Source: Bacillota bacterium (GTDB taxonomy: Bacteria; Bacillota; JAAYKD01). From it: DNA of 64,000 bases. Below are positions 1-64,000 of this stretch, in pieces. The stretch is taken from NCBI GenBank assembly GCA_963666425.2, contig OY762825.2, positions 1,120,001 to 1,184,000 of the forward strand, in the 5' to 3' direction. Position 1 is the stretch's first letter; each line of letters starts with the position of its first letter. The notes below the pieces were generated by a model. The model was not told the origin of the DNA and did no database searches. It saw nothing but the letters and a program-made list of their open reading frames with translations. The position numbers and the translations under genes are program-made.

Positions 1-13
1 CCTGCCTGAAGCA

Positions 14-1357
14 ATGAGAAGAGCAGCCGCACCTCGGCTGCCGATGGTTTCGGAAATTGACCTCAGCCGTCATTACTCTGAATTGGAAAAACATATTCAT
101 GGGGTAAATGACGGTTTCTATCCCCTCGGTTCCTGTACAATGAAATACAATCCGCAGATCGATGAAGAAATCGCCGCCTTAGCGGGTTTTACCGGTGTCC
201 ATCCGCTGCAGCCCAGCGATACTGTCCAGGGCAGTCTTGAGGTTTTAACAGCTACCAAAGCGATTTTGTGTGAAATCACCGGTATGGATGATCTGACCTT
301 CCAACCGGCAGCCGGTGCGCACGGCGAATTGACCGGCATGCTGATGATCAAAGCTTATCATCAGAGCAAAGGCCAGAGCGAGCGCAACAAAATCATTGTA
401 CCGGATGCGGCGCATGGCACTAATCCAGCATCCGCCACTATGGCTGGTTTCACCGTGATCAGCATTGCCTCCAACGCCAAAGGCTGCGTCGATCTGGATT
501 TGCTGCGGCAGGCAGTCGGTCCTGATACAGCCGGGTTGATGCTAACCAATCCCAACACAGTGGGGATCTTTGATGAAAATATTCTGGAAATCACGAAAAT
601 CATCCATGAAGCCGGCGGCCTGAATTATTATGACGGCGCCAATCTCAACGCGATTATGGGCATTGTCCGTCCCGGTGAGATGGGTTTTGACGTCATTCAC
701 CTGAACCTGCATAAGTCCTTCGCCACACCGCATGGCGGTGGCGGACCCGGTTCGGGCCCGGTCGGCTGCAAGGCTTTTCTGGCTCCCTTTTTGCCGCTGA
801 ATCAGCCGGCCATCGCTGAGGATGGCACCTACTGCCTCAGTCAGCCGGAACAATCGATCGGCAGCGTCAAAGCCTTTTATGGCAATTTCCTGGTGGTGGT
901 CAAAGCGCTGACTTATCTCTTGACCTTAGGCGCCGAAGGGGTTCCCGAAGTCGCTGCCAATGCGGTTTTGAATGCCAATTACCTGCGCGTTCTCTTAGCC
1001 CAAAAATACGAGATTGCCTTCAATGGGATTTGTATGCACGAATTCGTGATCAGCCTGGCGCGTATGCATCAACAAAATGGTGTCTCTGCTATGGATATTG
1101 CCAAAGCAATTCTCGATAACGGCATGCATCCTCCCACCATGTATTTCCCGATGATTGTGGAAGAAGCGTTGATGGTAGAACCGACCGAGACAGAATCGAA
1201 AGAAACCCTGGATGCGGCCGCAGCCATTTACCTTGCCATTTATGACCAAGCCCTTGCCAATCCACAGTCTCTGCATGATGCCCCCATCACGACCCCAGTC
1301 CGCCGTTTGGATGAAGTCGGTGCCGCCCGCAACCCAAGAGTCAGATATCAATTCTAA
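14..1357 (+). CDS. gcvPB: Glycine dehydrogenase (decarboxylating) subunit 2, glycine cleavage P-protein beta; true start probably upstream of the window
   Basis: Motifs GFYPLGSCTMKYNP, QPAAGAHGE and the PLP-lysine motif HLNLHKSFATPHGGGGPGSGP; C-terminal TPVRRLDEV. Confidence 0.95.
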   Translation: MRRAAAPRLPMVSEIDLSRHYSELEKHIHGVNDGFYPLGSCTMKYNPQIDEEIAALAGFTGVHPLQPSDTVQGSLEVLTATKAILCEITGMDDLTFQPAAGAHGELTGMLMIKAYHQSKGQSERNKIIVPDAAHGTNPASATMAGFTVISIASNAKGCVDLDLLRQAVGPDTAGLMLTNPNTVGIFDENILEITKIIHEAGGLNYYDGANLNAIMGIVRPGEMGFDVIHLNLHKSFATPHGGGGPGSGPVGCKAFLAPFLPLNQPAIAEDGTYCLSQPEQSIGSVKAFYGNFLVVVKALTYLLTLGAEGVPEVAANAVLNANYLRVLLAQKYEIAFNGICMHEFVISLARMHQQNGVSAMDIAKAILDNGMHPPTMYFPMIVEEALMVEPTETESKETLDAAAAIYLAIYDQALANPQSLHDAPITTPVRRLDEVGAARNPRVRYQF

Positions 1358-1391
1358 CCGTATTGCTCAAGAAAAAGGAGAAACTGCTGCC

Positions 1392-2384
1392 ATGCTGGAA
1401 GCTTTAAAATACCTTGCCGTGCCGCAAACCGATCCTTATCATAATCTGGCTTTGGAGGAACATCTGCTGCGCAGCGTTCCTGATGATACCGTGATTCTCT
1501 ATCTTTGGCAGAATCAAAACACGGTAGTCATCGGACGAAACCAAAACGCCTGGCGTGAATGCAATGTCAGCCGCTTGGAACAGGACGGAGCCAGACTTGC
1601 CCGCCGTCTATCCGGCGGCGGCGCTGTTTTTCATGATTTAGGCAATTTGAATTTCACTTTTCTGGCTCAGAAACCCCTTTTTGATATCAATAAGCAATTG
1701 CAGGTCATCTTGCTTGCGCTAAAGCAATGGGGTCTTGCTGCCGAAATCAGCGGCCGCAACGATCTCACCATCGCAGGCAAGAAGTTCTCCGGCAATGCCT
1801 TTTACATGAGTCAAACGGGCTGTTATCATCATGGCACACTCCTGGTCGATGTTGATTTCAGCAACCTGCAGCAGTATCTGCAGGTTTCAGCAGAAAAATT
1901 GGCTGCCAAAGGCGTCGCTTCGGTCCAATCCAGAGTGGTGAATCTGGCGAGTCTCAATCCAAGCCTCACAGTAGAAAACCTGCAGCCGGCTCTGCTGCAG
2001 GCCTTTGCTGCGGTTTATGGCTTGCAGCCGCAGCCGATCGAATTATCACCGACCGACAAAGCGAATCTACTGCGGCTCAAAGAAAGATATGCCTCCTGGG
2101 ATTGGAATTATGGCCAACAGTTCCCTTTCAGCATCGAATGGGCAAACCGCTTTACTTGGGGTGAAATACAAATCCGCGTTCAGGTCAATCATGGCTGTAT
2201 CAGCGAAGCACATGTCTATACCGATGCCATGGCGGTCGATTTCGCCGCACAATTAGCCGCTTTATTCACGGGCTGCCCTTTGCAAAAAGACGCCCTGCAG
2301 AAGGCCTGTGCCGCACTGCCCTTAACCAACGACTTTACCGAAGCAATGCGCGTCCAAATTCAGAGTTTGTTTAATAACCTATAG
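1392..2384 (+). CDS. lplA: Lipoate-protein ligase A
   Basis: DPYHNLALEE, VVIGRNQNAWRE, RRLSGGGAVFHDLGN, KKFSGNA, HHGTLL. Start placed at ATG 1392 after AAGGAG rather than the ORF-track start at 1212. Confidence 0.93.
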   Translation: MLEALKYLAVPQTDPYHNLALEEHLLRSVPDDTVILYLWQNQNTVVIGRNQNAWRECNVSRLEQDGARLARRLSGGGAVFHDLGNLNFTFLAQKPLFDINKQLQVILLALKQWGLAAEISGRNDLTIAGKKFSGNAFYMSQTGCYHHGTLLVDVDFSNLQQYLQVSAEKLAAKGVASVQSRVVNLASLNPSLTVENLQPALLQAFAAVYGLQPQPIELSPTDKANLLRLKERYASWDWNYGQQFPFSIEWANRFTWGEIQIRVQVNHGCISEAHVYTDAMAVDFAAQLAALFTGCPLQKDALQKACAALPLTNDFTEAMRVQIQSLFNNL

Positions 2385-2402
2385 CGAGGAGAGATTGGAT
2401 CG

Positions 2403-3800
2403 ATGTCAGATAATTATCAATTAATGGTACTCGGCGCAGGTCCGGGTGGCTATGTGGCTGCCATCAAAGCGGCTCAATTAGGCCTGCACACCGCGCTGGT
2501 AGAAAAGGATTTGGTCGGCGGCACCTGCCTGAACCGCGGCTGCATTCCCACCAAAACGATCCTGCACAGTACTGAACTGCTCCGAGAACTGCGGGAAGCA
2601 GAAAAGCTTGGTATTCATGCAGACAACCTGGCTTTTGATTTCAACGTCCTGCATCAACGCAAAAATGAAGTGGTCAGCCAGCTTCGCTCCGGAATTGAAC
2701 AGCTCGTGAAAGCCAATCAAATTGATTTGATCCGGGGCAATGCCACCATTCTTGCAGCAAATAAGGTGAGAGTCGGCGCGCTGGAATATACAACCGAGCA
2801 TATACTGATTGCCACCGGTTCAGAGCCCGCCTTGCCGCCGATTCCCGGACTGAATCTGCCCAATGTCGTTACCAGCGATGATTTGCTTGGCAATCCCAAG
2901 GCGTTTTATCAGCGTCTGGTCATCATCGGCGGCGGTGTGATCGGGGTAGAATTTGCCGGTATCTTTGCTGCCTTAGACTGCCAGGTCTCAATCATTGAAG
3001 CGATGGATCGCATTCTACCGCAGATAGACCGTGAGGTCTCGCAAAATCTGACCATGATTTATAAAAAGCGCGGTATCGCAATCAACACCGGCTGCCGCGT
3101 GGAGAAAATTGAACAAGGAGAGAATGGTTTGATTTGCCGCTTCAGCAAACAGGATCAGAGTTTTGATCTGGAAGCAGACGGGGTTTTGGTCGCCATCGGC
3201 CGCAAAGCCAACACAGCCGGTCTCTTGACTGCTGGTTTGGATCTCAACCTGCAGCACGGTCAGATTCCGGTCAATGACCACTTTGAAACGTGCATTCCTG
3301 GTATTTACGCCATCGGTGATGTTGTTTATGGCAGCATTCAATTGGCTCATCTGGCTTCCGCGCAAGGCATCAATGCCGTCTCAGCCATTGCCGGTTTACC
3401 GATGCCGGTTGACAGCCAGACTGTCCCCTCCTGCATTTATACCCGCCCTGAAATTGCTACGGTTGGAATCAATGCCGATACCGCCAAAACCATGGGGCTT
3501 GCGGTAAAAGTCGGCAAATACTCCATGCTGGGCAACGGTAAATCCATCATCGCCCAAGCGGACCGCGGCTTTATCCGGATTGTCAGCGATGCCGAAACCG
3601 GTGTTATTTTAGGCGCTCAGCTGATGTGTGAACGGGCGACCGACATGATCAGCGAATTTACCACCGCTGTTACTAATCGCTTAACCGTGGAACAAATGAT
3701 CCGCGTTGTGCGGCCGCATCCTACCTTTAACGAAGCCGCCAGCGAAGCTTTGGAGGATATCTTGGGTAATGCCATCCATTCGGCGCCGAAAAGAAGGTAA
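2403..3800 (+). CDS. lpdA: Dihydrolipoyl dehydrogenase (E3 / L-protein)
   Basis: GAGPGGYVAA FAD motif, redox disulfide GGTCLNRGCIP, GGGVIG NAD motif, C-terminal HPTFNE. Confidence 0.95.
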   Translation: MSDNYQLMVLGAGPGGYVAAIKAAQLGLHTALVEKDLVGGTCLNRGCIPTKTILHSTELLRELREAEKLGIHADNLAFDFNVLHQRKNEVVSQLRSGIEQLVKANQIDLIRGNATILAANKVRVGALEYTTEHILIATGSEPALPPIPGLNLPNVVTSDDLLGNPKAFYQRLVIIGGGVIGVEFAGIFAALDCQVSIIEAMDRILPQIDREVSQNLTMIYKKRGIAINTGCRVEKIEQGENGLICRFSKQDQSFDLEADGVLVAIGRKANTAGLLTAGLDLNLQHGQIPVNDHFETCIPGIYAIGDVVYGSIQLAHLASAQGINAVSAIAGLPMPVDSQTVPSCIYTRPEIATVGINADTAKTMGLAVKVGKYSMLGNGKSIIAQADRGFIRIVSDAETGVILGAQLMCERATDMISEFTTAVTNRLTVEQMIRVVRPHPTFNEAASEALEDILGNAIHSAPKRR

Positions 3801-3818
3801 GTAAAGTTCAAATTGAGC

Positions 3819-3877
3819 AAAGGTGCTGTCCTGACCTGTGTCTTAAAAAACGCAGGTCGGGCAGCACTTTTTATTTT
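3819..3877 (+). terminator. Rho-independent terminator after lpdA
   Basis: Stem AAGGTGCTGTCCTGACCTG / CAGGTCGGGCAGCACTTTT followed by a T-rich run. Confidence 0.8.
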
Positions 3878-3923
3878 ATACAAAAGGAATGTGTTTTATT
3901 TACTGCTATTTGCTTTTTATGTC

Positions 3924-3952
3924 TTTACAAGAAAACTGTATCATGTTAATAT
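3924..3952 (+). promoter_or_regulatory. Putative sigmaA promoter of the MFS gene
   Basis: TTTACA-17bp-TAATAT with a TG extended -10. Confidence 0.45.
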
Positions 3953-3986
3953 TACGTTAATGGAAATAATCCGCTGATGCAAAGGA

Positions 3987-5240
3987 ATGAATGCAATGAA
4001 GGCTATGCCCAGTAAGGGGAATCCCTTTTCCGCACTGCGTTACCCCAATTTTCGCTTATTCTGGTCCGGCAGAGCCATCAGTTTGATTGGCTCTTGGGTC
4101 CAGCGTGCCAGTCAATCCTGGCTGGTTCTGCAAATGACCAATTCACCCTTAAAACTTGGTTTGGTCAATGCCGCCCAGTTTTTGCCTTTTATTTTTCTTT
4201 CACTTTACGCCGGCGTTTTGATTGACCGCGTATCTAAACGCACTGTTATCCTTTGGACGCAGATTGGTCTGACCATTCAAGCGCTGATTTTAGCGTTTCT
4301 GGTCTACACACACACTGTACAATATTGGCATATTCTCTGCTTGGCATTGCTGCAAGGAATCTGCACTTCTTTTGATAACCCCGCCCGACAATCCATGGTC
4401 AGCGATATCGTGCCCCGTGAAGAGGTGCTGAACGCAGTCTCTCTGAATTCTGCCATTGTCAATGGAGCCCGTATCGTCGGACCGGCGATTGGCGGTTTGG
4501 CCATGGATTTTTTTGGCGCCGCTCTCTCCTTTCTGCTTAATGCGATCAGCTTTCTCTTTGTCATCGCTGCTTTGCTGTTGATGAAAATGCCCGCCAAAGC
4601 TGCAAATAACAAACCCAAAAACACACTGGGAGATATTAAAGAAGGCCTCAGTTACGCCATTAAAACACCAACCGTCCGCAATGTATTGGGCATGGTCAGC
4701 TTAACCAGTATGTTTGCTTTAAATCTCAACGTGCTGGTCCCGGTCTTTGCCAGTCAGGTTCTGCATATGAGTGCCACCGGTTATGGCATCTTGATGTCCT
4801 CCATGGGTGCCGGTGCGGTGCTGGGCGCAGTAGTGCTAGCCTCCTTATCTTATAACGGACCGCAAACCCTGTTTATTTACTTGGGTGCTTCACTGGTTTG
4901 CCTCTTGGAAATGACCATGCTTCTGCCCCATACTTTTATTACAGCCTCGATCGTCATGTTTTTTATCGGTATCACCCAGATCACCTATAGCGCTACCTGT
5001 AATTCCACGCTGCAGCTGACCGCCCCCGATCACCTGCGCGGGCGCGTGATGTCACTTTACTCCATGCTCAACGGCGGCGTTACTCCCTTTGGCAATACCA
5101 TTGCCGGAGGAATCGCTGAATTCGCCGGGGCGGGTGTTGGTTTCTTCTTCTGTGGTTTCTGTGGTTTACTCTGTTCCGTATTTTTATACAGTCAGCAGCG
5201 CAAACATGCTAATGATCTGCCGCTGGAAACAAACAATTAA
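3987..5240 (+). CDS. MFS transporter (MFS_3 / DHA3 H+ antiporter-like)
   Basis: About 12 hydrophobic segments; ALRYPNFRLFW start, GVLIDRVSKR motif A, SFDNPARQSMV, PDHLRGRVMSLY. Confidence 0.88.
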   Translation: MNAMKAMPSKGNPFSALRYPNFRLFWSGRAISLIGSWVQRASQSWLVLQMTNSPLKLGLVNAAQFLPFIFLSLYAGVLIDRVSKRTVILWTQIGLTIQALILAFLVYTHTVQYWHILCLALLQGICTSFDNPARQSMVSDIVPREEVLNAVSLNSAIVNGARIVGPAIGGLAMDFFGAALSFLLNAISFLFVIAALLLMKMPAKAANNKPKNTLGDIKEGLSYAIKTPTVRNVLGMVSLTSMFALNLNVLVPVFASQVLHMSATGYGILMSSMGAGAVLGAVVLASLSYNGPQTLFIYLGASLVCLLEMTMLLPHTFITASIVMFFIGITQITYSATCNSTLQLTAPDHLRGRVMSLYSMLNGGVTPFGNTIAGGIAEFAGAGVGFFFCGFCGLLCSVFLYSQQRKHANDLPLETNN

Positions 5241-5293
5241 AGCAAATCTAAAACTTGGCGCTGCCTGAAGAGCCGCAGTCATCGAGTAAAAAT

Positions 5294-5328
5294 AAGCAGA
5301 TCCGTAAATCGATACGGATCTGCTTTTT
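5294..5328. terminator. Bidirectional terminator between the convergent MFS and Fpg-like genes
   Basis: Perfect stem AAGCAGATCCGTA / TACGGATCTGCTT with A- and T-tracts on the flanks. Confidence 0.85.
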
Positions 5329-5355
5329 AAATTTCTAGTGATCACTCGATGCGTT

Positions 5356-6186
5356 TCACTTCTGGCATGCTTTCTGGCAATTCGGGCAAAAATAGATGCT
5401 GCCGCCTAAATAAGCTTCTTTACTCAGCACTCCACCACAGAGTGGACAGGGTTGAGTAAGGCGATTCTTTGACATTTTTGTACGATAACCGCCAGGCTGA
5501 CCAAAAATATTTCGTTCCGTATCCCTGCCGCCACGCTCTGTCATCTCCTTCAGTGTGGTTTTGACAGATTGATAAAGCCTGCGTAAATCTGCTTCTGTTA
5601 AGTTCTGCAACTTGCATTTTGGGTGGATTGCTACCTGCCAAAGAATATCCTGCAGCACGCCGTTGCCGAGACCTGGAATACGTTGTTCCGTTGCAAGAAA
5701 AGCCTTAGCAGAAAGCGATTTTTTCGCCGGTATCAGCTGTTGGAAATAATTCCAGTCGAATTCTTCCCGCAGCGGAGAAATCGCTGCTCGGGAACCCAAA
5801 TAATACGAATTGGCATAACTGCCTTCTGTAAATGCCATGATACCGCCATACATTTGTACCGTGACATACAAAGCGCTGCCATTATCAAATATCAGCTCAA
5901 GCTGATGTTTGGCTGGGGGTTTTTCATTAACCGCAATATAATGCAGGATAGCACCGTCGTTCACCACCAAACGCAGTTGGCCCAACTGCAGTTCCACCAT
6001 ACCGCCGAAGGAAACTGCCCTGTCCAATGTCAATCCAAGCAATAAGGTGGGATAAGCTTCTGCATCACCATGAAAAAAAGCAAATTTGTGAGGAGACTGA
6101 TTCACCGTCACCCTGGTCACCGTTCTCCCGGTCAATACTGCATTGATTTGTTGAGCGGCTGTCACCGCTTCCGGTAATTCGTACAT
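5356..6186 (-). CDS. Fpg/Nei (endonuclease VIII-like) DNA glycosylase family protein
   Basis: N-terminal xELPE, H2TH motif IPGLGNGVLQDIL, C-terminal zinc finger CPLC...FCPNCQ. Confidence 0.85.
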   Translation of the reverse strand: MYELPEAVTAAQQINAVLTGRTVTRVTVNQSPHKFAFFHGDAEAYPTLLLGLTLDRAVSFGGMVELQLGQLRLVVNDGAILHYIAVNEKPPAKHQLELIFDNGSALYVTVQMYGGIMAFTEGSYANSYYLGSRAAISPLREEFDWNYFQQLIPAKKSLSAKAFLATEQRIPGLGNGVLQDILWQVAIHPKCKLQNLTEADLRRLYQSVKTTLKEMTERGGRDTERNIFGQPGGYRTKMSKNRLTQPCPLCGGVLSKEAYLGGSIYFCPNCQKACQK

Positions 6187-6210
6187 CGTGCAAACCTCCC
6201 TTTCTTCTGT

Positions 6211-7389
6211 TTACCAAACGATCCTGCGGTACTGTTCGGCATCGGTATCCCCTTCGGTGCTGAATACCAGCACACGCGATGTTTCATCGAGACCCAAACG
6301 GCTGCGCCAGACAGCATTGCGCGGATGCAGTAAGAGCTGCATAGCAAAAGCAAAGCCGGCGGCACCGCTTTCCCCCGAGATCACCTGACGATCGCCTCTG
6401 AGGGGATTACCCAGAATTCGCATCCCTTCGGCGGCTGCCGCATCGGTAATGGAGGCAAACCAATCCGCTTCCGCCTGTAAAATCGGCCAGGCCAGCGGAT
6501 TCGGTTCCCCACAAGCCAGTCCTGCCATGATTGTTTTCAGATCGCCGTCAACGAAATGCAAGATGCCGTCGTTCGCTTTGACCGTCCGGTAGAGACAATC
6601 GGCTGCGTCTGCTTCCACAACAATACAGATCGGCTGTGCTTTGCCGCAGACTTGTCGAAAAAAGCCAATCACCGCCGCCGCCAAAGAGCCGACACCCGCC
6701 TGAATAACAATATGAGTAGGCAAACGCCCGTTTAGCTGCTGCAACGCCTCCAATGCCATTGTTGTATAACCCTGCATAATCCAGCAAGGAATCTGTTCAT
6801 AACCTGGCCAAGCGGTGTCCTGCACCACCACCCAGCCGTTTTCGTCCGCCTTCCGCTTTGCCAGCCGAACCGCCTGATCATAATTCAGTTCAGTGATTTC
6901 CGCCCTGGCTCCTGTTTCGCGTATTCGCTGCAAACGTTCCGGTGAACTGCCCTTCGGCAAATAAACAACTGCCGGCTGACCCAATTGAGCTGCCGTCCAA
7001 GCAACGCCACGGCCATGATTTCCATCGGTCGCAGTAACAAAAGTGATCTTTCCCAATTGCCTCTGCACAGATTCAGAAGTAAGTTCCTGATAACTCAGCT
7101 GCTGTGGCTGCCAGTGCAGACGTTCTGCCAGATAGCTTCCGATCGCAAAACTGCCGCCCAAAACTTTAAAGGCATTCAAACCAAAGCGGTAAGATTCATC
7201 TTTCAGCCAAATGTCCGAAACACCGCAATGCTTTGCCAGCGAAGACAGACACAGCAGTGGAGTTGGCTGGTAGTGAGGAAAACTATTATGAAAATGCTGC
7301 GCTGTGGCAGCTGCTTCTAAATTTAGCCAAGCGGGCAGCTCCTGCCTGCTGTTCCTAAGCCGATTCGCAATACATCGAAATTTTCTCAT
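6211..7389 (-). CDS. dpaL: Diaminopropionate ammonia-lyase
   Basis: KDESYRFGLNAFKVLGG (PLP lysine), TATDGNHGRGVAW, QDTAWPGY, MAGLACGE, ISGESGAAG, STEGDTD. Confidence 0.92.
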   Translation of the reverse strand: MRKFRCIANRLRNSRQELPAWLNLEAAATAQHFHNSFPHYQPTPLLCLSSLAKHCGVSDIWLKDESYRFGLNAFKVLGGSFAIGSYLAERLHWQPQQLSYQELTSESVQRQLGKITFVTATDGNHGRGVAWTAAQLGQPAVVYLPKGSSPERLQRIRETGARAEITELNYDQAVRLAKRKADENGWVVVQDTAWPGYEQIPCWIMQGYTTMALEALQQLNGRLPTHIVIQAGVGSLAAAVIGFFRQVCGKAQPICIVVEADAADCLYRTVKANDGILHFVDGDLKTIMAGLACGEPNPLAWPILQAEADWFASITDAAAAEGMRILGNPLRGDRQVISGESGAAGFAFAMQLLLHPRNAVWRSRLGLDETSRVLVFSTEGDTDAEQYRRIVW

Positions 7390-7646
7390 CGAATCCCCCC
7401 TAATTGCTCATTTCTTACCGATTAAAAATCCCAAAAACTTGGTTTGACTGCATCAAATCATTTTTAAAATTCGTTCTGGCTGCCGCCAATCCCTTTCCGT
7501 TAATTGGAAATCTATCCTATTTTTGAGTTTGCTGTAATTCTGGATTTCTGTAGCATGTTATGTTATACTTTGAAAAAGCCACTCAAGATCAGTATTGAAC
7601 AGCAACTTTATCAGCCGATGATTGAAATGAAAGCAGGTATTTTCCA

Positions 7647-9014
7647 ATGCATGAATTGACTCAATTAATCTATGATGATATGAAACCGGCTTTGGGTGTT
7701 ACCGAGCCGGGTGCCATCGCCTTTGCCAGCGCTTTAGCCCGCAGCTATACGCACGGGAAGATTGAGAAAATCGAGCTCAGTCTCAACTCCGGCATCTATA
7801 AGAATGCTTTCACCTGCGGTATCCCCAATACCAGTGAGGTGGGCAATCTTTATGCGGCAGCCTTGGGAGCTGCTGTGAACCAACCCGAGAAAGGCTTGCA
7901 GCTCTTAGGTGAAATCACCGCAGCCGACCGCCAAACAGCCGATCAACTTCTCTTAGAAAAACGCGTCAGCGCCATGGTCAGCGGCATCAGTCCCGAAATC
8001 TATATTTCTGCGACGGTGATTACCGTCAATGACCGCTGCCGCGTGATCATCCGCGATAAACATACCAATGTCTGCGCAATTCTAGTCAACGATCAGATGA
8101 TACAAGCCGAAGCTTATCTAAACACCTTGCTTCCCCAACCGATTCCAGAAAACACTCCATCGCAAAGCTCTGCTCTTCTTGCCGATCAGGAACTCCCTTT
8201 GCCACAAAGTGCTGCTCCTCCTGCCGATCAGGAAGATGTTTTAATCCATCGTTACAGCCTGAAAGAACTGCTTTCCTTTATTGAAACAGTAAAACCCGAA
8301 GAAATTGCCTTCATTGAAAATGCTTATCACATGAATGAAGAACTGTTTTTAGCTGGTTTGCATTCTGAGCGCACAACCTTCAGCCCACTACTGTTCCATC
8401 AGAACAACGATAAAGTCTTTTCAGACGATGAATTAGCTACCGCACAATTGCTATGCAACGCAGCCATCGAAGCCAGAGTAATCGGACTGGAAAAACCGGC
8501 TATGAGCATTACCGGCAGCGGCGCCCATGGCATCATCGCCACCATGCCGCTTTATGCTGTCCAAAAAATCAATCACTACTCCCAGGAGAATTTATACCGT
8601 GCTACGGCTTTGAGTTATCTGATCACCATGTATATCAAGGAATATTCCGGACGACTGTCCGCTTTCTGCGGCTGTGGTATTGCTGCCGGCACCGGAATGG
8701 CTTGTGCCGTCGCGTGGCTGAAAGGTGCAACCGATACTCAAATGGAAAAAGTCATCTGCAACATGGCATGCGGTATTACCGGAATGATCTGTGACGGAGG
8801 TAATCAGGGCTGCACCATGAAAGGGATCGTAGCGGTCGATGCCGCCTTTCGCGCAGTTGAGTTTGCTCTGCAGGATGTTTCCGTTGCACCACAGCATGGC
8901 ATCAATGGTTTGACACCGGAAGATACCATGCGCAATATGGGCTTGATTGCTTCCCCCGGCATGATCGCAACCGAAAAAACAATCATCGAAATCATGGAAA
9001 GTAAAATAAAATAA
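7647..9014 (+). CDS. L-cysteine desulfidase CyuA/YhaM-like (serine dehydratase alpha, UPF0597 family)
   Basis: PALGVTEP, MSITGSGAHG, GRLSAFCGC and GMICDGGNQGC Fe-S cysteine motifs. Confidence 0.85.
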   Translation: MHELTQLIYDDMKPALGVTEPGAIAFASALARSYTHGKIEKIELSLNSGIYKNAFTCGIPNTSEVGNLYAAALGAAVNQPEKGLQLLGEITAADRQTADQLLLEKRVSAMVSGISPEIYISATVITVNDRCRVIIRDKHTNVCAILVNDQMIQAEAYLNTLLPQPIPENTPSQSSALLADQELPLPQSAAPPADQEDVLIHRYSLKELLSFIETVKPEEIAFIENAYHMNEELFLAGLHSERTTFSPLLFHQNNDKVFSDDELATAQLLCNAAIEARVIGLEKPAMSITGSGAHGIIATMPLYAVQKINHYSQENLYRATALSYLITMYIKEYSGRLSAFCGCGIAAGTGMACAVAWLKGATDTQMEKVICNMACGITGMICDGGNQGCTMKGIVAVDAAFRAVEFALQDVSVAPQHGINGLTPEDTMRNMGLIASPGMIATEKTIIEIMESKIK

Positions 9015-9056
9015 AATTCTACCCATCCTCTTCACTCCACATCAGCTCACCGCTCA

Positions 9057-9640
9057 GAACACCGGCGTGTCCTCCTCGATGCTCCTTGCCAATCACCATC
9101 AGCCTACCATCCCGAACTCCGGCGGTATCCCGCAGGCGGCCTATGCGCTCGCGCATGAGACGCCGGAAGGATGCTGCCGGAGTTTGTTTGCAAACTCGAA
9201 ACTCATATCAACACCTCTACGTTCTCTCGCGTACAAGCAAAGGAAGTTACTTTGCCCTACCTTCCCGAACTCCGGCGGTATCCTGCAGGCGGCCTATGCG
9301 CTCGCGCATGAGACGCCGGAAGGATACTGCCGGTGTTTGTTTGCAAACTCGAAACTCATATCAACACCTCTACGTTCTCTCGCGTATAAGCAAAGGAAGG
9401 TACTTTGCCCTACCTTCAGAACGCCGGCGGTGTCCTGCAGGCGGCCTATGCGCTCGCGCATGAGACGCCGGAAGGATACTGCCGGTGTTCGTCTACACTC
9501 TCTAAAAAGTATGGTCCCCGTCCCTAGCCCTCATTCACCTCAATCTCCATCAGCCTGCCGCACAGAACACCAGTGGTGTCCTGCAGGCGGCCTATGCGCT
9601 CGCGCATGAGACGCCGGAAGGATACCACCGGTGTTCGTTT
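9057..9640 (+). repeat. Tandem array of four ~72-bp palindromic hairpin units (starts ~9114, 9267, 9419, 9565; period 146-153 bp) plus a partial 5' arm at 9057
   Basis: Core gaacNccggcggtatcc-tgca-ggcggcctatgcgctcgcgcatgagacgcc-ggaa-ggatactgccggtgttc recurs four times; the first two linkers are near-identical. Confidence 0.92.
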
Positions 9641-9695
9641 ACAAGCCTGGAATTCATATATCCCCATCTCCCCGTTTTCTTTCCGCGTACATAAC

Positions 9696-9736
9696 AAAAG
9701 AAAGCATTCAAGCTTACGCATGAATGCTTTCTCTTG
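9696..9736. terminator. Terminator downstream of 5S rRNA (probably bidirectional)
   Basis: Stem AGAAAGCATTCA / TGAATGCTTTCT. Confidence 0.8.
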
Positions 9737-9742
9737 TTGTTT

Positions 9743-9860
9743 GCCCGGCAGTTACCTACTCTCCCGGAAGGTTGCCCTTCGAGTACCATCGGCGTGGGAA
9801 GGCTTAACGGCCGTGTTCGGGATGGGAACGGGTGGATCCCTTCCGCTATCGCCACCGGAC
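9743..9860 (-). rRNA. rrf: 5S rRNA
   Basis: Reverse complement contains CACCCGTTCCCATCCCGAACACGG and GGGAGAGTAGGT; follows the 23S gene. Confidence 0.95.
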
Positions 9861-10009
9861 TATCTCAAGAATGTGGTCTCCCACACCCTGAAAATTGCAT
9901 AGAGAAGTCAGTATTTGTCTTTCATTCGTCTAGATTCATTACTCTGCCGCATCTCGTATTTCTTTTTGCGTCGGGCTTACAACCTCACTTGCTTTTCGCA
10001 AAGCCGTTT

Positions 10010-12981
<2,972 letters not shown>

Positions 12982-13294
12982 TTTTCTCTACTTTGCGCGA
13001 AAGTTTTATTCCCACCATGTCGCCATGCCGGGTTTTATTCTTTCAGTGAAGTTGTTCCCTTCACTTTTTAATTTACTTCCTACGACTTTTCATAAATCCT
13101 TCGTTTGTTTTACTTACTGTTTTAAAAGATTTGCTATCTTTCTTCTCTATGCAATTTTCAAGGTGCAAGTTTTTGAGGCAGGTTTTTCAAGCTTTTTGTT
13201 GTTGAAATCCCTGAGAACTAAACAGCGATTGATTGACTGACGAAGCGGATCCGGTATCGATCTTAGAAGTTACCTTCTTTATGAAAGTGCTCCC

Positions 13295-14812
<1,518 letters not shown>

Positions 14813-15074
14813 TTTCTATTGCAGAGCTAATCTAGCTCTTATTTACGAAATTTTCGTCTTTCGACTACTGGCTTCTTTTTGCATATCTTACGATACGACT
14901 TTTTGTAACCCCTTCGATTTCTTGTCACGCACATGACAAGTCCTCTTCGGTCACTCGTTTTTGAATTGACCGGTTCTTGTTATCTTCGTCTTTTTTCTTT
15001 CGCTGTTTAGTTCTCAAGGATCTGTGTGCCCTGATGAGACTTTCCATTTACGTTTGTCTCAAGAGTGCTTTTTA

Positions 15075-15103
15075 ATAATACCTGTTTTCAAACCCTTTGT
15101 CAA
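15075..15103 (-). promoter_or_regulatory. rRNA operon sigmaA promoter
   Basis: TTGACA (15103-15098)-17bp-TATTAT (15080-15075). Confidence 0.8.
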
Positions 15104-15214
15104 GCATGTTTTTCTATTTATTCTGTGGGATTTTGCTTGCCCGGCAAAGCTACAGGAAAGCGACGATCACAATTTTCGTAAATGCAAGAAAAATCAGGAG
15201 AAGAAACTATAAAT

Positions 15215-15838
15215 TCACAGCTTCAATTCCGGAAAATGTTGGTTATCCACGAGTTCACGATATTTTTTTACGATATTTTGCAGATCCAACCACACATCTT
15301 TCTTTAAATTCTCATTGCGCAGCAGTGCAGCCGGATGATAAGTAGCAATCAGCCAGGTTCCCTGCTTCTCAATCCATTGACCTCTGCTCTTGGTGATACC
15401 TGCCTGTGGATCCAACAGCGCATGCAAAGCAACAGCACCCAAGAGGACAACGATTTTTGGACGGATGCGTTTAAACTGTTCTCTTAAAATAGGCAGACAA
15501 AGCTGATATTCTTCCGGCAGGGGATTACGGTTCTGCGGCGGACGGCATTTGACGACATTGGTGATATAAACATTCTCCCGCCGGGAAAAGCCACCGGATG
15601 CCAGGATGCGATCGAGCAACTGCCCGGCCTTGCCAACAAAGGGCTCGCCAAGCCGATCTTCCTCGGCGCCCGGACCTTCACCGATCCACATGATTTTGGC
15701 GTTGCTTTTACCAACTCCAAAAACAACCTGCTGACAACCGGCCCGCAAAGGACAATTGCTACAAGTCAGTACAATTTGCTCCAAAGCTTGCAGATCATCG
15801 GCTTGTTTGATTTGATTGTAGAAAATTTTTTCTTCCAT
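15215..15838 (-). CDS. Uracil-DNA glycosylase family 4
   Basis: CSNCPL Fe-S motif, IGEGPGAEED, PFVGKAG, NVVKCRPPQNRNP, TYHPAALLR. Confidence 0.93.
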   Translation of the reverse strand: MEEKIFYNQIKQADDLQALEQIVLTCSNCPLRAGCQQVVFGVGKSNAKIMWIGEGPGAEEDRLGEPFVGKAGQLLDRILASGGFSRRENVYITNVVKCRPPQNRNPLPEEYQLCLPILREQFKRIRPKIVVLLGAVALHALLDPQAGITKSRGQWIEKQGTWLIATYHPAALLRNENLKKDVWLDLQNIVKKYRELVDNQHFPELKL

Positions 15839-15909
15839 CGTTCAACCTCACGAAATAGAATTTTCCTGCCGATTGCGAAAATTTTGGAGATTACTGCCAG
15901 GGATCGTTT

Positions 15910-16416
15910 CTACAACAGACGAGCAGTATCCTCTTTCTGCAGCACGCTGCAGAAAATACCAGTCAAATGCTCCGCCGCTCGCTTTACTTCCTCACAAATT
16001 ATAAAACCTTGTTCTGTCGTTTGCGGTTGAATCCCGATACAGATGATTTCACAATCGATCTCCAGCGCAAGGTATTGGAACATAATCGGCAGCGGCAGCA
16101 TATGAGTCGAGAACGTCAGCCCTTCAATTTCCTCCGGGTCAATGAAACGAATTTCACCGATAGGAAGACCCAGCTGTGCGGCGTCAATCACCAGCAGCAA
16201 ATCCGGAGCAAATTCTTTGATTACTCCGGTAAAGTTCTCCGGCGCTGTTGAGCCGGCGATCATTAAAAATCGATCACTTTTGATCCGCTTGCTAAGCTGT
16301 TCAATCAGATACATGCCAACTCCGTCATCCGAGCGCAAGACAGAACCCACGCCGAGTATCGCTGTTTTTTGGCTCTTCGACAGTTTTTCTTGCAGCAGTG
16401 TACTCAATTCTTTCAT
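15910..16416 (-). CDS. Hydrogenase maturation endopeptidase (HycI-like)
   Basis: GVGSVLRSDDGVG, APEN, VIDAA, FSTHMLPL; last gene of the hydrogenase operon. Confidence 0.9.
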   Translation of the reverse strand: MKELSTLLQEKLSKSQKTAILGVGSVLRSDDGVGMYLIEQLSKRIKSDRFLMIAGSTAPENFTGVIKEFAPDLLLVIDAAQLGLPIGEIRFIDPEEIEGLTFSTHMLPLPIMFQYLALEIDCEIICIGIQPQTTEQGFIICEEVKRAAEHLTGIFCSVLQKEDTARLL

Positions 16417-16778
16417 AACGTAACCGTTAAATCCTCTTTTTTACTCGAAGCAAAATCTACATTCTGTGAATAGGACAGACTATGCTTAGGACAGGTATCG
16501 ACGCACTGACAGCAAAAGATACAGCGCCCCAAATCGAGGATCGCTTTCATTTTTTTATCTTCTTTGCTGCCTTCGTTGATGATTTTGATCGCACCTGTCG
16601 GACAATCACGCATGCACATCAGACAGTTGATGCATGAAGAAGCATCATAATTGATGCGGCCATGGAAATTCCGCTCGAGTTGCGGTGCCCCTTTGCCGGC
16701 ATAAGAGATTGTTGCGGGCTTATGGAATAAATTCACCAAAGCCTCCAGCGTAATCACGCCGGGTCTCATTTTTGCCAT
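16413..16778 (-). CDS. 2x[4Fe-4S] ferredoxin-like hydrogenase subunit (NuoI/EchF-like)
   Basis: CINCLMCMRDCP and CIFCCQCVDTCP. Confidence 0.9.
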   Translation of the reverse strand: MAKMRPGVITLEALVNLFHKPATISYAGKGAPQLERNFHGRINYDASSCINCLMCMRDCPTGAIKIINEGSKEDKKMKAILDLGRCIFCCQCVDTCPKHSLSYSQNVDFASSKKEDLTVTL

Positions 16779-16779
16779 C

Positions 16780-17721
16780 TTATAATACCCCCCGAATCAA
16801 AAGATTGAATACCACCTGCAGCAAAGCGACAGGTGTGAGATATTTCCAACAGAACCGCACGATTTCACTGATCACGAGTCTTGCCATGGTTGCACGCATC
16901 AAAGTTAATAAGAAAAGCCCGAACAGAGTCTTTGCAAAATACAAGAGGAGGTCGAGCCAGAAGATCCCGGTCATAAAAGGCAGATAAACAGCTGAGAAAA
17001 GAGACAAAATCAACACCAATTCACAATTTGAAGCCAGTTTGAAGAAAGCCAATAAACGGCCGCCATACTCCACTAACGCACCGGATACAATTTCGGTTTC
17101 CGCCTCCGGAGAGTCAAAAGGAGCACGTTCCATTTTACATTGGAAAGAGACCAGCGCTGTCAACATACAAGGAATATTGATCAAAGCATAGAGCGGATGA
17201 GCAGCATAGTAAGCAGCAATACCGCTGATCGACCAACTGCCGGACAGCAGAGTTGGAGCCAGTAGAGAAATGAAGAGAGGTACTTCATAAACAAACATCT
17301 GCGTCAAAATACGCGTTGCACCCAGTGTAGCAAAAACGCCGCGGGAATACCAACCGGCAAGAAACATGGCAAGGGTCGGAATCGCCAGAAAGTAAAGCAC
17401 AATGATCAGATCACCGCTAAAAGAAAATACGGCGTGCATTCCGAGCACCGGCACATATAAAAAAGCGGAAGCGACTGCAGACAGCGACACAATCGGCATG
17501 CTGCGGAACATACTTTCATCAGCATCAGCCGGAATGATCGTTTTCTTACCGATCAATTTCAAGAAATCAGCAAGCGGCTGGTACCAGGGCGGACCAATTC
17601 GATTTTGCATACGGGCATAGAGCTTGCGGTCGGCAAATTCCACGAAGAAACCATAAACAGACAGAAACAGAAATCCCGGCAGGATCAATACTTTACTAAG
17701 GACAGCAAGAAATTGAATCAT
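16780..17721 (-). CDS. Membrane subunit, NuoH/EchB/MbhM-like
   Basis: DRKLYARMQNRIGPP, QPLADFLKL, RAPFDSPEAETEIVSG. Confidence 0.92.
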   Translation of the reverse strand: MIQFLAVLSKVLILPGFLFLSVYGFFVEFADRKLYARMQNRIGPPWYQPLADFLKLIGKKTIIPADADESMFRSMPIVSLSAVASAFLYVPVLGMHAVFSFSGDLIIVLYFLAIPTLAMFLAGWYSRGVFATLGATRILTQMFVYEVPLFISLLAPTLLSGSWSISGIAAYYAAHPLYALINIPCMLTALVSFQCKMERAPFDSPEAETEIVSGALVEYGGRLLAFFKLASNCELVLILSLFSAVYLPFMTGIFWLDLLLYFAKTLFGLFLLTLMRATMARLVISEIVRFCWKYLTPVALLQVVFNLLIRGVL

Positions 17722-17739
17722 AGATACAGTTCCACCCCT

Positions 17740-18945
17740 CTAAAGCTTCAGCGTTGAACAGTCAACACCTTGCTTTTTATACCAATCAATACTGTATTGG
17801 CGCAAGCCCCGCCAATCCGTCAGTTTTGTCTTGTTTTCCGATTGGATCACGATAGCGCGATCTGTACAGGAATAGCAGGGATCAATGGCGGCAATGGTAA
17901 TCGGTACGTCGGCCAAATTACCGCCTTCCAGCATATGCTGCATGCCATGCCAATTTGCCTGCGAAGGTGCCCGGACACGAACTCTGTCCGGCATATCGCT
18001 GCCATTGGAGCGAACATAATGAATCACTTCTCCGCGCGGAGCCTCTAAACGAATCAATGCTTCGCCAGCCGCTACTCTGCGCGGCACTCTCACAGTGATG
18101 GGGCCATCCGGCAGGTTTTTAATGCAAAACCGAATGATTCGTAAGCTTTCCTGCATTTCTAAAATACGGACAACCGTCCTGCCATAAACATCGGCGCCCT
18201 GATCGGTAGCCACCTTGACAGGAAAATCTTTATAGGCGCCATACGGTTCAATCACACGCATATCTTCCGCAATTCCGGCTGCTCTTGCGACCGGACCTAC
18301 CGCGCCAAAGTGGATAGCGTCTTCGTAGGATAATTTACCTACACCGACGAGCCTTACGGCTAAGGTGGATTCACTCAAGGCGAGATGCAGATAGCTCTTG
18401 ATCTCCTCTTCCAATGTATCGACGGTGCTGAGAATTTCACCATTGATGATTTCATCAAAATCCCGGCGGACACCGCCAAAGGTATTGACACCATAATTGA
18501 CGCGGTTGCCGCCCACGGTTGCTAATAGGTTCAGAACTTTTTCTCTGTTTCTCCAGGTATACATAAACATCGTGTCAAAGCCGATTTCATGAAAAGCAAT
18601 CCCGAGCCAAAGCAAATGGCTGTGCAGCCGTTCCAATTCAGCAACCACCACACGAATATATTCAGCCCGTTTCGGCGCGCTGATGCCATTCAGTTCTTCA
18701 ATTGCCATACAAAAGGCAGTGCTGTGGACGTGAGAACAAATCCCGCACACCCGTTCGATGATATAGAGATCCTGAATATAAATCCTGCTTTCACAGGCTT
18801 TCTCGAGTCCGCGATGGTTATAGCCGATGCCGATGATGGCATTGGTCACTTTTTCCCCTTCCAGGGTAATCGTAAAGGTTGCCGGCTCTTCCAGAGAAGG
18901 ATGCTGAGGTCCAATCGGGACCACTATTTGATTTTTTTCGATCAT
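17740..18945 (-). CDS. Group 4 [NiFe]-hydrogenase large subunit (EchE/MbhL/HycE-like)
   Basis: IGPQHP, HRGLEK, L1 motif ERVCGICSHVH and L2 motif DPCYSCTDR followed by a cleavable C-terminal tail. Confidence 0.95.
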   Translation of the reverse strand: MIEKNQIVVPIGPQHPSLEEPATFTITLEGEKVTNAIIGIGYNHRGLEKACESRIYIQDLYIIERVCGICSHVHSTAFCMAIEELNGISAPKRAEYIRVVVAELERLHSHLLWLGIAFHEIGFDTMFMYTWRNREKVLNLLATVGGNRVNYGVNTFGGVRRDFDEIINGEILSTVDTLEEEIKSYLHLALSESTLAVRLVGVGKLSYEDAIHFGAVGPVARAAGIAEDMRVIEPYGAYKDFPVKVATDQGADVYGRTVVRILEMQESLRIIRFCIKNLPDGPITVRVPRRVAAGEALIRLEAPRGEVIHYVRSNGSDMPDRVRVRAPSQANWHGMQHMLEGGNLADVPITIAAIDPCYSCTDRAIVIQSENKTKLTDWRGLRQYSIDWYKKQGVDCSTLKL

Positions 18946-19448
18946 TTCTGTTCCTCCTTTTCCAGCGGCGGTTCATAAGTCATCGTGTTCCGATTAAAAT
19001 AGTCCGGGTTCCATTCTTTCCGCATTGGGTAGTTGCCTTCCGGCCAGCCATCGGCCAGCGGATAGGAAATACCCTCCGGCAGGCCCTCAACAATCACGCC
19101 GAATAAACTGATTAATTCGCGCTCGTGCATCATCAGGCAAGGGTATAAATCAGATAAAGTGGTCACAACAGGATTCGTTTTTGCAACACTTTCCCGCAAG
19201 GCCAGCAAAATAAACTCCGAGTTTGACAAAATATAGAGAAGCCCCAGATTTTCACCATCGTCAGTCCCTACCACATGGTGGCCCCGGTGAAAATCCAATT
19301 CGTCATGCACGAAAGCAATCACCTGCATAAATTCGTCTCGGCTTAAGGCCTCTGAAAAAATCCGTTTCGCCCTTTTAGCAGTGATGCGTCCTTGTAAAAA
19401 GGGAAACCTCTCGCAAAGGATTCGGACAATTCTTTCTTCATTTTCCAT
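18942..19448 (-). CDS. NuoC/EchD-like hydrogenase subunit
   Basis: HERELISLFGV...GWPEGNYPMRKEW, matching the complex I 30-kDa family. Confidence 0.85.
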   Translation of the reverse strand: MENEERIVRILCERFPFLQGRITAKRAKRIFSEALSRDEFMQVIAFVHDELDFHRGHHVVGTDDGENLGLLYILSNSEFILLALRESVAKTNPVVTTLSDLYPCLMMHERELISLFGVIVEGLPEGISYPLADGWPEGNYPMRKEWNPDYFNRNTMTYEPPLEKEEQK

Positions 19449-19932
19449 CCTGCTCGCCTCCTAAATCGTTCGGTTTGTTTGGGGTCTTCCCGTCGTCGGT
19501 GCTGCCGTGCAGCAACTTATCAACCGCATTCAGAATGGTTTCCGGGCGGACAGAACAGCCCGGCAGATACATATCAACCGGGACAACGCTGTCTATGCCT
19601 CCGATCACACTGTAACAGCCGTCAAAAATGCCGCCGGTACAAGCGCAGGTTCCGATTGCGATCACAAATTTTGGTTCCGACATCTGATCATAGATCTGAA
19701 TCAAACGCTCCTTGGTCTGCAGAGTGACGGCGCCGGTACACAACAAGACGTCCGCGTGGCGCGGACTGCCTTGTTTGGTAATTCCGATGCGTTCCAAATC
19801 ATATCTTGGTGTCAGGGCATCAATTGTCTCAATATCGCAGCCATTACAGGCTCCTGCATTGAAATGAATGATCCAGGGAGATTTCCCTGTTCCCCATTGG
19901 ATTGCTTTTTGTAGTATGTTCAAATTTTTCAC
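19438..19932 (-). CDS. [NiFe]-hydrogenase small subunit (NuoB/EchC-like)
   Basis: ACNGCDIE, SPRHADVL, AIGTCACTGG, PVDMYLPGC. Confidence 0.93.
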   Translation of the reverse strand: MKNLNILQKAIQWGTGKSPWIIHFNAGACNGCDIETIDALTPRYDLERIGITKQGSPRHADVLLCTGAVTLQTKERLIQIYDQMSEPKFVIAIGTCACTGGIFDGCYSVIGGIDSVVPVDMYLPGCSVRPETILNAVDKLLHGSTDDGKTPNKPNDLGGEQDGK

Positions 19933-20255
19933 CTCTTAAAGACCATCAAAATCGTTAACATGCCGGTTACGATGTAAGCGATTGGCAGCAGACTGGCTTC
20001 GGCGGGAGCCGTTGCCACAACAAGAATCATGACATGAACCACCGTGAAGACAAAAGCATATTGGAAAAACTGACTGTAATCCGGATTAACATAGTTTTCA
20101 ATATCCCGCTGCCCGCAGGCATAAGCATCCAAGGCGCGTTCGTCGAGCGGTGATTTATTAGCATAATGGGATAACCATCGCGAAGACAAACTTAGCAGGA
20201 AGAAAAAGAAAACGAAAAGAACCGGTGGTGAAAATAAGATTGCTTCCATATTCAT
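19929..20255 (-). CDS. Small membrane subunit, NuoA-like
   Basis: Three hydrophobic segments and a YACG loop resembling NuoA YECG; operon context. Confidence 0.6.
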   Translation of the reverse strand: MNMEAILFSPPVLFVFFFFLLSLSSRWLSHYANKSPLDERALDAYACGQRDIENYVNPDYSQFFQYAFVFTVVHVMILVVATAPAEASLLPIAYIVTGMLTILMVFKR

Positions 20256-20257
20256 TC

Positions 20258-20563
20258 CTACCCTTTCAATTGCGTTAAGTTACGGATATCCATGTTGCCG
20301 TACTTATGATATAAACCGATTGTCACCCCAGCCAAAACTACCGCCACCACCACTTCCAGAACAATGGCTGTAATCACATAAGCCTGCGCCAATCCCATAT
20401 GGCCGTTCATATATCCGGCGAAAATCAAAAACATCGTTCCCGCCTTCATGGCGATTTCAATTCCGATAATGATTTTCAGCATATGATAGGAACGAATCAA
20501 ACAATAACAACCGATCAGGATCATTAAAAAACCAACAATCAACATTACTGTTTCAATTGTCAT
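20258..20563 (-). CDS. NuoK/MrpC-like membrane subunit
   Basis: Three TM segments, KIIIGIE, LEVVVAVVLA, DIRNLTQLKG. Confidence 0.85.
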   Translation of the reverse strand: MTIETVMLIVGFLMILIGCYCLIRSYHMLKIIIGIEIAMKAGTMFLIFAGYMNGHMGLAQAYVITAIVLEVVVAVVLAGVTIGLYHKYGNMDIRNLTQLKG

Positions 20564-21048
20564 TTTGCTTCCTCCTTCAGTAAGACGACGACTGCAATCC
20601 CACCGATCAGAATTGCAGTGATTTGTCCGAGGATGTCGGCACTGCGCGTAGTCCAGAATACACTTTGAAAATCCTCCATCGTGCTTTGAGCGAGCACTGT
20701 AAGGTTGATATCCTTGGTTAATGCCACCGCAACCACGGTAAATCCGCCAAAAAGCAGAACATACGGCAAATAAGCCATGCGCTTTTTATCATCATAAAGC
20801 TTTTGCACATCTTCTTTTTTCATATTGGATAAGCTGATCGAGCTGATAAATACGACAGTGACTAACCCAGAGCAGACTGAAACTTCGAAAACAGCTGCCC
20901 AGGTTGCCCCCAAAAGAAACATGACTACAGCAAGGGCAGCGCTTGCCGCAGCAAGATAGATCGCCGATTTTAGAATACTGCGGGACTTCACCGCCATGAA
21001 ACAGAAGCTGAGAAGAAAAGCCAAGCTGATATAAATAATTGTATCCAT
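20560..21048 (-). CDS. NuoJ-like membrane subunit
   Basis: About five TM segments; AAVFEVSVCSGLVTVVF; lies directly upstream of the NuoK-like gene. Confidence 0.7.
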   Translation of the reverse strand: MDTIIYISLAFLLSFCFMAVKSRSILKSAIYLAAASAALAVVMFLLGATWAAVFEVSVCSGLVTVVFISSISLSNMKKEDVQKLYDDKKRMAYLPYVLLFGGFTVVAVALTKDINLTVLAQSTMEDFQSVFWTTRSADILGQITAILIGGIAVVVLLKEEAK

Positions 21049-21081
21049 ACGTTACCTCCTATCTGCATACGCTGAGCGCAG

Positions 21082-22545
21082 TTATACCAAGTTGAGAGAT
21101 TGTAAATATAACAGGATCAACGGAAATAGGATCCCAGCTACTGCAGTGATCGCTGTCAATAAAATCTCCGCGAATTTTATGCTGCCTTTAATCTCACTGA
21201 CAGAAGCAAGTGCTGCAGGAGTTTTACCAAAAAATACTTTTTTCTGCAAGCGGAGAAAGTAGGCTGCGGTCAATATACTGACGCACAAGGCAAAGCCGCC
21301 TAGGATTCTGTGATCGGTGTTCCACAAAGCTGTTATGATCAGAAATTTACTCCAAAATCCCAGAAAAGGCGGAATCCCCGCCGTGGACAGAAAGGCGATG
21401 ATGGAAGAAAACGCTGTCACCGGCATGCGGTTCTGCAAACCACCCATTTCATTGATATCCAAGGTGCCAGTCTGCTCATGCAGAGCGGCGGCGTTAGCAA
21501 ACAGAGTCGATTTAAAAGTAGCATGACTGAAGACATGCGCCACAGCGCCGACTAGTCCCAACGTGCTGCCTGTGCTGAGCCCAAGCAGAATATATCCCAT
21601 TTGGCTCACACTGGAATAGGCGACAATTCGCTTAAAATGGTCCTGCCGCAAAGCCAACAGCGCTCCTGTAACAATGGACAGCATACCCAAAACCGCCAGA
21701 GAAACCTGAATTGCCTGCACGCCGGCAAACAATTGGGTCAGAACAACAAAACTATAAATTCCCGCTACCTTGATCACGATACCGCTCAGCAGCACCGATA
21801 CTGAGGTGTCGGCGCTTTGATGCGCATCCGGCAGCCAACTATGAAACGGAACGGCACCTGTCTTGATAGCAAATCCGGCCATCAAGAGAATCAGCGCAAA
21901 ATACAGCATCGTATTGAGGGGATGCGGCGCAGTTTTCAAAAGACCGCTGTTGATCACATCATAGGACAAGCTGCCCGTCTGCATGAAAATAAAAGAAAGT
22001 CCGGTCAGGATGAAAATAGTCGCCAGTGCAGAGATAACCAAGTATTTAATTGAGCCTTCTAACCCGGTTCTGGAGCGGAATAAAGCGATCATCACAAAGC
22101 TGGAAATACCCACAACATCCAAGAAAACATAGAGCGAAAATAAATCGCTAACCAGCAGCATGCCATTCATGCCAATTAATAAAGTCATCAGAAGATTGAC
22201 ATAGGAGCTTTTATTGGCGTCAATAGTTCGTTTCGCGATCAGCACAGAGATAAAAGAAACTAAACCGACGCAGAAAAGGAAAACCAAAGCAACCGCAGTC
22301 AGATGAAACACTCCCGCCTGCTGGCTGTTTGCTTTACCCAAAACAGAAAAAGTGTAGGCGCTAAAATGGTTCTCCGACATCAGGTAAAAAGCAGCTGCCA
22401 CAGCCAACATCTGAAAGACGGTAACCGCACCCGCTAAAAGATGAAATTGATTCTCGATCCATTTCTTTGGCAGAATATTATTCAAAATGATCGCAGCTAG
22501 CGGAACAAGAATAAAGGTATTCGCGATATAATCCAGATAATTCAT
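21082..22545 (-). CDS. Antiporter-like subunit (NuoN/MrpD family)
   Basis: IKTGAVPFHSWLPDAH, KRIVAYSSVSQMGY, AGIPPFLGFWSK. Confidence 0.9.
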   Translation of the reverse strand: MNYLDYIANTFILVPLAAIILNNILPKKWIENQFHLLAGAVTVFQMLAVAAAFYLMSENHFSAYTFSVLGKANSQQAGVFHLTAVALVFLFCVGLVSFISVLIAKRTIDANKSSYVNLLMTLLIGMNGMLLVSDLFSLYVFLDVVGISSFVMIALFRSRTGLEGSIKYLVISALATIFILTGLSFIFMQTGSLSYDVINSGLLKTAPHPLNTMLYFALILLMAGFAIKTGAVPFHSWLPDAHQSADTSVSVLLSGIVIKVAGIYSFVVLTQLFAGVQAIQVSLAVLGMLSIVTGALLALRQDHFKRIVAYSSVSQMGYILLGLSTGSTLGLVGAVAHVFSHATFKSTLFANAAALHEQTGTLDINEMGGLQNRMPVTAFSSIIAFLSTAGIPPFLGFWSKFLIITALWNTDHRILGGFALCVSILTAAYFLRLQKKVFFGKTPAALASVSEIKGSIKFAEILLTAITAVAGILFPLILLYLQSLNLV

Positions 22546-22594
22546 AGTACCCTCCCCATAGCCAAATCAGTCAGGCAAATTGCTAACGATTTCA

Positions 22595-24463
22595 TCATGG
22601 CAGCGTGATTAAAAACAACAGTGTAATCAAAGCAAGCCCAACAATTGCCAAAGTCAGGTAACGGGGTAGGCTGCCGTTGTCGAAACGATGGAGAGCCGTT
22701 CCGACTCCTGTAACCAAACCGGGAACCCCAACATCATATATCCAACTCACACCGTGTTCTATTTTTTCACAAACAAAGGAAAAACCGCCTGTGATTGCCA
22801 GCAACCAACGATACGGATCAAAAATTCCATTTTCTGCCCATTGGTAAATTTGTTTCAATCCTGCTGCATTATGAATATGATCGGCCGCGGCCAAAGCACT
22901 GCCTGTCTTCTTCGCTCCGTAAATGTGGTCAGCCACTGCCAGGCATAAGGCAGCCACTGAGATCGCAACCAACAAAGCGGAATGAGGCCAGCCGGAAAAA
23001 GATTCTTCATAGCCTAAGACTGGTCCTAACAGATGATCGAGCGGCAGAGAATTTCCCACCCCGAAGAGCAGACAAAAGGCAGCCAGAATAACGATTGGAA
23101 TTAACATACCCGGCTTCGTTTCTTTGATCTCCTTTTTGCCTTTTGGCAGCTGCAGTTTACCAAAGAATAAAGAGCGTCCGATCTTCAAAAAGGACAGAGC
23201 CGTCATCAAAGCACCCAACAGCGCTCCCAGGTAGAAAACAGGATGGATCTCCAAAGCCGCATCAAAAATCAATTCTTTCGAGAAGAAACCATTAAACCCG
23301 GGAAATCCTGCAATGGAGAAGGCAAAAATCAGAAAACAGAGCGCGGTAATCGGCATTTTTTTGCGTAAACCACTCAACTGATGTAGATCAGTCGTGCCGG
23401 TATTCCGTTCAATACTGCCGGAAATCATAAACAAGCCGGTTTTATAGAGCACATGATTGACCAAGTGGAACAAACCGCCAATGATACCAACCGGAAGACC
23501 CGATCCAATCCCCAAGACCATATAACCGAGCTGGCTGATCGCATGATAGGATAAGAGACGTTTCATATCTTTCTGAATCAAAGCCATGGCGACGGCGAAA
23601 ACAATGGTGACCGTCCCTACGCTCATCATGATGATACTCATTAGACCACCGGGCACAAAATCATAAACACCTAACACAATTCTGGCGGCAAAATAGATGC
23701 CCAGTATTTTTTCTAAAGACGCCGGAAAAGCGACCATGAAAACAGTCGGTGCGTCATCAGAGGCATTTGGTATCCAACTGTGAAAAGGCATGCTGCCTGC
23801 TTTGCCAATAGCACCGAACATCAGGCAGAGGAATCCCAAAATGCCGATACCTTGAATCGGCAGCTTGCTGATTTGGCTAAGATTACCTGTTCCCGCCAGA
23901 TAAGTGGTGAGAATGATACCAAGCATCAGCAATAGATCTGCTGAACCGGAAATCGTCAGCGCTTTGACTGCCGCAGCGGGATGCTCCTGATTGTTGATCA
24001 AGAGAATTCCAAACAAAGTACAAAGAAGCCCTTCCCAGAAAAACAGCATGATGCCGAGATGATCGGCGAGAATTGCCCCGTTAATCAAGGCAAGACTGAG
24101 ATAAAGATAGAAGAGGTAGAGCCCCTGAAAAGATACACGGCTTAGATTGGCTACTGTATAAAGAGCAATCAGACAAAACATGGCTGCCGTAAATGTCAGG
24201 AAAAACGCGGAAAAGGCATAGGAGCGCAGAGAAAATTCAAAACCGAAGGCCGTAAACGGCAGTTTCGCATAAAATTCAGCAGTTGTATACAAACTGAGCG
24301 AAAAAACCAGATTTGCAAACGCTGCCGCTGCCGCGGTGACTGCCTGCAGGACCGCTTGCTTGCGGAAGAGCCAGAGCAAGATACCGCTGACGATCGGCAG
24401 CCCGACCATACAGAGCAGAAGATTACTATTCAGTTTTAGAAATTCAGCGATGACATGCAGCAT
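22595..24463 (-). CDS. Antiporter-like subunit (NuoL/MrpA-D family, long form)
   Basis: GKAGSMPFHSWIP, KRLLSYHAISQLGY, GFFSKELI; NuoL-like C-terminal extension ending DNGSLPRY plus a TM segment. Confidence 0.9.
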   Translation of the reverse strand: MLHVIAEFLKLNSNLLLCMVGLPIVSGILLWLFRKQAVLQAVTAAAAAFANLVFSLSLYTTAEFYAKLPFTAFGFEFSLRSYAFSAFFLTFTAAMFCLIALYTVANLSRVSFQGLYLFYLYLSLALINGAILADHLGIMLFFWEGLLCTLFGILLINNQEHPAAAVKALTISGSADLLLMLGIILTTYLAGTGNLSQISKLPIQGIGILGFLCLMFGAIGKAGSMPFHSWIPNASDDAPTVFMVAFPASLEKILGIYFAARIVLGVYDFVPGGLMSIIMMSVGTVTIVFAVAMALIQKDMKRLLSYHAISQLGYMVLGIGSGLPVGIIGGLFHLVNHVLYKTGLFMISGSIERNTGTTDLHQLSGLRKKMPITALCFLIFAFSIAGFPGFNGFFSKELIFDAALEIHPVFYLGALLGALMTALSFLKIGRSLFFGKLQLPKGKKEIKETKPGMLIPIVILAAFCLLFGVGNSLPLDHLLGPVLGYEESFSGWPHSALLVAISVAALCLAVADHIYGAKKTGSALAAADHIHNAAGLKQIYQWAENGIFDPYRWLLAITGGFSFVCEKIEHGVSWIYDVGVPGLVTGVGTALHRFDNGSLPRYLTLAIVGLALITLLFLITLP

Positions 24464-25882
24464 TTATAGTCCACCCCCATAAGCAATCATTGCGAGCTGG
24501 GACGGCAGATAAATAAAGATACCCAGCAAAAGTGCCACAATTCCCAGTGTCATCACACTGGCAACCATGATCGGTGTCCCTTCTTTGACTTCTGGATTCG
24601 TCTGAGGTCCCAAAAATACCTTAACGAAAAGACGAGTCAAATACATGACGGTCATCACAGCACCCAGGATGAAGACGACTCCAAGTCCAATCTGATTGGC
24701 AGAAATGATTCCGTCAATGACAAGGTATTTCGCGAAGAAACCGGAAAAAGGCGGGATTCCCATGACGGAAAAGGCGCAGAGCAAAAAAGCAACCGCAGTA
24801 AAGGGCATTGTTTTAGCCAAACCGCCCATTTTACGAATGTCCTTGGTATGCATATTATGCTCTACAATTCCGGCGCAAAGAAAGAGACCGCCCTTGGCAA
24901 CACTGTGTGCCAGGATATAGAGAAGTCCTCCAACGAAACCGATTTCATTGCCGCAGGAAAGCCCCAGCAAAATAAAAGCCAACTGACTGATGGTAGAATA
25001 GGCCACGACCCGTTTGATATCATTTTCCCGCAGCGCCACACCGGCGCTGATTAAAGCGCTGACCGCAGCGATGATTGGGACAACTGTAAGAAAAATGCCA
25101 TCCACATGGAAGGTCAGTACAAAGAAGCGGGCATAGGCATAAACACCAATCTTAACCAGCACCGCAGCATGTAAAAGCGAGGTAACCGGCGAAGGCGCCA
25201 CACCGGCATCCGGCAGCCAACTATGCAAAGGAAAGGTTGCAGATTTGGATAAAATGCCAAACAGGATCAGGACGACTGTCCAGGCAGGAATGGCGACGCC
25301 TTTCATGGCAGTCAGTTCAAAAGTACCAGTCTGTCCATAAATACTGATGAAACCAACCAACATGATCAAAGCGCCGAGCACCGTAACGATAAACGCTTTG
25401 TTGGCCCGCTGTACCGGAATTTCCTCGCGGTAAAACCCAATCAATCTCCAACAGCATAAAGCGGAAATTTCCCAAAAGGTATAAATGGCGATCAGGTTGG
25501 TCGAATAGACGAGTCCCATCATCGCGCCGATGAACAAACAGATCATCATGTAATATTCATTCTGATTTTCGTATTCCTCTATATAACCAAAGGAATAGAG
25601 AACAATAATAAAACTGACAAACGAGGCTGTCAAAGCCATAAAAACAGCGAGCGCATCCGCATAGAAACCAAAACTCAAACCAAGCGGCAGCGCAAAGCGG
25701 AGAGAAAGCGGCTGACCAGCCAAGACAGCCGGCAAAGCAGCGGCTGCACAAAGAAATCCAACCGCTACAAATACCAAAGTCATACCGTTGCGCAGCTTCT
25801 CCGACCATCTGCCAAACAACGGCAGCAGCAACGCTCCCAAGAGCGGTACTAAAACACCTACTACTAAAACCCATGCATTCAT
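24464..25882 (-). CDS. Antiporter-like subunit (NuoL/M / MrpD family)
   Basis: SKSATFPLHSWLPDA, SLLHAAVLVKIG, KRVVAYSTISQL. Start set to ATG 25882 after GAAAGGTG. Confidence 0.9.
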   Translation of the reverse strand: MNAWVLVVGVLVPLLGALLLPLFGRWSEKLRNGMTLVFVAVGFLCAAAALPAVLAGQPLSLRFALPLGLSFGFYADALAVFMALTASFVSFIIVLYSFGYIEEYENQNEYYMMICLFIGAMMGLVYSTNLIAIYTFWEISALCCWRLIGFYREEIPVQRANKAFIVTVLGALIMLVGFISIYGQTGTFELTAMKGVAIPAWTVVLILFGILSKSATFPLHSWLPDAGVAPSPVTSLLHAAVLVKIGVYAYARFFVLTFHVDGIFLTVVPIIAAVSALISAGVALRENDIKRVVAYSTISQLAFILLGLSCGNEIGFVGGLLYILAHSVAKGGLFLCAGIVEHNMHTKDIRKMGGLAKTMPFTAVAFLLCAFSVMGIPPFSGFFAKYLVIDGIISANQIGLGVVFILGAVMTVMYLTRLFVKVFLGPQTNPEVKEGTPIMVASVMTLGIVALLLGIFIYLPSQLAMIAYGGGL

Positions 25883-25932
25883 GATTTCGCAATCACCTTT
25901 CCATTTCAAGTTAACCGGCTGACAAGGTATGG

Positions 25933-26934
25933 TCAGCAAATTCGGGGCAGTAATTCCCCCCGTGGCAGCAGAATTCTTCTGTGCGAGCCAAATTCCGTAA
26001 CGGCAACGACTTTACCGCTGCCTTTTCGTACTTCTCCGATTATTACCGCATGCTTGCCATGCGCATCCTTTTGCAGAGCGGCAATGACGTCTTTGGCACA
26101 GCTTTGCGCTACCGCCAAAAGCACAACCCCTTCATTGGCAATAAACAGCGGATCAAGCCCTAAGATTTTGCAAGCTGCCCGGACATCCGCCCGCACCGGC
26201 AGTTCCTGATCATAGAGAAGAATATCGGTATCAGCCGTCACCCATTCACAGAGCGTGGCAGCTACACCTCCGCGGGTAGGATCCCGCAGCGCATGAACCG
26301 AATTGCCGTTTGCTTGCAATACTCCCTGCACCATTTCGGCTAAAGGCGCCACATCGCTTTCAATCGCCGGCTGAAAGCCCAGATGATTGCGTTCGGCCAT
26401 CACGGCCATACCGTGACAGGCCAGAAAACTGCTGGCGATAATACAGTCGCCTGCTGCGATTTTTTGCGGTGGAATGCTTCGTCCCGTGGTAAAAACGCCG
26501 ATACCCGCTGTATTGATGAAGATGCGGTCCGCGCTGTTCTGCTCAACAACCTTAGTATCGCCGGTCACAATTTGTACTCCGGCTTCTTTGGCCGTATCGG
26601 CAATCGACTTGACAATTCGCAGCAGCACGCTGATCTCTAAACCCGCTGCCAGGATCATCCCCACTGAGAGGAATTTTGGGCAAGCACCGCTGACCGCCAG
26701 ATCATTCACCGTCCCGCTGACCGCCAGTCTGCCGATATCGCCGCCGGGAAAAAACAGGGGCCTGACGACATAACTGTCTGTTGTCATGGCAATCGTTTCA
26801 CCAACGCTTAAGATTGCCGAATCGGTCAGAGGATTCAAATAGGGATTGGCATATGCAGGCAAAAACAACTGTTCGACCAATTCTCTGGATTTTACCCCGC
26901 CGGATCCGTGCGCCAGCGTGATCACTTCGTCCAT
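25933..26934 (-). CDS. hypE: Hydrogenase maturation protein HypE
   Basis: LAHGSGG, TTDSYVV, FPGGDIG, RDPTRGG, C-terminal LPRIC. Confidence 0.96.
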   Translation of the reverse strand: MDEVITLAHGSGGVKSRELVEQLFLPAYANPYLNPLTDSAILSVGETIAMTTDSYVVRPLFFPGGDIGRLAVSGTVNDLAVSGACPKFLSVGMILAAGLEISVLLRIVKSIADTAKEAGVQIVTGDTKVVEQNSADRIFINTAGIGVFTTGRSIPPQKIAAGDCIIASSFLACHGMAVMAERNHLGFQPAIESDVAPLAEMVQGVLQANGNSVHALRDPTRGGVAATLCEWVTADTDILLYDQELPVRADVRAACKILGLDPLFIANEGVVLLAVAQSCAKDVIAALQKDAHGKHAVIIGEVRKGSGKVVAVTEFGSHRRILLPRGELLPRIC

Positions 26935-26937
26935 GCT

Positions 26938-28002
26938 TTATTCCTCCCTGTAGCGGTAATAAGCCGCGCAAGCGCCCTCAGACGAGACCATACACGGTCC
27001 GATCGGAGCGTCTGGTGTGCAAGCGCTGCCAAAATGAGCACAATTTGGCGGTATCGCTTTACCGCGTAAGATAGCGGCACACAGACATCCCTTTGGTTCC
27101 GCCATTTCCGTTTTTTCAATGGCAAAGCGATTTCGTGCGTCATAAGCGCGGTAAGCCGGACGAAATTGCAAACCGCTTTGCGGCAGACTGCCCAGACCGC
27201 GCCAGATGGCGTCGCTCGGTTCCATCACCCGATAGAGCAAATCCAAGGCGCTGCGGTTGCCGGTTGGCGTCACAACTTGAGGATACATATTGACACATTC
27301 TAATTTCTGCTTTTGAATCAGATCCATGATTGATAAAATCGCCGCCAAAATCTCATCGGCTTCAAACCCGGCAATGGCAGCGGGTAAATGTAATTTTTCC
27401 GGTACGAAAGCAAACGCATCTGCCCCGATCATCGCCGCAACATGTCCGGGGCAAAGCAAAGCATCGATACTGCTTTCATTCTGCAGCAGAGCGGTGATTG
27501 CCGCTGGCATTGTCTTATGCGCGTTCAAAATGCTGAGATTGCGCACCTTTGCTCGCGCAGCTTTTTCTACCAATACCGCCGTATGCGGTGCGGTGGTTTC
27601 AAATCCGATGCCAAAATAAACCACTTGTTTTTCCGGCTGTTGCTGCGCAATGGTCAGCGCATCCAGCGGTGAGGTAACCAATCGAACATCTCTGCCCTGT
27701 TCATACAGCGAATAGAGACTAATCTTACCGTTCGGCACCCGCATCATATCGCCAAAGCAGGTGAATATCACTTCATCCCGGCTCGCCAGCGCGATCGCTG
27801 CAGCAATATCCGCCGACGAAGTAACACAAACCGGACAGCCCGGTCCGGAGACAAGCCGGATATTCGACGGTAAAAGAGAGGGTAAGCCATATTGCCGGAT
27901 ACTGGAAGTATGGGTTCCGCAAACTTCCATGATCGTCACTGGACCGGTTTGATCAGCCAGTTTCCTAATTCCCTGCAGTAAATCCGCTATGCTGTAATTC
28001 AT
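26938..28002 (-). CDS. hypD: Hydrogenase maturation protein HypD
   Basis: MEVCGTHT, GPGCPVCVT, GFETTAP, PGHV, GPCMVSSEGACAAYY. Confidence 0.96.
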   Translation of the reverse strand: MNYSIADLLQGIRKLADQTGPVTIMEVCGTHTSSIRQYGLPSLLPSNIRLVSGPGCPVCVTSSADIAAAIALASRDEVIFTCFGDMMRVPNGKISLYSLYEQGRDVRLVTSPLDALTIAQQQPEKQVVYFGIGFETTAPHTAVLVEKAARAKVRNLSILNAHKTMPAAITALLQNESSIDALLCPGHVAAMIGADAFAFVPEKLHLPAAIAGFEADEILAAILSIMDLIQKQKLECVNMYPQVVTPTGNRSALDLLYRVMEPSDAIWRGLGSLPQSGLQFRPAYRAYDARNRFAIEKTEMAEPKGCLCAAILRGKAIPPNCAHFGSACTPDAPIGPCMVSSEGACAAYYRYREE

Positions 28003-28006
28003 CTGC

Positions 28007-28225
28007 TTAGAGAACGTCCAGCGTTGCTTTGACGAGTTTCTGCAGTTCTTCGCCGGCTTTTTTATCCAGGATCTGTATTACAAAACCGGCATGCACCAGC
28101 ACGATGTCACCCAGCACAGCCTTCTCCATCAAACTGAGATCGGCACGTTTTGAAATGCCACCATAATCAATGGTAGCTTCTCCGTCTTGGATTTTTGTGA
28201 TCAATCCGGGGATTGCAAGGCACAT
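28007..28225 (-). CDS. hypC: Hydrogenase assembly chaperone HypC
   Basis: MCLAIPG start; LVHAGF. Confidence 0.95.
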   Translation of the reverse strand: MCLAIPGLITKIQDGEATIDYGGISKRADLSLMEKAVLGDIVLVHAGFVIQILDKKAGEELQKLVKATLDVL

Positions 28226-28231
28226 CTTTCT

Positions 28232-30523
28232 TCACCTCATTCGATAAGCAACCGCAGCCGCTTGGCCAAAAGCGATACCGCCGTCGTTGGTTGGTATTTT
28301 TTCGTTGCTATAAACCAGAAACCCCTGCTCTTCCAGCGCGGTCATGGCCTGGCCCAACAGATATTCATTCTGAAAAACACCACCGGATAAGACTACCTTC
28401 TGACTGCCGTTATTTTGACGCTGCAGAATTGCCGCTTGCACGATCAATTCTACAACCGCACGATGAAAGCGCAGCGACAGGCTGCCGGCAGGGACAGCGT
28501 TTTTACGATCGGTAAGGACCGCACAAATCAGCGGCCGCCAATCAAACAACATTCCCTCGTCAGTCTGTTCGATGGCAAAATGGTAACTGCCCGCTGCCGT
28601 TTCGTCCATGCTTTGCTGCAGTTCAATTGCTGCCTGTCCCTCATAGGTAGTAATGGGACAAATCCCGGCTAAAGCAGCCACTGCATCAAACAGACGTCCC
28701 ATGGAAGAAGTCAGGGGTGAGTTGACTTCCCTTTCTCCTGCCTGCAGCAAAATTTCCGCTGTTTCTCTGTCTTTGGGGAACAAGTCCAATGCTGTCTCGC
28801 GGCCACAGGTTTGCGCCGTGACAGCCAAGGCGACTCGCCAAGGTTCTTTGATTGCTGTCTCGCCACCCAACAACCGAAACGGGAGCAAATGACCTACCCG
28901 GCTGCTCGAACCAATGTTGCCGAGCAGTGCTTCCCCACCCCAGATACTGCCATCATCTCCCAAACCTGAACCGTCAAAAATCAAGCCGAAGATTTGCTCT
29001 TCGTTCAGATCATGTTCGGCCAGTACCGAGGCAAAGTGAGCATGATGATGTTGAATCGGGATGATCTGAATCTCTTGTTCTGTTTTATTGGTCTTCTGAA
29101 ACGCTTGTTTCAGTGATTTTTGATAAGTAACAGCATAACGGCTGGAAAGATAATCCGGATGGTAATCACAGGCGATCACGGCAGGCAGCGCTTCAAAGAT
29201 TTTCAAAAAAGCTGCGATCTCGTCTGTGTAAGATTTTTCGGTATCAGCATCATCCAAATCGCCGATATGGCCGCTGAGAAAGGCATTTTCCTGTTTTGCT
29301 AAGCAAAAAGTATTTTTTTGCTGTGCTCCCAAGGCAAGAATGACCTGCCGGTTTCCCGGCAAGCGAAGCGGTTCCGGTACAAATCCCCGCGCCCGCCGCA
29401 GCAGATGCAGCCGGTCGTGCACCACGATACCTACACTGTCATCCATTCGGCGGTAAATTTGGCGATTATGGGTCAGAACAGCGTCGGCTATCTGGGAAAA
29501 CCCGGTGAAAGCTTCTTCATCCTGAAAGACCATTGGCCGGTCGGATAAATTTCCGCTTGTCATCACCAAAACCTCTTGATTTTGCAGCAAAAGGTAATGC
29601 AGCGGGGTGTAAGGCAGCATCACACCCAAACGATGATTGTTCTGACATACACTCCAGGCGATGGAACAGTCCGGTTTTTTCTGTAAAAGCACAATCGGTT
29701 TCTGTATAGACGTCAAGGCTCTTTGTTCCGCTTGATTCATCACGCAATATTTTTCTACGGTAGCCAGATCCGGCATCATGACCGCAAATGGTTTGTCATA
29801 ACGTAATTTCCTTTGGCGCAGCGTCTGGACAGCTGCTTCATTGCGCGCGTCGCAAACCAGGTGATAGCCGCCGATTCCCTTGACAGCCACGATTTTGCCG
29901 GCAGCAATTCTGCTTTGGAATGAATCGTAAACATCCCCCGCGAGCGGTTTACCTTTTTGGTAAAAGCTCAAATGCGGACCGCAATCGGGACAGGCATTGG
30001 GTTGAGCATGAAAACGCCGATCGGCCGGGTCCTCGTATTCTGCCTGGCAGGGTTCGCATTGCGTGAATTGTGCCATTGTTGTATTTTTACGATCATAAGG
30101 AATATCCTGAATGATCGTAAAACGTGGTCCGCAATTCGTACAATTGGTAAAAGCATAACGATAGCGCCGGTTTCCTTTTTCGGTTATATCCCGAATACAA
30201 TCGGCACAGATCCCGATATCCGGTGAGATCATGGCATTTCGTGCCCCGGTAAGGCTAGCAAGAATGCGAAAACCAGGCTCTCCCCGCAGCGGCAGTTCTC
30301 TGACTGCAACTTTTTCAATTCGTGCCATTGGCGGTGGATTTTCCTGCAATTCGGTCAAGAATGCTGCACAACTGGCTTGATTCCCCTCAATTTCGATGGA
30401 AACACCCTTAGAAGTGTTATAGACAAACCCATCCAGCAAAAGAGACTTCGCGATGCGATAAACAAAGGGGCGGAATCCCACACCCTGCACAATTCCTTGA
30501 ACTTCTACAGCATATCTTACCAT
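28232..30523 (-). CDS. hypF: Carbamoyltransferase HypF
   Basis: GIVQGVGFRPF acylphosphatase domain, zinc fingers CTNCGPR and RRFHAQPNACPDCGP, QHHHAH, NDGGIAFGQ. Confidence 0.96.
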   Translation of the reverse strand: MVRYAVEVQGIVQGVGFRPFVYRIAKSLLLDGFVYNTSKGVSIEIEGNQASCAAFLTELQENPPPMARIEKVAVRELPLRGEPGFRILASLTGARNAMISPDIGICADCIRDITEKGNRRYRYAFTNCTNCGPRFTIIQDIPYDRKNTTMAQFTQCEPCQAEYEDPADRRFHAQPNACPDCGPHLSFYQKGKPLAGDVYDSFQSRIAAGKIVAVKGIGGYHLVCDARNEAAVQTLRQRKLRYDKPFAVMMPDLATVEKYCVMNQAEQRALTSIQKPIVLLQKKPDCSIAWSVCQNNHRLGVMLPYTPLHYLLLQNQEVLVMTSGNLSDRPMVFQDEEAFTGFSQIADAVLTHNRQIYRRMDDSVGIVVHDRLHLLRRARGFVPEPLRLPGNRQVILALGAQQKNTFCLAKQENAFLSGHIGDLDDADTEKSYTDEIAAFLKIFEALPAVIACDYHPDYLSSRYAVTYQKSLKQAFQKTNKTEQEIQIIPIQHHHAHFASVLAEHDLNEEQIFGLIFDGSGLGDDGSIWGGEALLGNIGSSSRVGHLLPFRLLGGETAIKEPWRVALAVTAQTCGRETALDLFPKDRETAEILLQAGEREVNSPLTSSMGRLFDAVAALAGICPITTYEGQAAIELQQSMDETAAGSYHFAIEQTDEGMLFDWRPLICAVLTDRKNAVPAGSLSLRFHRAVVELIVQAAILQRQNNGSQKVVLSGGVFQNEYLLGQAMTALEEQGFLVYSNEKIPTNDGGIAFGQAAAVAYRMR

Positions 30524-30538
30524 AGTACGACCCTTTAC

Positions 30539-31201
30539 TTAGCCTTTCCGGGCGGCAATCTTTTCTTCAAGATAAGTAATAACCGCATTTGCAGCATAGA
30601 TACCGTTGCATTTACCGACTTCCAATATCTGCACTTTCGGATTGATCTGATGGATATAGGTTTTCATCGTATCGATATTGACATCCACATAGGGAGCAAG
30701 ATCGGTTTTCGTGATCACCACAGCATCGGTATGCAGCATCGCTGGCGGATATTTTAATGGTTTATCCTCCCCTTCCGGCGTACTTAAAATCACCAGACGA
30801 AGATCTTCGCCTAAATCATAGGAAATAGGACAGACCAAATTCCCCACATTTTCGATGATCAGCAAGTCAATTGCGCTGAGATCCAACTGCTCAATTTCGC
30901 TTTGAATCATTCTGGCATCCAGATGGCAGGCACCATTTGTATTGATCTGAGCAGCCTTAACTCCGGTCTTACGAATCCGCTCCGCATCATTTTGTGTCGC
31001 TAAGTCACCTTCAATTACGAAAATTCGCAGCTCTTTGGTTAAGACAGGCAGGATATTCTCCAGCAAAGTCGTTTTACCGGAACCGGGCGAACCCATAATA
31101 TCTAAAACAAAGACATGGTGTTTTTGAAAACCACTGCGGTTCGCTTGTGCAATCGCATCATTCAGTGATTTTAAATTTTGTCCCATTTCAATTTCAGCCA
31201 T
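30539..31201 (-). CDS. hypB: Hydrogenase nickel incorporation GTPase HypB
   Basis: SPGSGKTT, GACHLDA, ENVGNLVCP, EGEDKPLKYP. Confidence 0.96.
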   Translation of the reverse strand: MAEIEMGQNLKSLNDAIAQANRSGFQKHHVFVLDIMGSPGSGKTTLLENILPVLTKELRIFVIEGDLATQNDAERIRKTGVKAAQINTNGACHLDARMIQSEIEQLDLSAIDLLIIENVGNLVCPISYDLGEDLRLVILSTPEGEDKPLKYPPAMLHTDAVVITKTDLAPYVDVNIDTMKTYIHQINPKVQILEVGKCNGIYAANAVITYLEEKIAARKG

Positions 31202-31216
31202 TTGTTTCTCTCCTTT

Positions 31217-31585
31217 TTATCGCTGTCCGTCTTCATTTGCGTATTTTTCACAGTCTAGGCTGATGATATAAATATCCTCGCCCTGCGTGATCTGATAATA
31301 AATACTGCGGCAGCTCGGACAGTGAAATGGAAAACCTGCTGGTTCATATTCCTGACCGCAGCCATCGCAGCGTACCTTGACCGGCAATTGAACCATTTCC
31401 AGCACAGCTCCCTGCAGCACACCGCTTTGCGTCATTGCTTCGAAAGCAAATGCCAGCGCATCCGGCATGGCGTTCGCCAACGCTCCCACAGCTAGCTTGA
31501 CTGTATTGACTTGCTTGACATTCTGCCCTTGCAGAGCTTTTTCTGCCAGGGACAGTAAATCTTGCATTAAGGCTGTTTCGTGCAT
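31217..31585 (-). CDS. hypA: Hydrogenase maturation nickel metallochaperone HypA
   Basis: MHE start after GGAGG; CDGC...CPSC zinc site. Confidence 0.93.
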   Translation of the reverse strand: MHETALMQDLLSLAEKALQGQNVKQVNTVKLAVGALANAMPDALAFAFEAMTQSGVLQGAVLEMVQLPVKVRCDGCGQEYEPAGFPFHCPSCRSIYYQITQGEDIYIISLDCEKYANEDGQR

Positions 31586-31745
31586 CGCTACCTCCAATCA
31601 AAACGCAGATCAAGAACCGCTTGCGCTATCATCACCATTTTAATTGATATGGTCTCTTTTGCCGCAGCCGCTGTGCGGCGATTTTTGGCGATTTTGGTGC
31701 TGTTTTGCGCTGTTTTACAGACTATCCTTCGATTCTCGAAATTGA

Positions 31746-31779
31746 AGTATACCACTTAACAACACACTGTCAAGTGGTA
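31746..31779 (-). promoter_or_regulatory. Putative sigmaA promoter of the hyp/hydrogenase operon with an overlapping inverted-repeat operator
   Basis: TTGACA (31773-31768)-16bp-TATACT with a TG extension; TACCACTT-N14-AAGTGGTA straddles it. Confidence 0.6.
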
Positions 31780-31943
31780 CTTGGCACAATGTCGAAACTC
31801 CCCGTACAGCAACAATTTAATACCAATTGTCTTCTGTCAAGGGAGTTGTGGCTTCCTTATGCATTTGAGAATTCTCGTTTGGAGGAGAGTATTTGAGCCT
31901 GTAAGACCAATCCTTCTCTGACCGACCGACACGCCAACCGGAA

Positions 31944-32696
31944 TCAGCGGAGCGGTGCAGTTTCATAACTTCTGAAATCGCAGCGCCGATCCGTGATCCA
32001 CGCCGGATAAAACCCCACCCGATAAGCCACTCTTTGCGAAGCGAGGTTGCAGGCATCCACATCGTAGGTCGGTACAAAGCCGCGCTGCAGCAATTCCTGT
32101 GTCAAATCGCTGATCAGATAAGCCGCCAATCCCAAGCCCCGGTAGGCGGGCAAGACGGTAATGCCCAGCTGCCTGATCTTATCCCATGGATCGCAAGCGC
32201 CTGCCATCGCCACAATCTGACCTTCTTGTTTTGCCAGTAAGACCAATTCAGTTTGATAAGGGTGTTTCCGGTTATAAATCAAAGCGTTGTCAAAACCAGC
32301 AAATCCCAGCAGAGAAGGAATTTCATCCTGCTCAATCCATTCATAAGAGAAGCCAACCGGCGCTGTAATTGACTTTAACTTGGACAAATCGGGCAAATAG
32401 TGCAGATAATATCCCCTGATGATTGGCAGAGAAAAGATTGTATCTCTGTCCTTGCCTTGCATCAAGGCTTTGGCGATAGCCAGCCGTTCTGCGCTGGCCG
32501 ATACCACAATGGATTTGCCCATCGATAAAAGATCAAAGGAGCGTTCGCCGAGCGTCTGTCGCCTGCGGCCGGGGTTCTCTTTTGCTTCGACAAAAATTAC
32601 GCTGTCTTGTTCGCCATTCAGATCATCCACTGTGCAATTAAGGTCAATTGCCAATTGGATCTGCAACAAACGCAGCATTTCTTTATGTGACATCAT
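31944..32696 (-). CDS. GNAT-family acetyltransferase
   Basis: C-terminal GITVLPAYRGLGLA acetyl-CoA motif and NLASQRVAYRVGF. Confidence 0.8.
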   Translation of the reverse strand: MMSHKEMLRLLQIQLAIDLNCTVDDLNGEQDSVIFVEAKENPGRRRQTLGERSFDLLSMGKSIVVSASAERLAIAKALMQGKDRDTIFSLPIIRGYYLHYLPDLSKLKSITAPVGFSYEWIEQDEIPSLLGFAGFDNALIYNRKHPYQTELVLLAKQEGQIVAMAGACDPWDKIRQLGITVLPAYRGLGLAAYLISDLTQELLQRGFVPTYDVDACNLASQRVAYRVGFYPAWITDRRCDFRSYETAPLR

Positions 32697-33037
32697 CAAG
32701 CTACATCCTTCCAAGCAGTTACACCTTGCTTTATGTACAGGATTATACCGTCAATCTCTTTCATTAGTCATATTATACCACAGGGTGAACAGAATTGGAT
32801 AGCCATTTTTAACGCAAAAAGGGCTCCTGACGATGCGAGAGCCCTCTCTTTCCTGCTTCATTGCATTCAAATCCAGTTTGAACTTTCCCTCTTTTTTTCT
32901 GTTGTTCTCTTGTTATGGATAAAATGTTGGAGCGATACTTCATTGGAAAGCGATAACAGGAGCCATGTGAAAATAAAAGGGCTAACCGATTTATAAAACC
33001 AGTTAGCCACTGAATTTAGTTAGATTCTTGACCTTTT

Positions 33038-33430
33038 CTATTTACTTAGGCAGAGACAAAACGGATGGCCGGCAGGATCGATCATGGTTCTATAGGCATC
33101 CTTGTTATACTGCGTGCTCGCAAGGGATGCTCCGCACGCTAGCGCATAGGAGACAGCCTTGTCTAAATCCGGTACATTGAGATCCAGATGCATCATCTGT
33201 GTTTGTTTTCCCGTTTCCCATGGCCAAACAGGCGGCATATAATCTTCGACCGTCTGGAAGCCGATTGTTTGAGATTTATCCGGCGATTGAATCGCTGCCC
33301 ATTCTTCGCCATCGTAAAATTTCACCCAATTCAATAGCTTCGCATAGAAATCCGCCAAGGCACTGGAATTACCACTATCGATACAGATAGATCCCATAGA
33401 AATAAGCGATTGTTCCTGGCTCATGATCAT
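33038..33430 (-). CDS. VOC/glyoxalase-like protein
   Basis: ICIDS...LADFYAKLL, PPVWP, QMMHLDL, DPAGHPFCL. Confidence 0.85.
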   Translation of the reverse strand: MIMSQEQSLISMGSICIDSGNSSALADFYAKLLNWVKFYDGEEWAAIQSPDKSQTIGFQTVEDYMPPVWPWETGKQTQMMHLDLNVPDLDKAVSYALACGASLASTQYNKDAYRTMIDPAGHPFCLCLSK

Positions 33431-33579
33431 CCAACTCCTTTTTTTGTTTTTATAAATAATCTTATACTTAAAATCAGGACAGCCCAAAGCTCGATTATTC
33501 TTCATTTGGAGTGAAGCCAGCCTGATTCAGTATAGCGGTCCACTAGGGAGTGGTGCTTCTGTTTTTGTTTTTCACGCTA

Positions 33580-34161
33580 CTACTCGAGTTTCTTCTTTAT
33601 GCTTTCCATCGGATTCAGATTCAGATTCAGGCGTTCAATTATCTCGTTCAGCCGTTTTTGTTTGCCTTCTTCTGTTTTTGTGTAGACATACGATGCTGTA
33701 TAAGTTCTGCGCATCGAGCGTGGCATCTTTTCAAAATTCACCCAGGCAGTCTCATAAGGTTTCAGCAAAGCCGAGATTTCGCGGATCTGCTCTTCGGTTA
33801 TCGGATCCGCTTTTGGAGGATTCCAATTCCCGTTATGTTTTGAAATCTCAATTTTCGCCCTACCGAAATCGGTCATTAGGGCTTGGGCTTCGAGTGCCTC
33901 TACAAGGGCTTTATTTTTCTCCGACCATTTACTCGTTTTGCTGCGTTGCTTGAAATACATGATGTATGTCTCAGCATCTACACTCTGCATCTGTCCGTTG
34001 ATCCAACCAAAACATAACGCTTCCTCCAGCGCTTCGGCGGCTTTGATTGATTCGCTATTTTTACTCTTGTTAAAGATCAGCCAGATGCCGTCAGTAGACA
34101 GCGCATTTTCTTGCAGCCAGTCTCTGAATTCTGTCCGGTTCTTAAACAATCGATTATTCAT
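33580..34161 (-). CDS. YdeI/OmpD-associated family protein
   Basis: FRDWLQEN, EEALCFGWING, SKWSEKNK, MTDFG. Confidence 0.85.
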   Translation of the reverse strand: MNNRLFKNRTEFRDWLQENALSTDGIWLIFNKSKNSESIKAAEALEEALCFGWINGQMQSVDAETYIMYFKQRSKTSKWSEKNKALVEALEAQALMTDFGRAKIEISKHNGNWNPPKADPITEEQIREISALLKPYETAWVNFEKMPRSMRRTYTASYVYTKTEEGKQKRLNEIIERLNLNLNPMESIKKKLE

Positions 34162-34591
34162 GATGACCCTCGAGTTGGTCGAGTGTGAAAGCACCTCCGC
34201 CCGGTCCGTAATGGAAACCGGTCTTGGCGGTGAACTTCAAAACACAGTAATCTGGATCGGTAACGCCTTTGGGGTAATATCTTTCGAATCCTTCGCGCCA
34301 GAGAAAATCTTTCGTTGGCTGATCGGTGCAGATCTGTATCTCACCTGCGAACAAAACACTAATATAATCTTCATGTCGGCAATAATAAACCGAAGCCTTG
34401 GGATTATTCATAAAATATCTGATTTTTCTGGAAGAGGTATTCGTTGAGAAGTACTGCGTCCTCAGGCTGTCGTGCTCAAGGACGAGCATGGCCCGCATGA
34501 CTGGATAACCCTCATCGTTGATAGAAGCCAAATAGGCGATGTCGCTGTTTTTTCTTAATTCCTTTACGGTTGACTTTGCATCTTCAGTCAT
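34154..34591 (-). CDS. Pyridoxamine 5'-phosphate oxidase-like FMN-binding protein (general stress protein 26 family)
   Basis: GYPVMRAM, FSTNTSSRK, NPKASVYY, YYPKGVTDPDYCVLKF. Confidence 0.82.
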   Translation of the reverse strand: MTEDAKSTVKELRKNSDIAYLASINDEGYPVMRAMLVLEHDSLRTQYFSTNTSSRKIRYFMNNPKASVYYCRHEDYISVLFAGEIQICTDQPTKDFLWREGFERYYPKGVTDPDYCVLKFTAKTGFHYGPGGGAFTLDQLEGHHE

Positions 34592-34593
34592 AT

Positions 34594-35034
34594 CTAGCTC
34601 TCACTTTCATTAAGATTTATTAAGATACGCCTTAGCGTATTCTCAAAAACAAGTATCTCATCATCTGTGAACCCGGTGTAATAGATCGCATTCATTGCTT
34701 TGGACACGTTATCATATTCGCCGCTTAACAATCGCGCCTGTTCGGTAAGCAGAATGCGTATCTGCCTTCTATCATCTTTGTCAAAAACCCGATTGACCAG
34801 CTTCGCTTGTTCCATACGGTCGAGCATACTGGTAAGAGTTGTTTTTGCCAAACCTGTTTTCCTTGAAAGCTCCGCGATTGGAATGTTGTCTTGCTGCCAT
34901 AAAACATACAGGATACGGCCCTGCGCTCCATTGAACGCATCGATTCCGGCACGGTTCAGCAGCTTTTCAAATATTCTTCCGCTGACTTGCCTGATCTGAG
35001 AGATCAAAAACCCACCATTCGTTTCAGAAACCAA
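34594..35034 (-). CDS. MarR-family transcriptional regulator
   Basis: FNGAQGRILYVLW, HTH TGLAKTTLTSMLDRME, DRR wing motif. Confidence 0.9.
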   Translation of the reverse strand: MVSETNGGFLISQIRQVSGRIFEKLLNRAGIDAFNGAQGRILYVLWQQDNIPIAELSRKTGLAKTTLTSMLDRMEQAKLVNRVFDKDDRRQIRILLTEQARLLSGEYDNVSKAMNAIYYTGFTDDEILVFENTLRRILINLNESES

Positions 35035-35055
35035 ATCAACACCACCTTAGATGAA

Positions 35056-35084
35056 ATAATACCATATAGTACTATTAATGTCAA
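35056..35084 (-). promoter_or_regulatory. sigmaA promoter of the marR operon with a palindromic operator
   Basis: TTGACA-17bp-TATTAT; perfect palindrome ATAGTACTAT (35066-35075) in the spacer. Confidence 0.7.
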
Positions 35085-35109
35085 TACCTTAATTTATGAT
35101 TTAGTTATA

Positions 35110-35163
35110 AAAAATTAAAAAAATCACGGCTCTGCTGATTCCATACAGAAATCAGCAGAGCCG
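35110..35163 (-). terminator. Terminator of the hsd operon
   Basis: Perfect stem CGGCTCTGCTGATT / AATCAGCAGAGCCG followed on the minus strand by T-tracts. Confidence 0.85.
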
Positions 35164-35232
35164 CTTGGCACATATGTTTAGGATTGGTTCGGTGATTTAA
35201 GGAAAGGGAGATTATCCAAGGTCATTTCACTT

Positions 35233-38200
35233 TTATGCTGCTACTGCATTTGCGTTGACTCGCTCAATCGCTTTTCGAATTCCTGCCCAAACAGAAAGAT
35301 TTTTAAACACTTCAACAATGCTGCCGCGATCCGTAAAAGGTGATTCCTGCAAAACAGACAGATCTTTCATCAAACCATTATGCACAATGTATTCAACGAT
35401 CTGGTTGACGAAATAGATTTGTCGGCTGTCCAGATTTGCGGTATTGAGATATTCCGCAAATGCTGTCTTGGCTGCATTGCTATCGAGACCGACGATCTCA
35501 CGTACAAATTCTCCCAAGGGCTTTTGACCACATTCCGTTTCATAATCCTGCTTTGTGCCCACCTCGCTCCAGAGGATTTTTTCCAAAGCTTTGACATCTT
35601 CTTTTGTAAGCGGAACATTGGTTTTTAGTTTGGCAATGGCAGCATTGTCCTGATGTTTCCGGATATAAAATTCTGCTTTTGCTTTGTAATTCCTGAGATC
35701 ATCATTCTCCAAATCGGATTCATGCCAGTCTGTTGATAAAATCTCATCCGCAAAATTGGTGGTGTATCTCATATCGCTGTGCGGAATATACTTCATCAGC
35801 CCGCGCAGATTTTCACGAATATGTTCAAACTCATTGATCCCGGCATTTTCCAGATAATCTGTATGCAAAATTTGATGAATCAACTCTGCCTGTGCCCTAA
35901 TCTCGGGAATATTTGCTACACCAGCGACACCGTTGATCCGTTTGAGAAGGTCGCTACGAGCACGAGTGTAATTTTTACCGACCAGATAAGCAAGCTCAAT
36001 TCCATAGATCAGCGCGTCGAAGCGGACGGCGCTTGCTTCATCTTCGTCCGGCAGGATCAACGGGGCCATTTCATTACCAACGATCAAGGTATCTTCATAG
36101 CAAAATGCATCATAGCTTTTTGGTTCGGAATACTGCTCCACAGACTTCAAATGCTGCTTGATCGCGAAATTTTCACGGTTCAATTCCTGTGCCTTGCGTA
36201 CCATGTCGTCTACTAAGCTTTTGCGGAAGGGAATCAATTCTTTCGTCTGGAAAGCAATGTCCTGCAGTTTGAAAACAATCTGCATTTTCAATTGATAAAT
36301 TGCACCCTGCAACGCCAGCATATTGGCTGTAGGCCGCCCTTTATTCATCCGGAAGAATTCAAAGTTGCCGCAGAAATCAAAAATATAAAACTTCTGCTTA
36401 TCTTCTCCATCCAAAAGACCCGGACAGAGACGGGTTCCGCGGCCGATCATCTGCCAGAACTTTGCCTTGCTCATCACCTTTTTGAAAAATACGAGGTTCA
36501 GAATCTCCGGAATATCAATACCGGTATCCAGCATATCTACCGAAATAGCGATCTGCGGCAGTTTGTTCGGCTCGGAAAATTCGTCGATAGCACTCTGTGC
36601 ATACGTCATGTAGTTATCGATAACCTTGGCATAACCGAACAAATTTGGGTACTCCTTACCGAAAATCTCATAAATCTTTTCGGCATGCAGGTGATTCTTG
36701 GCAAAAATGATCGTCTTGCCCAGCTTTTCCCCGTAGTTGATCTTGATTCCATCTGTCATCAGAACCTGTATTACCTGCCGGATAGTATCCTCATTGAAAA
36801 TCCACTCATTCAGGGCTGAGGAAGCAATCGATTCCGGCACTTCGCCGTTTTCATCCTCAAAAGTGTCCTCATAAATTGCCTTGTCTTGCTCGGAAAGATC
36901 ATCGTAGACGATACCCTGCTCGATGAATTTCAATTTCGTCTCCACAGACAGAAAATCCACCAGATAGCCATCGCTGACCGCCTGTGCCAACTCGTAGCCG
37001 TAGGTTGGCACACCATTTTCCAACTCGAATATTTCATAGGTGTTTTTTTCGATATCAATTTTTGGTGTTGCAGTAAGGCCCACCAACGGTGCATCAAAAT
37101 AAGTGAAAATATCACGGTATTTGTTATAGATGGAGCGGTGTGCCTCGTCACAGATCACCAGATCGAAGTGCCCGCAGGTGAAAAGCTTGCCCTCGTCATC
37201 CTTTACAGAGTCAATACAGTTCATCATCGTCTGATAAGTAGAAAAAACGCAGTGGGCGCTGTAATTGTCTTTTTCCTCGCAGAGATTGGTGAGAGACAGA
37301 TCGGGAAGGTAATTGACGAAATTGCGTTTGGCTTGTGTGACCAACGAATTGCGGTCGGCGAGAAACAGGATGTTTTTAATCCAGCCATGCTGCAGCAGCA
37401 CGTCGCACAAAGCAATGACCGTTCTCGTCTTGCCGGAACCGGTGGCCATCACCAGCAGCGCCTTGCGGCGATTGCGTGCGTCAAAGCTGTCGCAAATGGC
37501 CTTGATGGCTGCTTCCTCGTAATAGCGCCCGGCGATGTTCTTATTGACCATTACATACGCGAGACGAGTCCGCAATGACCGTAAATTGAACAATTTTTCC
37601 AGATCACGCTTGGAGTAGATACATGCAACTTTTCGCTCCGGATATAGGTTGTCAACAATACGCGTTTCAAAACCGTTGGTGAGAAAGACAATCGGGCGAC
37701 GGTGATATTTCTGTTCTAATAAATCGGCATAAAGTTTTGCTTGCTGGCGGCCCTTGGCAACATCCACGCACGTACGTTTTGCTTCCACCACCGCAAGCGG
37801 TCTTCCATCGTCTCCATAGAGCACATAATCGGCATAACCTATTTCAGACCAGTTTGGCATGCCGGGCAATTCAACTTCGCTCAGCCAATCATGGCCTTCC
37901 GTCCAACCCGCATCCGCCAGCATGGCATCGATATAGATTTTGCGTGTCTTATATTCTGAAAGCTCCAGCGGCTTGGGCACATAAGTTTGCTGCTGTTCCT
38001 CCCGACGGGCTGTCAGCTCTTCTTTCAGCGCTTTGTTTTCGGCGATGAGTGCTTTCAGATCAACCTCCGGTACTTCAAGAAGAGGAGGTGTAACCATGGC
38101 CGGTTCCGTCTGCAGAAGTGCGGCATCAAACTTACCTTCCACGTAATCTTTTCCATAGCAGTAAGCGACAAAATCAAGGAAAACATACAGGTTTTCCAGG

Positions 38201-38529
38201 CACAGGGCTGCTTGCTCAAGTGTTACCTTTTTACCGCTGTGGACGGCGTTATTGCCCATTTTGCGGATGAAATCCATGCGCCGCCAAATATCGATGCCCA
38301 CAACATCATGGAATTCTTCCGCATTCATCAGATTGACCAACGTATCTTGATACGGCATGACAAGGCTGCCGTCCACGGAATACATCCATTTGACGGCAAA
38401 CTCCATCGCGCGGCGGCAGTTGATAATACTTGCCTCCACATCAAGTTGCAGGATTCGTTCTGCCGACACCGCTACATCCGCAAAGGAGGCAAACTGCGGG
38501 TCGGAGTGAAGAAAATCAAAGTTGGTCAT
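35233..38529 (-). CDS. hsdR: Type I restriction enzyme R subunit (EcoAI/EcoEI-like, N-terminal DUF4145-like domain)
   Basis: Nuclease motif ADYVL...VVEAKR, Walker A MATGSGKT, DEAHRS, LTATP, MLDTGID, QMIGRGTR. Confidence 0.95.
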   Translation of the reverse strand: MTNFDFLHSDPQFASFADVAVSAERILQLDVEASIINCRRAMEFAVKWMYSVDGSLVMPYQDTLVNLMNAEEFHDVVGIDIWRRMDFIRKMGNNAVHSGKKVTLEQAALCLENLYVFLDFVAYCYGKDYVEGKFDAALLQTEPAMVTPPLLEVPEVDLKALIAENKALKEELTARREEQQQTYVPKPLELSEYKTRKIYIDAMLADAGWTEGHDWLSEVELPGMPNWSEIGYADYVLYGDDGRPLAVVEAKRTCVDVAKGRQQAKLYADLLEQKYHRRPIVFLTNGFETRIVDNLYPERKVACIYSKRDLEKLFNLRSLRTRLAYVMVNKNIAGRYYEEAAIKAICDSFDARNRRKALLVMATGSGKTRTVIALCDVLLQHGWIKNILFLADRNSLVTQAKRNFVNYLPDLSLTNLCEEKDNYSAHCVFSTYQTMMNCIDSVKDDEGKLFTCGHFDLVICDEAHRSIYNKYRDIFTYFDAPLVGLTATPKIDIEKNTYEIFELENGVPTYGYELAQAVSDGYLVDFLSVETKLKFIEQGIVYDDLSEQDKAIYEDTFEDENGEVPESIASSALNEWIFNEDTIRQVIQVLMTDGIKINYGEKLGKTIIFAKNHLHAEKIYEIFGKEYPNLFGYAKVIDNYMTYAQSAIDEFSEPNKLPQIAISVDMLDTGIDIPEILNLVFFKKVMSKAKFWQMIGRGTRLCPGLLDGEDKQKFYIFDFCGNFEFFRMNKGRPTANMLALQGAIYQLKMQIVFKLQDIAFQTKELIPFRKSLVDDMVRKAQELNRENFAIKQHLKSVEQYSEPKSYDAFCYEDTLIVGNEMAPLILPDEDEASAVRFDALIYGIELAYLVGKNYTRARSDLLKRINGVAGVANIPEIRAQAELIHQILHTDYLENAGINEFEHIRENLRGLMKYIPHSDMRYTTNFADEILSTDWHESDLENDDLRNYKAKAEFYIRKHQDNAAIAKLKTNVPLTKEDVKALEKILWSEVGTKQDYETECGQKPLGEFVREIVGLDSNAAKTAFAEYLNTANLDSRQIYFVNQIVEYIVHNGLMKDLSVLQESPFTDRGSIVEVFKNLSVWAGIRKAIERVNANAVAA

Positions 38530-38541
38530 GACAAAGTTACC

Positions 38542-39072
38542 TCAATCTTTCAAGAAAAAATCAGGATTATCGTTAAATGCAGTTATTAACCAAGGCTGAG
38601 CATTAAATCCGACAATCATTTCCTTGGTGAATGGATCGATATCCGTTATTTGTCCTGGTTGATATATATAACCTATCTGAGTTAAATATAATGCATTACC
38701 ATCATTCATATCCAGACGAATTTGTTTATGATCATTCAATAAAAGCTGCCTTATGTATTCTTTTTGTTTATTGTCTAGAGATTTGAACATCTTCTTAAAT
38801 GATCTTATGGTTCTACACCGCTTTAGCCGTTTTGAACCAGAAGAAATGAGAATTTGGAGAACAATAATAAGCGTGAGAAATACACAAAACAAAAACAACA
38901 CCGAAATACACAACATCCAGTTTTCCGGTATATTGGCAAGATGCAACCTTTGGAGCATATCTTCAGGCATGAACAGTATAAAGCTTGACACGATACCAAT
39001 AGAAACAACAACTGGACTTATTTTTTTCAAATGTTCAAATAACTTATCAAGATGAACATCTATTTTCAACAC
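38542..39072 (-). CDS. Superinfection exclusion protein B (SieB)-like 2-TM membrane protein
   Basis: Two TM helices (VVSIGIVSSFILFMPE; WMLCISVLFLFCVFLTL), then a basic helix and SLDNKQKEYIRQL...LDMNDGNALYLTQIGYIY, which resembles the SieB family. AT-rich. Confidence 0.6.
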   Translation of the reverse strand: MLKIDVHLDKLFEHLKKISPVVVSIGIVSSFILFMPEDMLQRLHLANIPENWMLCISVLFLFCVFLTLIIVLQILISSGSKRLKRCRTIRSFKKMFKSLDNKQKEYIRQLLLNDHKQIRLDMNDGNALYLTQIGYIYQPGQITDIDPFTKEMIVGFNAQPWLITAFNDNPDFFLKD

Positions 39073-39092
39073 AATTGCCTCCCCAAAACATT

Positions 39093-39155
39093 CTAAATCT
39101 GTGATTTCAGTATCATGCGAACTTCAGAATGGATTAAAAAATCAAAATTGGTCAT
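39093..39155 (-). pseudogene. Duplicated 5' stub of hsdR (20-codon mini-ORF MTNFDFLIHSE...)
   Basis: ATGACCAATTTTGATTTT versus the hsdR start ATGACCAACTTTGATTTT; it has its own AAGGTG RBS. Confidence 0.7.
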
Positions 39156-39173
39156 GTCAGCACCTTGTCAGTA

Positions 39174-39908
39174 TTAGAAAATGGTTTTTATTACTTGTTC
39201 CGTTCCGCTAATTAACTCTTCAACCTCATCCTTATTGGGTTCTCGTTCTTTGCTGTGATCGCACAGATTTCGAATATCTCCCAATCTTTGTACTCTTCTC
39301 CATTCAACTGTATCGTATACATTATCTTTTAATGCATCATTGAAATCAGTTATTGTTGGATTCTTTTTTTTAGTAACAATCTCTCTAGTATGACACACTC
39401 CAGAAAAATGCTTTTCTAATACTACTCCACATATTGCACCAGCAGCTCTAAGAAAGCCCATTTTGAGCAGATGCTTTGCCGTTTCAATTTCCGAGTCGAA
39501 AATATCAGCTTGGAGTACTACTTGTATACTGTAAATCTTGCTATCGAATTTATCTAAACATGCTTGCAGCATTTTCACCTGTCGAAGCACATTAAGTGCT
39601 GCTGTCCACGGTCCATATAAGTCCCTTGTATGATGGATTCCCCGTAATGCATCTGAAATACTGTATGTCCCAAAATTAATCTCTTTCCGTTTAGGATTAG
39701 AATAAAGCAGTATAAAATCTTGAGTACGGTCTGGAATTAGCTGTTTTATAAGAACCAGTGCTTTTGTATACCATTCTTCATAATTCAAAATAAAAAAGCC
39801 AAAATCCTTACACTTAGATTTATCAATTCTTTCAAGCGAATAGTAAAGCTTATCTCCATGATCAATTAACTTCTGGATTTCATTTTTTAGCTCGGTATAT
39901 TCTTTCAT
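39174..39908 (-). CDS. Hypothetical protein with a C-terminal HEPN-like domain
   Basis: AAGAICGVVLEKHF helix and Rx4H motif RNLCDH; AT-rich; embedded in the hsd operon. Confidence 0.65.
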   Translation of the reverse strand: MKEYTELKNEIQKLIDHGDKLYYSLERIDKSKCKDFGFFILNYEEWYTKALVLIKQLIPDRTQDFILLYSNPKRKEINFGTYSISDALRGIHHTRDLYGPWTAALNVLRQVKMLQACLDKFDSKIYSIQVVLQADIFDSEIETAKHLLKMGFLRAAGAICGVVLEKHFSGVCHTREIVTKKKNPTITDFNDALKDNVYDTVEWRRVQRLGDIRNLCDHSKEREPNKDEVEELISGTEQVIKTIF

Positions 39909-39919
39909 GCGTTCTCACC

Positions 39920-41083
39920 TCACCCAAAATACTGTTGCATGAGTGCTTTTTTTAGTGTCTCAAGCTTTTCCAGGCTCATTTGAATTTCAAGTTTTGATTT
40001 GTCGATTTGTTTGACGAAGTCAGAAAATTGCTCTTGTAGTCCCAACGGAGGTAGAATAATCATGTAGTCTTCAATTTGTGCGCTGCTTACATTTGGTTGA
40101 AGCGAATTACCACTCATTCTATCTACATAATCCTTAAAGTCATCAGTTCTACACAGAACTTCAAGAAATATTGGCGTAATGCCTCTTTTCATTTGAAATC
40201 TTCCAACTCGTTGATTCAATAAGCATGGCAAATCTCTGCTTGAAACTTTTGCAATTTTCACTGAATTAAGTGACTTAATTATAGGACGAGTCATTGCCAT
40301 AACTAAATCGCCATCTTGCAATGCAAATTCTTGATACTTTGTGAGATATTCCTGCGGTACAGAATTGACAACGTCCCAATTAATAAAATCCTTGTTCACA
40401 TTGCCAATTTGAACGAGTGGAACACCTTCGTCAACAAAAGCCTTACTCATAAAAGCATATCCGCCTTGCAGTCTTGCATAATCACCCAACTGAACTACAG
40501 GATAATCAAATTGATTATTATTTACCGTACCGAAAATCTCGACAAACCGGGATTTGATGAGGTCTTCCAGTTTAGCAAGCTGTTGCTTGCGGAGGGAAAT
40601 GAGATTGATTATTTTTCTAAATGCAGCAGCGATTCTCTTCTGTTCATCCAAAGGTGGAAGTGGTATTTCGATGTTTTCAACAATACCTTTTGATATTTCT
40701 TTGAATGTGGCTCCGCGTCCTAATGAGTTAAGACAATCCGTGTTCCCTTTCAGGAAAAAATACAAATACTCATTAAAAACACGATCTGAGCAAATTAGGT
40801 TTTTGAAGCCTTGATTGCAGCACATTTTGCATCCTGCTATAGCCGTTTTTCCAATAGGAGCGCGGGAAGATAAAATCACGGTTCCCGCAGGAAATGGGTG
40901 TAGCCCTGTTTTTCTCTTTCCTTCTTCTGTAATATGGCGTGAAGAGTCAAAAATGTAAAACGAATCATCTGATAATTCAGCGGGCGTAATCCATTTTATA
41001 TCTCCATCCCAGTATTCATTCATGTTCGTTTTTGGAGTAGAGCCAGATATGACCTTACATACATCCCCCAATTTCGCCATCAT
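39920..41083 (-). CDS. hsdS: Type I R-M specificity subunit
   Basis: Two TRDs with conserved repeats LGDV..SGSTPK / IPLPPLDEQKRI and LGDY / LPPLGLQEQF; SSRAPIG. Confidence 0.93.
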   Translation of the reverse strand: MMAKLGDVCKVISGSTPKTNMNEYWDGDIKWITPAELSDDSFYIFDSSRHITEEGKRKTGLHPFPAGTVILSSRAPIGKTAIAGCKMCCNQGFKNLICSDRVFNEYLYFFLKGNTDCLNSLGRGATFKEISKGIVENIEIPLPPLDEQKRIAAAFRKIINLISLRKQQLAKLEDLIKSRFVEIFGTVNNNQFDYPVVQLGDYARLQGGYAFMSKAFVDEGVPLVQIGNVNKDFINWDVVNSVPQEYLTKYQEFALQDGDLVMAMTRPIIKSLNSVKIAKVSSRDLPCLLNQRVGRFQMKRGITPIFLEVLCRTDDFKDYVDRMSGNSLQPNVSSAQIEDYMIILPPLGLQEQFSDFVKQIDKSKLEIQMSLEKLETLKKALMQQYFG

Positions 41084-42579
41084 ACCATCTCCTTCAGTTC
41101 TGCCAAGCTCTTAATAATTTCCTTTTCGATCTCATGCAGGTCTGCCATGATTTCCTTCGTTGAGAGGTACTCCGTCTTAACATAGTCCGTCTTTTTATAT
41201 TTGTTAATGGAAAGGTCATAATCGTTCCCGACGATTTCAGCTTTCGGCACCAGAAAGGATTTTTCTGTTCTGGCACGGTCGGCTTCCTCATCCCTGTTTT
41301 TAAAACGCTCAATAATGTCGGGAATGTCGTTGTTATCCGGTGTAAGTGTCCGTTTGTCATCTAGGCTCATACCATCAGCAGTCATATTATAGAACCACAC
41401 GTTATCCGTGCCGCCATGGCCGGTCTTCGTAAATACTAAAATTCCGGTGGAAACGCCGGCATAAGGCTTGAACACGCCGGAAGGCATGGAAATGACTGCT
41501 TCCAGTCGATTACCCTCAATTAGCTCCTTACGGATAGCCTTATGCGCTGTGGAGGATCCAAACAGCACGCCGTCTGGTACGATGCAGGCACAGCGACCGC
41601 CCACCTTCAACATGCGCAAGAAAAGCGCCAAAAATAGCAGCTCGGTTTTCTTTGTCTTGCAAACTTTCAGAAGGTCAGTGGAAACCGTATCGGAATCCAA
41701 GCTGCCCTTGAACGGTGGATTGGCGAGGATCAGAGAATATCGTTCTCTATCTGGGTTCTGATCGGACAGGCTGTCGCGGTACTCTATAAACGGATTATCT
41801 ACGCCATGCGTCATCATGTTCATGGCGCCGATACGAAGCATCGTCCGATCCATGTCGTAGCCATGAAACATGTGGTTCATGTAGTGGCCTTTTTTTTGCT
41901 TGTCGAAGAAAATTTCTTCTTTGTAATGCTCTTTTAGGTATTCAGCAGCGGTCACCAGGAAGCCAGACGTGCCACAGGCGGGATCGCAGATTACATCGTC
42001 CGGTCGCGGTGCAAGCAGTTCCACCATCATACGGATAACGTGACGTGGTGTGCGGAACTGACCGTTCATACCGGAGGTGGAAATTTTAGAAAGCAGATAT
42101 TCGTAGACATCGCCACGCACATCCGATTCTTTCATGGCGGACATTTGGCGATAGATTTCATCCAGAGCGTCCACAATCTTGGAGAGCATCAGCGGTGTTG
42201 GGATTTTGAAAATAGCGTCATCCATATATTTGGAATAGGCGCTTTCTTTGTTCCCATGCAGATTTTTAATGAATGGGAACACTAGTTCTTGTACGACCGA
42301 GTACATTTTACCTGCCGGAAAATCGTGAAACACCGACCATTTGAGCTGGTTGCCGTCTACCCGGCGATCGCCAATCTGCACCTCATTGGCAAAAATGCTT
42401 TCAAAAGAAAGCCCCAGCATAGCACTCTCCTTAGCGCGCAGGTTGTCTGTGTCATCCAAGTCACGGATGAACATGAGATAGGTCATCTGCTCCACTACAT
42501 CCAACGGATTGGTCAGCCCACCGGTCCAGAACATTTCCCAAAGGCTATCGATTCGATTTTTCAGTTCGCCTGTTATCAT
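41080..42579 (-). CDS. hsdM: Type I R-M m6A methyltransferase subunit
   Basis: GQFRTPRH, DPACGTSGFL (motif I), NPPF (motif IV), VPDGVLFG. Confidence 0.96.
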   Translation of the reverse strand: MITGELKNRIDSLWEMFWTGGLTNPLDVVEQMTYLMFIRDLDDTDNLRAKESAMLGLSFESIFANEVQIGDRRVDGNQLKWSVFHDFPAGKMYSVVQELVFPFIKNLHGNKESAYSKYMDDAIFKIPTPLMLSKIVDALDEIYRQMSAMKESDVRGDVYEYLLSKISTSGMNGQFRTPRHVIRMMVELLAPRPDDVICDPACGTSGFLVTAAEYLKEHYKEEIFFDKQKKGHYMNHMFHGYDMDRTMLRIGAMNMMTHGVDNPFIEYRDSLSDQNPDRERYSLILANPPFKGSLDSDTVSTDLLKVCKTKKTELLFLALFLRMLKVGGRCACIVPDGVLFGSSTAHKAIRKELIEGNRLEAVISMPSGVFKPYAGVSTGILVFTKTGHGGTDNVWFYNMTADGMSLDDKRTLTPDNNDIPDIIERFKNRDEEADRARTEKSFLVPKAEIVGNDYDLSINKYKKTDYVKTEYLSTKEIMADLHEIEKEIIKSLAELKEMV

Positions 42580-43638
42580 TTATTCTTTCTCCCTATTCCA
42601 TGTATAGGAGGCGTAGCGCCCCCCACTGAGCTTAATGATTTCATCGCTTTTCAGCAGGTTATTCAGGGCCCGTTGGATGGTAACCTGACTGATGTCCGGG
42701 CATTTTTGCATGATTTCTGTTTTGGTGATTTTGCCAAGCGTCCCTTTAATGATCTCCCGAACACGATCCGCTTTGGAAAGATTACTGGTTGTCAGAAGCT
42801 GCATACGGGAAGAAAATTCCCGATATGCCGCAACAATCACGCCTAGCATATATCGCACAAATGGCATATAGTCATTTTTTTCTTCGTGCCAGCCTTCGGA
42901 ACTTTGCTGCAGAGTTTCATAATAGGTTTCTCGTGACATCTCGATCAGCTTTTCAATACTGATATATTTGCTAACGTTATAGCCACCGCGATAGAGTAAA
43001 AGCAGTGTCAGAAGACGACTCATGCGGCCGTTGCCATCGTTGAAGGGGTGAATGCAAAGAAAATCCAGAATAAACACTGGAATGAGCAGTAACGGATCGT
43101 ATTCGGCATTTTTGCTGGCTTCTTCCAGCGCAACGCAGAGCTGTTCCATCGCCTCTGTCGTCTCCCACGCTGGCACTGGTTGGAACCTGATGAACTTATT
43201 CCCTTGTGCATCTTCTTCCGCAATCACATTATCGGCGCTTTTATAAGAACCGCCGGTGCTTTTTCCGCTGAATTTATAGAGATCGCGGTGCAGCTGCAGG
43301 ATCATGGACGGTTTTGGTGGGATGAAGTCATGGCTTTCGTGAATCGTGGCAAGCACATCGCGGTAGCCGGCAATTTCCTCTTCGTTTCTGGTTTTCGGCA
43401 TTGTTTTATCACTGATAATTTTCTTCAATCGTTCGTTGGAAGTCGAGATGCCTTCGATTTTATTGGACGCCTCGGCACTCTGAATTTTCGCGACCTCAAC
43501 GAGTTGCGTCAATGTGTCGCTTTGAGCTTCAATAAATTGATTCTGCTCTCCCTTGAATTCATGGATTTGCACCAGAAGCGCAACGGTTTCTGGAGTAAGC
43601 AAAGCATGATATATCTTGTCATAATTGTATTTCCGCAT
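42580..43638 (-). CDS. Fic-domain protein (AMPylase) with C-terminal wHTH
   Basis: Canonical HPFNDGNGRMSR; N-terminal inhibitory motif SNKIEG; its stop codon abuts the hsdM ATG. Confidence 0.92.
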   Translation of the reverse strand: MRKYNYDKIYHALLTPETVALLVQIHEFKGEQNQFIEAQSDTLTQLVEVAKIQSAEASNKIEGISTSNERLKKIISDKTMPKTRNEEEIAGYRDVLATIHESHDFIPPKPSMILQLHRDLYKFSGKSTGGSYKSADNVIAEEDAQGNKFIRFQPVPAWETTEAMEQLCVALEEASKNAEYDPLLLIPVFILDFLCIHPFNDGNGRMSRLLTLLLLYRGGYNVSKYISIEKLIEMSRETYYETLQQSSEGWHEEKNDYMPFVRYMLGVIVAAYREFSSRMQLLTTSNLSKADRVREIIKGTLGKITKTEIMQKCPDISQVTIQRALNNLLKSDEIIKLSGGRYASYTWNREKE

Positions 43639-43849
43639 AGTATTACCTCAGTTCAAAATCAACTTGCTCATACGTTTCATATTGATGCAATTACAGAATA
43701 TCTCCATTTTCATCAAAAGTCAAGATCAATTTGATCATTATTTTCTTATATGAGTAAATTGATATGCGCGGTGATGCAACAACGCCGCCCGAGAGAATTA
43801 CTCCCTTAGGCGGCGCCGTTATTGAGGTTAGCTTCAAGTGATCTGTACA

Positions 43850-44200
43850 CCGTGATTGTTCTGCACCGACTTGAAAAAGTTCTTCGCAATTTCGCTCTTG
43901 CTGTCATAATCCACGGACAAAGAAAAATACCTTTGATTTTTCAATAAAGCCGCTTTTCACTAGCTCGGTTGTCACGAATCCGCTCAAGCAGCTCATCAAA
44001 GTAGTCGGCACCGAATTCTTTCGGGCTTCGTAGGCGCTCATCATTCAGGACAAAGCTTATCTTCATGTACTAACTGAGAATGTCATTGGCTCATCTGCAA
44101 AGATGAACACCGATGTTGCTGGAACGTAAACAAAGAAAAAATCATATCAAGACTGTAACAATCCGTTTCTCTGGAGATCTCATCCCCGGTGGCTTTATCA
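43850..44200 (-). pseudogene. RhuM-family (virulence RhuM) pseudogene fragment
   Basis: Manual translation gives ISRETDCYSLDMIF ... FVLNDERLRSPKEFGADYFDELLERIRDNRASEKRLY* ... SVDYDSKSEIAKNFFKSVQN, with stops and frameshifts. Confidence 0.8.
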
Positions 44201-44311
44201 CGCCGGAATATCCAGAAATGCTATCTTGGAGCCTTGTTTGCTATAGCATTTTCAACTAATTATTCAATATTGTTCTTTATATAATAAGCACGTGGTTATC
44301 GTCCTAAGTTA

Positions 44312-47300
44312 CTATTTAAAAACTAATTTTATGTCATCCAAATTGTAGTATTCAATCCCACCTTTTCTAGCTCTAATACTCGGCGGAATCAGTTCTATCA
44401 ACTCCTGTCTTGTATGTACGCCCGGTAAAACATAATATGTTCTATCGTAACCTAAAAATAAAATACTCCAACCTTCTCTAACCCCCTGAACATATGTATC
44501 ATCTTTCCCAATGTAATCTTTGAGTTTGAGTTCGTCATCTTCCGTAATATCTCTGGGTGCAACATATTCAAACAGAGCATAGTCTATATATTCTTCTCTC
44601 GCTAATCTTATATAGGTGTTCAATTCAAATAAGCTGAAGTAATTCTGAATCTTTTCAACACGTCCAATCAAGCAAAGCGGTTTTCCAAAACGCTCCTTAT
44701 TATGTGATGATATACCGATTTTCGGGTTCACAAGAGCTGGCTCAATAATGCCCATTCCATATAACCCGTTTCCGATTTTTGAGATTATTTTTATCCGTCT
44801 CTCGTCTAGAGAATAATTATCTTCCCTTTCTCGCTCTTTTATTTTACTAAATAGCCTCTCAGGCACTACCGGCCACAAACTAGTAACCAAATCATATTGC
44901 TCAAAACGCCCTTCCCATTTATCTGCCTTTAATACATATTGAACATGACGCAATAACGTTCTATCTTCTTTTAGCGCAACCGATGGCGGGAAAAATAGAT
45001 TTGACTTAATATTTATGCTTTCGTCCAAAACTCCAATTGCTTCAGCTGCGAACGCTTTTCCAAAAAATAATTGTCTTGCTACATCATCCAGCTGCCTAAT
45101 ATCAATATTTTTAAATGTTACATCGGGGAGTCTTACTAACTCACTTAGAGAGTTTGTTTTTTGATCGATTAAATTCACTTTGTCTAGCTTCATTGAGCCG
45201 TACTCTGTAGCTGATAATTGCTGAAGTATATCACCAGAAAATTCCTCAAACTCGTATAATAGAATGTTGATCGTCAGTTGAGCCTCGGCTGAATCGGCTC
45301 CAATCTTTTCCTCTCTTAAATATGCCACTACAACTTCTACGACTTTAATTATTAGTTTATCGACAAGTTTTTTTAGGATCTCGGTAAGGTCTTCCGAAAA
45401 ACCTACTATATTGTTTCGGTCAACAGACAATACGGGCCTTTTTTCTCCAATGAAATTCAATATGACACTAGAGTTCTGAGACAAACTATACCCTAGTAGT
45501 GCATATTTTTTTAAATGCACGGAATTTTCATTTACGACAACCCCGTCGACTAAAATTGTTAGTTGACTAGTTTTCCATAAATACCTAGAAAAACTAAAAA
45601 CATAACGATTTAGTACGGGAATGCCCTTTTGAGGCAAACAAATAAATGTGTGTAGCTGAACACCGTCAAATCCTACACAAATTGGTATATCTTTGATAAA
45701 ATTGCGGCATGTTATAACATCTTTATATTGATTTTCGTTATCATTTTCTAAATTGTATCGCCCAAAAGCTGTTGCAAATGCAGCGACATTTGTATTTGGA
45801 TATTTCCTAAAATCAAAAATTTCATTAAATGGAATAATCGGGTGTGATTTATCGTTTTCGTCGTATACGCAGACTTCAATATCGGGGTCAGGAATGCCTA
45901 TTTGCTTGTTCACTTTCCAGAAAAGGCTGCTTTCAAATTCTTTATAGCTTGATTTATCAAATGTTTCATCGTACCTGCTGTTATTCCCTGCAAAAATAAA
46001 ATAATACAAATCCTTTGGAATGATACAATTGATTATTTCAGAAGTCTTTCCGTTAAGGAAAATTTTTACTAGTGTACCATGTTCGCCTATGCGCTCATTA
46101 TCAAGTTCGTTGATAGGTATATGATAAAATCGCTCATTAGCCCCTTCTATTACAAAGGACAATGGTATAATAGCATTTTCATAGTGCTTTGTAGTTATTT
46201 CAAGTGCATCACCTAACATAAAGCATGAAAGAATACCTATTCCGAATTGGGATGTTGGGTTTACCGCATTTGACCAATTGGCATTTTTCCTAATAAAATC
46301 GCGAGATTTATAGTATGAATTGCCAATGTGCAAAAGGTGATTTTTTACAATATCCATCGTCATGCCTGTTCCATTATCTAAGCAATAAATATATGTTCGA
46401 CCATTGCTGTCGGTTGACAATCCAAAGGATATTTTATAATTACTAAATACACTTCTTGTTATGTCGATTGCTTTCATACATTTGCATGCATCGAGCGAGT
46501 TTTGGTAAAGTTCTCGCAAACAAAGGTATTCATCTTTATAAAGTTGTGCACCCGCCAAAAGACCGAGAATTTTAGATTGCTCCAAGGTAAACTTTGCATC
46601 GTTTTCAGGTATAAATATTGATGTATCAGCATCAATTCCTGTTCTATCCGCAGCTATCGCAATTTTAATATCATAGTTCTCCCGATTAGGTATATCATCA
46701 TATTCTAATCGCTGTAGAAATTTAAAGTATAGCGCAATCTCATCGTCAACAGAGTCCAAATAATCCTGTAAAAAATAGTAAGTATCCGGCGATGAACAAT
46801 ATGCTTTAAATTTTATGGTTGTCTTGGAATTGGTATTGCTAAATTCATAATGTGTTTCCTCGAATTTTGACTTCCAATGCTTATAACTTACTGGGTCAGT
46901 AATTTTCTTTTCGGCAAACAGCGACATGGGTGCTCTATCCGAAGAAAAATGAATAATATCGCCAAGTCTTAACATAATTGCTACAAATTGAACATTCACC
47001 TTACCAAGAGAATCTATTTCATAGTCAAAATCTAACTTTTTGACATCAACGGCTTCATCCCCATGCGCTTTACAAACTTTGGCTAAGACGTTCAGATACT
47101 TATCTGCAGTAGATTTTTTTAGCAACGCTCTGAATCTTTTACGCATATTGCCAATAAATTCAACAATACGTTTATTATGTGTTGTTCTAATGAAGTCACA
47201 CCTAATTAGATTGCTATAATTGAGATAATCATAGCTATCTAATTTTTTGTTTCTTAATTGATCTGAAAACCCGTTTCGAAATTCTTCATAAGACCGTACA

Positions 47301-47812
47301 CGTTTCGCTAAATCAAGTTGTAGTTCGGCTTCGTTCTCGGGAGCAAAAATAAAACTCTCCACATTGCTGTATTTCACATATATATAGCGTTTATTCTCAT
47401 CGATAATTTTCTCTATTTCAATTAAAGACTGAACCGGCTTAAAATCGTTCTTAATGCAAGGTTTCACATCCCGATTATAATGTTCCTCACATCCTTCAAA
47501 AGCTTTTAATAAATCGTATTCCCATTTAGGGAGCGCCATTGCAGCATCATGAAAAAAGCAACTTGAATATATTAGTATAGCTTCAAGGAATGATAAATCG
47601 GCCATTTTAACTCCAAGAAGGTTTTCAATATTTTCTAAAACCTTTTCGGAGTGATTAGCGTCGTGTATATCAAAATTATTCAATTGAGCAGTTATTTGAG
47701 ATAAATGGGTTTTGCAATCTTCAATAGCGTCTTTTAATGTTGACCACAATGTAGCCTTTGCCTCATTGCCATCTATTTTCAATTTTTCTTCTATGAAATC
47801 ATCTAACTTCAT
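44312..47812 (-). CDS. Large HD-domain (HD-CE-like) + HSP90/GHKL ATPase fusion protein, putative defence/conflict protein
   Basis: HD motifs IHDANHS...FFHDAAM...LRLGDI; GHKL motifs LRELYQNSLDA, DNGTGM, SQFGIGILSCFM; long unknown C-terminal region; AT-rich. Confidence 0.8.
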   Translation of the reverse strand: MKLDDFIEEKLKIDGNEAKATLWSTLKDAIEDCKTHLSQITAQLNNFDIHDANHSEKVLENIENLLGVKMADLSFLEAILIYSSCFFHDAAMALPKWEYDLLKAFEGCEEHYNRDVKPCIKNDFKPVQSLIEIEKIIDENKRYIYVKYSNVESFIFAPENEAELQLDLAKRVRSYEEFRNGFSDQLRNKKLDSYDYLNYSNLIRCDFIRTTHNKRIVEFIGNMRKRFRALLKKSTADKYLNVLAKVCKAHGDEAVDVKKLDFDYEIDSLGKVNVQFVAIMLRLGDIIHFSSDRAPMSLFAEKKITDPVSYKHWKSKFEETHYEFSNTNSKTTIKFKAYCSSPDTYYFLQDYLDSVDDEIALYFKFLQRLEYDDIPNRENYDIKIAIAADRTGIDADTSIFIPENDAKFTLEQSKILGLLAGAQLYKDEYLCLRELYQNSLDACKCMKAIDITRSVFSNYKISFGLSTDSNGRTYIYCLDNGTGMTMDIVKNHLLHIGNSYYKSRDFIRKNANWSNAVNPTSQFGIGILSCFMLGDALEITTKHYENAIIPLSFVIEGANERFYHIPINELDNERIGEHGTLVKIFLNGKTSEIINCIIPKDLYYFIFAGNNSRYDETFDKSSYKEFESSLFWKVNKQIGIPDPDIEVCVYDENDKSHPIIPFNEIFDFRKYPNTNVAAFATAFGRYNLENDNENQYKDVITCRNFIKDIPICVGFDGVQLHTFICLPQKGIPVLNRYVFSFSRYLWKTSQLTILVDGVVVNENSVHLKKYALLGYSLSQNSSVILNFIGEKRPVLSVDRNNIVGFSEDLTEILKKLVDKLIIKVVEVVVAYLREEKIGADSAEAQLTINILLYEFEEFSGDILQQLSATEYGSMKLDKVNLIDQKTNSLSELVRLPDVTFKNIDIRQLDDVARQLFFGKAFAAEAIGVLDESINIKSNLFFPPSVALKEDRTLLRHVQYVLKADKWEGRFEQYDLVTSLWPVVPERLFSKIKEREREDNYSLDERRIKIISKIGNGLYGMGIIEPALVNPKIGISSHNKERFGKPLCLIGRVEKIQNYFSLFELNTYIRLAREEYIDYALFEYVAPRDITEDDELKLKDYIGKDDTYVQGVREGWSILFLGYDRTYYVLPGVHTRQELIELIPPSIRARKGGIEYYNLDDIKLVFK

Positions 47813-48086
47813 TAAAATTACCTCACATTACTACTGCATAGCGCCTATACTTCAATAAATCCATTTACTCCAACTTATGTAATAATTACCCATTGGTTAA
47901 ATACGACTCCGCTTAAGCATGTGACCTCTCCTTTTGGCTAATGCCTAATTTCTCACGTGCATTTTGCAATCGCGGAAAAAAATATTTGGCCGTATCTTAT
48001 ATATGCATTATAACACATGTTTTAGAATATGTGGACTTTTTTGACATAATTTTAATGCTATCCAAGAAACCAGAATTTTTGCATTA

Positions 48087-49047
48087 GATAGATTGTAAAA
48101 TGGTGTGCGCTACCCTAAATGGGTAAAAGGATAGCCCACAGTGAAAGATTCATGTAGAATGGAGTTGTTAAGACAACATTCAAGCGGGGTTGAATACTAG
48201 AATCATTATCACTCGGATATTTGCACAGAGCAATTGCTTAAAAAACCTTATCGGCATCATGCCAGCATTGACCGTGAAGTTCGTCGCAATGAATCTAATA
48301 GTGTTTATTTTGGAGAGGTTACACAATCTTCTTATGAGACTCGCCGCAAGCACCTTAAGCCAAATGGAAAACACAAGGGTTATTTGGTACCCGGTATCAC
48401 AGAGAAACTACTGGTAACTTGGTTCCCCAGAACAAATTGCTAATACGGTTACACTGGGTATCGTTAATTGCAAAATCATTTACAATTGGCTTTACGCTAG
48501 TGAAATTCCTACAATCATTGAACAAAATCTGTAACAAAAGAGTAAACGTAGAAATGCTGAAATACCTTTGGTCACTAGGTTACTTGACAGTATGGTTTCC
48601 AGCCGTGGAGAAAACAAGGTCTGCTCTGACACATTTGAAGAGAGAAAACCCAGCTGTATACCGCACTCAAGGCACCTAACAAAACGGCATCTTCTATGCA
48701 AACAGCCATTACTGCCCTTTACAACACGCTGCAGAAAAGCACTTTCATGACTAGTACAACGAATCGATGAAAAGAGTTTGCCTGTTATATAGCTATTCTA
48801 GAGTCCTTAAGTCTGATCTTACATTTTGCCGATTCCTACTTTTTCGTGGCAACGTGGAAGCAAAGAAAATTCCAACAGCTTACTGCGAGAGTTTTTATCT
48901 TGAGAAAACAGATCTCACTCTAGTGTACCTGGAGCAAATAAAACACAATCTATTTCTCATTAACTCCAGACCACGAAAACACCTGGACAGGAAATCACCT
49001 ATTCAAGTTTTCTTCATGAAATGGCTCACTTGACTTGACAATTCATC
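48087..49047 (+). mobile_element. Degenerate IS30-family element (transposase pseudogene)
   Basis: Fragments RHHASIDREVRRN, ITEKLLVTWFPEQIAN (across a frameshift), DSMVSSRGENKVC..TFEERK, LINSRPRKHL; imperfect IRs GATAGATTGTAAAAT / ACTTGACAATTCATC. Confidence 0.8.
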
Positions 49048-49285
49048 ATGCGTTTAACTTAATGCGAATGCACATAGCGATGGTATAGGTTTCAACAAAG
49101 CTCTAAAGTGTTATATCTAAATCGATTTTTGCCTTTTGAAGCTGTTCACGCTCCCATACGAGGATTTCGCGCTTCGTGGCGTAGCCGCGTTTTTGCGTTT
49201 GTCTGCTTGTAGCTTTCCAGACGTTATAACGATAGACAGCTCGTTAAGTATTGGTGTTCGGTTCTGTATATACCGCCGATCGATC
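49048..49285 (-). pseudogene. N-terminal (arm-DNA-binding) fragment of a tyrosine integrase
   Basis: Manual translation AVYTEPNTNT*RAVYRYNVWKATSRQTQKRGYATKREILVWEREQL...*SFVETY resembles the N-termini of clostridial ICE integrases; truncated at the IS30 end. Confidence 0.7.
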
Positions 49286-49440
49286 ATTTCCTTTCCAGAT
49301 TTACGAATTTGCGTAGCATGTATATGCTAATCTAAATGTTGACCAGTTTAGCACCGAATGCTAAACGAAAAGTTGACCACCTTGAGCCCCTTTCCTGTTA
49401 TGATGTATTTGCGAGAAACATCAAGCAGGAGGAAAGGAAA

Positions 49441-50910
49441 ATGTACAAGATGGTCGATAAAGAGTATATCAGAAAACTGTATTACATGGAAGACTGGCCC
49501 ATCAGGAAAATCAGTCGTCAGCTTCAGATATCACGTCAAGCCATCCGAAAAATGATAGAGGATACGGAAAAGCCAAAGTATGAAATTAAGAAAGAGCGGC
49601 CGGCACCGGTCATGGATCAGTATTTGGAAATATTGCGGAAATGGATTGAAGAAGACGAGAAAGCTCCGAAAAAACAAAGGCATACTGCGATACGAATGTA
49701 TGAACGCTTAAGGGATGAACATAATTTTACCGGTGGCAGTTCAACCGTGAGACAGAGCGTTGCCAAATTGAAAAACAAAGTACCGGAAGTATTTATACCT
49801 TTGACGGCAGCACCGGGTGAACAGGTTCAGGTAGACTTCGGGCATGCACAAGTGGTGCTGGCCGGTCATGAACAGAAAGTAAATATCTTTTGCATGCGTT
49901 TGAAGCACAGTTCGGTACCCTTTGTTGTAGCTTTTCCAACAGAACGGCTGGAAGCCTTTTTGGAAGGACACGTTCAAGGTTTTGCTTACTTCGGTGGTGT
50001 GCCAAGAGAAGGTCTCTACGATAATGCGAAGACGCAGGTCGTGAAGATCTTAGAGGGGCCTTACCGCCAAGAACACGAGGATTTCTCAAGTTTACGCTCT
50101 CACTATTTGTTTAACAGTCTTTTTTGCCGACCGAGAAAAGGTAATGAGAAAGGAGCGGTAGAGGGTCTGGTGAAGCAAGTACGCAGCCAAGCAATGGTTC
50201 CCGTGCCGGAATGCGAAAATTTGGAAGAACTTAACGCTTTATTACTGAATTGGTGTAAGAAAGAAAAATCAAGAAACCAAGAAAAGTGGTTAGCTGAACA
50301 GGCGCAATTACGTCCTTTGCCAGTAGAACCATACTCGGCAGCAAAAATAGTGGCTGCGAAGGTGAGTTCTTACTCACTGGTGACCATTGACCGAAACCGT
50401 TACTCCGTTCCCACAGAGTTTGTAGGAGAAAACTTATTTGTTAAAGCTTATGTGAATCGCATAGAAGTTCTGCACCGTAACCATGTTATTGCGACTCACG
50501 ATCGCTGCTACGGTAGGAACCATACTTCTTTACAATTAGAGCATTATCTCAATGCCTTAGAGAAAAAACCACACGCGGTAACACATGCTACGGTGGTTCG
50601 CCAATTGCCTTTACCTTTTCAGCAGGTCAAAGAGAACATGGAGCAAGCGCACGGAACCGGCTACAAAGATTTTTTACGAGTTCTTTTGTTAACACACGAG
50701 TATCCGTTGAATGAAATAGGTGCTGCGATTACCGACCTTGGGGCTTCTCGAGCCTGCGAAGAGACCCTGAGACACTATTTACAAAGTAAACGAAACCCAT
50801 TAGAAGAACAGCGAGACCCACAAAGACAACTCCTCACCAATGGGATTCCCCTGATCACCATACAAGATACTCAACGCTATGATTTGTTGTTGCAGGGGGT
50901 GAGAGCATGA
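49441..50910 (+). CDS. istA: IS21 transposase IstA
   Basis: N-terminal HTH, QVDFG, FGGVP..YDN, EKGAVE DDE motifs; ATG 49441 follows a GGAGG/AGGA RBS. Confidence 0.93.
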   Translation: MYKMVDKEYIRKLYYMEDWPIRKISRQLQISRQAIRKMIEDTEKPKYEIKKERPAPVMDQYLEILRKWIEEDEKAPKKQRHTAIRMYERLRDEHNFTGGSSTVRQSVAKLKNKVPEVFIPLTAAPGEQVQVDFGHAQVVLAGHEQKVNIFCMRLKHSSVPFVVAFPTERLEAFLEGHVQGFAYFGGVPREGLYDNAKTQVVKILEGPYRQEHEDFSSLRSHYLFNSLFCRPRKGNEKGAVEGLVKQVRSQAMVPVPECENLEELNALLLNWCKKEKSRNQEKWLAEQAQLRPLPVEPYSAAKIVAAKVSSYSLVTIDRNRYSVPTEFVGENLFVKAYVNRIEVLHRNHVIATHDRCYGRNHTSLQLEHYLNALEKKPHAVTHATVVRQLPLPFQQVKENMEQAHGTGYKDFLRVLLLTHEYPLNEIGAAITDLGASRACEETLRHYLQSKRNPLEEQRDPQRQLLTNGIPLITIQDTQRYDLLLQGVRA

Positions 50911-51671
50911 GTCTTGATATAACCGAGGCTCAAATTGAGCTCTCTTGTAAACTTCTTCGCTTACCAGGCTTGAAACAACAGTTTCGCGCTCTGGTTCGCG
51001 AAGCAAACGAAAGGAACCTGAATTGTAGTCAATTCTTGAAACTGTGCTTAGAACAAGAAATTCACGATCGCCAGGTAAAGAAACAGCAAATTCTGCTTCG
51101 TCAGGCTAAATTCCCGGCAAAGAAGACCTTGGCGGATTTCGATTTTACGAAAATCCCGCAACTGCCAAAGAACAAAATATTAAAGCTTGCCGATTCCGAA
51201 TATGTTAAGCGTAAAGAAAATATTATTTGTATTGGCAGAGCTGGAACGGGAAAAAGTCATATTAGCATTGCCTTGGGAATGGAAGCTTTACAAAAGGGTT
51301 TTCGAGTTCGGTTCATTTCAGTGATGCAGCTTTTGCAGGAAATTCAATTGGCTGAAGCGGAATTCCGCTTACCCCGCTACTTAAAAGCATGGAACCGAGT
51401 CGATCTTGTTATTCTTGATGAACTTGGTTATCTCCCACTTGGGGAACAGGGTAAACTACTATTTCATTTTATCTCTCAACGTTACGAAACAGGAAGCTTG
51501 ATAATAACCTCTAACTTAGAGTTTTCCCGCTGGGTTGAAGTCTTGCATGACCCAGCATTAACTTCTGCCTTGCTAGACAGACTGACTCACCATTCTAATA
51601 TTATCCTTTTCGATGGAGAATCGTATCGCTTTCGCGAAAGCCTGGCTCGCCAGGCGGTGGATTTGAATTAG
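50907..51671 (+). CDS. istB: IS21 helper ATPase IstB
   Basis: GRAGTGKSH Walker A, LVILDELGY Walker B, ITSN, ALLDRLTHH, GESYR; ATGA overlap with istA. Confidence 0.95.
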   Translation: MSLDITEAQIELSCKLLRLPGLKQQFRALVREANERNLNCSQFLKLCLEQEIHDRQVKKQQILLRQAKFPAKKTLADFDFTKIPQLPKNKILKLADSEYVKRKENIICIGRAGTGKSHISIALGMEALQKGFRVRFISVMQLLQEIQLAEAEFRLPRYLKAWNRVDLVILDELGYLPLGEQGKLLFHFISQRYETGSLIITSNLEFSRWVEVLHDPALTSALLDRLTHHSNIILFDGESYRFRESLARQAVDLN

Positions 51672-51760
51672 TTTTCACTAAGTTTTTATCTTATTTTTTT
51701 ACGCCAAGGTGGTCAACTTTTCGAATAGCAAGGTGGTCAACTTTTCGATTGACAAATACA

Positions 51761-51929
51761 GTAGCAAACTATTTTTTCAAAATATTTCTTATTTACCCTA
51801 CCTTCTATGGTCAGAAAGCCCATGTAAATTAAATTGGTTGTTGAGTTTTTGATCAACTTTGTAGGCATATGATTTTGATACGCTCAATTCTTTAGCTACA
51901 TCTTCGACACACATGAAAGCATTACTCAT
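51761..51929 (-). pseudogene. ICE excisionase-like small HTH gene, frameshifted and interrupted near its 3' end by IS21
   Basis: MSNAFMCVEDVAKELSVSKSYAYKV...(frameshift)FLTIEGRVNKKYF; removing the IS21 places it directly upstream of the integrase fragment. Confidence 0.7.
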
Positions 51930-52180
51930 ATATTCCCACCTTCTTTTTTGTTGCCAATCTCCGCTAAAATGTTTCGTGACAGGCGCCCATTTGTGGCACT
52001 GTGTCGTTTTAATTCCTTGATAGACTCGCTCAGTTGAGGTAGTGGCACGCTTTCCCGGAACGTAGGCTGTTCGAATGGTCATTTCTTTTACTAGATATAA
52101 TTGCTTGTATATTTATTGACTGTGTTTAAACCTATATGCTATACTGATTGCAAAGTATACACAGAATGGAGTTAGTTGCC

Positions 52181-52690
52181 ATGGCAATCAGCGAACGAAT
52201 CAGGTTTATTCGCAATCCGCAAGGTATAACACAAAAATATATGGGTATGGCGATCGACTTTCCGGAGAGAACCACCGACATTCGCATAGCACAGCATGAA
52301 TCCGGTAAACGAAAGCCAAAGGTCGTTTTGACCGATGTACTTGCATCGGCTTTGGAAGTATCTCCTCTGGCGTTAAACGTTCCTGACATTGATAGTTATT
52401 ACGGGCTATGCATACCCTGTTTGTCATTGAGGATTTATATGATCTGCAGATTGGTGAGATTGACGGCGAAATGTGTCTACATCTCGATAAATTTCGCGGA
52501 ACATCCTATCTGAACATGTTTGATATGTTCAAAGCATGGCAGAATGAAGCTAAAAAGCTAAAAAAAAATGAAATTACCAAAGAGGAATAAATATGATCAA
52601 TGGCGTTATACTTATTCAAAAATCAAAGCCAAACGAACCAGAGCAGCGTTTGATGATCTACGTGAGAAATTTGAGGAATTGAAGCAATAA
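52181..52690 (+). pseudogene. XRE-family HTH repressor of an ICE/IME, frameshifted
   Basis: MAISERIRFIRN..ITQKYMG...IRIAQHESGKRKPK...PDIDSYYGL / MHTLFVIEDLY... / YDQWRY spread over shifted frames; divergent from xis. Confidence 0.8.
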
Positions 52691-52743
52691 ATCGTCATGG
52701 GAAATTAACTGAAATGAATGCAGAAGACTGATGGAGAAAACTA

Positions 52744-53588
52744 ATGGACAAACTTCAATACGACAGTTTTTATAAATTTCTTGTTTCAATTGGAGCAATA
52801 CTCATTGCGACCCCAGTCATAGGAATTTATCAACTTTTTACTGGTTCTTATGACATAATAATCAGTGAGCAGGAGTATTAAGTCTATCGGGACTCTCGCT
52901 ACTGTCTTTAGAAAATCGAGCAAAAATGTTAAAATTCATTTCCTCTGTATTTCCTTGGGTTTGTTTAGTAATAATAGCAATAGGCCTTGTATGTGTAGTT
53001 TATGGTTGCCGAAAATGGTATTTGCTCCAAAAAGAGATAGACGAGCAGACACACTTAGAAACACTTAAGAAACGCATCGATGCCAAACAGCTAACCACTT
53101 CCGAAGCTGTCGAACGTGCTATTGACGAAGTTATTGAGAATAACGAAGTCAATATTCCAACGAGTATGAATTCCCAGAAAAAAGCCATTGTGGATGCCAT
53201 TCAAATCGAGTATCAATATTGCGATTTTTTAAAGCGTCGACTACCTAATAAATATTCTATTAAGCAAAATGTCCGCATTGGCAATAGTGAATATGATATT
53301 GTAGCAATTTCTGAAAAAGATAAAACTGACTTATTATATGAAATAAAATATTGGAACACACCAAAGCCAATGCATTTACTATCCCGAGTATTAGAACGAA
53401 TTAAAGTTGCTGGGCAGAATTACGAAGACATTTCAAACCGAAATTATAGATTCAAACTTATAATTATTTCAGACCCCGAAGTACTATCTGATGTTAGGTC
53501 TGCATGCGAGCGTTATCTTGCAAAACATGATGTTAATTTCCCGCCTTTTACGGACATTGATTATTTCAGCACAAAGGAAATTCACTAG
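52744..53588 (+). pseudogene. 2-TM membrane protein with a C-terminal PD-(D/E)XK-like domain; 1-bp frameshift near 52878 (or a shorter 220-aa product from 52926)
   Basis: Upstream frame MDKLQYDSFYKFLVSIGAILIATPVIGIY...EQEY* joins the 52926 ORF if one base is added; C-terminal EYDIVAISEKDKTDLLYEIKYW. Confidence 0.55.
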
Positions 53589-53604
53589 AATAACTGCAAA
53601 CAAT

Positions 53605-53646
53605 AAAAGAGCTAGCTGATCACTCAAAATCAGATAGCTCGTTTTG
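53605..53646. terminator. Terminator between the convergent island gene and guaA
   Basis: GAGCTAGCTGAT / ATCAGATAGCTC imperfect stem with A/T tracts on both sides. Confidence 0.6.
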
Positions 53647-53741
53647 TATGAATAATGCAATTAGTATTGCCAAAACGTTGCCAGCACTAAATCAACAGGT
53701 TAAATACGTAGCATTAATGCGGCTTTCCGGGTTTCAATGAA

Positions 53742-55277
53742 TTATTCCCACTCAATCGTGGCAGGCGGTTTTGAGGTGATATCATAAACAACACGGTTGA
53801 TTTCCGGCATTTCGTTGATAATACAGCCGGAGATTTTTTCCAATACATCGTATGGAATCCGCGCCCAATCGGCGGTCATGCCGTCCACACTGGTGACAGC
53901 ACGCACAACAATCGTTTGGCTGTAGGTGCGTTCGTCGCCCATCACACCCACCGATTGGATATTCGGCAGCACCGTAAAGCATTGCCAGATCACACGGTCA
54001 AGACCGGCATTGGTCAGTTCACGGCGCATGATATAGTCACTTTCACGCAGGATGCGCAGTTTTTCCAGGGAGAGCGCTCCCAGGCAGCGAATCGCCAGAC
54101 CCGGTCCCGGGAAGGGTTGACGATAAACCACTTTTTCCGGCAGACCAAGTTCTAAGCCCAGTTCGCGGACTTCATCTTTGAACAATTCTCTCAGCGGCTC
54201 AATCAGCTGGAATTTCATATCTTCCGGCAAACCGCCAACGTTATGGTGCGATTTGATGGTGGCGGCTGTTGCGGTTCCGCTTTCCACCACATCGGGATAA
54301 AGGGTTCCCTGCACCAAGTAATCAATTTCGCCCAACTTATTTGCTTCTTCTTCAAAGACGCGGATAAATTCAGTGCCGATGATTTTTCGTTTTTTCTCCG
54401 GTTCCGAGACGCCCTCCAATTGCTTGAGGAAACGCTCAGAAGCATCGACTGCCACCATTTTGATTTTCAGTTCCTCACGGAATAATTGAATTACCTGAGC
54501 GCCTTCGTCTTTGCGCAGCATACCATGATCGACAAAGACACAGGTGAGATTTTCGCCAATGGCACGATTGACCAAAGCCGCCGCTACGGAAGAATCGACG
54601 CCGCCGGACAAGGCGCAGAGCACCTTGCTGTCGCCAACTTTGGCTTTAATCCGTTCCACTTCTTCTTTGAGAAAATCGGCCATCGACCAATCGCCCTTTA
54701 AGCCGCAGATCTGAAAGAGGAAATTCTTTAAAATCGCCATGCCGTGTTCAGTGTGCGTCACTTCCGGGTGAAACTGCACACCATACAGCTTTTTCTCCGG
54801 CAGCGCCATTGCCGCTACGGGAGAGTTCGGCGATTGCGCCAGTACCTGCCAACCTTGCGGCACTTCTTCAATGTAAACGCCATGGCTCATCCAGCAACTG
54901 CTGCTTTCCGTGACATTCTGCCATAGCGGAGAAGCTGTGTGATTAATCTGCAGCGTCGTTTTGCCGTATTCCTTTTTCTCAGCGCGGCTGACCCGGCCGC
55001 CCAAAAGATACGCCATCAGCTGCATGCCATAACAAATGCCGAGAACAGGAATTCCCAGCGAAAATAAAGCAGGATCAACCATCGGCGCCTGATCTGTATA
55101 GACTGTGGCAGGACCGCCGGAAAGTACAATCGCTTGGGGTTCCAGGGCTTTCAATGCATCTATGTTGATATTATAAGGTTTGATTTCGCAAAAAACATGG
55201 CATTCCCGAATGCGCCTGGCAATTAGCTGCACATATTGGCCGCCAAAATCAAGAATAATGACGCGTTGATGTTTCAT
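53742..55277 (-). CDS. guaA: GMP synthase (glutamine-hydrolysing)
   Basis: [50 protein letters not shown]. Confidence 0.98.
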
Positions 55278-55399
55278 TGGTATCAGCCTTCCCTCTCTTT
55301 TTCTATGCAGCAATTATAGCATATCCGAACGTTGCTTGGCAAGTGTGTCTTGATTGTTCGCCAAAATCATTTTCTGGGAGAATTGCATTTTCCGCAAAT

Positions 55400-55442
55400 A
55401 AAAAACACCTTTCCGGCTCCGCAAGAGAGCAGGAAAGGTGTT
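55400..55442 (-). terminator. Terminator after groL
   Basis: AACACCTTTCC / GGAAAGGTGTT stem with a T-tract on the minus strand. Confidence 0.8.
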
Positions 55443-55481
55443 GATTCACTTTAACAGTAAACTGCTCTTGGCAGAGTCAGT

Positions 55482-57143
<1,662 letters not shown>

Positions 57144-57151
57144 TTATGCTT

Positions 57152-57439
57152 CTATTTGACGATGGCTAGAATATCCTTTTCACTCAAAATTAAATAGTCT
57201 TCACCGCTGTTTTTTACTTCACTGCCGGCGTATTTGGAATAGATCACACGATCGCCAACGCTGACTTCCAAGGCAACTTTTTGGCCGTTGTCCAGGATTT
57301 TACCGCTGCCGACGGCGACAACTTCGCCTTCCTGCGGTTTTTCTTTGGCATTACCCGGTAATACAATACCACTCGCCAATTTTTCTTCCTGAGGTAAAAC
57401 TTTAATTACAACACGATCTCCTAATGGTTTTAAGTTCAT
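57152..57439 (-). CDS. groS: Co-chaperonin GroES
   Basis: [38 protein letters not shown]. Confidence 0.98.
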
Positions 57440-57468
57440 CTGGAATTCCTCCTTCAATTTGATCGTTG

Positions 57469-57495
57469 TTAGCACTCTCAGCTGTTGAGTGCTAA
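57469..57495. promoter_or_regulatory. CIRCE operator (HrcA binding site)
   Basis: Perfect TTAGCACTC-N9-GAGTGCTAA upstream of groS. Confidence 0.97.
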
Positions 57496-57622
57496 CTTCT
57501 GCTCTTATGATAATCATCTTCCGGTCCTTAGGCAACCGCGATATTTAGCTTAATTCAGCCTAAATCGGACAATAATAACAAATTTTAGGCTTTTAAAATT
57601 TCAGTCTCTTGTTTCTTCCCGT

Positions 57623-58216
57623 TTAAACCCGTTCTCTCCCGTTTACGCCAAAAAAGCTATAAAATGCTAAATCCGTTAGCAAATAATCAATCGTTTGATC
57701 GTGCGGTTTTGGCTGCAATTTTTCTACCATCTGAAAATCATAGGCCAACGCCACCCGCACGGCATTCACCCGGCAGCGTAAGAGAAATCGATCGTAATAG
57801 CCGGCGCCATAACCCATGCGATTGCCCGTCCGATCAAAGACAGAACCCGGGATCAAAATGAAATCAAGCGCAGCCGGATCGACCCTCGTTGCCAGATTGT
57901 CCGGCGGCTCCAGTATACCATAATTACTGCTTTCAAGATCCGCCCAGGATTTGATTCTGTGCACCTCCAAGCGGCGGTCTTTGGGGTGACAGCGAGGTAC
58001 TACTACTTGCTTGCCGCTGGTCCAAGCCAGCTCAATCAGCGCTCGTGTATCAATTTCGCTGCGAAAAGAAACGAACAGCATCACGGTTTTGGCCTGCTGC
58101 CACTGCGGCAGTGCCGTCAGACGCTGTGTCACAGCAGCGGCTGCTGCTGCTCTCGCTTCGCCCGAGAGACTGTCACGCCGGCTTAAAATGCGGCTGCGCA
58201 GTTCCTTGTCCTCCAT
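57623..58216 (-). CDS. 5-formyltetrahydrofolate cyclo-ligase
   Basis: KELRSRI, SEIDT, YGILEP, PGSVFD..GNRMGYGAGYYDR, PHD. Confidence 0.93.
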   Translation of the reverse strand: MEDKELRSRILSRRDSLSGEARAAAAAAVTQRLTALPQWQQAKTVMLFVSFRSEIDTRALIELAWTSGKQVVVPRCHPKDRRLEVHRIKSWADLESSNYGILEPPDNLATRVDPAALDFILIPGSVFDRTGNRMGYGAGYYDRFLLRCRVNAVRVALAYDFQMVEKLQPKPHDQTIDYLLTDLAFYSFFGVNGRERV

Positions 58217-59268
58217 TACAGCACCTTCTTCTTTTCTTTCACAGCCGGCATCGCTTCGCCCAGCTGCAAATCCGGGTATGCATTCAAATAATAATCGGCT
58301 GTTTCGCCGCGCATGTATTTGTAATAACCGGCGGCAGCAATCATGGCGCCGTTATCTGTGCAGAGCGTCATAGATGGAACCGAGAAGGGAATTTGGTAGA
58401 GATCAGCCATTTCACGCATGGCTTTGCGCAGCGCTTGATTGGCTGCTACACCGCCGGCCAGCATAAAAGAAGCATAGCGCTGTTGGCCCATTTCTCTTTC
58501 CACATTAGCCAGCAAGGATTTCACCACCGTCTGCTGAAAAGAAGCAGCCAAATCAGCCAGATTTAAAACTTCGCCGTTTTGCTCCGCTTTATGGTGTAAG
58601 TTGATCACTGTCGTCTTTAAACCGCTGAACGACCATTCCCGATGTTCGTTGATGCTGGCCAAAGGCAGGGTATAAGCATTCGGATTCCCTTGTAAGGCCA
58701 GTTTCTCCACCGCGGGACCGCCGGGATAGGATAAACCCAAGACACGCGCCACTTTATCAAACGCTTCGCCGGCAGCGTCATCGCGGGTGCTGCCTAAAAT
58801 TTCCAGTTTGCCATGTTCGGGAATCCGAATCAAATCGGTATGTCCACCGGAAACCACCAGGCAGAGCGCCGGAAAGGGCAGGTCGGGATGTTCCAGGAAA
58901 TTAGCATAAATGTGGCCTTCCATATGGTTCACAGCCACCAAAGGTTTCTGTAAAGCGTAAGCCAGCGCTTTTGCAGTGGAGACACCCACCAATAAAGCGC
59001 CTACCAAGCCCGGTCCGCAGGTGACCGCAATGGCAGTTAAATCCTGCAAGGTGACCCCGGCTTCCTGCAGCGCTTCCGCAATCACCTGATTGACAACTTC
59101 CAGATGCTTGCGGGAAGCAATTTCCGGCACAACACCACCAAATAGACGGTGGATGGGGATCTGGGTAGAGATAAGATTGCTCAGCACTTTGCTGCCATTT
59201 TCCAGTATGGCCGCTGAAGTCTCATCGCAGGAGGTTTCCAAGCCTAAGATCAATTGACGGCTAGACAT
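58216..59268 (-). CDS. tsaD: tRNA N6-adenosine threonylcarbamoyltransferase TsaD
   Basis: LGLETSCDET, GGVVPEIASRKH, NHMEGH, VSGGHT, DDAAGEAFDK, CTDNGAMIA. Confidence 0.97.
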   Translation of the reverse strand: MSSRQLILGLETSCDETSAAILENGSKVLSNLISTQIPIHRLFGGVVPEIASRKHLEVVNQVIAEALQEAGVTLQDLTAIAVTCGPGLVGALLVGVSTAKALAYALQKPLVAVNHMEGHIYANFLEHPDLPFPALCLVVSGGHTDLIRIPEHGKLEILGSTRDDAAGEAFDKVARVLGLSYPGGPAVEKLALQGNPNAYTLPLASINEHREWSFSGLKTTVINLHHKAEQNGEVLNLADLAASFQQTVVKSLLANVEREMGQQRYASFMLAGGVAANQALRKAMREMADLYQIPFSVPSMTLCTDNGAMIAAAGYYKYMRGETADYYLNAYPDLQLGEAMPAVKEKKKVL

Positions 59269-59800
59269 CTTCTTCCTCCTCCTCCTTCTCTTCTTCCAGA
59301 AGCAGCCAGTCTTCCCGAATGGCACAGTCATTCATGTTGCGTTTCCAGAGAATCAGCGCATCTTCTTTGTTATCGGTATAATAGCCTTTGCGGCAGCCTT
59401 CTTCGACAAAACCAAATTGCTGATAAAGCCGCAGTGCCGGTAGGTTGCTGCGACGAACTTCCAGGGTGCAGGCGGAAATGCTGCAGCCGCGGGCGTTCGC
59501 CAATAAGACGGCGAGCAATTGCTTGGCTAGTCCCCGCTGCCGCCAGTCGGGATCGACTGCCACATTGGTAATATGGCCCTCATCAAAGATCAGCCAAATT
59601 CCGGCATAACCCACCACCAATTCCCCGGCCGTCACAACCAAATAGCGCGCCAAAGGGTTTCTCGTCAGTTCATCCTGAAAAGCGCTTCTGGGCCAGGGCA
59701 TGCTGAAACAACGCTGTTCCAAAGCCATCACCTGATCCAAATCTTCTGGTTTCATGGCGCGGATCAGAAACGCCTCCTGCATTTTTATCTCTTCATTCAT
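59261..59800 (-). CDS. rimI: Ribosomal-protein-alanine N-acetyltransferase RimI
   Basis: FSMPW, EGHITNVAV, TLEVRRSN, RKGYYTDNKEDA; tsaB-rimI-tsaD synteny. Confidence 0.92.
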   Translation of the reverse strand: MNEEIKMQEAFLIRAMKPEDLDQVMALEQRCFSMPWPRSAFQDELTRNPLARYLVVTAGELVVGYAGIWLIFDEGHITNVAVDPDWRQRGLAKQLLAVLLANARGCSISACTLEVRRSNLPALRLYQQFGFVEEGCRKGYYTDNKEDALILWKRNMNDCAIREDWLLLEEEKEEEEEDV

Positions 59801-60516
59801 GCTTTTTCCTGCTCCTCGGCCAGACGGGCTAAGCGTTTTACTTCCGCTTCCGATTGCCGTAAGTACTGCGGGCGCAGGGCAAACAGCGAAGTGTTTTTTC
59901 CCTCTTGCAGCTTGCGGTAACCCAGAGTCCCCAGCATCGCCGGACGCGGCAGACGCTGACAGTCGGGTGCCAGGCGGCTGCGTTCTCCCAATGCCTGCAG
60001 CAAGGGTTCCCGATATGTCTCCATGGCATCGCCGATCGGCCAAACAAGCTCAGAATAGGGTTCGATCATCGCAGCCAGCTCTGTCAGTTTACGCTGACAG
60101 GGTTCGATCAGGGTTTCCAACTGCTGGTCCCGGCGGCGATACAGGGCAGTATAAAATTCACCGCGTCTGGCGTCCAGCAACGGCAGAATCAAACCATTGC
60201 CGCCGGCAAATCCGGCAGCCCAGGCTTCCAGAGTCGATACGCCAACCAGCGGGCAATTTAGCCCCTGAGCCAGGCCTTTGGCCGTGCTCATGCCAATCCG
60301 TAAACCGGTAAAGGACCCAGGTCCTTCGGTCACCACAATCGCTTCAACCTGCGTGATGGCATAACCTGCTTCTTTTAAGAGAAAATCCAGGGCGGGCAGC
60401 AGGCGCTGCGAATGGGTCAATCCCGATGAGATGATACACTCCGCCAAGACGGTTTCATCCTGCAGCAAAGCCAAACCGGAATAACGGGTAGCGGCATCGA
60501 TGGCAATCAGCAGCAT
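59797..60516 (-). CDS. tsaB: tRNA threonylcarbamoyladenosine biosynthesis protein TsaB
   Basis: THSQRLLP, GPGSFTGLRIG, DARRGE, PQYLRQSEAE. Confidence 0.95.
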   Translation of the reverse strand: MLLIAIDAATRYSGLALLQDETVLAECIISSGLTHSQRLLPALDFLLKEAGYAITQVEAIVVTEGPGSFTGLRIGMSTAKGLAQGLNCPLVGVSTLEAWAAGFAGGNGLILPLLDARRGEFYTALYRRRDQQLETLIEPCQRKLTELAAMIEPYSELVWPIGDAMETYREPLLQALGERSRLAPDCQRLPRPAMLGTLGYRKLQEGKNTSLFALRPQYLRQSEAEVKRLARLAEEQEKA

Positions 60517-60971
60517 AACATCAACTCCTTCAACAAAGACTCATAAGGCGCACCAATGGCTATCCAGTCGTAATTCCGACCGTCTGGTGCATAAGAAATC
60601 GAAAGCTGCAGATACTCTGCCGGCAGTAAGCGCGGGAATAATCCCATCCATTCCACCAGCACAATCGCTTCGCCGTTCTGCAATTCATCCCAGCCAAGAT
60701 CGAGCACTTCTTCTTCCTGCTGCAGACGATAAAGATCCAGATGGTGCACTGTAAAACGGCTCTGATAGCTATGCAGTAAAGCAAAAGTCGGGCTTTGCAC
60801 CGGACGTTCAACGCCCAAAGCGGCTAAAACCGTCTGCGTAAACGTGGTTTTACCGGCACCCAATTCACCGTCCAAGGCAAGAAAAGCACCCGGAAAAAGC
60901 AAACCGGCCAATCGCCGGGCAATCTCGGTCATCCGGGCAACCGATACCGCTTCCTGATGCCATTCGATCAT
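60507..60971 (-). CDS. tsaE: tRNA threonylcarbamoyladenosine biosynthesis ATPase TsaE
   Basis: GELGAGKTT, VQSPTF, HLDLYRL, VEW; start at ATG 60971 after AGGAG. Confidence 0.95.
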   Translation of the reverse strand: MIEWHQEAVSVARMTEIARRLAGLLFPGAFLALDGELGAGKTTFTQTVLAALGVERPVQSPTFALLHSYQSRFTVHHLDLYRLQQEEEVLDLGWDELQNGEAIVLVEWMGLFPRLLPAEYLQLSISYAPDGRNYDWIAIGAPYESLLKELMLCC

Positions 60972-60991
60972 TTTTAGTCTCCTTTGCAGGT

Positions 60992-62299
60992 CTACTCGCC
61001 GGTGAATTTTTCCACATTGGCGCGGGGGACCGATAATAATTCCCCGTTGATGGAGAGTTCGTAAATCAATGTCTGCACACCGGACGGTAAAATTACTTCC
61101 TGTTCCGGATCGGCGGTGATTTTGCCAATCATCCCAAACCAAGGTTCGCGGATGATGCGTACCGTATCGCCAACCTGCAGTTCCTCCATCACAGAGACTG
61201 TCTTTTCTACTTCTGTGCTGACGGAGTCGTTTTCTCCCGCCGGCAGCGAAATTTCCGGACGAATCACACCGGCGCGAATCTGCGTCAGCCCGTTGATCGA
61301 AACCGTTTTTCCCTCATAAGCAGCAATGGTTTGGAAAACCTGCTGCCGCATTGGAATTTGACCCATTCCTTCCGTGATCACCAAAGTCAGCTTAATGCCC
61401 TGATTGATGATACCCGGTTTCACTTCGTGCCCCAGCAGCTGAACGATATCGCTATTATGCGCACCGCCGCAGATGATGCCTGCCACACCAACCTGCAGTG
61501 CCTTCTGCATCGCCTCATAGGTCAGCAAGGAACCGGTCAGAAGAATCTTGCCCTGATCCGCAGCCGTGATTTCTTTGGCGGCCAAAACATCCTGCGCCGT
61601 ATTGACGGCCTGACGCAGTTCACCCCAGGCTTCTCCGCCAATGCCAAATACCCCAGTCAGGCGGATCAGATCACTTTCCAGCACCGCGCCCAATTCAGGT
61701 ATGATTTCCGCCACATGCCCACTGACATAGGCAAAGGTTTGCGTCAGAACAAAGGGCCGCTTGATCGAGATGACAGCTCCGTCAATTTGGGTAATCACAC
61801 CGGCAATCGGCGCAAGCACCCGTTGATTGTCTTCATCCATCGCTAAGGTATCGCCCATCTGCAGCACATCACCCACCCGCACCTGAATGATGCGTTTGGC
61901 CAGCAAGACCGGCATATCAAATTCTTTGGCAATATTGACCTGACGCAGCGGTTCATCCGGATCGCCTTCCAAGCGCAAGGCAATCGTACCCAGCAAAGAG
62001 GAGATTTGTTCGATATTGCCATCGGCGGGCGCTTGGATTTCCATCGTCTGACCGTTATTGACCACACCGGCCAGGACTTGACCGGCTTTGACGCTCTCCC
62101 CTTCTTTGACAACAGCCAATTGCGGCATCATTGTTGGCGCCAGACCAAATTTCTCGGCGACCGGAATCAGAACAGGTTCCACCGGCTGCAGCTTTGTTTC
62201 AGCAATTAAGGTATTGGGGAACACCTGCTGGCCTTTTTCGACCAGGACTTTGCCGATGTTCGGCAATACCCGCGTAAATCTTTCTCGTTTGGCTTGCAT
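60992..62299 (-). CDS. Uncharacterised protein with repeated barrel-sandwich (biotinyl/lipoyl-like) modules and a C-terminal KOW-like motif; GlmL-associated
   Basis: Repeats GKVLVEKGQQV, VVKEGESVKAGQVLA...APADGNI, VRVGDVLQMGDTLA...APIAGVI; GVFGIGGE, VITEGMG, TQIRAGVIRPEI, VGDTVRIIREPWFG. Confidence 0.7.
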   Translation of the reverse strand: MQAKRERFTRVLPNIGKVLVEKGQQVFPNTLIAETKLQPVEPVLIPVAEKFGLAPTMMPQLAVVKEGESVKAGQVLAGVVNNGQTMEIQAPADGNIEQISSLLGTIALRLEGDPDEPLRQVNIAKEFDMPVLLAKRIIQVRVGDVLQMGDTLAMDEDNQRVLAPIAGVITQIDGAVISIKRPFVLTQTFAYVSGHVAEIIPELGAVLESDLIRLTGVFGIGGEAWGELRQAVNTAQDVLAAKEITAADQGKILLTGSLLTYEAMQKALQVGVAGIICGGAHNSDIVQLLGHEVKPGIINQGIKLTLVITEGMGQIPMRQQVFQTIAAYEGKTVSINGLTQIRAGVIRPEISLPAGENDSVSTEVEKTVSVMEELQVGDTVRIIREPWFGMIGKITADPEQEVILPSGVQTLIYELSINGELLSVPRANVEKFTGE

Positions 62300-64000
62300 T
62301 AAATTCCCCTCCCACTGATATCAACTTGCTCCAGCCAGGTTTTACTTTGCTGACGTTTTTTGGCAAGCGATTTTTCCCAACGCAAGTCCCGTCCGCGTAA
62401 ATCAACTATAATCCCCACCGAGCCGCCTTTGACGGTCTGATGGAAGGGTTTCCAGAATCCCCTGCCATAATTCAATTTGAGATGACCCGAAATCTCAACC
62501 TCGGCTTCTTCTCCTGCAGGCAACGGAATTACATGCAGCTGACCGAAACGCAGTTCGTGCTGCTGCGTTCCGGGTTTTTGTTTGATCGTAATCTTACCCA
62601 TTTTTTCCTGATTGAAACCATAACCGGTTGGCGCGATACAGCAGCCCAATGGCTGCAGACAGATGGTTTCCAGGATATTCAGCGCTGCCGCTTCGTTCAC
62701 TTGGCTGAACACGCCGGCATGCGGCAGCATAAACGAGTGATCCAGTGCCAATTCAGTGTAGCCTACCGGCAGGAAACCGTCGATCATCATCATAGCAGAC
62801 TGCATCGCCTGCGGCGCATGGGAAATCACCCCGCCGCTGCCAATCAGCAGATCAATATCACGGATGCTGAATAATTGGTGGGTACCAAAGGCATCTGCTG
62901 AGGCTTGTTTCCAATCGCCTTCCGGTTTATTGCCCCGCAAAGCAACCGCCAAATTAAAATGCTGTGCCAAAGAAAGCCGCAGCGCTTCCCGGGCCAGCGC
63001 CTGCTCCACCAGCAAAGCTTCCTTACTATAGGGCAGGGTGGTAGGACGCAGCATCTTGTTATGCAGCCAGTCGCGCACATCGGCTTCCGCCAGCGTTTCC
63101 GGTAGCCAGCGCAGGATATTTTCGACCCCCGCTTCCGCCAAAACGTGCATTGCGCTGTAGCTCATGCCCAAATTCGCACTGACCGTGCGATAGAACTCGC
63201 CGTTCACCACTGAAAAAACGTCGGTTGTCGCGCCGCCGATATCCATCGCCATCACGTTGCAGCCGCGCTTTTGCGCCAGCAATTGCAGCGATTTTCCGAC
63301 TGCGGTTGGTGTGGGCAGAATTGGCGCGGATACCCGCTGCTGCACCCCTGCATAGCCGGGCGCTTGGGTCATGACATGATTGAGGAAGACATCTTGAATG
63401 GCTTTACGGGTCGGCGCTAAATTTTCCTGGTCCAAAGCCGGGCGCAGATTTTCCACAAAACGAACATCCATATTCGTTTCGTTGTTTTCAAAATAAGGCC
63501 GCAATTCCGAATTGCCGGCAAAAATCAGCGGGATTTTCTCCGCTCCCAAACGGCTCTTCGGCGCTGCTTTAAAAAGGCCATCCGCCAAAACCGCTACTTC
63601 CAGTAAGGCGCCGCCCTCAATTCCACCGGCCATCAGTACCATATCCGGACGCAGTTCACGGATTCTGGCAATCCGGCTGTACATTTCCAAACCATCATCC
63701 TGCGCCATCACATCCAAAATCACCGCTCCGGCACCCAGCGCCGCGCGTTCCGCCGATTCTGCCGTCATACCTTTAACCAAGCCGATGACCAGCATCTGTA
63801 AGCCACCGCCCGCGCTGCTGGTTGCCAGCAAGCCGTCCAATGCGTTGGGATTCGTCTGCAAAAAAACCTTTTCATCGCTGAGCGGCAAATTTAAGCCTGC
63901 TTCCAACCGGTTTACGGCTTGGAACAGCCCTAATTTAACATCGTTGTAAGGTGCCTCTACCGTTGTAGGCGCGTCAGCGCCGCCTAAAAGCCTGACTTCG
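62299..64000 (-). CDS. Glutamate mutase L (GlmL/MutL)-like actin/ASKHA-fold ATPase; 5' end lies outside the window
   Basis: TSSAGGGLQM, MTAESAERAALGAGA, ILPTPTAV, DIGGATTDVFS, RTVSANLGM, IGSGGVISHAP; the frame stays open to the window edge (APTTVEAPYNDV). Confidence 0.8.
   Translation of the reverse strand, partial: EVRLLGGADAPTTVEAPYNDVKLGLFQAVNRLEAGLNLPLSDEKVFLQTNPNALDGLLATSSAGGGLQMLVIGLVKGMTAESAERAALGAGAVILDVMAQDDGLEMYSRIARIRELRPDMVLMAGGIEGGALLEVAVLADGLFKAAPKSRLGAEKIPLIFAGNSELRPYFENNETNMDVRFVENLRPALDQENLAPTRKAIQDVFLNHVMTQAPGYAGVQQRVSAPILPTPTAVGKSLQLLAQKRGCNVMAMDIGGATTDVFSVVNGEFYRTVSANLGMSYSAMHVLAEAGVENILRWLPETLAEADVRDWLHNKMLRPTTLPYSKEALLVEQALAREALRLSLAQHFNLAVALRGNKPEGDWKQASADAFGTHQLFSIRDIDLLIGSGGVISHAPQAMQSAMMMIDGFLPVGYTELALDHSFMLPHAGVFSQVNEAAALNILETICLQPLGCCIAPTGYGFNQEKMGKITIKQKPGTQQHELRFGQLHVIPLPAGEEAEVEISGHLKLNYGRGFWKPFHQTVKGGSVGIIVDLRGRDLRWEKSLAKKRQQSKTWLEQVDISGRGI

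Follow-up and report, generated by a model that had tools for sequence, protein, structure and literature searches.

The gene designated HEPN244 here, located immediately downstream of hsdS in a type I restriction-modification (R-M) operon of the 64,000-nucleotide stretch of Bacillota DNA analysed in this study (the window), is, on balance, believed to encode an autonomous abortive-infection RNase, composed of a sensor domain and a HEPN nuclease domain and carried as cargo of the R-M operon. The underlying ORF is regarded as a real gene and not a chance reading frame because 2429 database proteins match its product (E ≤ 0.001). The 11-bp gap between the hsdS stop codon and the HEPN244 start codon holds a Shine-Dalgarno-like stretch, GGTGAG, and the interval from position 38500 to 39999 is AT-rich, with a GC content of 0.345 to 0.346 versus 0.47 to 0.49 in hsdM and hsdR. 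An earlier note made from the sequence had described an AT-rich ORF of 244 amino acids 11 bp past hsdS, which the coordinates and GC content confirm, and had attributed to its product a helical N-terminal domain, the motifs GVVLEKH and RNLCDH and an absence of Walker motifs. These attributes were likewise recovered, as the AlphaFold model displays a four-helix domain at residues ~1 to 125, and both motifs were located, at residues 161 to 167 and 213 to 218, when checked against the sequence. A P-loop of the form GxxxxGK[ST] was absent on reading the HEPN244 translation, and searches of Pfam, NCBIfam and PADLOC returned no ATPase family for the protein; no PADLOC model of any kind matched it, while NCBIfam gave nothing useful. 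The features of the operon and of the HEPN244 product are compiled in Table 1.

Table 1. Features of the HEPN244-containing type I R-M operon in the window; residue numbers refer to the HEPN244 protein
Feature	Positions	Strand	Basis
Fic/SoFic-like gene, first in the operon, abutting hsdM	42580..43638	minus	Pfam Fic 5.3e-14; PADLOC SoFic 1.8e-39
hsdM, 4-bp overlap with hsdS	41080..42579	minus	Pfam N6_Mtase 1.4e-63, HsdM_N
hsdS, separated from the HEPN244 start by 11 bp	39920..41083	minus	Pfam Methylase_S 1.7e-46
HEPN244 gene (name used here), 244 aa, two domains, stop codon included	39174..39908	minus	ATG-start ORF
N-terminal four-helix domain, residues ~1-125, unannotated, presumed sensor/regulatory domain	39534..39908	minus	AF2 model
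C-terminal HEPN domain, residues ~126-244	39177..39533	minus	fold match of the predicted structure
G161-V-V-L-E165-K-H167, second conserved motif, with invariant Glu	39408..39428	minus	residues 161-167
R213-N-L-C-D-H218, R-x4-H catalytic motif of HEPN RNases	39255..39272	minus	residues 213-218
SieB-like membrane-protein gene, 176 aa	38542..39072	minus	Pfam SieB 5.2e-18, score 65.5, cut-off 26; PHROG SieB 0.0011
hsdR, N-terminal DUF4145 (HEPN-clan) domain and EcoEI_R_C tail	35233..38529	minus	ResIII 1.9e-36, EcoEI_R_C 1.7e-19, DUF4145 2e-13 (residues 22-113)
Strong intrinsic-terminator-like hairpin ending the operon	35126..35164	minus	17-bp stem, 9 GC pairs, T tail

The operon is read from the minus strand in the order Fic, hsdM, hsdS, HEPN244, SieB-like gene and hsdR, and its successive intergenic gaps measure 0, -4, 11, 101 and 12 bp. 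No hairpin comparable in strength to that at the end of the operon was found between hsdS and hsdR, and the number of promoter-like sites (27, versus 19.7 ± 4.6 in shuffled sequence) is not clearly above expectation, such that no internal promoter is named. The earlier placement of HEPN244 in the slot between hsdS and hsdR, that of prrC, holds with regard to its prrC-like position, but the SieB-like gene, a separate cargo gene on which the earlier note is silent, intervenes before hsdR. The DUF4145 domain of HsdR was considered as a possible relative of HEPN244 within the same operon; BLASTP gave nothing (E > 6), and this kinship was rejected. This domain is seemingly missing from HsdR in the other two type I lineages, having produced no match at locus L009, while at locus L034 its absence was judged by N-terminal letters only. 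The operon lies within a variable stretch of ~18 kb, whose limits are set by MarR and PNPOx-like genes at one end and by guaA and groEL at the other, and its arrangement from hsdM to hsdR is intact in one related strain, at ~96% identity. The variable stretch also contains an IS21 element and an HD-CE/GHKL-ATPase gene that is rich in AT.

Assignment of the C-terminal half of HEPN244 to the HEPN fold is based on its predicted structure. The AF2 model, produced from an alignment of 65 sequences (pLDDT 95.6, pTM 0.81), displays two helical domains connected by one long linking helix (residues 100 to 149). In structural comparisons with VIA-align, residues 126 to 244 matched 2hsb with a Z score of 14.1 (rmsd 2.4 Å over 115 residues), followed by 1ufb (Z 12.0), Csm6 (6tug, Z 11.0), the sacsin HEPN domain (3o10, Z 11.0) and HepT (5yep_B, Z 10.3), while 1wol, the C-terminal domain of AbiA, and AbiV also aligned to this region; solved HEPN proteins scored well above the background rows. 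Foldseek similarly ranked HEPN proteins first, with target TM values of 0.55 to 0.68, although all at E > 0.001. The HEPN fold proposed in the earlier note is thus borne out, and so is the conservation of the RNLCDH motif. Among 65 relatives sharing 35 to 58% identity, R213, C216 and E165 do not vary, and conservation reaches at least 90% at N214, H218, H167, G161, V162 and L164. R213-N214...H218 conforms to the R-x4-6-H motif of HEPN proteins, in which a polar residue follows the arginine.

HEPN244 itself reached 18.5 bits with the Pfam HEPN model (PF05168; E 0.0024), below the curated cut-off of 22, and returned no match to DUF4145 (PF13643) at E ≤ 0.1; PDB sequence searches with HEPN244 and with both profiles yielded chance-level matches only. 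At E ≤ 0.01, 14 of the 65 relatives matched HEPN (best 2.7e-07) and 17 matched DUF4145 (best 7.6e-06), RiboL-PSP-HEPN was matched by five, and the matches of these relatives to DUF4145, HEPN, RiboL-PSP, Swt1 and Abi_2 are all weak. The HEPN244 family lies within the HEPN clan, nearest to DUF4145, and is without a model of its own.

The N-terminal domain, for which a sensory or regulatory function is presumed, has no Pfam family and no sequence relative in the PDB. Helices are predicted at residues 2 to 30, 33 to 57, 59 to 69 and 100 to 149, and a pLDDT of 92.5 was obtained when the domain was modelled alone. Its fold matches comprise generic helical bundles only (Z ≤ 9.2), and the predicted fold is too generic to point to a ligand. 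Nine residues of the domain, Y43, W46, Y47, P59, R61, F65, Y69, D86 and Q110, are conserved across the family, and these are identical in members which are linked to R-M genes and in those which are not. The possibility that the domain represents a degenerate second HEPN domain was rejected: the sole hint was a match to 3jrt (Z 7.4) among generic bundles, and hhalign comparison of the N- and C-terminal halves of HEPN244 gave a probability of 0.5%, equal to that of a column-shuffled control.

Relatives of HEPN244 constitute a large and widely scattered family. Clustering at 50% identity produced 1682 clusters, of which 356 have E ≤ 1e-30; nearly all members are 240 to 290 amino acids in length, and only one longer form was found. 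Every named relative is annotated as "hypothetical", the nearest named Atlas clusters being DUF4145/HEPN, and no family-specific model was found in Pfam or PADLOC. Across 185,579 species genomes, 473 relatives were identified in many phyla by means of a profile of a tighter alignment, the 65-sequence alignment being too diverse for pattern scanning. The genome from which the window derives carries one copy, and, when 400 further genomes were drawn from the phylum, one of them gave a match. A quick gene tree conflicts with taxonomy. Few full-length copies are located on plasmids, and Acinetobacter plasmid proteins annotated as DUF4145/HEPN align to the C-terminal half of HEPN244. No phage-borne copy was detected by tblastn among 50,697 phage records, nor did Foldseek return a match among viral structures at E ≤ 0.001. 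The gene is sporadic and most likely moves horizontally as a single-gene module; its position in the GC trough described above was counted toward this mobility.

Gene neighborhoods were compared across 84 genome loci, in which genes were defined by simple longest-ORF calls, and across a second, independent sample of 80 metagenome loci, 20 of which possess at least 3 kb of sequence on both sides. Type I genes flank HEPN244 relatives at 10 of the 84 genome loci (L001, L002, L003, L009, L014 to L017, L020 and L034), and, in agreement with this, an R-M methylase or HsdS is encoded nearby at five of the 20 well-flanked metagenome loci. Because of the simple ORF calls, and because the R-M profiles were derived from few seeds, this linkage count represents a lower bound. 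Neighbor clusters are common to at most nine of the 84 loci, the three largest being HsdM, HsdS and HsdR, and at positions -1 and +1 no conserved cluster other than HsdS was found. The -1 and +1 neighbors at the 74 loci without hsd genes fall into 113 Pfam families, none of which occurs in more than four of the 138 proteins; they include ResIII, AAA_21, AAA_15, a Schlafen-type helicase, a STAND NTPase and an integrase, mixed with housekeeping genes. Other restriction genes adjoin the relatives at L022 (type ISP), L023 (MmeI-type) and L073 (ResIII with an endonuclease domain), while the neighbor at L006 is a helicase which the profile groups with restriction helicases, and SIR2-STAND, AAA_15, TraG and RloB were encountered at individual loci. 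Further homologues are flanked by housekeeping genes (those for AsmA, a molybdopterin oxidoreductase, cytochrome c assembly, a BCCT transporter and threonine synthase), and residence in a defense island is, therefore, not universal. Close relatives of the window's protein also differ in their surroundings, as those at 57 to 59% identity adjoin type ISP R-M genes or Schlafen-type helicases and those at 50 to 51% identity adjoin MmeI R-M genes or rloB. With regard to the hsd-operon enrichment that the earlier note proposed to look for, adjacency to hsdS is recurrent and involves three lineages, but 74 of the 84 genome loci are without type I genes. Linkage of HEPN244 to R-M genes is thus real, recurrent and, by a rough estimate, far above that of a random gene, yet it is clade-structured and a minority state.

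HEPN244 begins 0 to 15 bp past hsdS in the window and at L002, L015, L016, L017, L034, L089, L099 and L114, and several distant metagenome relatives (46 to 49% identity) begin 8 to 60 bp past it. The lineages which use this slot comprise a Clostridia clade (10 members, that of the window included), a Bacteroidia clade (five members) and one member of the Dehalococcoidia, and their operons span two different type I families; the HsdM and HsdR proteins of the Bacteroidia are unlike those of the window on a reading of their N-terminal letters. HEPN244 is always the first gene after hsdS, with a small extra gene in between at two loci, while the other cargo varies. It is followed by AbiH at L002, L014 and L017 and by Abi_alpha at L016; at L034 two genes follow, the second of which is a DUF3800 gene, and at L003, L015 and L020 no such gene follows. 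The gap between hsdS and hsdR, accordingly, behaves as a cargo hotspot for AbiH, Abi_alpha, DUF3800 and SieB genes.

In the favored reading, that of an autonomous RNase, the N-terminal domain would keep the HEPN nuclease silent and respond to a cue of infection, upon which the HEPN domain would cleave RNA (tRNA, rRNA or mRNA) without the need for a metal, thus bringing translation to a halt. By analogy with other HEPN RNases, the protein probably acts as a dimer; a two-copy homodimer prediction (score 0.00, mark 0.42) is neutral in this respect. The analysis demonstrates the fold, the conservation of the motifs, the distribution of the family, its gene contexts and the layout of the operon, from which we go on to infer RNase activity, toxicity, a function in phage defense and the sensor role of the N-terminal domain; dimerization is assumed from the analogy. 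The gene would be co-transcribed with the Fic, hsdM, hsdS, SieB-like and hsdR genes and would provide one layer of a multi-layer defense operon while operating without a requirement for Hsd proteins. Its single-gene module would settle in variable defense regions, repeatedly favoring the site directly behind hsdS.

The principal alternative is that HEPN244 acts as a guard of the R-M system, being bound by the type I enzyme, or by a single subunit of it, and held inactive until a phage anti-restriction protein disables the enzyme, whereupon the RNase is freed and infection is aborted, after the manner of PrrC with EcoprrI though in the absence of an ATPase domain. This general hypothesis for R-M-linked HEPN genes is in print (PMC3710099, in the portions drawn on here; reviewed in PMC12707154), and it is consistent with the location of HEPN244 in the hsdS-hsdR interval, as is the case for prrC, with the 0- to 15-bp spacing at nine loci, the window included, which suggests translational coupling, and with the use of the slot by three lineages and two type I families. 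It is further in keeping with the type I-embedded state of nine of the 15 tree rows of the window's clade and with the invariable first place of HEPN244 after hsdS amid otherwise changing cargo. Against it, no methylase or HsdS was found within 6 to 8 kb at 74 of the 84 genome loci or at 15 of the 20 well-flanked metagenome loci, and relatives in or near the window's own clade adjoin type ISP, Schlafen helicase, MmeI or RloB genes, which implies that HEPN244 has been selected without Hsd partners. Moreover, the conserved residues of the N-terminal domain are the same with or without R-M genes even though the Hsd families differ, and the slot also accommodates AbiH, Abi_alpha, DUF3800 and SieB genes. 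The guard reading is, for these reasons, considered unlikely, and the proposal of the earlier note that HEPN244 monitors the type I complex is not upheld, type I genes being present at 10 of 84 loci only and no neighbor being conserved. Autonomy is favored over a PrrC-like guard because most members are without R-M neighbors, because relatives from the window's clade or close to it adjoin unrelated systems and because the conserved residues of the N-terminal domain are the same in every context. Nevertheless, the tight, repeated placement after hsdS is not what full autonomy would lead one to expect, and in the three lineages concerned this placement could mean functional coupling to the type I enzymes. 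A version of the guard reading confined to the hsdS-coupled Clostridia and Bacteroidia clades, in which HEPN244 would be a minimal, ATPase-less type I guard, is accorded a similarly low probability. In this version the four-helix domain would bind to an Hsd subunit and let go of the RNase once a phage anti-restriction protein incapacitates the complex, and the R-M-free relatives would employ their four-helix domain to guard a different target.

Less probable still is a role outside defense or without catalysis, whether as an RNA-binding or regulatory HEPN protein (compare the MtlR type) or as a stress RNase unrelated to phages. The homologues flanked solely by housekeeping genes, the lack of a phage-borne copy in the 50,697 phage records and the lack of a matching PADLOC model would all agree with such a role, but the catalytic Arg, His and Glu residues show little or no variation, in contrast to the loss of the motif that is typical of HEPN families devoid of catalytic activity (PMC3710099, as excerpted), and both the sporadic, transfer-prone distribution and the recurrence of defense and R-M genes as neighbors speak for defense. 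It is very improbable that HEPN244 represents the toxin of a toxin-antitoxin pair or another two-gene module, its partner being the SieB-like protein in the window and a small unannotated ORF elsewhere. Many HEPN toxins do adjoin an antitoxin, as exemplified by HepT-MntA and RnlA-RnlB (PMC3710099, in the sections used), and the SieB-like gene belongs to the operon of HEPN244 and follows it at a distance of 101 bp; however, homologues of the latter are present at none of the 84 genome loci and none of the 80 metagenome loci, for which reason it was rejected as an obligate partner. In addition, -1 and +1 clusters are not conserved save for HsdS, in a systematic comparison that covered ORFs of 80 amino acids and above, and none of the 25 families that recur most often in the 138 flanking proteins is an MNT-type nucleotidyltransferase.

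The concept of a HEPN guard embedded in an R-M operon is not new, as it was proposed in 2013 and restated in a 2025 review (PMC12707154). In the portions of the former study considered here (Anantharaman et al. 2013, PMC3710099), an association with R-M systems is reported for no fewer than 16 clades of HEPN proteins, many of which have no ATPase, and a PrrC-like action is proposed for them; DUF4145 genes are given as members of R-M operons, and neighborhoods which combine R-M, HEPN and Doc/Fic genes are described, an arrangement matching that of the window. The claim that HEPN244 represents an undescribed system goes too far in conceptual terms, the idea having been published in 2013 according to the same portions of that work, although neither a PADLOC model nor a named system matches the protein. 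Our literature survey found no named system with the architecture of HEPN244, although a family under a different name, or one listed in supplementary tables, could escape such word searches. HEPN244 is best filed as an uncharacterized family among the stand-alone or R-M-embedded HEPN abortive-infection nucleases.

With PrrC, the anticodon nuclease of the EcoprrI type Ic locus, HEPN244 shares a C-terminal nuclease of the HEPN superfamily bearing an R...H motif, the location of its gene between hsdS and hsdR and a presumed second-line role in abortive defense. PrrC is, however, regulated by an N-terminal ABC-type ATPase, in place of which HEPN244 possesses a 125-residue four-helix domain without a P-loop, and no sequence relation to PrrC models is detectable (no PADLOC match). 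The ABC/Rad50-like N-terminal ATPase that characterizes the PrrC/RloC anticodon nucleases is thus absent from it. It also departs from PrrC in that most of its relatives are not linked to R-M genes, embedding in an hsd operon being restricted to 10 of 84 loci. The solo HEPN proteins linked to R-M systems in the 2013 study (Abi2/AbiD/AbiF, AbiU2, AbiJ solos, ApeA, DUF4145 and pEK499_p136; PMC3710099, as far as excerpted) represent the same concept at the same kind of locus, but HEPN244 reaches the Pfam model of none of these families, and its N-terminal domain is unlike those which Pfam models. HepT of the HepT-MntA system, a HEPN-MNT toxin-antitoxin of type II/VII, has a minimal HEPN fold with the same R-x4-H motif (the 5yep_B match noted above), whereas HEPN244 is without an adjoining MNT nucleotidyltransferase gene and carries an additional N-terminal domain.

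RAZR (PMC13017515), BxaP (PMC10799925) and Ishtar (bioRxiv 10.64898/2026.07.06.735840) are, according to the parts of these reports consulted, experimentally validated monogenic DUF4145/HEPN defense proteins which differ in their second domain. Among these, RAZR (PD-T7-4) is the best functional analogue of HEPN244. Both are encoded by a single gene, are of similar size and combine a small N-terminal domain with a divergent C-terminal HEPN domain. The excerpted RAZR report (PMC13017515) describes abortive infection through RNA cleavage, activation by phage proteins and a requirement for both the Arg and the His residue. In the same excerpts, RAZR bears a Cys4 zinc ribbon and the motif R146...H154 (R-x7-H), whereas the N-terminal domain of HEPN244 is all-helical, without a Cys4 cluster, and its motif is R-x4-H. 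The DUF4145 domain of the window's HsdR, which reads R-K-M-G-N-N-A-V-H, likewise has the R-x7-H spacing, unlike HEPN244; as a typical DUF4145 spacing, R-x7-H is based on these two examples only. Like HEPN244, the DUF4145/DUF3644 HEPN proteins BxaP and Ishtar stand alone, combine HEPN with one further domain of unknown function, are patchily distributed and are encoded near other defense systems (BREX in the case of BxaP). In the parts of these reports consulted, however, HEPN forms the N-terminal portion of both proteins and is accompanied by a HEAT-like or alpha/beta domain, whereas in HEPN244 the order is reversed and the accompanying domain is a four-helix one.

Single-gene HEPN defense proteins such as RAZR, BxaP and Ishtar are currently being characterized one after another; they have their nuclease in common but differ in the domain used for sensing. 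The HEPN244 family, being large, present in many phyla, unmodelled and equipped with a presumed sensing domain of its own, is therefore a sensible candidate for a further system of this kind. Its repeated placement after hsdS, moreover, constitutes a natural experiment, in that embedded and free-standing members can be set against each other with regard to a question posed since 2013, namely, whether such genes are guards or riders of a cargo hotspot. If the guard reading were true, PrrC-like guard logic would be contained in a protein of 244 residues and would extend across many phyla. The gap between hsdS and hsdR collects varied abortive-infection genes and could be used to find more of them. 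Small genes of unknown identity are also located between hsdM and hsdS in related operons.

The type I operon encodes two HEPN-type domains, because HsdR carries its own N-terminal DUF4145 domain in addition to HEPN244, the 244-aa two-domain HEPN protein whose gene adjoins hsdS. The HsdR domain, which harbors the motif R-K-M-G-N-N-A-V-H, gave no similarity to HEPN244 by BLASTP.

A gene for a SieB-like membrane protein is located within the same operon, flanked by the HEPN244 gene on one side and hsdR on the other, and shares the high AT content of the former. Given this composition and its absence from all 164 related loci examined (84 genome and 80 metagenome), the gene appears to be cargo in its own right. 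In related type I operons the gap between hsdM and hsdS is occupied by an extra gene (loci L002, L015, and L017) and seems to be a second site for cargo; Pfam assigned no family to these three products, of which those of L015 and L017 are alike at the N-terminus.

Features of the operon, its surroundings, and related loci
Feature	Location	Strand	Match
DUF4145 (HEPN-clan) domain, N-terminal, HsdR residues 22-113	window 38191-38466	-	Pfam 2e-13
SieB-family (superinfection exclusion B) gene, 176 aa	window 38542-39072	-	Pfam SieB 5.2e-18; PHROG SieB 0.0011
Fic-domain gene, first of operon	window 42580-43638	-	Pfam Fic 5.3e-14; PADLOC SoFic 1.8e-39
HD-CE and GHKL-type ATPase (HATPase_c_3) gene, 1166 aa	window 44312-47812	-	HD-CE 8.6e-39
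IS21-type element (transposase with Mu-transposase C-terminal domain, IstB)	window 49336-51671	+	IstB 4.4e-74
Extra gene between hsdM and hsdS	L002 5894-6856
Extra gene between hsdM and hsdS	L015 6432-6893
Extra gene between hsdM and hsdS	L017 5321-5881

The Fic-domain gene directly adjoins hsdM, and homologues also precede hsdM in L002, L015, and L016. Neighbourhoods combining R-M, HEPN, and Doc/Fic genes were described in 2013 (PMC3710099) and correspond to the arrangement observed here.

Within the 400-genome phylum sample, the sole other match to the HEPN244 family (genome G088, contig C19, 4144-4737; loci L011 and L013) comprises two adjoining pieces covering model positions 19-168 and 204-251, and this copy may be frameshifted or degraded. 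Elsewhere, the family proteins of an unclassified bacterium and a member of the Omnitrophota are identical (L040 and L042), and cyanobacterial and Planctomycetota copies are near neighbours in the tree (L059 and L051); both pairs point to recent horizontal transfer.

The variable region is delimited by MarR/PNPOx-like genes (~34.1-35.0 kb) and guaA/groEL (53.7-57.1 kb), with the IS21-type element at its edge. The AT-rich HD-CE/GHKL gene (GC ~0.34), for which PADLOC returned no match, lies just upstream of the operon and is possibly a further defence gene within its island.
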